From a virus (Duplodnaviria; Caudoviricetes), in IMG/VR virus record IMGVR_UViG_3300031890_000033, positions 1 through 33,717 of that record: a stretch of 33,717 nt of DNA, one strand, 5' to 3'. Below are positions 1 through 33,717 of the stretch, piece by piece. Made by a program: the position numbers and the translations under genes. The number at the start of each line of letters is the position of its first letter. Position 1 is the first letter of the stretch. A model generated the notes under the pieces. The model had not been told where the DNA came from. It ran no database searches and was given only the letters and a program-made list of their open reading frames with translations.

Positions 1-308
1 TCCCGCCATGATTGCGTCACCAAACGATTAAGATTCTCCAAGCCAGTCTGGTTCATGGCTAGAATAGTCTGGTGACACTTGCGCATTTCTTCTGCCTTAG
101 CAATGTAACCTTCGACACCATATATTGGCTTGATGCCGAATTGTTTACACGCTTTCTCAAGCTGAACGTGTGATGACGTGTTCCCATGTTCAGTAAGAGC
201 CATGGCTGTCATGCCTAGTTCAGCGCAACGCTTTACGTGTTCACGCGGTAATCCGAATCCGTCGCCATAGCTAAATGTGCTATGATGGTGAAGACTCACG
301 TACTGCAT
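1..308 (-). CDS. dnaE: DNA polymerase III alpha subunit, N-terminal PHP domain (partial, runs off window)
   Basis: Manual translation from ATG 308 gives MQYVSLHHHSTFSYGDG...GMTAMALTEHGN...GIKPIYGVEGY...HQTILAMNQTGLENLNRLV, matching PHP motifs (LHxHS.FS..DG, TEHG, IKPI.G.E). Not in the ORF track because it is truncated. Confidence 0.92.
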   Translation of the reverse strand, partial: MQYVSLHHHSTFSYGDGFGLPREHVKRCAELGMTAMALTEHGNTSSHVQLEKACKQFGIKPIYGVEGYIAKAEEMRKCHQTILAMNQTGLENLNRLVTQSWR

Positions 309-765
309 GGTCCCCTTCTGCCTTCATCTCAGCCAGAATATTGAGACAGGTACCAATTAAATCCATGATTATTTCATCTGTTTGTTCGAACTTGAGTTTT
401 TCACCATCCCACAGGCATCTTTTGAGCTTGATGATTTTCCTCCACATATCAACAAATGGAGCTTTCGGCCCGAGACCACCACTTAATCCGCCGTAATCCT
501 TGGTCTTCTTGAGATACAATTCCAGAGCTTTCGGCAAAATCTCGTAGACAATTCTGATTGAATCATCGTGTGGAAGATTTTCAAATCTGTATTCTATTAG
601 ATCAGGGCCTAGGCGTTCAACCCAAATTACTGGTTCACCGCATATAGATGGTTGCCTAGCTTGTTCACGCATAACTTCAGCTTGTGATGAACTTGGTCCC
701 CAATAAGATTCTTTTTCCAAGGATGTTAGGTCATCCACGCTTTTCTCTCCAATTTCCAAGATCAA
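280..765 (-). CDS. Nucleotide-modification-associated domain 1 (DUF1599/MazG-like all-alpha NTP pyrophosphatase fold)
   Basis: C-terminal pattern KKTKDYG...G....F.D..RK..KLK......E...E...DLIG. The true start may be GTG 738. Confidence 0.6.
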   Translation of the reverse strand: MILEIGEKSVDDLTSLEKESYWGPSSSQAEVMREQARQPSICGEPVIWVERLGPDLIEYRFENLPHDDSIRIVYEILPKALELYLKKTKDYGGLSGGLGPKAPFVDMWRKIIKLKRCLWDGEKLKFEQTDEIIMDLIGTCLNILAEMKAEGDHAVRESSPS

Positions 766-1354
766 TTAATATTTCTTCCAAAGCAGCATCTAAATCCATT
801 GCTCTTGGGAACCAATCTAGATGCTTGTTATACGGCTGATCGCGCAGTATGGTAGGTAATTTCAATGAAGCAGCCTGTTGCACCATCTCGGGTAAATCAT
901 CCAAAACAGCGGCTACACGTTCACGACCGACTTGTTTAACTAGGTCGCGATATTTATGCTCGCCCCAAATCAAGTGATCATATTGTATCTTATTAGCACG
1001 TAGCCAGTGGCGGGTGTCTGGACTTTGAGTATCCAGCTTTAAATATGGTCTTGTTGTTGCTAACCATAATTCAGCTCCACATTTACGAATTGTATTAGTA
1101 AGCTCAGCTGCCCCTTCATAAGCTGGCATGCTTCGTTCTAGTCCACCTTGTCGATAGGCCAATTTACATTGTCGATAGGTTGATTTGCTTGTTTGCATAA
1201 ATTTATGAAGGGGCAGCCCAGGGTTAATATCTTTGGGATCGGGCATTTGGCGTCCATACCATCCAGCTGCAAAACACAAGAAGTGCGAATGATAATCTCC
1301 TAATGTGCCATCTATATCAACAGCTACAACTGGTCCATCGAAATTGTGCTTCAT
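731..1354 (-). CDS. HAD-superfamily 5'(3')-deoxyribonucleotidase-like phosphatase
   Basis: Motif I VAVDIDGT, motif II TTR, conserved K, motif IV LDD, C-terminal QPYN. Start moved to ATG 1354 (ATGA overlap with the upstream stop). Confidence 0.8.
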   Translation of the reverse strand: MKHNFDGPVVAVDIDGTLGDYHSHFLCFAAGWYGRQMPDPKDINPGLPLHKFMQTSKSTYRQCKLAYRQGGLERSMPAYEGAAELTNTIRKCGAELWLATTRPYLKLDTQSPDTRHWLRANKIQYDHLIWGEHKYRDLVKQVGRERVAAVLDDLPEMVQQAASLKLPTILRDQPYNKHLDWFPRAMDLDAALEEILIDLGNWREKRG

Positions 1355-1638
1355 GCTCGTCCGCCGATGTCCCATCCACGCTCATTTATTCGATGTCCAT
1401 TACCCGTCTTACCGTTTTTAATATTCCATCGACAAACAGCCTCACCAGCTTCGATCATTGAGATCGCATGGAATATATCTACGCATTTATGGATCTTGAC
1501 ACATTTATCATCATGGAATACAGCGAGTTCATTGTTAAGGTCGATATCATAATACTGCAATCCTTCTGCTGATATATTGCCTTTTTCATCTTCCTCCCAC
1601 TGAATACTTACTACTCCAGCATCACTTAATCTTGTCAT
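1351..1638 (-). CDS. hypothetical protein
   Basis: 95 aa ORF overlapping both neighbours in the operon. Confidence 0.6.
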   Translation of the reverse strand: MTRLSDAGVVSIQWEEDEKGNISAEGLQYYDIDLNNELAVFHDDKCVKIHKCVDIFHAISMIEAGEAVCRWNIKNGKTGNGHRINERGWDIGGRA

Positions 1639-2401
1639 TGGCTAACACCTTCATCGCTTGATAAAATGCATCACTGGTTAAAATACCTTTTTCCCATGCT
1701 CCATAACGCCCGAGGTGCACAAAGTCAGGTGCGCCATTAGTTTCACATCGTAATGGCTTCTCAACTATTACGGCACCTATCCACGGTGGTTTCTCCCATC
1801 TTTCAAAATATGGCCATTCCAATGTGGATCGGTTAAATATTTTCGCAGACCGATACCATGTACATAAAGTGGTTCCATCGCATACAATTGTAAAGTCGGC
1901 TTGTTTCGCTAACCATCCTGGGTCCACATCGCCTAGTGCCCATATCTTCTTACTTTCGAAAATATCACCAGGTTGAGCCCATAGTTTACGAGGTACAGTT
2001 GATATTACTAAATCAGCATTCCAAGTATAATATGTGTTGCTATTGTTAAGCTCATGCTCAACTATCCATGGCTCAAACTCTTTCCATAGCCAGTCATATG
2101 CCCGTCTTAAGTCCCAGGCATAGTGTTGTTCAGTAAGGTCTTCAGGACTTACAGTACCATCCCAAGATTCGCCGTACACCTTATGACGATATTCTTCTGG
2201 CGTGCCTCGTAATTGATATTCTACTAGGTGTGGGCCGTCCGTATCTATTTTTGGAATTGGTTTATGTAAATACTGGGCGCCATGTAATTTGCTTTTCGCT
2301 TTACGACTATAAATGCGAAAGTCCCAGCCACTTATATTTGCCGCATGAGCGACCATCAATCCGGCGGGACCACAACCCAGAATGGCGACGTGTTTAGTCA
2401 T
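1622..2401 (-). CDS. FAD/NAD(P)-binding oxidoreductase (UDP-galactopyranose-mutase-like architecture)
   Basis: N-terminal Rossmann motif VAILGCGPAGL, then HGAQYLH, and C-terminal LGRYGAW. Confidence 0.75.
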   Translation of the reverse strand: MTKHVAILGCGPAGLMVAHAANISGWDFRIYSRKAKSKLHGAQYLHKPIPKIDTDGPHLVEYQLRGTPEEYRHKVYGESWDGTVSPEDLTEQHYAWDLRRAYDWLWKEFEPWIVEHELNNSNTYYTWNADLVISTVPRKLWAQPGDIFESKKIWALGDVDPGWLAKQADFTIVCDGTTLCTWYRSAKIFNRSTLEWPYFERWEKPPWIGAVIVEKPLRCETNGAPDFVHLGRYGAWEKGILTSDAFYQAMKVLANDKIK

Positions 2402-2739
2402 ATCTTTGTGTATCTAACGATAATGTTGCGCTTAGCTTTTGGATCTATGACTTCAGCTTCGACCTTACCTAGCTTACCATGTCTAAACTCTGTATAGAAT
2501 TCAGTTAATGTTATTTCATGGTACTCACGTACTATCTCTAGTTTTGGCTGCCTCTTTATGAAACATTCTTGCCTATGCTCCTCACGCCAATCTTCTTGCT
2601 CTGGTTCTCTATCTTTTCCCCATTTAGTTGCTCCACAACCTGTACACATATATAGATTTCGGTTCATTCCGGTAGGGTCCACAGCTTGGGAGAGCCTGAT
2701 TATTCTTTTGATTTCAGATCCATCTGGTATTGTCGTCAT
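2398..2739 (-). CDS. hypothetical protein with CxxC motif
   Basis: 113 aa, CTGC...H...C, preceded by RBS GAGAGGAATCCC. Confidence 0.65.
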   Translation of the reverse strand: MTTIPDGSEIKRIIRLSQAVDPTGMNRNLYMCTGCGATKWGKDREPEQEDWREEHRQECFIKRQPKLEIVREYHEITLTEFYTEFRHGKLGKVEAEVIDPKAKRNIIVRYTKI

Positions 2740-2805
2740 GTAGGGATTCCTCTCTGTAGTGCGCGTGATTTACGGTTATACCGATGGTATGCGCGCGCCA
2801 CCAAA

Positions 2806-2840
2806 ACCCAGGCCAGGAGGTAGGAGGCCCTTACCTGGGT
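2806..2840 (-). terminator. hairpin followed by TTTT downstream of the SSB-like gene (possible intrinsic terminator or processing site)
   Basis: ACCCAGG (2806-2812) and CCTGGGT (2834-2840) form an inverted repeat. The U-run after it on the minus strand is short. Confidence 0.35.
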
Positions 2841-3542
2841 TCAGAATGGTGGCGCTTCAACATCATCTAGCTCAACCGGAGTTTCATCATCTAAAAAGTC
2901 AGCGGCATCTATGATCTCTGCATCATCTTCGATAATTTCCACGCCAGTATCTTCGTCAACCTGACCATTAGCTACAACCATTGGCTTTGGTCCGGTATAC
3001 GGCAAATACTGATTGACTTCAGCACGAGGATTGCCTTCTAGATCACGACCCATCCTGGTTACGATTCTTACGACATGCTCGCCGGCGGGTGAGGCAATGA
3101 CGTATGGGCCAATCTTTTTGATGTGGATTTCTTCAGTACCAGCCCGGTTTGTTTCTTTATCAGCATTTGGTCCGTTCGGCGGCCAGAACGCTGTTTCAAC
3201 GGCATCTTTGGCCGCTTTTGAACCGTCCGTCAAAGCATGAAGAAATCCATTTGCTCGACCAGCTTGACTCTTGATGATATTCAAACCGTCCCAAATTGGA
3301 GCACCATAATATGTGTAGTTCGTGTCTTTGAGACCTTCAGCACCGGCCCCGCCACATATCTCAAGAAGAATTGATATGCGCGGTTTGCCCTTATTATCAC
3401 CTTCCTTATTAATTTTGCCTACAGTCATTCGTTTGACTTTGGCAATATATGAGCCTTTGGGTGGCACTGGTCCCTCATACTGAGATATGCCACTGCCCCA
3501 GGCTTCTTCTCCCTTACCGCTGATATCCCACTTTAATTTCAT
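2841..3542 (-). CDS. putative single-stranded DNA-binding protein
   Basis: Follows the Sak4-like ATPase and has a very acidic C-terminal tail ending ...DDVEAPPF, typical of SSBs. Confidence 0.6.
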   Translation of the reverse strand: MKLKWDISGKGEEAWGSGISQYEGPVPPKGSYIAKVKRMTVGKINKEGDNKGKPRISILLEICGGAGAEGLKDTNYTYYGAPIWDGLNIIKSQAGRANGFLHALTDGSKAAKDAVETAFWPPNGPNADKETNRAGTEEIHIKKIGPYVIASPAGEHVVRIVTRMGRDLEGNPRAEVNQYLPYTGPKPMVVANGQVDEDTGVEIIEDDAEIIDAADFLDDETPVELDDVEAPPF

Positions 3543-4412
3543 CTAATCCTCCTCGCCATCCGCGCCGATGCTTACGCTAAGCAATTCGACATTGTCACTC
3601 TTATTCAGTTTTTGCCTAGGTTGTGGATTTTCAGGAACCACTCTAGGTTCTGGCGCCGGTTTCGGACCAGACTCAATCAATTCGCGAACTTGCTTCAAAG
3701 ACAAGTTCACAGTTCTTGGCTCAAGACATAGAGTCCTGTCTTTCGCCATAACTGTCTTACTATTCTTCCATTGAATTACTCGAATTTCTTCCCATCTGTC
3801 TGTGCCATCTTCATTGACGCCGATCTTACGTCTGGCAATTTTCATTTGACCGAAGCTAGTCATCCAGCTAGCAACTTGCTTGGCGTATTGAGTTCCTTTA
3901 CCTTGCATCATTGGCAATACAACCTTATTGCCGTCTTCATCCTCTTCATCTTGTTGAAGTGCCGTGAAAAGAACATTGACCGGAAGATTCGTGAATGCTT
4001 TCACCATTCTGCGAACTTTCTCAAAGTAAGGAATCCAATCCTGAAGTTGCGGTACGTCTGGGTCTCTGGAAGGGTTCATCCTCACGCCTTCTTCAAGAAT
4101 GTAACGCATGCACATTTGCTGCATTTCCGTTAATGAGTCAAGTACAACCCAGTTGAACGGAATTGGGTCTTGATCTCGCAACCACCCATAGGCAGTAACG
4201 ATATCATGCCAACCATGTATTTGCCACTTCTTTGCAGTTGAACCCAAACGCTTGGCGGATATGGTGCCGTTATCTTCAGGTGCAATAAATAAAACATCAT
4301 CGTCTGAACCGCCGAAAACAGTCTTGCCAACGCCGCTATCAGCGTAAACAAGTAAATTCACGTATTCGTCTTCATCCTGAAGGTCGACAATGTTAGACGG
4401 TAAGTCTACCAC
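3543..4412 (-). CDS. AAA ATPase (Sak4/AAA_24-like recombinase)
   Basis: Walker A YADSGVGKT, Walker B VVLDSLTE, and AKDR motif near the C-terminus. Confidence 0.85.
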   Translation of the reverse strand: MVDLPSNIVDLQDEDEYVNLLVYADSGVGKTVFGGSDDDVLFIAPEDNGTISAKRLGSTAKKWQIHGWHDIVTAYGWLRDQDPIPFNWVVLDSLTEMQQMCMRYILEEGVRMNPSRDPDVPQLQDWIPYFEKVRRMVKAFTNLPVNVLFTALQQDEEDEDGNKVVLPMMQGKGTQYAKQVASWMTSFGQMKIARRKIGVNEDGTDRWEEIRVIQWKNSKTVMAKDRTLCLEPRTVNLSLKQVRELIESGPKPAPEPRVVPENPQPRQKLNKSDNVELLSVSIGADGEED

Positions 4413-4597
4413 AATAATCTCTCTTTCTCATCTGGCTTTTCAGGCATTCTAATCACATATGCCTCTATTTCATCTGTCATTGCAACTAAGTTATCAGCGT
4501 CACCTTTCGATATTCTACCAAGAGCGGCCACACGTAAAACTCTACGTCTGAACGTCTTGAGTTCTTCAAGCCCCAATTCCTTGACTCTCGCGACCAT
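4406..4597 (-). CDS. hypothetical protein
   Basis: 63 aa, translationally coupled to neighbours. Confidence 0.65.
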   Translation of the reverse strand: MVARVKELGLEELKTFRRRVLRVAALGRISKGDADNLVAMTDEIEAYVIRMPEKPDEKERLLW

Positions 4598-4840
4598 TTA
4601 GTTCACTCTCCGCTCCTCACCTATTTCAAACTTGGCAACCAAGTCATCCATAGCCATAAAGAACGCCATGCCGTTAGCTTTGAGCATTCTCATAAACTTT
4701 TTATCCCAACAATCTTCACAGATAAGGAATTTGCCATACTCGTCAAAGTCAAGAGCATGCCAGATAGTTCCTTGATCACGTAGATTATTTTGCCCACAAT
4801 GGCAGCATGGATCTGGATCAATATTCATATATGTCTCCAT
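4598..4840 (-). CDS. small zinc-finger-like protein
   Basis: Two CxxC pairs (CCHC, CEDC). Confidence 0.6.
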   Translation of the reverse strand: METYMNIDPDPCCHCGQNNLRDQGTIWHALDFDEYGKFLICEDCWDKKFMRMLKANGMAFFMAMDDLVAKFEIGEERRVN

Positions 4841-5235
4841 GTTTTATAATTTACAATTCTGCATATAGTCATTTGATTTACGTGAAAAATCTTCGCCAAG
4901 TCATATTGTGAATATTGCCCTGTAGCATACATTTTTCTTATTTCATTTACTTCTGCCCACGTTAATTTTGTCGAGGGATTACGTTCACCGCTAAAATCAT
5001 ATTTATAATGACAATTTGTACATCTAGGTGTATAGTTGTAAATATCTTCATCATCAGTATTGTGAATCCACGTCCAATGGTATGCCTCAGATCCACAATC
5101 TACACAATTATACTCAGACGCTTTTCCTCGTATAATCTCAATCTTACCATGTAATTGTCTGCGTGCAGTAGTATTGCCTGGTTTAAGCATCATGCAATTT
5201 CTTACTGCTAATCGCGCCTTCACGGTGATCAGCAT
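4825..5235 (-). CDS. HNH-like endonuclease with C-terminal HTH
   Basis: CVDC...PRCTNCH followed by KLTW.EV.EIR...LAKIF.V....I..I....TW.H. The real start is probably near 5193. Confidence 0.7.
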   Translation of the reverse strand: MLITVKARLAVRNCMMLKPGNTTARRQLHGKIEIIRGKASEYNCVDCGSEAYHWTWIHNTDDEDIYNYTPRCTNCHYKYDFSGERNPSTKLTWAEVNEIRKMYATGQYSQYDLAKIFHVNQMTICRIVNYKTWRHI

Positions 5236-6232
5236 ACGGATCTATTGATTGCATTGTAGTGGATATAAAATATTCTGTGTCACCGCCGGATTCGTCAAGT
5301 TCGCATAGATCAAAAAATTTGCAGAAGTAACAGTCACGTTGAGGAGTTTTCAACAACGGCATGCGTCCGGTTCGCACGTCGTCCATAACACGGGCCTCTT
5401 CAGAGATACGGACAACTTGCCGTTGACGTTCTTTACTTGTGCGCGGAACAAAATAACGTAGGAAGTTTGGTGAACCTTGTTTCTTACTGACACTACCATC
5501 TTTGTTAAGTCTTTGACCATCTTCGTCAGTCGGCCTATCATCAATCCTGCCACGGCGAACAAAGTTATACTCCATTCCGACAATGCGTTCAGTTGGCTCA
5601 ATTAAGCCCTGATGTCTTAACGCTGTTGTACCTACGGCGATGTATGTACTAGCTTGTTCATCTAATGTAAGGTGATACGTGATTATATCTTTCGCAGTTT
5701 TATGATCAACCATCTTTACTTGATTATCATTAAGGTCACGAACGCAAAGATCAAAAGTCCCAACGACCCTAACAATAGGCCGATACCCACGCTTACCCTT
5801 CTCCGAGACCATTGGTTTGTACCGGACATCGGGGATAATAACATCAAACTGCCGCTCAGCATCCAATACAAGCCAATGAGGATCGCCGCGATACAATTCG
5901 ACATACGCTTCGGCCAAGTCCAATCCAAGGTCATGGAAATCTTCCCACTTGGCTACAGTCTCGTCGTTGGTGTAATCAGTGGTCTTCACAGCTGCAACTA
6001 CATCACTAGATAATTTGTCCCACGTATCCGCAGGATGTGGGCCACGTTCTAAGCCAGGTATGTAATACTCAGCTAACGCTATATGAAAAAGAGACCCAAA
6101 ATCAGCAGCTTCTTTTCCAAGCTCGACTTTGGGTCTAATTCTGCGAACGTACTCCATATACCAGGCCCATGCGCAACGTTTAAATGCTGCCCGTTCACTT
6201 TGGCGGAGAAGTGGAAGTTCTTCAACGTTCAT
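5183..6232 (-). CDS. RecB-like/Cas4-family PD-(D/E)XK exonuclease
   Basis: SER..FKRC, FGSLFH, E..F, GTFDL, VDHKT, Q...Y and C-terminal CYFC.F..LC. Confidence 0.85.
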   Translation of the reverse strand: MNVEELPLLRQSERAAFKRCAWAWYMEYVRRIRPKVELGKEAADFGSLFHIALAEYYIPGLERGPHPADTWDKLSSDVVAAVKTTDYTNDETVAKWEDFHDLGLDLAEAYVELYRGDPHWLVLDAERQFDVIIPDVRYKPMVSEKGKRGYRPIVRVVGTFDLCVRDLNDNQVKMVDHKTAKDIITYHLTLDEQASTYIAVGTTALRHQGLIEPTERIVGMEYNFVRRGRIDDRPTDEDGQRLNKDGSVSKKQGSPNFLRYFVPRTSKERQRQVVRISEEARVMDDVRTGRMPLLKTPQRDCYFCKFFDLCELDESGGDTEYFISTTMQSIDPYADHREGAISSKKLHDA

Positions 6233-7109
6233 GAGTCATTCCTAAATAATGACTTAATTCTCCACCATGGAGCATGGACCATTTCTTCCAGCCAGGTAGG
6301 TATGTATCATATGCCTTTTGCCAGCTAACTCTGATTGAATTTTGTTTATCGAAGTCAGCTTTGTCTGGATTGTTAACAATATTTGGATACTTAGCGTACA
6401 GCTGTTCGTGCCACAATTTCTTTTTTGCCTTGAGATTACCTTCGCCACCTGCATAATCAAGCATACCGCCAGGTTGATAGCGAGTGCCTACTGAATTTGA
6501 TCGTGTTCCCAAGTGAATCATCCATGGATAGCCAGCTTGTAGCCCACGTAAGAATAGGTCATTGTCTTCAGCATATTCTAAGTGCTTATCGTAATTACCA
6601 ATTTCAAGCACGTTATCGACATTTAATGCTACAAGCCTAAAAGTCCCGGTAGGCAATAAAATAAGATCATCACGGCCTCTTATTAATCTCCCAAGACAAA
6701 GATCATGATAGCCATATCTAGCTGTGATACCTAAAACTTTATGGTGTGTAGCACAAGCTGCAAAATTACTCATGCTATTGTATTTAACATTTGGCTTTAT
6801 GTCGTCATCAGCAAGCACTATAGATTTCATGCCCCAACTGCCGGCTAAGTTGATGCAATGCATTCTACTATGTCCAATGCCACCATTCCTAATTGGCAAA
6901 GGGTGAATGCTTATTGTTGGATTCTGATTTTGAGCGCCTGGTCTTGATCTGAACATATATCTGAGATATGTGTCTTGTTCATCTGGCTCAACAATGAAAT
7001 GAACATGAAAGTTTAGGCTTCGCCAAGATTCAACAAGCTTGGCGGCTTCTTCCCAGCGCCCACGTGATGGAATGAATACGTGGTTACCCATTATCGTGAA
7101 CCGGGTCAT
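6222..7109 (-). CDS. GT-A fold glycosyltransferase (GREB1/TET-associated glycosyltransferase-like)
   Basis: VFIPSRGR, IVEPDE...Y, GIG.SR, LADDD, EDNDL.LR and PGG motifs. Confidence 0.72.
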   Translation of the reverse strand: MTRFTIMGNHVFIPSRGRWEEAAKLVESWRSLNFHVHFIVEPDEQDTYLRYMFRSRPGAQNQNPTISIHPLPIRNGGIGHSRMHCINLAGSWGMKSIVLADDDIKPNVKYNSMSNFAACATHHKVLGITARYGYHDLCLGRLIRGRDDLILLPTGTFRLVALNVDNVLEIGNYDKHLEYAEDNDLFLRGLQAGYPWMIHLGTRSNSVGTRYQPGGMLDYAGGEGNLKAKKKLWHEQLYAKYPNIVNNPDKADFDKQNSIRVSWQKAYDTYLPGWKKWSMLHGGELSHYLGMTHER

Positions 7110-7278
7110 CTTGGCTCAAGCCACAGACGACGCACTCCTCGCCGTCACCGATCTCGCCACCTTCTTCACATTCACAATTAGATTCATCTTCACCACATTC
7201 AAGACAAATCTGTTCAGGCTCGAAATCATGATCGTATTGATCGTCGTCGTCATTACCCGGTTCAAGGTTTTCGGGCAT
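7084..7278 (-). CDS. small acidic Cys-rich protein
   Basis: 64 aa, D/E-rich with no K/R, CLECG...CEC...CVVCG, RBS GAGAGGA. Confidence 0.6.
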   Translation of the reverse strand: MPENLEPGNDDDDQYDHDFEPEQICLECGEDESNCECEEGGEIGDGEECVVCGLSQDDPVHDNG

Positions 7279-7295
7279 TTTTTTTTATTCCTCTC

Positions 7296-7460
7296 ATGGT
7301 TTAATTTTACTGGGTGAACTGGTGTTCACGGGAATGCGGAGAGGAACCCCTTCGACTACACACTCCCGCGAACGCCAGAACACCCAGTGCGGGAAAACCG
7401 TGGCAGGAAAACCGCACTGGGGCTGGGGCAGACTTGGGATGCCCATCTGCCATGGGCGCT
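7296..7460 (-). ncRNA. candidate structured intergenic RNA (RNA-1)
   Basis: About 25-bp imperfect stem 7309-7333/7364-7388, alternative 10-bp stem 7383-7392/7412-7421 and hairpin 7441-7457. The loop carries GGGGUUCCUCUCC. Confidence 0.55.
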
Positions 7461-7904
7461 TTAGAAGCTAGCCTCACTCACGCCAGCTGCAACAGGCTCA
7501 CCTTCATCCTTGGTGCGCAAGCGCCGACGTGTCTTGGCCGGCTCACCGTCGGCTGTTGCTGAATCGGAGTCATCGCCATCAGCACCTTCTTCAGCTGCCT
7601 TGGCTGCTTCCTTGTCGGCCTTCTCCTGTTCTTTCTTGGCCTTCTCAGCGTCCTTCTCAGCCTTTTTCTGCTCACGATCTAGCTTCCGCTTCTCAGCATC
7701 GGCATCACGCTTTTCCTTGGCTATACGCCGTTCCTCAACCAGCTCCTGTGCGTGGCCCTGTTGCCATTCACGGTGATGGATGAAGGTAGACGCGACCTGC
7801 GCCTCACTGACGAAGTCTTCACCTTCGTTTTCATTGATGTAAGCGGTGAAACTCTTCATCGCTGGACTGGGGTTATCGACACCCCAACGACGGCCTTCTG
7901 GCAT
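7461..7904 (-). CDS. hypothetical protein with HxEWQ motif and charged coiled coil
   Basis: 147 aa with its own promoter and strong RBS (AAGGAG); long K/E/A-rich helix. Confidence 0.8.
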   Translation of the reverse strand: MPEGRRWGVDNPSPAMKSFTAYINENEGEDFVSEAQVASTFIHHREWQQGHAQELVEERRIAKEKRDADAEKRKLDREQKKAEKDAEKAKKEQEKADKEAAKAAEEGADGDDSDSATADGEPAKTRRRLRTKDEGEPVAAGVSEASF

Positions 7905-7951
7905 CTTACTTGCTCCTTTATCTATGACTGGTCTTTTCTCGACCTAACTCA

Positions 7952-7980
7952 ATTGTATCGAATTTTCTCGCGAAAGTAAA
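7952..7980 (-). promoter_or_regulatory. sigmaA-type promoter TTTACT-N17-TACAAT
   Basis: Intergenic, 17-bp spacer, AT-rich upstream, same -35 as the promoters at 16140 and 19818. Confidence 0.7.
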
Positions 7981-8019
7981 GAGAAAAACCCTAAAAATTC
8001 AGTTTAATTTTATGCCGTT

Positions 8020-8283
8020 TCATCCTCCTGTCGTCTTTCGCGGGTTAATCCGCATACGTCTAACAATGGCGTTTGGACCGCCATCCACACGCAAGCTACG
8101 ACGACCCTGGCGGGCTAATCGGAATTTGAGCAGCCTTTCGTGTTCTTCAATGGTCTCCATATTGACAATTCGCTCCATATACTTACGAATCACTTCGTGA
8201 TCAGGCTTGCGATTGATGACTAAGTATGCACTCACGAAGCCAGCTGCGTAGACTATTATGCCTTCCAGAATTTCAATTATCAT
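8020..8283 (-). CDS. small membrane protein
   Basis: N-terminal hydrophobic helix and ATGA overlap with the helicase stop. Confidence 0.65.
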   Translation of the reverse strand: MIIEILEGIIVYAAGFVSAYLVINRKPDHEVIRKYMERIVNMETIEEHERLLKFRLARQGRRSLRVDGGPNAIVRRMRINPRKTTGG

Positions 8284-10184
8284 CCAGTAACCAACTTCTT
8301 GGCCACGTCTAGTCCTCTCGCTCCATCCATAATGGATTTGATATTGAATTCAGCTTCAGCATTAGCTTGCGCGATATGCTCTTCAATTGTGTTCCTAGAG
8401 AACACTTTCCAAATAGTCACTTGGTGAATTTTACTAAGTCGGTGGAGCCTATCCTCAACTTGCTCCTGGTCTGAAGTATTCCAGGTCTCATCAAGAATGA
8501 CCATTTCATCGGCTGCATCCAAAGTCAAACTCACCCCGCCAGCGGTTGTCGTTAATAGCAAGACGCGAGTAGGACTGGTTGGATTATTTTGCCAATCGTC
8601 TTTGATTTCCTCTCGTTTCTTGTCTGGCGTATAACCAGTGAACTTATGGCTCAGGATTCCCTCTTTGGCGAGTCCATACGCGAAAGCATCAATGAGCTTT
8701 GAGAACTGACTGGCAACCACAATCTTAGGCACGTCGGCTGGAGCATGACGATAATCTGGCGCCATATCTTTGTCGATACCTCGCTCATTAAGAAATTCGA
8801 TGAGCCATTCATACTTATTACTTGGCAAGATTGGTATGAATACACCATCATCGTTGAGCTTTCCATAACTACCGGCAAATTGCTTAAGTCTTGTGAGTTC
8901 CGCCAAGATGCCGGTGGTCTGTAATATGCCACCTTCAATTTCGGTCTGTGCCTTACGTTCCATCTCTTCATATGCCCTCGCTTGCTCGTCTTCCATTTCA
9001 AGCCAAATGATATTATAGAGCTTTGGCGGGAGATCAGCAGCGACTTCTGCTTTGGTTCGTCGAATCATAACGCTTGATGCCTCTTTATACATTGCATCTT
9101 TGTCTTTAATGCGACCGATTACCATGCCATAACCATTCTGATATGTATCAAAATGCTCATTAATCCATCGCCAATAACTCCTGAATAGATCAGGCTTAAG
9201 CCAGTTGAGCTGGCCCCACAGATATTCTTCTTTGCCCCTAAACGGAGTTCCTGATAATGCAAGTCGCAATCCTTGCTCTTTTACCGTAAGCGCGCCTAAT
9301 CCTTGCTTCTGAGCAGACCATTTCTTTCGATTGCCTGACCCGCCGGCAATTGTCTGGTGAGATTCATCAATGATAATTGCTGACCATTCATAGTCGAACA
9401 ATTCCTGAACGGCCTCACCGACGATCTTGAACTGCTTTTGGCCGTCCTTTTTGACATAATTGCCATATTCATCTATCTGAGCTTTGATTCTGACATAATT
9501 CGGACTTGTGATAACCCAAATACGCTTTATGTCATCGCGCTTTTCCATAATTTCAATGGCACGATTAACCACATAACCACGCTCATCAGGGCTTAAATGT
9601 GCACCGATAGTGATAACTTTCTCACCAGGCGCCCATTTCCTTAGCTCTTGTGGCCAAGTTAGCTTTGCGGCGGATTTGGGGGCAATGACGAGGATGGGGC
9701 CAGTAAGGCCCGATTCAATAATTGCTGCAATTGACTGAATGGTTTTTCCAAGTCCTGGCTGATCTGCGATAAGGCAGCTGCGGTTTCTGGATGCAAAGGC
9801 TGCTCCAACAGATTGGAAAGGTCTTGCACTAATTGCGCTCCAGATTTGAGGATATTTCTCGCGGATTCGCGGTAGGTCGATGAGTCCCATGTGCTGGACA
9901 TCTGGAATGGTCTCCTGTCTTGCTTTTTCCTGCATTGCCCATTCATTGAGCGATGGCGAAATCTTGATATTGGCGTCAAATCTATTTGCTACTTCGCGTG
10001 CTTTTACACAAGTATCCCAGTGGGCGGGAAACACCCAGAATTTGTGTTCACCGTTCCAAATTGCTGGCCCAGGCAATCTTGCCTTGAGCTCACGATTTAA
10101 GTCTGGGTCATAACCGTCAAGTTTCACCCAAATCTTGAGTGCTTGATACTCATCGGTTAAGCCCATTAGCCACTGACGGCTCAT
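8280..10184 (-). CDS. SNF2-family (SF2) DNA helicase
   Basis: ADQPGLGKT, IIDESH, LSGTP, MIRRTK, GGVSLTL, QVEDRLHR motifs. Confidence 0.93.
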   Translation of the reverse strand: MSRQWLMGLTDEYQALKIWVKLDGYDPDLNRELKARLPGPAIWNGEHKFWVFPAHWDTCVKAREVANRFDANIKISPSLNEWAMQEKARQETIPDVQHMGLIDLPRIREKYPQIWSAISARPFQSVGAAFASRNRSCLIADQPGLGKTIQSIAAIIESGLTGPILVIAPKSAAKLTWPQELRKWAPGEKVITIGAHLSPDERGYVVNRAIEIMEKRDDIKRIWVITSPNYVRIKAQIDEYGNYVKKDGQKQFKIVGEAVQELFDYEWSAIIIDESHQTIAGGSGNRKKWSAQKQGLGALTVKEQGLRLALSGTPFRGKEEYLWGQLNWLKPDLFRSYWRWINEHFDTYQNGYGMVIGRIKDKDAMYKEASSVMIRRTKAEVAADLPPKLYNIIWLEMEDEQARAYEEMERKAQTEIEGGILQTTGILAELTRLKQFAGSYGKLNDDGVFIPILPSNKYEWLIEFLNERGIDKDMAPDYRHAPADVPKIVVASQFSKLIDAFAYGLAKEGILSHKFTGYTPDKKREEIKDDWQNNPTSPTRVLLLTTTAGGVSLTLDAADEMVILDETWNTSDQEQVEDRLHRLSKIHQVTIWKVFSRNTIEEHIAQANAEAEFNIKSIMDGARGLDVAKKLVTG

Positions 10185-10216
10185 TGGGTTCCTCTCGTTC
10201 TTCTGTCCATACTTTA

Positions 10217-10245
10217 ATTATAGTCCACTTTCGATTGAAAAGGAA
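10217..10245 (-). promoter_or_regulatory. promoter TTCCTT-N17-TATAAT upstream of helicase
   Basis: Consensus -10 in an intergenic gap; the -35 is weak but is followed by TTC like the other early promoters. Confidence 0.55.
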
Positions 10246-10260
10246 GATTTCAAAGGCGCT

Positions 10261-10572
10261 TTAAATAAACTGTTCATGTATTATACCAGGAGTAGTCGTT
10301 GACGTTGGCGACGGAGCTACCATTGGCGGGACCGTCGTTGACGATGTGCCGCGACAATCTGGGCCCCAGGATGGAGGACATTGTCTGCAACTGCCGTCTG
10401 GCATAATATATTCTGAACAACCACTGCCTGGTGGCGTTGTAATTACTGGTGCTATTGGCTTGAGCGGTGGCCCAATATAAACATGCTCGTGCGGGGATAT
10501 AGCAGAATTGATTACCACAATTCCCATAACTCCTCCGCCAACGAAGCCGAGCATAAATGCCTTAACAATCAT
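10261..10572 (-). CDS. membrane-anchored Pro/Thr/Cys-rich protein
   Basis: N-terminal hydrophobic segment and 4 Cys. Start moved to ATG 10572 (ATGA overlap). Confidence 0.6.
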   Translation of the reverse strand: MIVKAFMLGFVGGGVMGIVVINSAISPHEHVYIGPPLKPIAPVITTPPGSGCSEYIMPDGSCRQCPPSWGPDCRGTSSTTVPPMVAPSPTSTTTPGIIHEQFI

Positions 10573-11222
10573 CCTACTCCTATCACGCTGTCTGCATAAC
10601 ATGCGTGGAATCCAAAGTCATCTGCGAATTGAATAATCACTTTTTCTTCCTTGTTCGTTATTACTTTGAAATTTTTAGGCTTAATCATGGCTGATTTAAC
10701 CGCACCATTAATGCGATTAACCCAAGTTATTGTTGTGTTTCTATGTTTCAGGAGGGCCGCTTTAACCTCGCCAGCTTTTGACTCAGTATCCCAAGGCACA
10801 CTCGTTGAAAGTCGCTCTACTAGGCTCTCGGCGGGTAGCTCGGAGATAGCGATTCCCGGCCCTGAGGCTAACGGTAGCGCGATGCTTCGACGGGCTCGGT
10901 GCGAGGCCCTACGCATCCGTTCGGCATCCGGTAAGTCCTGTGCCAGCTTTGCAGCATGGCTGATATTTCGACATTTTATTGGGTTACCTGCGAATGTATA
11001 CCAAACATCTGGCCACCATTGTGTCTCTGGCCACTCGATGTCGATGCGTTCATTATCGCCGCGCGTAGCGTTCAAATGTAGAATTTCGCTGTCATCATCG
11101 ACATACCACTTACCAGTCCATTCAAAATCCTTGATGAACTTTGCAAAGTTATTGACTTTGTCTTTATGCGTTGCCCCAAATGAATGGTAGCCAGATGGAT
11201 TCTTAACGGTGCCTCTACTCAT
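10569..11222 (-). CDS. hypothetical protein
   Basis: 217 aa, coupled in the operon, RBS GAGG. Confidence 0.75.
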   Translation of the reverse strand: MSRGTVKNPSGYHSFGATHKDKVNNFAKFIKDFEWTGKWYVDDDSEILHLNATRGDNERIDIEWPETQWWPDVWYTFAGNPIKCRNISHAAKLAQDLPDAERMRRASHRARRSIALPLASGPGIAISELPAESLVERLSTSVPWDTESKAGEVKAALLKHRNTTITWVNRINGAVKSAMIKPKNFKVITNKEEKVIIQFADDFGFHACYADSVIGVG

Positions 11223-11604
11223 TTGCCTCTACTATTTCTGCTGCGCGTTTTAATGCTGTTTCCCAAAAACCATCGCGATAAGCCTGTTCATAAACGTCTA
11301 GTAGATCCTCGGCAGCATCAAGTGCTTCTTCTATATTTGCTTTATTCAGCAAATCTTCGGCTTCAGCTAGCTCTGCTATGTCATCTATAACCATTATTGG
11401 CGTAGGATCACCTGACCATTCGCCGGATAATGGGTCTGGACACATATTCATGACTTCTTCATTATTAGACTCGAAACCTGCTAATAAGATTTCTGCTGTG
11501 TCTCGACCAGTTTTATGATTGATAAGTAGTTCGGCAAATACTTCACCTTTGGTTCGGCCAAGTCGGTACGCTGCCTCAGATAATGGATCGTTGTACTTAC
11601 TCAT
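11215..11604 (-). CDS. hypothetical acidic protein
   Basis: Contains PLSGEW and YEQAY.DGFW. Likely start ATG 11604. Confidence 0.7.
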   Translation of the reverse strand: MSKYNDPLSEAAYRLGRTKGEVFAELLINHKTGRDTAEILLAGFESNNEEVMNMCPDPLSGEWSGDPTPIMVIDDIAELAEAEDLLNKANIEEALDAAEDLLDVYEQAYRDGFWETALKRAAEIVEANE

Positions 11605-11800
11605 GTTCTGCCTCACCATCACTGAGTAATTGGTTAGCTTTTACAAAGACGTCCCAGGAATATATGCCTTTTTCGTCTGAAAGGCGCACGTAAGCGCCTA
11701 CCAGACCTCCTCGCTCGTCTTTCACCTCGCGTTTAACTACACATGGAACAATATAGCAGCCACCTGGAGATAATTTACCACCAGGAAATTTCGCATACAT
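11597..11800 (-). CDS. hypothetical protein
   Basis: 67 aa, TAATG coupling. Confidence 0.6.
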   Translation of the reverse strand: MYAKFPGGKLSPGGCYIVPCVVKREVKDERGGLVGAYVRLSDEKGIYSWDVFVKANQLLSDGEAEHE

Positions 11801-12168
11801 TATACTGCTATCCTAACTGCTATCATTGGGTTATCACAACCTGGACATGGCTTGGGCGGCTCCATTACATTCCCGCCGGAATTCAGCCATTCAATGCCAT
11901 TATCATCAAAATTAGCCTTATCCCACGTCCCACCTTCTGGGCCTCCGTTCTGTGGGTGATAGAAGCAACCATTGGCTTGCACTCTATCAATATGTTTACA
12001 ATGTTGATCGCCATATTCACCAGAGAACTTAAACGCCGGACATGTACACGACGCTGGATCATATGGATTCACAGTAACATTATAAATATTGCCGCTGCTT
12101 CCGCTTATCTGGAAGTTACTTGCCCATTGTGGGCAGATTAGCGCAACTTCAATGGTTAAATCTGGCAT
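11800..12168 (-). CDS. SWIM zinc-finger protein
   Basis: GSSG..Y.V.......SCTCPAF........CKHI plus a C-terminal CPGC. Confidence 0.8.
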   Translation of the reverse strand: MPDLTIEVALICPQWASNFQISGSSGNIYNVTVNPYDPASCTCPAFKFSGEYGDQHCKHIDRVQANGCFYHPQNGGPEGGTWDKANFDDNGIEWLNSGGNVMEPPKPCPGCDNPMIAVRIAV

Positions 12169-12171
12169 ATT

Positions 12172-12348
12172 TCACCATGGCCATTGTTGTAATGTCTTTC
12201 CATCGTCCTCACCGCCCATGATTTGGGCGTTGTGCATTCTATCGAAATGATTTGAGCTGAGTGTACATAGAAATCCTTGATCACTCACGCTCGCACACTT
12301 GCCAATACTTTGTAAAAATTGAATGTCTTCATCACTTGGTCTGTTCAC
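12172..12348 (-). CDS. small Cys/His protein (58 aa, not in ORF track)
   Basis: Manual translation MNRPSDEDIQFLQSIGKCASVSDQGFLCTLSSNHFDRMHNAQ...QQWPW fills the operon gap. Confidence 0.6.
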   Translation of the reverse strand: MNRPSDEDIQFLQSIGKCASVSDQGFLCTLSSNHFDRMHNAQIMGGEDDGKTLQQWPW

Positions 12349-12349
12349 A

Positions 12350-12490
12350 TTATTCTGTGATCCTTTCCAGTGTCTTTTCTAGCCATTCCTTGTCATCGCA
12401 GCTTTTGACAGCTACGATAACCTGTTCACCTAAATCCTCAAGGAGGGCTTTATCACTGGTGAATTCATCTTCACTGCTTGGAACTATCAT
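12350..12490 (-). CDS. small acidic protein (46 aa, not in ORF track)
   Basis: MIVPSSEDEFTSDKALLEDLGEQ...LERITE, with ATGA overlap to the upstream gene. Confidence 0.55.
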   Translation of the reverse strand: MIVPSSEDEFTSDKALLEDLGEQVIVAVKSCDDKEWLEKTLERITE

Positions 12491-12684
12491 TTGGCTTGTT
12501 CCTTTTGTTTATTTTCACGTAACCAATCTTTGAATAGCTTGAAACATACTTCATGCATATCAAAGTTACCGGCTGTTCGCATATCGCGCGACTCTTGATT
12601 TAATTCAGATTTCAGAACGCGAAGTTTGTAGAAAGGCTTAATAAGTTCCTTCCCGCAAACATCGCATACGACGACACTACTCAT
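12487..12684 (-). CDS. small zinc-binding protein
   Basis: CDVCG...HEVC. Confidence 0.65.
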   Translation of the reverse strand: MSSVVVCDVCGKELIKPFYKLRVLKSELNQESRDMRTAGNFDMHEVCFKLFKDWLRENKQKEQAK

Positions 12685-12963
12685 TTAAGCACCTGCCTTC
12701 TTTCTCAGTGGTGCGACATTTGGATATAGAACAGCTGCGTGATCTACTGCGAACCGAATATGCGCTCGCGCAGTTTGCATGGCGTAATAGCTTCGCCCAA
12801 TGGCCATTGCCATTTCATACGTGGATTCATCTCGCTCAATTCCACGTATGACGCGATCGACTTCATCATCTTCCCAGCGCATACCTGTACGGTTTGCATT
12901 ACGTTTAGTCTTTTCGACCATGCGCTTGAAGTCACGCTTTTGTTTGGCGCCCCATTTGGCCAT
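12685..12963 (-). CDS. putative HTH DNA-binding protein
   Basis: RW...E......G......MA.AIGRS..A, a Myb/HTH-like pattern; basic. Confidence 0.6.
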   Translation of the reverse strand: MAKWGAKQKRDFKRMVEKTKRNANRTGMRWEDDEVDRVIRGIERDESTYEMAMAIGRSYYAMQTARAHIRFAVDHAAVLYPNVAPLRKKAGA

Positions 12964-14183
12964 TACTTAATCTCTTTCCTGTTTTGTTCTTTGACTTCTT
13001 CATCGGCTCGCAAATTCACGCTTTGCGCCGCTGCTTGACCACGAGACCATGCAGCTGCGTCATATCGCGTAGTTGGGTCCTCGCGAATTGCGCGATACCT
13101 GATTCGCGCTGTTGTTTGACGCTTACGCCACCGTTCTTCTTCTCTCAAACGATCACGCGCGATCTTGGCTTTTTCGACATCACTGAGCGCATCCCACTTC
13201 GCTTGGCGTTCAGCATCACGCTGAGCATCCTTTTGTCGTTTGACTTCTGGATCAAACTCAGGAAACACGCGATAGAATTCAGCATCCACACGATCTCGCG
13301 TATCGACCAGTGCGAGCGCGAATTTATTGGCGTCCACATGCTCTTCACCTTCTTGAGCAATTTTCCTGATATCATCGAGCCGTTTCTTGATTGTTGCCCG
13401 ATATGATCGCGCAAAACTATTTCGCGTGGCTATTCTTAACTGAGTCCCGCCAGCATACGGATATTTGAGATCCTTGCTATCACAATATTTCTTGCACGCT
13501 CGCTTCAACTTATGAATTGATTGGCCCCACGGCGTGTTACCTGGGTCAATCGCTTCGCCAACTTTCCAGCCTAGCTTTGTGTAGAACATTTCTGCCTGAT
13601 CTTGATCTTGATAACGCCATGGCCACTTCAATCGTGTGTCTTTCGCCTTCTCAGCTAGCAACACTTGATTTTTCCAGCTTACGCCAGCGCTCGCGAATAC
13701 ATATGCGTTGTACTCGATGGACTTGTTGATGTCCCATTGCGGATTGACATTATTAACGAATGTCTTGAAAACATTGAACCAAATCCTTTCCGCGTAGGTA
13801 ATGTCGTCTTTGTATCCGACGATCTGATATATCCGCTGCCCCTCACGATACCGCCAATTGGTATTCACGCGAACGTTACAATGGTCGAGGATATACATCA
13901 TCATATCCACGACCTGGTTGTCGAACTCCCATTGGTCATTTACTGCTTCGCTGCGTTGTTCTGCGAAGTTCACTGACCAACTTTCGGTTACTGGAGTGCG
14001 AACTCTGTTACCACCGCGTTCTGCAGCTTGGCGGGCCTCGTGCTCATCAATCATATGTTGAGCCATCAGCTTTTCTGCGCGTTCCTCCGCCAATTCACGC
14101 TCGTGCGGTGATGCGCCTTCATCAGCTGCCAAAAGCAACAGTTTGTTGATTCTGGCCATTATATTTTCATTTGGTTCGGTCAT
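12963..14183 (-). CDS. DUF2786-domain protein
   Basis: N-terminal RINKLL.LA......ERELA...A.KLM..H.I and C-terminal A..RG..AA..VNL. Confidence 0.8.
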   Translation of the reverse strand: MTEPNENIMARINKLLLLAADEGASPHERELAEERAEKLMAQHMIDEHEARQAAERGGNRVRTPVTESWSVNFAEQRSEAVNDQWEFDNQVVDMMMYILDHCNVRVNTNWRYREGQRIYQIVGYKDDITYAERIWFNVFKTFVNNVNPQWDINKSIEYNAYVFASAGVSWKNQVLLAEKAKDTRLKWPWRYQDQDQAEMFYTKLGWKVGEAIDPGNTPWGQSIHKLKRACKKYCDSKDLKYPYAGGTQLRIATRNSFARSYRATIKKRLDDIRKIAQEGEEHVDANKFALALVDTRDRVDAEFYRVFPEFDPEVKRQKDAQRDAERQAKWDALSDVEKAKIARDRLREEERWRKRQTTARIRYRAIREDPTTRYDAAAWSRGQAAAQSVNLRADEEVKEQNRKEIK

Positions 14184-14620
14184 GGGTTCCTCTCCTGTAA
14201 TTCACCTAACGGATTACAAATTAACACTGGTTTTCTCTGTTTGAGAGCATAGTGAATGGTGTACCACGTACCACTACCTCGCATCTTCTCTGGGCCATCA
14301 GGTAATGCAATCAGCTTATCAACAGCATTAACAATATCTCTGTTCCTCGGGAGGAATTCTTTCCTTGGATACCATATACAATTGGCATAGTCCCAGTCTG
14401 TGTACTTCATTTCACGCGATGTGTCGATCGACGGGTGAAGGATGATTTGCTCAAGTCCTAAGTCTAGGCTGTTTTTAGCTACTTTATGCGCAAATGCATC
14501 AGAACCAACGCAACAACCGTGATGGAACTCTGCTGGAGAATTGTCCAACACATATTGGAGCAGCCATCTCTTTTGCTCCGACGTTGGCTCGTGACGAGAA
14601 CCTGTGAAACCTAGGTTCAC
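14180..14620 (-). CDS. SLOG-superfamily (DprA/Smf-like) nucleotide-binding protein
   Basis: GFTGSR, HHGCCVGSD, RNRDIV...D.LIA, SGTWYTIHYA. Start GTG 14620. Confidence 0.78.
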   Translation of the reverse strand: MNLGFTGSRHEPTSEQKRWLLQYVLDNSPAEFHHGCCVGSDAFAHKVAKNSLDLGLEQIILHPSIDTSREMKYTDWDYANCIWYPRKEFLPRNRDIVNAVDKLIALPDGPEKMRGSGTWYTIHYALKQRKPVLICNPLGELQERNP

Positions 14621-14940
14621 TCTTGCTCCTGTAACCATGTCTCAAAACGATACATATAATCCATGAAGTACTGTAGGACATCTTTCCAGTTTGTACTATG
14701 CATCACGATGAATCGTTCGGATACTTCGCCATCGCCAGCCATTACCACCCATCTACCAGCATTTGAACCGTAGTCATCGCGAATAACGGTTAACATTGTT
14801 GGCTTAGTCTCGTCATTGAGAATCTGAGACGTTATTTCAGGACATCCCATACTTTCTGGAGTTGCGCCTGTACCATCTATCAGCCAATCGCTTGGCCAGT
14901 AGATTTCTGTCTCCGTTGTAGAGATTGTTACATTACCCAT
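14617..14940 (-). CDS. hypothetical protein
   Basis: 107 aa, coupled to neighbours. Confidence 0.65.
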   Translation of the reverse strand: MGNVTISTTETEIYWPSDWLIDGTGATPESMGCPEITSQILNDETKPTMLTVIRDDYGSNAGRWVVMAGDGEVSERFIVMHSTNWKDVLQYFMDYMYRFETWLQEQE

Positions 14941-15212
14941 TACATTGCCTCCTTGTAAGCGTCGATAACATCTTTCGGCAGCGTCCCGCCCTTAGCGACG
15001 TGGAAGCCAGCATCCTTTGCCCATTGACGAATTTCTTTGGTCGGAGCCGGCAGATTTTCACCATATGGATATTTACTAGCACTGATTTGTTTTGGGCGCT
15101 TAGAGTGCACCTTCACTGGTGGCTTAGGCGGTTCATCCGGCCCAAACGCGGCTGTCGCCAACATCAGAACTTCATGAAGCTCACGTGGCTCCATATCAAT
15201 GGTTATCTTCAC
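14940..15212 (-). CDS. Lsr2-like DNA-binding domain protein
   Basis: C-terminal EIRQWAKDAGFHVAKGGTLPKDVIDAY resembles Lsr2 IREWA...G..VS.RGRIP..V..AY. Confidence 0.75.
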   Translation of the reverse strand: MKITIDMEPRELHEVLMLATAAFGPDEPPKPPVKVHSKRPKQISASKYPYGENLPAPTKEIRQWAKDAGFHVAKGGTLPKDVIDAYKEAM

Positions 15213-15790
15213 GCTTCGCGCTCACTCTCTGGAGTTACTGGATTATCATTAAGATAGTTTTGAAGCTCTTCCAGCGAACCAGTCAGATCCCAATTCTCGA
15301 AAATACCGACACTTGGATCGCCATATGGATCGAGTTCCTTGATCGAATCCACAATCGCTTGAAGAATCCGCCGATCAACGTTCGCCATAGCGAACTCATT
15401 GAGCGTATGCCTAATCTCCAGGGCTTCGAGTGCACCATAGATCAAATTAGCTGGTACCACGACAAGTTCACCTGTGTCCACCGCGTCTGCGTTATTGACT
15501 AATTGCTCATCGTGCTCTCCTGTCATATGAAAGCCATACGACATATGGTCTGGCCCGCAGATTTCGCATGGCGTAACAAGCACCAAATCCTCGAAATCCC
15601 AGTCTTCACGAGGACTATGGTCTTCGGGTAAATGGCCATGTGGATCTTGCTCCCAGCGTACTGTAACAATACGCAAGTCAAGCCGATTAGGGCTGCCTGG
15701 TGGTGGACTATCATCTACATACTCTACTGTGCCTTCACCTAAGCACGGTAGTTGTTTTGAGCGAACTTTATCGCCTTCTTTGATTTCCAT
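15209..15790 (-). CDS. hypothetical protein (N-terminal SH3/KOW-like segment)
   Basis: Begins IKEGDKVRS...GEGTV; preceded by the GAGAGGAACCC RBS. Confidence 0.7.
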   Translation of the reverse strand: MEIKEGDKVRSKQLPCLGEGTVEYVDDSPPPGSPNRLDLRIVTVRWEQDPHGHLPEDHSPREDWDFEDLVLVTPCEICGPDHMSYGFHMTGEHDEQLVNNADAVDTGELVVVPANLIYGALEALEIRHTLNEFAMANVDRRILQAIVDSIKELDPYGDPSVGIFENWDLTGSLEELQNYLNDNPVTPESEREA

Positions 15791-15799
15791 GGGTTCCTC

Positions 15800-16075
15800 T
15801 CATCCTGGTGATTTGTATATCTTTTTTGCGTCGGCTAAATCCGACATCTTACCGGCTGTTGTTTGCCGGAAGTGCGTGGACGAGTTTACGACTGCTGGTT
15901 TGATTTCCAAAACAGTCGCAGTACTCGGCTTGACTCTAACGCGCAACTTTGGGTCATGATGTTGCATAGCTTCCGCGTGTTGCGCAGCGTCATCTTGCTC
16001 GTCATGCGTGCTGCGTACTGTCCACACTTGTCTTTTCGCATTCCACGCTAAGACTCGCCAAACTGGCTTTTTCAA
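15800..16075 (-). CDS. hypothetical protein
   Basis: Start reassigned to TTG 16075 because the RBS motif at 16078-16088 and the promoter at 16117-16145 lie inside the longer ORF call. Confidence 0.65.
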   Translation of the reverse strand: MKKPVWRVLAWNAKRQVWTVRSTHDEQDDAAQHAEAMQHHDPKLRVRVKPSTATVLEIKPAVVNSSTHFRQTTAGKMSDLADAKKIYKSPG

Positions 16076-16116
16076 TTGGGTTCCTCTCGATGAGTCCTCT
16101 CTCACCTTCACCTCTA

Positions 16117-16145
16117 ATTCTAGTCGAAATATCGATGAAAGTAAA
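16117..16145 (-). promoter_or_regulatory. promoter TTTACT-N17-TAGAAT
   Basis: Same -35 and spacer length as 7975 and 19818, with an AT-rich UP-like tract upstream. Confidence 0.72.
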
Positions 16146-16182
16146 TATTTCATAGTAATTTTTAAAAAATTGTTTTTTGATT

Positions 16183-16317
16183 TTATTCATAATCGAGTTT
16201 ACTGTCCTTCCATGCATCGTAGGCATCATCTTCATCATATGGGAAATCATCCTGTGGATCTGGTGGCTCCGTACGTTCCTCATACGCACCTTCGAGCCAA
16301 TCATCAATATCGCTCAT
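16183..16317 (-). CDS. very acidic 44-aa protein (not in ORF track)
   Basis: MSDIDDWLEGAYEERTEPPDPQDDFPYDEDDAYDAWKDSKLDYE, ATGA overlap, GGAG RBS. Confidence 0.65.
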   Translation of the reverse strand: MSDIDDWLEGAYEERTEPPDPQDDFPYDEDDAYDAWKDSKLDYE

Positions 16318-16586
16318 GCCATACTCCACTCATCGTTGGTGCCGTCGATGGTTCCTTCTGGAATGCAGTCGACATGAGCGAGAACGGATGCTTGGAGAGT
16401 TTGGGACCAGATTTCGCCAACCTCGCCATTGGATTCGAGAATCCAGTCCTCTTCATCTCTCTTGATTATCTCTTGACAAAATGCGCAAGCATCGCCATCC
16501 ATTATTTTCTTGGCCATAGTGTATTGAACCTTAAAAAAGGCCTTTGCTTTTCGGTTTTGCTTTTTCTCTGCAGAACCTTTTACCAT
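16314..16586 (-). CDS. hypothetical protein, CxxC...HxxC
   Basis: 90 aa, GGAGG RBS. Confidence 0.65.
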   Translation of the reverse strand: MVKGSAEKKQNRKAKAFFKVQYTMAKKIMDGDACAFCQEIIKRDEEDWILESNGEVGEIWSQTLQASVLAHVDCIPEGTIDGTNDEWSMA

Positions 16587-16774
16587 TCTGGTGTTACCTC
16601 CTCTTCATTGACTGGTTCTTCATCTTCAGGGTTGTAATAGTCATACTCACAGCAATCACTTACTTGCTCTGGGCGGGAATCATAACCAGGTGCGCCCCAA
16701 TACTCGTATGCACCTATGCCAAAGTCTACTGTTATAACTCGGCATTCACGATTACACGCTCTACAGAGAATCAT
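16580..16774 (-). CDS. small Cys-containing protein
   Basis: CRAC...D.GIG.YEYWG..G.D......SDCC, a pattern recalled from small phage proteins. Confidence 0.65.
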   Translation of the reverse strand: MILCRACNRECRVITVDFGIGAYEYWGAPGYDSRPEQVSDCCEYDYYNPEDEEPVNEEEVTPEW

Positions 16775-17471
16775 TGTTCAGCTTAACTTTCGCTTCTTCC
16801 ACCATAAATGTGAACTCCCCGCCAAATTCACGGTTGCCGCAAACTGGGCCAATACCAAGCGCAATGCTTAGCTCGTTTGTCAACGTTCGACCGCATATAC
16901 AGCACGTACCATACAAATGGCCAAATTCGCGCGCTTGCTCTATGGTTAGTCGATCGCTTGGCTTTAGGCTGTATAATGGCTTACGCCCACGGTACTCAAA
17001 CGTAACTTCAGCTGGCGGACCTTCATTGATAACAATCAGCTCTTTGGCCACCTGAACATTCGCACCATGAACTGTGTGATACAACTTGAAGAATACGCCA
17101 TCCTTAGCGCGACGGTACATGCCATCTTCGAGTTCATGTGGTGTCTTCGGCGTTGCATATTGCTCACGTGGCGCTGTTGGTGGCTTATCTGTATGCTTAG
17201 TAGCATATGTTTGCTCCTTGCGCTTTGGTGGGCATTTCTTCAACTCAGTCACAAGCCTATTGACATCTCTACGCAAAATTGGCTTGCCGTTGAATTTGTC
17301 CTCACCTGCTTTGATAACTTGAAATAATTGCCACCAAGCGTCTGGCATTCCCTGTGTCATTGGCGTCCACTCTTTGGATTCCATCAGATCACGGGCGAAC
17401 TTTAAGTGCTGAGGCGTTGCTATTGCTGGCTCTTCTGGCTCGTTTAATTGTAGCCAACCAATGTCACTCAT
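16761..17471 (-). CDS. DUF6011-domain protein
   Basis: C-terminal CCICGRTLTNELSIALGIGPVC. Confidence 0.8.
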   Translation of the reverse strand: MSDIGWLQLNEPEEPAIATPQHLKFARDLMESKEWTPMTQGMPDAWWQLFQVIKAGEDKFNGKPILRRDVNRLVTELKKCPPKRKEQTYATKHTDKPPTAPREQYATPKTPHELEDGMYRRAKDGVFFKLYHTVHGANVQVAKELIVINEGPPAEVTFEYRGRKPLYSLKPSDRLTIEQAREFGHLYGTCCICGRTLTNELSIALGIGPVCGNREFGGEFTFMVEEAKVKLNNDSL

Positions 17472-17504
17472 TGTAGTTCCTCTCAGAAACGGTTGCGTCG
17501 CATA

Positions 17505-17981
17505 TTAAAACGGCTGTGTTGCCTCATATGCTTCTTTCTTGGTCATCTTAATTGTTTGTGGCAGCCTGTTGTATGCACCAATCACCAGTTGCGCGATTGG
17601 TTCACCATCATTGCTATCCTTATGTTCAGGTAGTGCTCTGGCCATTAGCCTCATGGCTTCAATGGTCACATCATACGCGATTCTGTAAATTTCCTTGAAC
17701 ATCTCACCAAGTTCTGAACCATCTTGCGGTGCAAGACCTCCATGCCCCACTAAATCACGCAGCGGTGGTGGAGCTGATTCATCTTTGAATTCAGCTATGA
17801 CCTGGCCTGTTTGTGTATCGACCAAATCCCAGCCAGATGGCTGGTACTGCTTTTCGCCTTTGGCATCTTGATAATGCTTACCAGTTCGTCGTTGAATCTG
17901 TATGCTGTGAATAATGCCTTCATGCCAACCAGCTGGTGGTTCGTTACTGGCTGGCTGTATTGGCTGTCGTTTACGCCACAT
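17505..17981 (-). CDS. hypothetical protein
   Basis: Start reassigned to ATG 17981 (TAATG overlap). Confidence 0.65.
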   Translation of the reverse strand: MWRKRQPIQPASNEPPAGWHEGIIHSIQIQRRTGKHYQDAKGEKQYQPSGWDLVDTQTGQVIAEFKDESAPPPLRDLVGHGGLAPQDGSELGEMFKEIYRIAYDVTIEAMRLMARALPEHKDSNDGEPIAQLVIGAYNRLPQTIKMTKKEAYEATQPF

Positions 17982-18283
17982 TAAAATGTGCCTGTACGTG
18001 GGTTCACCCTTAATCCTGGGCTTGATGGCCAAACTGGCCCGTATGTCGGTTTATTCCATGGGCACCCGCCAACGGGCGAACTTGGGTCGCACCATTTACC
18101 TTGGCCACCCCATTGATTGATTTCATAGCACATATTGCCAAATGGCGCGGCTGGATATTCCGTTGAACAGTAATTGGTGTTGCCTGGTGATGCGTTTGCT
18201 TGCTGGGTTGGTGCGATGAAAAGCATGCTTTGCATGATGCCGCCGGTTAGGGCGGCATATGCGGCTATTTTTGTCTTGTTCAT
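17981..18283 (-). CDS. putative secreted protein
   Basis: Signal peptide (basic N-terminus, hydrophobic core, ANA/SP cleavage) and four Cys. Confidence 0.65.
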   Translation of the reverse strand: MNKTKIAAYAALTGGIMQSMLFIAPTQQANASPGNTNYCSTEYPAAPFGNMCYEINQWGGQGKWCDPSSPVGGCPWNKPTYGPVWPSSPGLRVNPRTGTF

Positions 18284-18484
18284 TTAATTTTGGGCTCCTC
18301 TCGTGGTTGAAGCGGGCTTTTGCTCGTTGCAACCTTGCCAGATTTCATATTCCTTGATCCACTTGTGTGGCTTCTCAAAAAAGTACACCACATCTGTCGC
18401 TGCATTAAGATAGCCAGCGTCAATCAGAATTGTAGCAAACTCGCATAGCCCATCAAGTGTTTGCGGCATTTGCATTATTGTCAT
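18284..18484 (-). CDS. hypothetical protein
   Basis: Contains V.YFFEKPHKW..EY..W; coupled to neighbours. Confidence 0.65.
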   Translation of the reverse strand: MTIMQMPQTLDGLCEFATILIDAGYLNAATDVVYFFEKPHKWIKEYEIWQGCNEQKPASTTRGAQN

Positions 18485-18669
18485 ACTATCTCCTCAATTA
18501 GTTTGATAATGATGTGTGCCAGCAACTTTTCTTGGGTTGTTGAGTTGCTTGCTGTTGTAATGTGGCCAGCTGTCCACTTGAGTTCTGCGAGCCTTTCTTC
18601 ACGCAGTATTGCTGGGCATTCATGGAAAGCCTCAGCAATTAATGGGTTCACCCCATCTTGATGAGTCAT
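18481..18669 (-). CDS. hypothetical protein
   Basis: 62 aa with ATGA overlaps on both sides. Confidence 0.6.
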   Translation of the reverse strand: MTHQDGVNPLIAEAFHECPAILREERLAELKWTAGHITTASNSTTQEKLLAHIIIKLIEEIV

Positions 18670-19070
18670 GAAACTTCTGCTTCCTTTTTGTTTTGTTCTG
18701 CCCTTTCGGCTGCTTCGTTGTGAACTTTACGAACCACCTCATCGTGGTTGTCTTCACCAATTGAGTCCACAATCGCGTCTACGCACTTATCGCATAAGTA
18801 CGCTGGCGTGCAGCTTGGGTCGTGTTGGTTTTTCTTGGCATCCTCTCGCAGAATACGGGTCTCAGTCCAATATGTCTGGGACCTTGGTCCACCCGCCACG
18901 AGCCATAGCCGGCCCATTTTGTCGTGGTCTCTGTATGGCTCAATACCATACCGAATGCCGCGTTCTGCGGCTGCTTTGATGGCGTCTTCCAGAACGGAAT
19001 TGCCATGGCTAAGATGCTTTGCAAGCACCTCGATCGTTGGGGTTGTTGCTGGGGTTACTGTTGCATTCAT
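18666..19070 (-). CDS. hypothetical protein
   Basis: 134 aa, GAGAGGAACCCC RBS. Confidence 0.72.
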   Translation of the reverse strand: MNATVTPATTPTIEVLAKHLSHGNSVLEDAIKAAAERGIRYGIEPYRDHDKMGRLWLVAGGPRSQTYWTETRILREDAKKNQHDPSCTPAYLCDKCVDAIVDSIGEDNHDEVVRKVHNEAAERAEQNKKEAEVS

Positions 19071-19081
19071 TGGGGTTCCTC

Positions 19082-19471
19082 TCAGGATAGCTCTGCTTTT
19101 AGCAGGGCCATTTCGATTTCAATTGCCTTGAGCTCTTTCTGTATTTGCTCTTGGCTCTTGCCTTGTTTAGTTGTTGATTTAGTTGTGTTACCGTTGTTGT
19201 CTATGTCGTTGTCTTGGTCGTTGTCTATACTTTGCAGCTTGCCGGCATAGAACTGGTGGTGCCTATCTCTGGACCGTTTTCTGTACGGCCCAAATGGTAG
19301 GTCTATGTGGTTGAGCGTTTCGTTATCGGTGGAGTTAGGCCCGAATCGCACGGTACATAGGTATTTGGGGTAGCCGTGTGGAGTTACCCCATCTACCTCC
19401 ATGCCGATAATTTCAGCATGGCCACCATAACCTTTTACCGTTACGATGTCGCCGATCTGAAACTTGGCCAT
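19082..19471 (-). CDS. hypothetical protein (SH3-like N-terminus, C-terminal coiled coil)
   Basis: Begins MAKFQIGDIVTVKG; start at the TAATG overlap 19471. Confidence 0.65.
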   Translation of the reverse strand: MAKFQIGDIVTVKGYGGHAEIIGMEVDGVTPHGYPKYLCTVRFGPNSTDNETLNHIDLPFGPYRKRSRDRHHQFYAGKLQSIDNDQDNDIDNNGNTTKSTTKQGKSQEQIQKELKAIEIEMALLKAELS

Positions 19472-19722
19472 TACCGCCAACTGCCTGGCAGTAATGTGTC
19501 TCGGAATGCTCCACGGCCCCATACGTTATTGCGAAACGTTTCATGCAATGGGCTGAGCGCCGGTAGTGGCTTCCTTGTTGGATCGTCGTTGAATAGGTTG
19601 TCACAGAAGTCAAACGTTTTCTGCAACATTTCGCGATCTGCGATTTGTGTTGCCGGTTTGTGGCATTCCGCCAGCATGGCGCATACGCCGCATTCACATT
19701 TACTGTTTGCCACGGTTTTCAT
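19471..19722 (-). CDS. hypothetical Cys-rich protein, first gene of the major leftward operon
   Basis: CECGVC; GAGAGGAACCC RBS; lies downstream of promoter 19795-19823. Confidence 0.65.
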   Translation of the reverse strand: MKTVANSKCECGVCAMLAECHKPATQIADREMLQKTFDFCDNLFNDDPTRKPLPALSPLHETFRNNVWGRGAFRDTLLPGSWR

Positions 19723-19794
19723 TGTTGGGTTCCTCTCTGATTTTTACTTTTTTCTCTCTTTTGTTTTGCTCTAGAACCTCGGGCTATAAGCCCG

Positions 19795-19823
19795 AGTCTA
19801 GTCGCGATCCGTCTGAAAGTAAA
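19795..19823 (-). promoter_or_regulatory. promoter TTTACT-N17-TAGACT with overlapping inverted repeats
   Basis: Same family as the promoters at 7975 and 16140. Confidence 0.72.
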
Positions 19824-19870
19824 GACTTCAGACCCGTTTTTAAAAAACTGCTTAGTTCAGTCGAACATTT

Positions 19871-20164
19871 TTACTTTTTAGCGGTTTGCGTATCGAATAC
19901 TGCAAATCGCTCGAATGTAGTCTTGGATAGATCTGATGCTTCCGCCCAATTGTCTACTAACATAAAATTATTGTTTCTGATTGCACAGTTAGCGTCATGT
20001 ATGGTATCATAAATCTCTGAACATATCGGATGATCTATATCTTTGGGAGTTACTGTGTTTATGTAAACACGTAGCTTAATACCAAATCCGATATATCTAG
20101 GTAAGCCATAATGATTTGGATCTTTAACTTTTACTACTTTACCAAATATGTTTTTCTTAGGCAT
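19871..20164 (-). CDS. hypothetical protein (AT-rich)
   Basis: Likely start ATG 20164 (MPKKNIF). Confidence 0.55.
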   Translation of the reverse strand: MPKKNIFGKVVKVKDPNHYGLPRYIGFGIKLRVYINTVTPKDIDHPICSEIYDTIHDANCAIRNNNFMLVDNWAEASDLSKTTFERFAVFDTQTAKK

Positions 20165-20426
20165 CAGGACGGCGTCCAATTAAGTTCCATTCTGGATTTT
20201 CACTGTCAACTGCGATGGCTTTGGCGTTTAATAAATCATCATATGATGAAAAGTGTTCTAGAGTAACGTGATGCGTATTAAACCACCAATCTTTTGGCAT
20301 TAAAACTGCTGGATTTGGTTTTTGGCTTACATAAAGTAATTTGTTATTCTTGTCATAGAATCTCCAAAGTGAGTACTTTAGTTGTTTTGGTTTGATTATG
20401 TCTGGGTCAAACAGTTCAATGTCCAT
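20157..20426 (-). CDS. degenerate GIY-YIG-like protein, probably leaderless
   Basis: LWRFYD....LLYV...P......WW......LEHF.S..D...A...A...E.P.WN. ATG 20426 lies 6 nt after a TATAAT. Confidence 0.6.
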   Translation of the reverse strand: MDIELFDPDIIKPKQLKYSLWRFYDKNNKLLYVSQKPNPAVLMPKDWWFNTHHVTLEHFSSYDDLLNAKAIAVDSENPEWNLIGRRPDA

Positions 20427-20432
20427 ATATTT

Positions 20433-20461
20433 ATTATACCTTATATACATCGAAAAGTCTA
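20433..20461 (-). promoter_or_regulatory. promoter TAGACT-N17-TATAAT (leaderless transcript)
   Basis: Consensus -10, 17-bp spacer, ATG 6 nt downstream. Confidence 0.65.
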
Positions 20462-20467
20462 ATTGAA

Positions 20468-20710
20468 GTTATCGAATAACCCATCTACCTCGAAAATAAC
20501 GAATAACCGAGTTATCTCGATTTCTTGCAAGTGAAAATTGCGATAAACGATAACTTATTTCTTATTCTTTATATTTATTTTTTACATATTATAGCTAGGA
20601 AAGGTTATCGGTTATGTAAGCCTTTGGACAATTGGAAAAGAGCTGGTAGATGTCGGTTTTCGAGAAATAACTTTGTTCGAGTTTGCTCGGTTACCTAAGT
20701 TATCGGACCC
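20468..20710. repeat. AT-rich segment with repeated GTTATC / (GA)ATAAC motifs in both orientations
   Basis: Examples: GTTATCGAATAAC, AATAACGAATAACCGAGTTATC, CGATAAACGATAAC, GGTTATCGGTTAT. A T-rich tract lies at about 20555-20590. Confidence 0.55.
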
Positions 20711-20781
20711 CATCGTAGACACACCAAAACGCCCACGCTGGCCCACACCACGCGTAACACAAAATTTTGGCGCAGGCGGGT

Positions 20782-21003
20782 GATCAGAACATGCGTGTGG
20801 CTTGTTTAGCACAGATCAGAACATCGTACCGGCTTGATATCCAAGATCGGAACATGCGTAATTGTTTGGGCACATCAGAACTTGCGGTTAGCGCCGAATC
20901 AGAAGATCGTGCCGGCCACGAGCAGAACTTAGTTCAGCTAACGGATCAGAACTTAGTTCAGCTAACGGATCAGAACTTAGTTCAGCTAACGATCAGAACT
21001 TAG
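20782..21003 (+). repeat. iteron-like array: nine GATCAGAAC-like motifs, the last part a 24-bp tandem repeat (CAGAACTTAGTTCAGCTAACGGAT, about 3.4 copies)
   Basis: Motif starts at 20782, 20814, 20845, 20873, 20897, 20920, 20944, 20968 and 20991. Tandem units span 20923-21003. Confidence 0.85.
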
Positions 21004-21019
21004 GCAAGGCTCTCCTTGC

Positions 21020-21085
21020 TCGAACGAATGTTCGATCGAACGCACGTTCGAGGTCGAAAGTTTGTTCGATCGAATGGACGTTCGA
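21020..21085. promoter_or_regulatory. four tandem actinobacterial LexA (SOS) boxes TCGAAC-N4-GTTCGA
   Basis: 21020-35 TCGAACgaatGTTCGA and 21036-51 TCGAACgcacGTTCGA are perfect; 21054-69 TCGAAAgtttGTTCGA and 21070-85 TCGAATggacGTTCGA have one mismatch each. Confidence 0.8.
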
Positions 21086-21129
21086 GAAATTCTCTTAGAA
21101 AACTCTTAGGAAAAAATCGCGAGAAAACG

Positions 21130-21158
21130 TCGACTTTCTCTTCGAACGCGCGTATATT
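21130..21158 (+). promoter_or_regulatory. promoter TCGACT-N17-TATATT
   Basis: 17-bp spacer starting TTC like the leftward early promoters; an A-tract lies upstream. Confidence 0.65.
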
Positions 21159-21204
21159 CGTAATCGAGGGCGAAAAAGATTCGCTCCGAACGGAAGGAAA
21201 TACC

Positions 21205-21558
21205 GTGGCAGTTAAAAGTATCGTCTCGGAGTTCGTTAACGAGACCGACGAGAGTTCCGCTCGTTTCTACCTCGCGAAGCTCGCCGAGAGCGGAGTTAAC
21301 CCCGACGAACTTACCTTCGTCGAACTCGTCGCCGTAACCCGTAAGTGGCACGGCGAGTGGCAGCGTAGCGACGCTCGTCGCGACGAGCGCGACGCGATCG
21401 CCGAAGCGCGCGAAGCGGAGCGTAAAGCCGAACGGCTCGCGAATCTCGCGAAAAAGCGCGACTCTCTCGTCGCGGCCGCGAAGCGCGACGCCGAACGGGC
21501 CGCGAAGCGCGAGGCGGCTCTCGCCGAACTCGCCGAAGCGGGTCTACTCGATTCGTAA
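21205..21558 (+). CDS. 117-aa HxEWQ/coiled-coil protein encoded by a TG/CA-depleted gene
   Basis: GTG start with GGAAGGA RBS, own promoter and terminator; similar to the 7461-7904 product. Confidence 0.8.
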   Translation: MAVKSIVSEFVNETDESSARFYLAKLAESGVNPDELTFVELVAVTRKWHGEWQRSDARRDERDAIAEAREAERKAERLANLAKKRDSLVAAAKRDAERAAKREAALAELAEAGLLDS

Positions 21559-21567
21559 TCGCGAACG

Positions 21568-21600
21568 GCTCGCGGGTCGCGCTTAGCGCGGCTCGCGAGC
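21568..21600 (+). other. 15-bp GC-rich RNA hairpin in the 3' UTR
   Basis: GCTCGCGGGTCGCGC-TTA-GCGCGGCTCGCGAGC, with two G.U pairs on the plus strand. Confidence 0.65.
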
Positions 21601-21612
21601 TCTCCCGAAAAG

Positions 21613-21650
21613 ATTCCACCGGTCCCTCCATAGGCCGGTGGAATTTTTTT
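21613..21650 (+). terminator. intrinsic terminator
   Basis: ATTCCACCGG...CCGGTGGAAT stem followed by a T-run. Confidence 0.8.
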
Positions 21651-21767
21651 GGGGGGAGGGGTTCATTGTCGCGGTGCACGCCGGACCGATCGTGTGTAGG
21701 TTCAAGGCAACACTTAGCCTATCTAAGTAATGTAGCGGAATATAACTGAAAGGCGTATAATCTAAGT

Positions 21768-22226
21768 ATGATCCCTGTCACCGGCTACTCCGGTTGGTCG
21801 GTTGATGAGTATGGTAATGCTTATGAGAATGGTGTATTAGTACCGGGCCACGCTCAGGATAGCGGTCATATACTTCTCGGTCACTTCAAGTACCGGCGCG
21901 CTATCCTTGTGTGCACAGCATTCCATGGACCGCCTCCAGAGCATGATTCAATGGCGTGTCACAAAGATGATGTAGGTGGCAACGATATCCCAAGTAACCT
22001 GTACTGGGGCAATGCTTCAAGCAACGCCAGGGATGCATGGCGTAATGGCAGGCGCGCAGCTTGCGGATCAAAAGCATCAGGTTCAAAACTCATCGAAGAA
22101 CAAGTCATAGAAATCAGACACATATATCCATCAATGTCACGTAAACAATTAGCCAAGATGTATGGCGTTAGCGGTATAACAATTCATCACATCATTAACC
22201 GGGTAACATGGACACACGTGCCATGA
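21768..22226 (+). CDS. HNH homing endonuclease (I-HmuI/NUMOD4-like) with C-terminal HTH, probably leaderless
   Basis: LVCTAFHGPPP....ACHKDD...ND..SNLYWG..SSN..D. TATAAT at 21756-61 is 6 nt before the ATG. Confidence 0.85.
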   Translation: MIPVTGYSGWSVDEYGNAYENGVLVPGHAQDSGHILLGHFKYRRAILVCTAFHGPPPEHDSMACHKDDVGGNDIPSNLYWGNASSNARDAWRNGRRAACGSKASGSKLIEEQVIEIRHIYPSMSRKQLAKMYGVSGITIHHIINRVTWTHVP

Positions 22227-22278
22227 AAAAATTTGCACAGACTCTATAGCATTGCTTAGCCTAGCTAAGTAATTCAAG

Positions 22279-22689
22279 ATGGCGTATACTCGAAGTATGT
22301 CGAGGAATCCATTTCTTCCGTGCAACGAGGAAACAGAGTTCAGCTTTGGCGCTGGCCGATTCCCTAATCCAGCCATTGACTTCAGCCAAGGCTCCCAATC
22401 CGTCAACGATCCGCTTGCCTCTAACTCAGGCTCAGGCTTTCAACTAGCAGACCCAGACAAATGGCAGCAGCAACTTGACCTGGCGGCAGCCAAGCGTACA
22501 GATTTAGGCGACCCAAGAAGTCAACCCACGCCAAGCTTCCAGGGTGGTCGTGGCCAGCACCCAGAGTATTACAGCTACGGCAATACAGATCGCTATGGCG
22601 CTAGCCCTCCGCTTATTAGGCAACGCAAATGGCCAAAGGCCGTGCGCTGGGTCTATGACTTCCCCTCCTGGATGCAACGGCAATGGTGA
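22279..22689 (+). CDS. hypothetical protein
   Basis: 136 aa, low complexity, on the late-arm strand. Confidence 0.55.
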   Translation: MAYTRSMSRNPFLPCNEETEFSFGAGRFPNPAIDFSQGSQSVNDPLASNSGSGFQLADPDKWQQQLDLAAAKRTDLGDPRSQPTPSFQGGRGQHPEYYSYGNTDRYGASPPLIRQRKWPKAVRWVYDFPSWMQRQW

Positions 22690-22797
22690 TAAACAAAAGT
22701 AAGCACTGCGCCCCTATATGCCCTGGCGGGGATACAGATTATCTGGGTCATTGCATTCATAATATGGCACAGGAGGTACCCGGTCAAAGGTCCAACC

Positions 22798-22944
22798 ATG
22801 CCGGGTAAACAAGTCAAGAACTGGTCAATGTACCATAAGCTACGTGCGAAGGGTCACACCAAAGAGTCGGCAGCCAGAATTACTAACGCAGTCCATAGCG
22901 TACATGGCAGAAGCAAGAGCAAGCGCAAACGGAGTAGGCGGTAA
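22798..22944 (+). CDS. small basic protein (48 aa, not in ORF track)
   Basis: MPGKQVKNWSMYHKLRAKGHTKESAARITNAVHSVHGRSKSKRKRSRR; the Y..LR..G.SKE.AARI.N pattern is recalled from small actinobacterial proteins. Confidence 0.65.
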   Translation: MPGKQVKNWSMYHKLRAKGHTKESAARITNAVHSVHGRSKSKRKRSRR

Positions 22945-22946
22945 CT

Positions 22947-23006
22947 ATGGCTAAATGCAAAACTAAGACAAAGACAAAAACTAAAGTCAAAGTCAGGAAG
23001 CGTTAG
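22947..23006 (+). CDS. 19-aa Lys/Thr-rich peptide (not in ORF track)
   Basis: MAKCKTKTKTKTKVKVRKR exactly fills the gap between two ORFs. Confidence 0.4.
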   Translation: MAKCKTKTKTKTKVKVRKR

Positions 23007-23008
23007 TA

Positions 23009-23509
23009 ATGCCTGGCGTAAATGAACAGCAGAGGCTCGAAGTCACAGGTGGTCCAGGTAGCGGCAACTTTATGCTTCAGTTCAACGGCGTATGGGCGCC
23101 CACAAGTATTAAGTACCATCCAGCGGCGGGTGATATGAAGACCTACCTTGAAAGCATTCCAACTATTGGCCCAGGTAACGTCATGGTTGGCAAGGAAAGC
23201 AACTGGGTTTACCTTATTGATTTTGTTAACCAGCTAGGCGAGCAAGACGTGCCGCAGCTTGTAGTGGATTATAGCGGCTTGCCTGGTGGATGTACAGTGC
23301 TTATCACGACTACGCTTGAAGGCTTAAGCGATAATGCGCCACCGGCTAATGTAGACCAAGCCGTAGTCGAAGCTGGCATATTTTTGCACAGGTTATGGCG
23401 GAGACAAGCAGACCTCAAAAGGGATGAACTAGAAGGAGTTCTGCGTGACTTACAACCATACATACCGTACACAGGTGACCCGCCAACGCCAATAGGCCCA
23501 ATAGGATAA
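23009..23509 (+). CDS. virion structural/decoration-like protein
   Basis: NEQQ.L.VTG.P.SG.F.L.FNG....I.Y......K..LE.I..IG.GNV.V, a domain recalled from actinophage virion proteins. Confidence 0.6.
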   Translation: MPGVNEQQRLEVTGGPGSGNFMLQFNGVWAPTSIKYHPAAGDMKTYLESIPTIGPGNVMVGKESNWVYLIDFVNQLGEQDVPQLVVDYSGLPGGCTVLITTTLEGLSDNAPPANVDQAVVEAGIFLHRLWRRQADLKRDELEGVLRDLQPYIPYTGDPPTPIGPIG

Positions 23510-23561
23510 GCAGCTGTTACGCGAACTAGAACCACGGAGACCTCAAGAATGGAGTACACAA

Positions 23562-23711
23562 GTGAACGACGAAATGCGGTCACTCATTGTGGACTGGCAC
23601 GACGCGAACGAAGCCGGATGCTGCGACTATGACGGGCCATACTGCGGCGAGTCGAAAGCCTGGGCACGCGGTTGGCTGGCGGGCCAGGCGGCGATGGATG
23701 CCGATGAGTGA
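23562..23711 (+). CDS. small protein (49 aa, not in ORF track)
   Basis: GTG start with GGAG RBS; MNDEMRSLIVDWHDANEAGCCDYDGPYCGESKAWARGWLAGQAAMDADE. Confidence 0.5.
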   Translation: MNDEMRSLIVDWHDANEAGCCDYDGPYCGESKAWARGWLAGQAAMDADE

Positions 23712-23739
23712 TGTAAGCAGCAAACAAAATAGGTGAGCA

Positions 23740-24306
23740 ATGGCAGAAGCTAAAGTATCAAGCCCAGACCCAGAAGGCAGCGAAGCCCCAGAGCCCACGG
23801 CAGCGCCCACGGCAACAACCCCAGAGCAACCAGAGACCACGCCAACAAGCGTGCCTCTCACGGCTAGCTTTGCTGGCGGGGGCGCACTTGCGGCTAACGT
23901 TGATATCGTACAGCACCACGTTGTAGATTTTGCAGGCGAAGGCACGCTACAAGCTTACATAAGTCCAACACAACCAGTAACAAACATGAACGCGGCCACG
24001 CTGAATTACAATAACTCAACTGGCCAGCTATTACCTATTCCGGCGCCTGAGGATGAAGCCCAGGACGACCCAAACCAGCCGCAAGTGAACACTGCATGGC
24101 CGGCAAGTACGCGACCGAGCCAAATGCATGTGCCGAGCCATATACAGTACCGAACAACGCAGGTACCAATACGCGGGCGGCTGCGGCACCCAACGAACTT
24201 TTATAAGCCACAGCTAATTACGACGGTAGTATCGCCAAGCGTGGCGGAACAGATGAACAAGCACGGCAACCCGCAATTTAGGCGGCTAACAGGAAAGGCA
24301 GACTAA
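23740..24306 (+). CDS. Pro/Thr-rich hypothetical protein
   Basis: 188 aa, AGGTG RBS. Confidence 0.65.
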   Translation: MAEAKVSSPDPEGSEAPEPTAAPTATTPEQPETTPTSVPLTASFAGGGALAANVDIVQHHVVDFAGEGTLQAYISPTQPVTNMNAATLNYNNSTGQLLPIPAPEDEAQDDPNQPQVNTAWPASTRPSQMHVPSHIQYRTTQVPIRGRLRHPTNFYKPQLITTVVSPSVAEQMNKHGNPQFRRLTGKAD

Positions 24307-24307
24307 G

Positions 24308-24610
24308 ATGGCATTTGGACTGGTTAAAGCTGAAAAGGGTGTTGCACACCAGCTTACAGCAGCGAGGATTGCACAGTTACACCGATGGCAAATGCTGGGC
24401 GCGGCTGCGCGGCGGGGTAAGAGGACCGCTAGACACGATATACACAGGACCAGGCACGCAGCGTACCATGGTAGACACAGTATTAGGTCGGTGGCCCATG
24501 CTGTAGCTTGGGGTACAACTAGGCTTGTACTACCGACGAGCTTAGTAACGCCCGTTATACCGGGATACCAACCAGGCGATAGAATACATACACCGCTGAG
24601 AGGGCGATGA
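24308..24610 (+). CDS. Arg/His-rich basic protein
   Basis: 100 aa, starts 1 nt after the upstream stop. Confidence 0.6.
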   Translation: MAFGLVKAEKGVAHQLTAARIAQLHRWQMLGAAARRGKRTARHDIHRTRHAAYHGRHSIRSVAHAVAWGTTRLVLPTSLVTPVIPGYQPGDRIHTPLRGR

Positions 24611-24622
24611 GAGGAGCCGCAG

Positions 24623-25528
24623 ATGAGTGAGCCGATTAAGACGACACGCAAAGCCCTAACCCCATTTGGCGGGATAAGGGGTCAGGCTGGCTTTCAGAAG
24701 CTCAAAGAGGAAGCAATACGCAAGCTACCTCGCCAGGAATGCTTTGATAGAGGCTACATTACGGTCAAGGAACTGGACGATGAGGAGCTAGTAGCTGGGC
24801 GCTGTCGCGATGCTAACGGACGGATACCAAAGCCTAAAGGCAAGACCGAGTACATACCGCGTGAGCTATACGATGAGATGGTGGCGGAGCACGAGCTTAG
24901 GTATAAGCAGAAGCTGCGTGAAAACCTTGACAATATGCTAGACGTGATGATTGAAATTGCTGAAGATGAAACGGTGGAGCCGCGCGATAGGCTGGAGGCG
25001 GCTAAATATTTATTTGAGAGGACAGCTGGTAAGACACCCGAAACTGTTACGGTCAATGTTAAGCACGCGCCGTGGGAGGAGTTGCTTAGCCAGGTTGCTG
25101 GGATCGCGCCAATGAGCAGACAGGAACACCGTGACTTAGGCGTGGGGATTGTTGACGCGGAGTTAGTTGAAGTGGACGAGGACGGCGAACCGATTACCGG
25201 CGAACCAATTTCAGAAGACGATATGAACAAGTATTGGGTTGAAGGCGATATAACGCACCATGCACCAGGTCAGCCGCAAACAGAACCGCACCAGGCAGAG
25301 CCAGAACGCAACTACGGTCGCCGGGCGGATGAAGCCCGAAGCTACCAACAGCAGGTTCAGGATGCGCAAGACTTAGCAAAGCGACGTAAAGAAGCCAAGG
25401 CAAAAATACAGAACGCAAAAAAGCAGCGCAAAATTGACCGAGCTATGGGAGCTGATGCGATTAGGGATGAGATTACTGGTGTAACATTGGACGAGGATGG
25501 TAAGGTTAAATTTGTCCAGGGTCAATAG
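24623..25528 (+). CDS. putative terminase small subunit
   Basis: Lies upstream of terL; helical motif PRDRLEAAKYLFERTAGKTP..V.V resembles actinophage small terminases; GAGGAG RBS. Confidence 0.5.
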   Translation: MSEPIKTTRKALTPFGGIRGQAGFQKLKEEAIRKLPRQECFDRGYITVKELDDEELVAGRCRDANGRIPKPKGKTEYIPRELYDEMVAEHELRYKQKLRENLDNMLDVMIEIAEDETVEPRDRLEAAKYLFERTAGKTPETVTVNVKHAPWEELLSQVAGIAPMSRQEHRDLGVGIVDAELVEVDEDGEPITGEPISEDDMNKYWVEGDITHHAPGQPQTEPHQAEPERNYGRRADEARSYQQQVQDAQDLAKRRKEAKAKIQNAKKQRKIDRAMGADAIRDEITGVTLDEDGKVKFVQGQ

Positions 25529-25537
25529 GTACCCGTC

Positions 25538-25564
25538 GCGCGATGAGCCGGGTAAGGGTATAAT
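25538..25564 (+). promoter_or_regulatory. late-type promoter GCGCGATGAG-N11-TATAAT
   Basis: The same upstream decamer and spacing recur at 32182-32208. Confidence 0.6.
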
Positions 25565-25568
25565 CGAA

Positions 25569-25700
25569 GTGTGTACGAACTCAGCGGACCTTCTACCGGG
25601 TCTTTCCTCGCGCCTGACTCCTCGCACACAACAAGTGGTGGCTCGGTCCAGGTCTTGGGTTCCTCTCAGAATACGGTTGCTGGACCGAGTTCACCCACAG
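25569..25700 (+). ncRNA. candidate structured RNA / 5' leader (RNA-2)
   Basis: Begins just after TATAAT. Perfect 10-bp stem CTCGGTCCAG (25642-51)/CTGGACCGAG (25680-89), extendable; its loop contains UUGGGUUCCUCUCAGAA. An upstream domain is closed by GTGTG/CACAC. Confidence 0.55.
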
Positions 25701-25741
25701 GCTCAATTCCAGGTAGCAAGATAACAGGAGGAAAACCCAAA

Positions 25742-25924
25742 ATGGCATGGCAAGTTCCTTACAAGAGGATGGCGCTCCACCCTATTCCTCGCGTGGTCGA
25801 TAATACTGACCAGATGGCCATCGAACAGCGCGCCATCAACTACAGCCACCACCCAATTCGGTATGCTGACATGCCTGGTGGGCCTGGTACATTCGCGCCG
25901 TATGGAAACACTAACTTCAAATAA
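25742..25924 (+). CDS. hypothetical protein (60 aa)
   Basis: Start reassigned to ATG 25742 after AGGAGG. Confidence 0.65.
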   Translation: MAWQVPYKRMALHPIPRVVDNTDQMAIEQRAINYSHHPIRYADMPGGPGTFAPYGNTNFK

Positions 25925-25939
25925 AGCAGGTTAGCAATT

Positions 25940-26059
25940 ATGCAGGTAACATTGAGCAATGACGAACAGTCTCAGTTAAACCAGTTAGCTGAAGAGCGTG
26001 GTGAGCTTATCGATCAATGTGCGGCAAGTTTGATACGTGAAGGGCTTAGCGATGGCTAA
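25940..26059 (+). CDS. 39-aa ribbon-helix-helix-like protein (not in ORF track)
   Basis: MQVTLSNDEQSQLNQLAEERGELIDQCAASLIREGLSDG has the RHH pattern of one strand and two helices. Confidence 0.5.
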   Translation: MQVTLSNDEQSQLNQLAEERGELIDQCAASLIREGLSDG

Positions 26060-26297
26060 GAATGTTCCGCAATACCCACGAGGCACGCCCGGTTCACCAG
26101 GTACACGTTACGCGCCATCGAGTAAGAAGCAGCCCAGGCCTACTGGCATGGACCCTGCGAACCCAAGTTATGGGACAATGGATAGCGGAGGGCAGACAGA
26201 CCCAGCTGGTAAGATGAATAGTTTGTTTGGCACTGGTAACCGTGATGTACCATCCAACCAAGGCGAACTTCAATCCAAAGCGAATAGGAGCTTCTGA
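26052..26297 (+). CDS. Pro/Gly-rich hypothetical protein
   Basis: Likely start ATG 26052; TGATG coupling to the next gene. Confidence 0.6.
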   Translation: MAKNVPQYPRGTPGSPGTRYAPSSKKQPRPTGMDPANPSYGTMDSGGQTDPAGKMNSLFGTGNRDVPSNQGELQSKANRSF

Positions 26298-26620
26298 TGG
26301 CAACAACTGGATACCCAGCGAATGCGGGTGGAGGCTCAAGCGGCCTCGCCCAGTCTGGTGGCCGAGACACCACATTCGGCACAGAGGGCGGCGGCGTACC
26401 GCTCACCAAAAAGGTTACTCAGGGCGCTACTGAAGCCACTGGCATTAATGGTGTCGGCCTGACGTACAACGTTCGGTCAGCTGGCGGCGATAGAACACAG
26501 ACCCCGTGGAAGGGCACTGCTGGAGGCACTCCGCCACAGTACACCGGTGGCCTTCAGAAGCCGATTCAGGACTTGCGTAAGCAGCGTCCGCCTGTTCGCG
26601 GTGGAAGTCAGGATATATAA
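26297..26620 (+). CDS. Gly/Thr-rich hypothetical protein
   Basis: AGGAG RBS, coupled to neighbours. Confidence 0.65.
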   Translation: MATTGYPANAGGGSSGLAQSGGRDTTFGTEGGGVPLTKKVTQGATEATGINGVGLTYNVRSAGGDRTQTPWKGTAGGTPPQYTGGLQKPIQDLRKQRPPVRGGSQDI

Positions 26621-26994
26621 TGACAACGCCATATGGAGCCGTTCCAAGAGGCCCGCAGACAGGAACGCCGAATACCAAGCCGATTGGGGCTAGTGGGCAG
26701 AAATTCGGCAAAACTCTGAACCCATGGGGTGGTCCGAACATCCCAAAAGGCCAGGTCCCAAAGGGCACAAATAGCGCTTCAGGCTCAAGTACGAGCAAGC
26801 CGGTACCAGATCCACAGCTATTTGATACCGGCGTTCGTAGCAGTGATCCGCTAGAATGGCCGGTTGTGCTGAATTGGGATGGTAGCTATACACGACAGCC
26901 ATCAACGAGCGGTATTACTGCGAACGTGATTAACAAGGTAAATGCTGCGGTAGAGCACGCATACACCCGTGATGGCTATCAAGCTAGCCCATAG
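26620..26994 (+). CDS. Pro/Gly-rich hypothetical protein
   Basis: TAATG coupling; directly upstream of terL. Confidence 0.65.
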   Translation: MTTPYGAVPRGPQTGTPNTKPIGASGQKFGKTLNPWGGPNIPKGQVPKGTNSASGSSTSKPVPDPQLFDTGVRSSDPLEWPVVLNWDGSYTRQPSTSGITANVINKVNAAVEHAYTRDGYQASP

Positions 26995-27000
26995 TATGCC

Positions 27001-28599
27001 ATGCCGGCACTACTTAACCCGTGGGCGGTGTATGATAGCCCACTAGTATCTTGGGACCCACACCCGGCCCAGGAATTAGTGCTGGAAAGCCAAGCGAGAC
27101 ACAAGGTTTGGTGTGCCGGTAGGCGTACTGGCAAGAGCGATTTGGGCGGGCACGTGCTTTTGCCAGAGGCTCTTTACACGCGATCTGTGGCCGAAGAATG
27201 GCTAAAACAGGGCAAAGCGCGCATATTTTGGATCGTTTCAGACGAATATTCCACTGCTGAGAAGGAATTTCGGGTCATTTGGCACCTATGCAACATGCTA
27301 GAATTGCCGATTGATAAGCCAGGAAGCTATTACGACGCTGTTGGCGGGAATATGCACCTTAGTTTGTGGAAGGGTGCATTCCAGATACACTGTCAGAGCG
27401 CAAAATACCCTGAACACCTTGTTGGTGAAGCGTTATGCGGAGTGATTATGGCTGAGGCGGCAAAAGCTAAGCCGTCAATATGGCATAGATTCATCCGCCC
27501 AATGCTTAACGACTACAAAGGATGGTCTCTTCACACATCTACACCACTTGGGCACAACCATTTCTATGATAAATTCCAAATGGGACAAGACCTTTATAAC
27601 CCAGAATGGGAATCTTGGCGTGTTCCTAGCTGGTACAATCCTTACGTTTATGTCGGTGAGACTCGTGATGAGGACGTAAGACAGTTACTGCTAACTCTCG
27701 AAGGTGCACCAGGGCTAAGCGCGTTCGAGATAGCTGATCAACAGCAGCTATATATTGATGGTGAAATACTTCAGCTGGTTGAAGAGCTACCACCTGAGTT
27801 GTTTGCTCAAGAAATTGCGGCCGACTTCACTGAATTCGCCGGTCAAGTGTTCAAAGATTTCGATGAGGCGTACCATGTTGGTGATCTACGTTTCAACCCT
27901 GAGTGGGAAACGTACGCAGCTACTGACTACGGCTTTACCAACCCGAATGTCTGGCTTCTAATCCAAGTGGGGCCTTGGCAGGAAATTAATGTATTGGCTG
28001 AAGTACATGAAATGGGTTTAACTGCAGACAAATTCGCGGAAGAAATCAAGCGTAGACGGCTCAACCCACCACAACTTGAAGTGTTCTTCCCAGATCCAGC
28101 CGATCCGATGAGCACTAGAACACTTCAGGACAGGCTTCACATTAGGCCAGCTGCGAAAACTGGTGGCGAACTCAATCTTCGCATCAATTTGATACGCCAA
28201 GCACTGCGAAAAGGCAGAATTGATCGTGAAGGAGCCATGTTAAGCGAGTCAAATTCTGATATTTGGCGCCCTCAGCTTATGATTGATCGCCGAAATTGTC
28301 CGCGTATGCGTGAAGAAATGTTGGCTTATAGGTATCCAGAACGCAGAGAGGATGCCGAATTAAGTCGTGATCGCTATGAGAACCCAATGAAGAAGGATGA
28401 CCATGCTCCTGAAGCTCTCGGACGCTTCATGATTGGGTATTTTGGCGATGGAACGTTGCTCGACATGGGTACTAAAGTAACAAAAGCTAGGATCAGAGTC
28501 GGTCGCAAAGGCCGCAACTTCTTAAATAAGCGCGAGAAGCCGCTCAGGAGTATGATAAATGTGAAGGGTGGATTCCCCGACTGGAGGGAATGGCAGTAG
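27001..28599 (+). CDS. terL: terminase large subunit
   Basis: PHPAQ, Walker A AGRRTGKS, Walker B-like VIMAEAA, coupling motif TSTP.G.NHFY, nuclease DYGFTNP and DDHAPEAL. Confidence 0.93.
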   Translation: MPALLNPWAVYDSPLVSWDPHPAQELVLESQARHKVWCAGRRTGKSDLGGHVLLPEALYTRSVAEEWLKQGKARIFWIVSDEYSTAEKEFRVIWHLCNMLELPIDKPGSYYDAVGGNMHLSLWKGAFQIHCQSAKYPEHLVGEALCGVIMAEAAKAKPSIWHRFIRPMLNDYKGWSLHTSTPLGHNHFYDKFQMGQDLYNPEWESWRVPSWYNPYVYVGETRDEDVRQLLLTLEGAPGLSAFEIADQQQLYIDGEILQLVEELPPELFAQEIAADFTEFAGQVFKDFDEAYHVGDLRFNPEWETYAATDYGFTNPNVWLLIQVGPWQEINVLAEVHEMGLTADKFAEEIKRRRLNPPQLEVFFPDPADPMSTRTLQDRLHIRPAAKTGGELNLRINLIRQALRKGRIDREGAMLSESNSDIWRPQLMIDRRNCPRMREEMLAYRYPERREDAELSRDRYENPMKKDDHAPEALGRFMIGYFGDGTLLDMGTKVTKARIRVGRKGRNFLNKREKPLRSMINVKGGFPDWREWQ

Positions 28600-28733
28600 T
28601 GGACCATAAACACTGTGATATATGCCCTATAATGACGTGTAATCACAATCGTCGTACTCAAAAGATCGTAGTGCTTTCCATGCCTATCGTTAGGCGTGCC
28701 GATCGAAATAAAGAGAAAGCTGAAGCTAAGTGA
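28599..28733 (+). CDS. 44-aa Cys/His-containing protein (not in ORF track)
   Basis: MDHKHCDICPIMTCNHNRRTQK... overlaps the terL stop and the HNH start. Confidence 0.45.
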   Translation: MDHKHCDICPIMTCNHNRRTQKIVVLSMPIVRRADRNKEKAEAK

Positions 28734-29242
28734 GCATAAATCTTTCAGTATTTGGCTATCCTGGCTGGGAAGCTGATAATGAAGGCAATGTTTACAAGAA
28801 TGGTAAGCTTATACCAGGTAAAGTATATCAAGGATATAATAGATCGCATACTAGTTTCCCGCTGATTAAGCGAGCTACTTTAGTGTGTACAGCTTGGCAT
28901 GGACCTAAGCCATTTGATGAAGCTGAGGTTAGACATCTTAATGATATTCACGATGATGATAGGCCTGAAAATCTAAAATGGGGGACACATACTGATAACG
29001 TTCGTGATTCCGTAAAGAATGGAACTCACTATACGCCAAATTATGAAGGTGGTTGTGCTCCGAAACCAAGTACTCGTGGGTTTAAACATTATAAAGCTAC
29101 ACTATCTGATGATGATATTAGAGAGATTCGTAGATTACGTGCCGAAGGGGTCAGCGCGGTAGAATTAGCGAAGACTTACGGAGTTCACGTGCAATATGTT
29201 TACGCTGTAGTCAGCCGTAGAAAAAGATCGGAGGTGGTCTGA
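28730..29242 (+). CDS. HNH homing endonuclease (I-HmuI/NUMOD4-like) with C-terminal HTH
   Basis: LVCTAWHGPKP....VRHLND...DDRPENLKWGT..DN..D; similar to 21768-22226. Confidence 0.87.
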   Translation: MSINLSVFGYPGWEADNEGNVYKNGKLIPGKVYQGYNRSHTSFPLIKRATLVCTAWHGPKPFDEAEVRHLNDIHDDDRPENLKWGTHTDNVRDSVKNGTHYTPNYEGGCAPKPSTRGFKHYKATLSDDDIREIRRLRAEGVSAVELAKTYGVHVQYVYAVVSRRKRSEVV

Positions 29243-30913
29243 TGCCGATAGATATTCGGCAGTATTGACGACTCAGCCATCGACTTTATTCGCGATGACC
29301 TCAAGTTTAGCCGTCTGATATCAAATCTTAGCAATAATGACGACCGTATTCGTCTTAAAGCGTACATGCTTTACGATGACATGTACTACAACCGTCCCGA
29401 GCACATTAGGATTACGCTCCGCGGCGGGGTTAATACCATTCCTAGTGTTGCGCCGCCATCGAGTACAAGTTCAAGCTGGGCCGAAGAAGATGAAGACAGC
29501 GTTCAGATTTATGTCCCTAGTGCGAAGAAGTGTATCGAAGCTGTAAATAGGTTCTTAGCTGTTGGCTGGAATGTTCAGCCAGATCCAACGTTCCCAAAGA
29601 CTGCTAATACTCAAACTGTAGCCATTTTTATCCAGAATTTATTTAAACGTGAGCGGATGCCAAGTAAGTTCGCTCAGATGAAGCGTTACATGCTTATTAA
29701 AGGTGATGCGCTTCTACATATTACAGCTGATCCTAAGCGTTTGCCTGGTCAACGAATCAGCATTAATGAGCTTCGTGCAGAGCATTATTTTCCAATAGAG
29801 GATTCTCAAGGCAATTATATCGGTTGTCATTTGGTTGATATCATCAATAATCCAAATAATACACTTAAGCTCAATCAGTATACTGGAAAGGAAGTGGTTC
29901 GTCGGCAGACGTATCGCAGAGAGCTTGATGATGCTGGCTTCCCAACAGGCCGGATAACATCAGAGCTTGGACTATATGAAATAGGTAAGTGGGATGATCG
30001 AGTCTTACCTGCTTCAGAGCTTAGTCTGATCCAAGAAGTACAAGACCCATTCTATTTGCCTCCAGAAATCAATCAGATTCCAGTGTACCATTGGCGCAAT
30101 ATGCCGCCGCCAGGTAGCTTTTTTGGTACATCTGAATTGGCTGGCGTTGAAAGCGTCATCACCGCCATCAACCAGGCCATGTCCGATGAGGACTTGACTC
30201 TGATTATGCAAGGTTTAGGAGTTTATTGGACTGATGCTAGTCCACCGTTAGATCCGAGCGGCAATGAAGTCGAATGGGAAATTAGTCCACGATCAGTGGT
30301 ACAGGTTGCATCTGGCGGACAATTTGGACGAGTTTCTGGAATTACAACCGTGCAACCATTTGGTGACCACATCAACTCTCTTGACGAGGCAATGCAACAG
30401 GCCCTTGGGGTACCAGATATTGCTGTTGGCGTTGTTGATGTTACGACTGCGGAAAGTGGTATTGCCTTACAACTCAAACTTGGCCCACTTCTTGCTAAGA
30501 ACCAAGAGAAAGAACTTGACTTACTCGATGTCGGAGACCAATTCATCTATGATCTCATAAATGGCTGGATGGTTGCTTATGAGGACATAGATGTTGAAGG
30601 TGCCATATTCTCTACTGCGTTCGACGACGCAATGCCTAAGAACAAGTCCAAAGATTTACAGGATTTGATTTCACTTTGGACTACGGCTGGGCCAGGAGCG
30701 CCAGGTGCTTGTTTGCCGGTAAGTTGGTTCTTCGAGCAGCTTAACAATATTATGGGCTACAAGCTTGATGAGACAAAGGACTTTGCGCAGGCTTTAGCTG
30801 ATGCACAGAAGATAGTGAATGCTATAACGCCAACGCCGCCACCCGCACCGGCGCCATCACCAGATTTAGTTGGCGCAGGAGCGCCGGCCACTAATGGAGC
30901 ACCAGGAGGTTAA
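29242..30913 (+). CDS. portal protein (main ORF 29366-30913; apparent +1 frameshift near 29266)
   Basis: Follows terL, expected size, portal-like motifs GDA.L, FG.SEL.G and ESGIAL.L...PL..K. GGAGG-ATG at 29242 opens only MPIDIRQY*, while the portal frame is open from 29252. Confidence 0.85.
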
Positions 30914-30915
30914 TA

Positions 30916-31101
30916 ATGGCAGCAAAGAGGAAACCAAAGTTAGGTTCTGGCGCAAGATTCAAGGCGCTAACCAAGTCAATTTCAAAGCGCGGCGGGGTTA
31001 GCAATCCTGCTGCCGTGGCTGCGGCGATTGGCCGTAAGAAATATGGGAAGGCCAAGTTTCAGAAGATGGCTGCTACCGGTCGTCGTCGTAAAGGCAAGTA
31101 A
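30916..31101 (+). CDS. small highly basic protein
   Basis: KLGSG.RF..L.......G..NP.A.AA.IGRKKYG; AGGAGG RBS. Confidence 0.75.
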   Translation: MAAKRKPKLGSGARFKALTKSISKRGGVSNPAAVAAAIGRKKYGKAKFQKMAATGRRRKGK

Positions 31102-31103
31102 TT

Positions 31104-31238
31104 ATGGCTAGGCGAAAGAAAACAGTAAAGAAAACATTTGGTGGTGCCAAGAAAGCAGGTTTGGTTGGTCGAAAGGCCAGCGGTAAGGCCATCAAAGGCT
31201 CAGTTGGTGGCGTCAAAACGAACAGAAAGTTCACATAA
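31104..31238 (+). CDS. 44-aa Lys/Gly-rich protein (not in ORF track)
   Basis: MARRKKTVKKTFGGAKKAGLVGRKASGKAIKGSVGGVKTNRKFT, with TAATG coupling downstream. Confidence 0.65.
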   Translation: MARRKKTVKKTFGGAKKAGLVGRKASGKAIKGSVGGVKTNRKFT

Positions 31239-31387
31239 TGGCCAGCGCAGCGCAATTGGCAGCACGTCAGAAGTTTACCGCAATGGTACGGGCCAAACAA
31301 GCAGGCAAAAAAGGCGCTGCTCCTGTTGCGTCAACGACCAAAAAGACAGTTAAAAAGGCAAAGCGCGCAACAAGGAAGCGTAAATAA
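31238..31387 (+). CDS. 49-aa Lys/Ala-rich histone-H1-like protein (not in ORF track)
   Basis: MASAAQLAARQKFTAMVRAKQAGKKGAAPVASTTKKTVKKAKRATRKRK, TAATG-coupled on both sides. Confidence 0.68.
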   Translation: MASAAQLAARQKFTAMVRAKQAGKKGAAPVASTTKKTVKKAKRATRKRK

Positions 31388-31701
31388 TGGCTCGCAATGG
31401 TGGACATACTATGGTAAGGCATGATGTTAGGAAGATTGCTAGGGCAGCTAAAGCTGAGGGTCCACCTGGTATTATTCCCGGCCAGCCGGCAGCTGGCCAT
31501 CACCCGTTTTATAGTCGCGCGCAATGGCGATTATTCTTTGCTAATCCAAAGCTGCGTAGATGGGCGATAGGTAAGGCCCATGCGACTGGTGGCCATCATG
31601 AGATAACACAACGGTTACATTTTTCACCGGCGTACCGTGGCTTGCCAGAGCGTGAACGTGGTTTACATATCGGTCAAGGCCCAAAGCACCATAAAGGATA
31701 A
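31387..31701 (+). CDS. Arg/His-rich basic protein
   Basis: PF.SRAQWR.FFA......WA...AH.T.......LPER pattern. Confidence 0.7.
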   Translation: MARNGGHTMVRHDVRKIARAAKAEGPPGIIPGQPAAGHHPFYSRAQWRLFFANPKLRRWAIGKAHATGGHHEITQRLHFSPAYRGLPERERGLHIGQGPKHHKG

Positions 31702-31704
31702 GTC

Positions 31705-32169
31705 ATGGGTATTTTTGCTGGTGTTGTAAGAGATATAACACGCGGTGAAAGACAAGCTGATCGCGATATTTACAGGGCCAGGCGTGATAGATCATCTGTA
31801 AGGTCTATGTTGCCAAATTTACCTGGTGGTAGAGGTCGTGGAATAGGTGGCTTGGGCAGGCTTAGACGGCTAAATAATTTCAATATGCCCGGTAACTGGG
31901 GTGGCTGGCCCAATATGCCTGGTCATGGCTTCGGCGGAGGCTTTGGTGGCGGTTTACTAGGTGGTGGCATCATGGGAAGTATTGCCCATCCAAAAATGCT
32001 TGGTATGGGCAAGCGTTCAAGTGCATCATCTAGTACAAGTGGATCGAATTTTGGTGCATTCGGAACACATGCTTCAGATACGGCTAAAGCTGTGAAAGCT
32101 ACGAGTACACCTGATCCACTTACACAACCATATAAGCCACTTTCCAAACAGCCGTATGGACTTGGATGA
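31705..32169 (+). CDS. Gly/Arg-rich low-complexity protein
   Basis: 154 aa, AAGGA RBS. Confidence 0.65.
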   Translation: MGIFAGVVRDITRGERQADRDIYRARRDRSSVRSMLPNLPGGRGRGIGGLGRLRRLNNFNMPGNWGGWPNMPGHGFGGGFGGGLLGGGIMGSIAHPKMLGMGKRSSASSSTSGSNFGAFGTHASDTAKAVKATSTPDPLTQPYKPLSKQPYGLG

Positions 32170-32181
32170 TTTCTTATTAGA

Positions 32182-32208
32182 GCGCGATGAGTCGCGGTCG
32201 CGTAGGAT
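32182..32208 (+). promoter_or_regulatory. late-type promoter GCGCGATGAG-N11-TAGGAT
   Basis: Intergenic, upstream of the scaffold gene; matches 25538-25564. Confidence 0.55.
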
Positions 32209-32259
32209 AAAGGCTATTAAGGTTTGATCAACCTTTCCTGGGACTAGGAGCCAAAATCA

Positions 32260-32931
32260 ATGCCTGAAGGTGAACGTCAAGAACCGCCCAAAGATGGTGA
32301 TCAGCAAAATGATCAGAATCAGCCCGCGAACCAGACGCAAGCTCCACAAAATCCTCCAAAACAGCCTGATTCTGGGCCAGCTACTCCTAAACCCGGTGAC
32401 CAAGGGGCTGGAGAATCTGGTAGTGGGTCTGGCGTATCTAGTCTTGAAGAGCAACTTGACGCTGAAAAAACGAAGAATTTACAGTTAAGCAAAGATCTCA
32501 CCAAAGCTAAGGCTGATCAGGCTAAGGCTGAAGGCGACAAAGATGTCGCTAAGGAGCGTGATGAGTTCAAAGCTGAAAATGATAAGCTGAAAAAGCTGCT
32601 AGAAAGCAAATTTCTTGTATGGTGTATTGCTACCGACAAGAAGTACAGCTGGCAAAATGCTGAGGATGTCGTCAGGTTTATTAGTACTGATGAATTGAAC
32701 ATCGACGTCGAAAAAGAGAAGATTGAAGGACTTGATCTTGCTCTAAAGCGTATCGCCAAAGATAAGCCGTATCTGTTAGTTCCAGCCGAAGGCGATCAGC
32801 ACCAGACTCCGCCAGCTAGTGGATCACATCCTTCAGGTAGTAAATCTGGTGATCGAGTTACTGAGCAAAAACGGCTTGGTGAAAAGTACAAGATACCAGG
32901 TTTTGGGACTCAAGCAACGAAGTTTATGTGA
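32260..32931 (+). CDS. capsid scaffolding protein
   Basis: Disordered N-terminus, coiled coil, AL..IAK.KPYLL motif; lies between the portal and capsid genes. Confidence 0.8.
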   Translation: MPEGERQEPPKDGDQQNDQNQPANQTQAPQNPPKQPDSGPATPKPGDQGAGESGSGSGVSSLEEQLDAEKTKNLQLSKDLTKAKADQAKAEGDKDVAKERDEFKAENDKLKKLLESKFLVWCIATDKKYSWQNAEDVVRFISTDELNIDVEKEKIEGLDLALKRIAKDKPYLLVPAEGDQHQTPPASGSHPSGSKSGDRVTEQKRLGEKYKIPGFGTQATKFM

Positions 32932-33374
32932 TGATTACGACTGAACTCGCACCAGGAATCCTAGAGCATAAACTCTGGGAACCATTAGTGACAAGTTCAG
33001 CTGAATATCAGCATGTACACGAACTTGTTCGTAAGACCTATGGGTTAGCCACTAAATATTTGTGTGAGAATTGTGATAATCAAGCATATGAGTACGCATG
33101 GAATCATGAATATGATCCACGAATTGTAACTAGCTATGATCCAATGTGTTATAGTTGTCATCGTGAATATGATGATTTAGGATTCCATATTGGTCATACT
33201 ACTTCGCAAGGTGAAAAGCATTGGTTTGCAAAACTTTTCGAAGAAGATGTTCTTGAAATTCGTAGAATGTGGGCGACTGGTGTTTGGACCCACCAAGAAA
33301 TATCAGAGTTTTATCCTGTTGGCCGTGCAACCATTACCCTTATAATCAGTCGTAAAATCTGGAAGCATATTTAG
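32928..33374 (+). CDS. HNH-like endonuclease with C-terminal HTH
   Basis: H..V....G.A..Y.CENC...A.EYAW...PMCYSCH..YD and AKL.E.DV.EIR; similar to 4825-5235. Confidence 0.72.
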   Translation: MMITTELAPGILEHKLWEPLVTSSAEYQHVHELVRKTYGLATKYLCENCDNQAYEYAWNHEYDPRIVTSYDPMCYSCHREYDDLGFHIGHTTSQGEKHWFAKLFEEDVLEIRRMWATGVWTHQEISEFYPVGRATITLIISRKIWKHI

Positions 33375-33386
33375 AAAGGAATTCTG

Positions 33387-33717
33387 ATGGCCCGAGTTGA
33401 TAAGTACGATCCAATTGACGGTGGGTTCAGGGCTGACGTGGCTGTCGATGTCCTTGACGCTGATCTGGGGAAATTGTACGCCTATGGCCTAGACAGTACC
33501 GGCAAGGCAGTCAAGGGCGCAGGTCAGTCGGGTTGCATAGGCGTTTGGGTTTTCAATGATAAGCCTGGTCGCGTTGGTCCACTAAAGGAGGTGGCCCGCC
33601 AGGATATTATGCGAATGGGCTGCATTTGCGATTTCGGTCCTACTGCGGGTGTTCCAGGTACCAACTTTGGTGTTGCAGGCACCAAGTATTTTGCTGATCC
33701 CACTACAGGTGCGGTTT
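33387..33717 (+). CDS. capsid-associated (decoration/minor capsid) protein, partial
   Basis: AGAAAGGA RBS; MARVDKYDPIDGGFRADVAVD... is open to the window end and follows the scaffold gene. Confidence 0.6.
   Translation, partial: MARVDKYDPIDGGFRADVAVDVLDADLGKLYAYGLDSTGKAVKGAGQSGCIGVWVFNDKPGRVGPLKEVARQDIMRMGCICDFGPTAGVPGTNFGVAGTKYFADPTTGAV

Follow-up and report, generated by a model that had tools for sequence, protein, structure and literature searches.

The closest described parallel to the locus analyzed here is the pre-early DNA of phage T5. The T5 terminal repeat (about 10 kb) carries the pre-early (first-step-transfer) region, and this DNA avoids restriction sites of 4–6 bp, which is the nearest published concept to the tract described below. 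The two resemble each other in that a terminal repeat, the probable position of the tract in this study, contains small genes served by host-type promoters, and in that a motif is avoided in DNA that enters, or here would enter, first. They differ in the size of the motif, which is a dinucleotide in the present case, and in gene content, polarity, and the exemption of one sequence context. The gene of the tract matched no A1, A2, or dmp-type family of T5 pre-early genes in PHROG, Pfam, and cultured-phage searches, and we know of no palindromic exemption or strand polarity in T5 pre-early DNA.

Recognition of the TG step on both strands by a phage system is described for the thymine hypermodification of SH-Ab 15599 and phiW-14, and TG is a documented context of this modification in the portions of the report considered here (PMC13458397). 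That pathway uses a Pplase2-type transferase, whereas none was present among the ORFs scanned in this study, and the same portions of the report describe neither a TG-free region nor an exemption of TGNCA. In T2 and T6, the TAGT enzyme (PF20691) adds a second glucose to glucosyl-hmC, and solitary phage TAGTs have been proposed as novel DNA transferases, according to the sections of PMC13216743 and, for the glucosyl transfer, PMC13390438 used here. The phage studied here encodes a member of this family, but the ORFs scanned (complete relatives in part) gave no match to a dCMP hydroxymethylase or an α- or β-GT. No TAGT match was obtained among cultured phages.

Cultured relatives share much of the remaining gene content. 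Onyinye, Aikoy, Leopard, and the cluster D phages (Hawkeye, PBI1) have terminases with 52–58% identity to that of the phage studied here (58% for the Mycobacterium phages Aikoy, Onyinye, and Leopard) and the same replication and oxidoreductase/phosphatase genes, but their layout is co-directional and the parts examined contain neither the tract nor its gene. The Wifcevirus ECML-117 has a CA/TG-poor tract at 6750–8400, with 4–8 of each dinucleotide per 250 bp, that is also depleted on both strands over small genes and lies beside a TG/CA strand switch; unlike the tract described here, it is milder, keeps ATG starts, follows no TGNCA rule, and belongs to an unrelated phage and host. A literature search, thin on subscription journals, found no published description of the pattern analyzed here.

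Composition and gene of the purged tract

The window, by which we mean the whole stretch of 33,717 nucleotides that was analyzed (IMG/VR record IMGVR_UViG_3300031890_000033), is from an uncultured actinobacterial phage in which replication genes run to the left and structural genes to the right. At the junction lies a 540-bp tract, designated the island, that contains 3 TG, 3 CA, and 100 CG by direct count. Base shuffling of the tract (10,000 shuffles) gave a mean of 65 TG plus CA and a minimum of 41, and all other 540-bp windows of the contig contain 78 on average and at least 56. Three codon-level nulls were applied to the 117-codon gene (genome codon usage, GC3-matched usage, and a shuffle of its own codons), and in each of them the observed TG or CA count was reached in 0 of 2000 draws. 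The non-coding DNA is purged as well, with no TG/CA in the 128 bp 5′ of the gene (15.6 expected) or in the 58 bp 3′ of it (6.4 expected). The odds ratio of CG in the tract is 2.11 and that of TA is 0.85, and the island is richer in GC and CG than the rest of the genome. Because TA is not enriched, the purge does not stem from CpA deamination, the decay of methylated CA; an RNA-level cause was rejected since untranscribed DNA is purged too, and a foreign origin since the gene is native to the lineage.

The original prediction, made from the sequence alone, is borne out in its description of the tract. Its count of 3 TG and 3 CA against about 60–70 expected was reproduced exactly, both dinucleotides are common elsewhere in the window, CG is strongly enriched, the whole unit including promoter and 3′ part is purged, and the depletion holds under codon-level control. 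Its proposal that selection acts on the DNA is upheld by the purging of untranscribed DNA, by the palindromic nature of the exemption, and by a strand bias that tracks genome direction.

As had also been noted, all six residual dinucleotides lie inside the hexamer GTGGCA, which includes TGNCA. In the islands of the window and three relatives (L009, L015, and L017), all 14 residual TG and all but one of the 15 residual CA fall within TGNCA, part of these sites being orthologous and hence not independent, as compared with a background share of 4–6%. The set covers TGGCA, TGCCA, and TGACA together with five start codons, every one of which is GTG-NCA. The purge rule is strict enough to dictate amino acids in the island protein. 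In 20 of 34 homologs, each His or Gln follows Trp or Cys and each Trp or Cys precedes His or Gln, and in 11 of these 20 Cys replaces Trp ahead of a conserved His or Gln, an exchange that keeps the TGNCA palindrome; the other 14 homologs break this protein-level rule, L008 being the one among them for which the DNA was seen. The rule is not absolute because L001, a near-identical copy, has a new CA outside TGNCA; further exceptions are four TG in or beside the LexA-type boxes and single edge sites in L015 and L009. Genome-wide, TGNCA is under-represented (0.63–0.79) in four genomes with double-strand islands and is also low (0.62–0.68) in Onyinye, Wentworth, and G005, which have no island. TGCA is strongly avoided throughout the genomes of G002 and G003 (0.24 and 0.48 of expected), with CATG and TGTG/CACA the next lowest 4-mers. 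The low 4-mer values of G002 and G003 are not counted as support, since low TGTG is common to all genomes tested and an avoidance of palindromes would account for TGCA and CATG just as well.

The −35 element of the island is TCGACT, as predicted, and forms part of a promoter-like site (Table 1) whose pattern, T(C/A)GACT-17-TA..T, recurs by consensus match 5′ of the island genes in L009, L017, and L022. The island unit therefore probably has its own conserved host-type promoter, as judged from the consensus. The leftward early promoter-like site of the window (TAGACT-17-TATAAT, 20461–20433, minus strand) likewise has a −35 element without TG/CA.

Translation of the 117-codon ORF confirmed the absence of internal Met or Cys. 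The predicted protein is all-helical (pLDDT 91.6), and a database search gave 20 homologous entries, of which 18 are from other phages. There was no Pfam or PHROG match at E ≤ 0.001 and no Foldseek match at the same threshold (best PDB row AcrIE3, E 0.8); the VIA-align rows are coiled coils with Z ≤ 6.7, and searches of cultured phages and species genomes gave no match and the ESM Atlas no usable one. Fold and profile searches revealed no resemblance to known transcription factors, and at the threshold used the fold search yielded no known anti-defense or polymerase-binding phage fold. The protein contains 24 Asp plus Glu and 21 Lys plus Arg, and an acidic DNA mimic of the Ocr type was rejected for want of a strong net negative charge. 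A profile of the N-domain matched the post-helicase genes of G002, G003, L002, P3.1, G005, and Onyinye with E values from 4e-7 to 1e-2 (8,308 ORFs) and, weakly, the window's own post-helicase copy (E 4.2). On the strength of these profile matches, the island gene is a relocated copy of the post-helicase gene of the lineage, without its acidic tail. In the codon-null test, no TG/CA depletion was seen in the paralogous post-helicase genes of the window, L010, and L002. As a guess, the island product is a putative partner-binding early protein that protects or processes incoming DNA.

Table 1. Positions of features in the window (unless another genome is named) and properties of related islands
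Feature	Position	Strand	Basis or observation
FAD-type oxidoreductase, NT5C-like phosphatase, and phrog_10271 gene; candidate precursor pathway	280..2401	-	Pfam/PHROG
Sak4-like annealing protein and PD-(D/E)XK exonuclease; candidate end-processing pair	3543..6232	-	Pfam/PHROG
TAGT-family glycosyltransferase, candidate marking enzyme	6222..7109	-	PF20691, E 2.9e-10
Post-helicase gene, distantly paralogous to island gene; no purge (32 TG, 32 CA)	7461..7904	-	Profile search
Zone without plus-strand TG but with CA; harbors three 24-bp tandem repeats (20920-20991)	20911..21016	+	Sequence
Probable direct terminal repeat, edges +/- ~100 bp or more	20950..21700	.	Contig depth
Four tandem 16-bp LexA-type boxes, two exact, two with one mismatch	21020..21085	.	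Match to TCGAAC-N4-GTTCGA
Tract without TG/CA on either strand save in TGNCA	21077..21616	.	Counts, codon nulls, shuffles
Promoter-like site TCGACT-17-TATATT, without TG/CA	21130..21158	+	Consensus match
Ribosome-binding site GGAAGGA	21192..21198	+	Sequence
117-aa island gene: small helical N-domain with WHGEWQ motif and 55-residue helix	21205..21558	+	Model, homologs
Tolerated TGNCA, start GTG and Ala GCA (TG 21206, CA 21209)	21206..21210	.	Sequence
Tolerated TGNCA, Trp-His (TG 21346, CA 21349)	21346..21350	.	Sequence
Tolerated TGNCA, Trp-Gln (TG 21358, CA 21361)	21358..21362	.	Sequence
Pair of adjoining long inverted repeats with stems of 16 and 23 bp; putative terminator and/or end-processing structure	21567..21655	+	Folding
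GCGGTG after G-run, just right of purged tract; candidate end/packaging signal	21671..21676	+	Position conserved
Conserved GGCGTATAAT element ahead of structural-gene arm, putatively late-promoter-like	21752..21761	+	Sequence
TG/CA switch points	Window ~20,700; L015 ~4500; L008 ~600; G001 ~31,900; ECML-117 ~4900	+	Dinucleotide counts
LexA-type arrays elsewhere	Skysand MH669013 60483-60550; SuperSulley MG757166 59916-59967; L008 780-854		
TylF-like methyltransferases	L037 14360-15091; L041 11934-12638; L045 3844-4521		
Island of L009, 965 bp, inverted, two genes (second unrelated)			4 TG, 5 CA
Island of L015, 728 bp			4 TG, 4 CA
Island of L017, 633 bp			3 TG, 3 CA
Island of L020, 318 bp, truncated			0 TG, 0 CA

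Related islands, strand polarity, and probable genome ends

At least four related phages have an island purged on both strands at the corresponding genome position, and the purge there spans non-coding DNA as well as genes that are divergent or unrelated; the related islands are in uncultured soil actinobacterial phages. L018 and L021 start within an island, L021 apparently being the same phage as L009. The island proteins of the window and L009 are 58% identical, and the purge is kept in both. The second island gene of L009 (2752–2958) encodes 68 amino acids, starts with GTG GCA, and has no Pfam match. The island gene faces the early arm in L009 and L022 and the structural arm in the window, L008, L015, L017, and L020. 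A scan for the right-edge motif returned 10 loci, 4 already known and 6 unrelated and without an island. Among 57 further terminase-flank loci, many of them too short to include the junction, the sole two-strand island was that of L091, a repeat of L015, and a narrower family alignment yielded no further loci.

No island is present in G002 or G003, both of which have all four candidate modification genes, or in the entire genomes of Onyinye and Wentworth, each of which has three of the four. Therefore the modification genes are not sufficient for an island. Wentworth has a divergent layout and yet lacks one; its gene 63 has a 218-bp gap. Nor was an island found in the sequence examined from G005 (54 kb), Hawkeye (44 of 67 kb), P3.1 (45 of 67 kb), Skysand (28 of 67 kb), and SuperSulley (14 of 64 kb). 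The early-promoter regions of co-directional relatives show mild depletion at most, and the early regions of island-less relatives with the same genes are TG/CA-rich. Fixed genome ends may be a second condition for an island; the cultured relatives presumably lack them, being circularly permuted.

Two relatives are purged on one strand. In G001, a complete 74-kb relative, 11 TG and 127 CA are found over 1,635 bp at the junction, and the genes are on the minus strand; in L008, there are 6 TG and 26 CA, and the gene is on the plus strand. In both phages, it is the strand reading in the direction of the structural genes that is poor in TG, and the one-strand purge is set by genome direction, not by gene direction. 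In G001 the TG-free strand serves as the template; in L008 it is the coding strand, and the promoter region of L008 is not purged. None of the 11 TG of G001 is in TGNCA, and its genome lacks TAGT and NT5C; this differing rule (one strand, no TGNCA exemption) points to phage enzymes, in a sample of one, as G001 is the sole complete island-bearing relative without the glycosyltransferase and NT5C. A zone in which only TG is missing lies ahead of the double zone in the window, in L015 (4502–4834), and in L009; the CA-free zone ends 100–300 bp short of the TG-free zone, and the purge runs over hundreds of untranscribed bases. The plus strand also switches abruptly from TG-rich/CA-poor to CA-rich/TG-poor, with mirror symmetry about a point near the left edge of the probable repeat (Table 1), and CA is low at 20451–20700 of the window (0.34 of expected).

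The depth of contigs, rather than of reads, was compared in 8 of 24 runs. Over the tract it was about 1.7–2.8 times that of the flanks in four runs: 31.9 against 14.4 and 16.8 in X2, 12.9–13.2 against 4.9 and 6.9 in X9, 14.4 against 9.4, 6.3, and 7.5 in X7, and 24.5 against 10.5 and 7.0 in X5. In X8 and X1, single contigs cross the island and a flank, and their mean depths are compatible with doubling, implying 535–1,020 doubled bases; the island was not covered in X3 and X6. X1 and X2 may be the source runs of the window itself. In X9, a part with 47% GC has a depth of 13.2 as compared with 6.9 for a flank with 49% GC, making GC bias unlikely, although a higher depth could also come from the summing of strains or from DNA without marks being amplified more readily. 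The approximately twofold depth suggests that the purged tract is probably the direct terminal repeat of the phage.

The 3′ hairpin of the original prediction proved to be two long hairpins (z −9.5), and long hairpins are also present in L015 and L017. GCGGTG is found at the right edge in 7 of the 8 loci compared and is absent in L020. An HNH endonuclease gene (window 21768–22226) lies between two late-promoter-like elements and is absent in L008, L015, and L017. The actinobacterial LexA consensus is TCGAAC-N4-GTTCGA (PMC3381160), and the four LexA-type boxes, which end 45 bp 5′ of the −35 element, are its sole matches in the window with 0–1 mismatch; a control pattern gave none. Arrays of three to four tandem boxes also occur at the early-gene divergence point in unrelated actinophages, and Skysand has two more single boxes, at 45579 and 57343. 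The presence of arrays in the island-less Gordonia phages Skysand and SuperSulley indicates that the array is separate from the island.

Explanations for the purge

The reading that we favor, tentatively and with slightly less than even confidence, is that the phage has an enzyme that marks TG/CA yet spares TGNCA, and that the terminal repeat must stay unmarked. The enzyme would put a bulky mark on TG/CA everywhere except in TGNCA, and selection would have stripped TG/CA from the repeat to keep the genome tip free of marks. A clean tip would most likely be needed for resection and annealing of the repeats, in which an exonuclease would remove the two 5′-ended strands before Sak4-type annealing. 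Unavoidable TG/CA (start, Trp, His, and Gln) would be placed in TGNCA, which the enzyme would leave unmarked. In addition, host RNA polymerase may gain an unmarked template, and the DNA may evade modification-dependent nucleases in the interval before the small protein appears. The geometry of the tract fits end-processing best: the plus strand is TG-free from about the point at which depth doubles, the minus strand is TG-free inward from the right edge, and these are the two 5′-ended strands that an exonuclease would remove. Against the favored reading, an island is lacking in G002 and G003 despite their complete gene set, and in Wentworth despite three of the four genes; TGNCA is also low in island-less genomes; the ORFs scanned yielded no hydroxymethylase, kinase, or aGPT-Pplase; and the reading offers no reason for a modifier to skip both halves of TGNCA. 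The original prediction had tied the purge to modification genes and had proposed a comparison of homologs with and without them. The tie stands insofar as the rule shifts in G001, which lacks TAGT and NT5C (n = 1), and fails insofar as G002, G003, Onyinye, and Wentworth carry the genes without an island.

It is possible, although we put it clearly below an even chance, that a self/non-self system operates here at dinucleotide resolution, in which an enzyme starts at the genome end, takes one strand at a time, and marks or cuts TG/CA while failing to recognize TGNCA. If true, such a system rewrites a terminal repeat and couples Trp/Cys to His/Gln in the protein of that repeat, the sequence of which reads out enzyme specificity without chemistry. 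The strictness of the rule, its palindromic loophole, and its strand polarity together predict what an uncharacterised enzyme would recognize, and genome tips alone could reveal the modification or restriction contexts of uncultured phages. The processing and expression of heavily modified phage DNA on entry becomes a testable question, and cultured relatives propagated on laboratory Mycobacterium smegmatis carry part of the same enzyme cluster.

T7-like phages duplicate their terminal repeats during packaging, and a related, unlikely explanation is that the repeat cannot be protected. TG/CA marks would then shield the genome from a nuclease, of phage or host, that cuts unmarked TG/CA, and the tip, re-synthesized at packaging and marked on one strand only, would have to lack the target; TGNCA would survive by virtue of the old-strand mark, which would shield the partner in the way that hemimethylation does in restriction systems. 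This gives a direct reason for the palindromic exemption and for one-strand and two-strand purges, and the edges of the purge coincide with the probable repeat. However, the G001 zone retains 127 CA with none of its TG in TGNCA, the CA-free zone is shorter than the TG-free zone, and no candidate TG/CA nuclease was found.

Ranked after this, and also unlikely, is a reader supplied by the host, a defense or DNA-end enzyme that would recognize TG/CA in first-entering DNA while a methyltransferase masks TGNCA. A palindromic methyltransferase would cover both halves of TGNCA, and the milder tract in the unrelated coliphage ECML-117 suggests that the dinucleotide recurs across hosts, but ECML-117 has no TGNCA exemption, no DNA methyltransferase was present in the ORFs scanned save TylF-like ones in G001–G003, and Skysand and SuperSulley, which lack the gene cluster where checked, have no island in the parts examined.

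The original prediction had proposed that the purge lets host RNA polymerase read a gene whose product unlocks the marked genome. As the sole cause of the purge this is improbable. The promoter, gene, and terminator are all purged, and the probable conserved host-type promoter of the unit, with a −35 element free of TG/CA, is the part of the proposal that stood. A block on the template strand, however, cannot cover both one-strand cases, because the TG-free strand is the template in G001 but the coding strand in L008, where the promoter region is unpurged. Moreover, the purge includes hundreds of untranscribed bases, the early regions of relatives that have the same genes and no island abound in TG/CA, and the protein is unlike any known transcription factor.

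It is very improbable that no enzyme reads the tract and that foreign origin, mutation bias, or DNA mechanics (TG/CA being flexible steps) set its composition, since, despite the GC- and CG-richness of the island, the gene is native to the lineage, one rule is common to unrelated genes and spacers, the TA level excludes CpA deamination, and Trp/Cys choices add TG so as to pair with CA, compensatory TGNCA pairs that already largely refute neutral causes.

Candidate modification and replication genes

The oxidoreductase of the window has no solved relative. The search for a dUMP hydroxymethylase, a 5-HMU kinase, or an aGPT-Pplase covered 60 ORFs of the window, itself part of a genome, and 60 selected ORFs of relatives. 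A TylF-like methyltransferase is found beside TAGT, or in its place, in G001–G003, and none was matched in the window. An overlapping contig adds Pol III α and a ThyX-like gene, the latter being the thymidylate enzyme. The usual ThyX motif is RHR. The ThyX-like enzyme (L059 15909–16934) has RQR or RSR at the motif site in all six relatives compared, and an enzyme of this kind might make a modified nucleotide.

Follow-up and report, generated by a model that had tools for sequence, protein, structure and literature searches.

Known systems acting on shared translation starts

Staphylococcal RNAIII and RsaE are host regulators that present a short anti-Shine-Dalgarno seed (UCCC) in a loop and act on multiple targets. 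Repression of many mRNAs by pairing of a hairpin loop to their ribosome-binding site (RBS) has been shown in mycobacteria for the sRNA B11/6C (PMC10470900). In phage T4, the endoribonuclease RegB and the repressor RegA shut down a set of early mRNAs via a feature shared by their initiation regions (PMC3014915).

The SAS of cluster K phages is an asymmetric repeat located at the RBS position, a few nucleotides 5' of the starts of non-structural genes, and its conserved bases extend beyond those pairing with the 16S rRNA (PMC3203893). Each K1 genome also harbors one oppositely oriented copy lacking a tie to a start, and Pope et al. (2011) left open an RNA or protein ligand (PMC3203893). The SAS is also present in cluster EF Microbacterium phages (PMC7302621) and is brought up only as a contrast in another study (PMC4351075). 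Its role was called unknown or unverified in 2011, 2024, and 2025 (PMC3203893, PMC11373665, PMC12699233). The accessible parts of the SAS literature (PMC3203893, PMC7302621, PMC11373665, PMC12699233) contain no function and no hairpin or RNA account of the reversed copy, and no description of an antisense partner was found in the openly accessible main texts. Mycobacteriophage small RNAs of unknown function have been reported (PMC5712189).

The locus described here, RNA-2, is a pair of hairpins, one of which carries the reversed copy of such a tag. As far as the accessible part of the B11/6C report goes, RNA-2 resembles that sRNA by its pyrimidine-rich hairpin loops, its two hairpins, and its actinobacterial setting, whereas B11 is encoded by the host and recognizes generic G-runs some 6 nt long and RNA-2 is phage-encoded and matches a private, co-varying tag of 9-14 nt (PMC10470900). 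In contrast to the 6C/B11 type, which has C-runs in open loops, the RNA-2 loops are devoid of C-runs, and RNA-2 has no Rfam match and is seemingly embedded in an operon. Compared by description, RNA-2 shares with RNAIII and RsaE the loop-borne anti-Shine-Dalgarno seed and the multiple targets, although the latter RNAs have no dedicated tag. Unlike RegB and RegA, which are proteins, the phage element would recognize its targets by RNA pairing; no RegB- or RegA-like match was detected among the 65 ORFs of the window, which covers about half a genome. RNA-2 would work like a loop-seeded, multi-target anti-RBS RNA outside every curated family, the new part being a private tag that changes together with the hairpin loop.

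A tagged set of genes on the leftward arm

The window, the 33,717-nucleotide stretch analyzed here, is the entire record G000, a partial phage genome (about half a genome, 47% G+C). Family searches assigned to its leftward arm genes for an SNF2-type helicase, a PD-(D/E)XK exonuclease, a Sak4-like protein, an Lsr2 domain, DUF2786, and DUF6011, and to its rightward arm genes for the terminase, portal, and scaffold (PHROGs and Pfam). The terminase is 58% identical to those of Mycobacterium phages Aikoy, Onyinye, and Leopard and 43-54% identical to those of PBI1, Hawkeye, Fowlmouth, Papyrus, Patience, and Barnyard. The host is probably actinobacterial, and the leftward genes are likely to be early, as judged from their content and position.

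Other features of the window were observed in passing. TET-associated glycosyltransferase-like and NT5C-like genes (6222-7109 and 731-2401) suggest DNA modification. Repeats of GATCAGAAC(T/A)T occupy the non-coding divergence region separating the two arms (20780-21000), a possible origin or packaging region. A TATAAT located 6 nt 5' of the ATG of an HNH gene (21756-21770) suggests a leaderless transcript, and TCGCGAGAAAA precedes two Ala/Lys/Glu-rich ORFs (21205-21558, plus strand, and 7904-7461, minus strand), possibly as a shared promoter class.

Seven leftward starts are each preceded, at a distance of 0-6 nt, by GAGAGGAACCC or a close variant, which overlaps the Shine-Dalgarno position. 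These seven copies and two further variants are located as follows.

10186..10196, minus strand: SAS GAGAGGAACCC, SNF2-type helicase gene
14184..14194, minus strand: SAS, DUF2786 gene
15791..15801, minus strand: SAS, ORF 15790-15209
16078..16088, minus strand: SAS, TTG at 16075 (start inferred from the motif)
17474..17495, minus strand: extended SAS GCAACCGTTTCTGAGAGGAACTA, DUF6011 gene, best predicted RNA-2 target
19073..19083, minus strand: SAS, ORF 19070-18666
19727..19737, minus strand: SAS, ORF 19722-19471
18292..18302, minus strand: SAS variant GAGAGGAGCCC, G-U compatible, ORF 18283
2744..2754, minus strand: SAS variant GAGAGGAATCC, G-U compatible, ORF 2739

All exact sense copies in the window are on the leftward arm, and none was found in the rightward 24.7 kb of the near-identical genome G004. 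Two copies are reversed on transcribed strands, at 25657-67 in RNA-2 and at 7339-50 in a second structure, RNA-1. The start of the gene for the terminase small subunit (TerS) carries the tag variant GAGAGGAGCC, which is not conserved, being absent from the loci of seven relatives; PBI1 also has a tag variant 5' of TerS. These variants before TerS do not fit a purely early set.

Like the published SAS, the window tag is a conserved asymmetric repeat preceding non-structural genes in a single orientation, with the exception of the variant before TerS. Its sequence differs from the cluster K consensus, GGGATAGGAGCCC; it is the same kind of element with another sequence. We also found SAS in PBI1, Hawkeye, Konstantine, Papyrus, Fowlmouth, Cuke, Indlulamithi, Onyinye, and LittleFella. 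A previous reading of the window, made from the sequence only, had proposed an undescribed system; the tag is not undescribed, since it is a SAS as in clusters K and EF, and the novelty resides in the antisense hairpin.

RNA-2 follows a predicted late promoter and presents the complement of the tag

The region of RNA-2 comprises the following features.

24623..25528, plus strand: TerS gene (phrog_10899, E 1e-31), syntenic anchor upstream of RNA-2
25538..25564, plus strand: predicted late promoter, GCGCGATGAG, 11 nt, TATAAT (hexamer 25559-64)
25569..25629, plus strand: hairpin 1, conserved loop motif TCTTTCCTCGCGCC at 25601-25614
25635..25698, plus strand: hairpin 2 (seed hairpin), stem 25642-25651/25680-25689, loop 25652-25679
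25657..25667, plus strand: anti-SAS seed GGGTTCCTCTC, within the loop of hairpin 2
25742..25924, plus strand: small conserved ORF (60 aa) directly 3' of RNA-2, which would be its 5' leader
32182..32208, plus strand: second promoter-motif copy, 5' of the head scaffold gene (scaffold called by family matches)

The perfect 10-bp stem of the sequence-only reading is present: CTCGGTCCAG (25642-25651) is fully paired with CTGGACCGAG (25680-25689). Two details needed correction, since the loop is 28 nt long rather than 19 nt and the stem, said to follow TATAAT immediately, begins about 80 nt past it, with hairpin 1 in between. The copy at 25657-67, read on the minus strand, is followed by no start codon in the next 20 nt, as had been noted.

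Exact copies of GCGCGATGAG-N11-TA(T/G)(A/G)AT in the window are limited to the RNA-2 promoter and the site before the scaffold gene, and this common motif supports the late class that had been proposed for the promoter. A TATAAT- or TATACT-like hexamer is found at the equivalent place in five relatives, and G002 and G003 have a similar promoter motif 5' of the scaffold region. The promoter at 25559 was not among the predictions of a sigma-70 consensus scan of the window. A search for intrinsic terminators detected no terminator-like site behind RNA-2 (25700-25745), which counts against the proposed repression. RNA-2 is therefore more likely to belong to the late transcript, as its leader or a fragment processed from it, than to be a free-standing sRNA. 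The 60-aa ORF had no family match in PHROGs or Pfam, the Rfam scan of the window returned no family at RNA-2 and two chance-level matches elsewhere, and ARAGORN returned no match.

The loop 15-mer TCTTGGGTTCCTCTC has 8 matches in the window at no more than 2 mismatches versus 0.04 expected, and none of 100 shuffles reached 8. The longest perfect complement to the loop is 13 nt at starts 10184, 15790, 16075, 17471, 19070, and 19722 and 12 nt at 14183, versus at most 9 nt for the remaining 55 of the 62 starts, in a list that was compiled in this analysis and in which the TTG at 16075 was picked because of the motif. The 12-13 nt of perfect complementarity previously claimed for seven named starts is thus what was measured. 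By energy of the duplex with RNA-2 (RNAduplex, accessibility left out), the seven SAS starts rank 1-4, 7, 9, and 10 of 62. The best predicted duplex, at the DUF6011 start (17471), reaches -40.4 kcal/mol with about 20 nt paired, the 3' side of the loop (to 25681) lengthening the pairing.

The seed hairpin on its own has a fold z of -3.0, and for the complete 177-nt leader the fold is no more stable than those of shuffled sequences (z -0.12). The hairpin 2 loop is predicted to be partly paired, CUCUCA alone being clearly open (unpaired probability 0.95-0.97); the predicted pairing of much of the seed inside the loop speaks against repression.

Hairpin 1 is conserved in sequence in six sequences, with compensatory changes at 0 of 15 pairs, and its complementarity to any of the 62 starts does not exceed 8 nt. 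As a side observation, its loop motif CCTCGCGC (25601-25614) is kept in 8 of 9 close-clade sequences, and no group of genes in the window carries a target for it. A second anti-Shine-Dalgarno loop is one possibility, and a DNA site akin to the promoter's TCGCGC is another. A pattern scan for the motif gave 69 loci, contig L070 being the sole new relative among them.

Conservation of RNA-2 and relation to RNA-1

Five distinct relatives with TerS proteins 63-70% identical to that of the window share the layout directly 3' of TerS. Across the six aligned sequences, GGTTCCTCTC is unchanged while the stem carries compensatory changes, and GGTTCCTCTCA, in the seed region, is invariant in all six. 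In the stem of hairpin 2, 6 of 12 pairs are changed on both sides and 95.8% of the cells are paired. None of 500 shuffles showed covariation as high, a figure that is not a probability because the six sequences are related, and slid controls were far lower. G-U and G-C are exchanged at three stem pairs, an alternation that suits the plus strand in the clade of the window. The element is a conserved, non-coding structure with covariation. CCCTC-rich loops are present in a dozen further relatives. Separately, we observed the post-TerS hairpin in distant uncultured phages (L243, L245, L280, L281, L285, L289, L290, and L291), with variable loops mostly ending in GGTTG.

The other reversed copy is carried by RNA-1.

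~7309..7388, minus strand: RNA-1, long hairpin with GGGGUUCCUCUC at the tip, separating the helicase and exonuclease genes

This hairpin, also present in the sequence-only reading, is real (z -8.9), and homologues of its stem were found in L170-L173. The stem (GGGTGTTCTGG...CCAG..CACCC) is conserved in L171 (10330-10440), L172 (2890-2975), and L173 (4305-4380), where the tips are quite different and the anti-tag sits in a separate nearby hairpin. A covariance model (R1) searched over 27 sources gave RNA-2 itself as the only confident match; homology between RNA-1 and RNA-2 is unsupported because RNA-1 scored only 15 bits (E 0.3).

Co-variation of loop and tag across phages

In the complete record G001, the hairpin following TerS has another loop, which is complementary to that phage's own tag, CCCAACAACCAGAG, located 5' of the DUF6011 and DUF2786 orthologues among the early genes. 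At the level of sequence comparison, this co-variation is non-circular because the hairpin was located by its position before the tag was known. Different SAS, each mirrored in an intergenic hairpin, were found in G001, PBI1, Hawkeye, Konstantine, Indlulamithi, Cuke, LittleFella, and cluster K1.

A survey of 31 genomes relied on gene calls by a simple script and on start-associated 9-mers, a tag being defined as a 9-mer before at least 5 genes. Genomes were positive if a reverse copy of a top-three 9-mer lay between genes on the sense strand and was enclosed by 14 or more pairs. These thresholds were fixed post hoc, after seeing the first results. Tags were present in 23 of the 31 genomes; in the other eight (Barnyard, DrLupo, Patience, LilyPad, Djokovic, Ranch, P3.1, and Wollypog), the search detected no SAS at five genes. 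Eleven of the 23 were positive (G000, G001, Indlulamithi, Cuke, Konstantine, PBI1, Hawkeye, LittleFella, Anaya, Adephagia, and Kratio, the site of the latter being less than 30 nt from a called start), with motif families assigned by hand (matches in 7 of 10 labels) and several genomes being close kin. Testing tags against genomes of another motif family gave 0 positives in 614 controls, and shuffled tags were positive in 0-8% of cases. Among the tag-bearing genomes gathered once the idea was formed, 4 of 9 were positive.

No hairpin copy was detected in the tag-bearing genomes of TM4, ZoeJ, Pixie, Unicorn, Aminay, Gilda, Sparcetus, and Kurnik. Papyrus, G012, and Onyinye failed with partial or non-apical anti-tag copies, and Fowlmouth because its visible hairpin was missed by the top-three rule. 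The 12 failures among 23 genomes indicate that the SAS can occur without a detectable anti-SAS hairpin. In addition, the post-TerS hairpins of Onyinye and G012 have loops lacking a match of at least 9 nt to the phage's own tag (0 of 105 genes in Onyinye). The system is thus common but not obligatory, or pairing is looser in some lineages. The co-variation of loop and RBS motif, the decisive computation called for at the outset, was largely borne out, with 11 of 23 genomes positive versus 0 of the 614 controls, the remaining 12 genomes and the mismatched loops standing against it.

When 12 hand-picked loops were compared with 11 genomes, the resulting matrix was block-diagonal, with 5-16 genes matched in the loop's own genome for 10 of the 11 genomes versus 0-5 off-block. 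Seeds of the hairpin-2 type match the non-16S positions of each private tag over 9-14 nt. The hairpins occupy two main slots, directly after TerS (window, G002, G001, PBI1, and Hawkeye) or between the helicase and exonuclease genes (RNA-1 of the window, Indlulamithi, Fowlmouth, Cuke, and Konstantine); tag-matching copies are also present in the second slot of G001 and G012. In cluster K1, the opposite-orientation copy is a hairpin loop in Anaya and Adephagia, and the reversed-copy stretch is kept in 130 phage records. The Adephagia copy (58689) falls in the gap between genes 92 and 93, in which, according to the accessible part of the report, late transcription starts (PMC11373665).

Several side observations concern further loops. 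A second type of anti-tag, single-stranded and followed by a hairpin, sits just ahead of the cluster of tagged genes, where the structural arm ends, in Indlulamithi (34482), Papyrus (37410), Fowlmouth (33177), and Cuke (29667); G012 (719), G001 (66395), and Onyinye (40048) have copies in similar places. G011 combines a variant loop, GGGTTCCTTT, with two AAAGGAA(A/C) starts, too few to count. The loops of L008, L009, and L289 predict the tags ACAACCAGAGAAAA, CAACCAAAAGGGAG, and CAACCAGGGAGGG, respectively; a search of 20.8 kb of the L009/L296 phage for the predicted tag found two loose sites only.

Proposed mechanism and alternative readings

Since loop and tag co-vary across related phages, the RNA likely silences the tagged genes as a group. 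We propose, with a probability of roughly 0.68, that the loop RNA, likely made from the predicted late promoter, pairs in trans with the tagged, likely early mRNAs and represses their translation together. That loop and tag pair in some role is, from these comparisons, highly probable; repression, its timing, and the expression of RNA-2 are inferred.

The tag lies on the Shine-Dalgarno position and ends 0-6 nt from the start codon, and the comparison of relatives indicates that the plus-strand stem is kept by compensatory change while the loop follows each phage's tag. RNA-2 would be a late product, either heading the packaging-operon transcript or cut out of it, and RNA-1, in the replication operon, would supply an earlier dose. 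Pairing would be seeded by the open CUCUCA and extend over 12-13 bp, or about 20 in the case of the DUF6011 start, and the duplex would keep the 30S subunit off, by analogy with B11/6C. More speculatively, mRNA decay might follow, or a phage or host protein might assist. The antisense silencing initially suggested is supported as regards the pairing of loop and tag, by the co-variation in survey and matrix, and repression is its likely consequence. The 'early-to-late switch' is too narrow a term, because several relatives keep an anti-tag hairpin only between the helicase and exonuclease genes. Titration of a factor recognizing the motif, the other option raised earlier, is weak because the loop displays the complement of the motif rather than the motif.

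The co-variation evidence speaks to pairing and is silent on its sign. The loop could accordingly activate or stabilize the tagged mRNAs, or serve as a private initiation adaptor, and some tags are indeed weak Shine-Dalgarno sequences (Konstantine, GAAACGGACA) and several phages hold the hairpin within the non-structural region. We regard this as improbable: the predicted duplex would cover the Shine-Dalgarno core and the spacer up to the start codon, and RNA-2 and the K1 copy sit where late transcripts begin, after the time at which the tagged genes are needed.

Instead, a phage protein could bind the motif as DNA or RNA, with the reversed copy acting as an extra operator or as an opposite-strand decoy showing the tag in its loop. 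A protein ligand was left open by Pope et al. in the accessible part of their report (PMC3203893), and the 12 genomes with a SAS and no detected hairpin copy would fit. The opposite strand folds equally well or better in PBI1, LittleFella, and Anaya, and the G-U wobble test did not support RNA pairing (33/888 versus 60/927, in the opposite direction; 24/845 versus 27/825 at core positions, null). Nevertheless, a DNA operator would not need a compensatory stem, the G-U exchanges in the clade of the window favor the plus strand, which the predicted promoter also faces, and the reversed copy is restricted to transcribed-strand hairpins in seven hand-assigned motif families. On balance, a protein site is also unlikely.

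The hairpin might also serve generally as a structural leader or as a signal for processing, its pyrimidine-rich loop being a generic anti-Shine-Dalgarno sequence that acts in cis on the gene that follows or else on host mRNAs. The persistence of the post-TerS hairpin with mismatched loops in Onyinye and G012, the CCCTC-rich loops of the dozen further relatives, and the predicted pairing of the hairpin-1 loop of the window with the downstream RBS are consistent with this reading, which is nonetheless quite unlikely given that the hairpin-2 seed fits the non-16S positions of private tags over 9-14 nt and matches the downstream RBS over 7 nt only. Finally, that the reversed copies are inert duplication relics or that the region codes for a leaderless N-terminal extension is very unlikely and largely refuted: the frame that begins at GTG 25571 and reads on into the following gene is open in the window and L002 and broken in the other 4 of 6 sequences, on which ground the coding reading was rejected, and stems vary among phages while loops track the tag, with 0 of 614 controls positive.

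Implications for phage gene regulation

Trans-acting repression by the hairpin loop would give the SAS a concrete mechanism, testable in cultured phages that grow on laboratory M. smegmatis (Adephagia, PBI1, Konstantine, and Cuke). If correct, it would provide an RNA-only route for a phage to shut off its early regulon, something that proteins such as T4 RegB are known to do. In a broader and doubtful extension, SAS would be the address labels of a dedicated RNA-guided silencing system in which each lineage evolves a tag and a matching hairpin guide in later operons, possibly with a protein partner, one loop reprogramming 5-20 genes. Such a system, if it exists, would be an orthogonal and retargetable timer across several unrelated phage clusters. 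The natural, non-cross-reacting tag/loop pairs are possible translational switches for actinobacteria.
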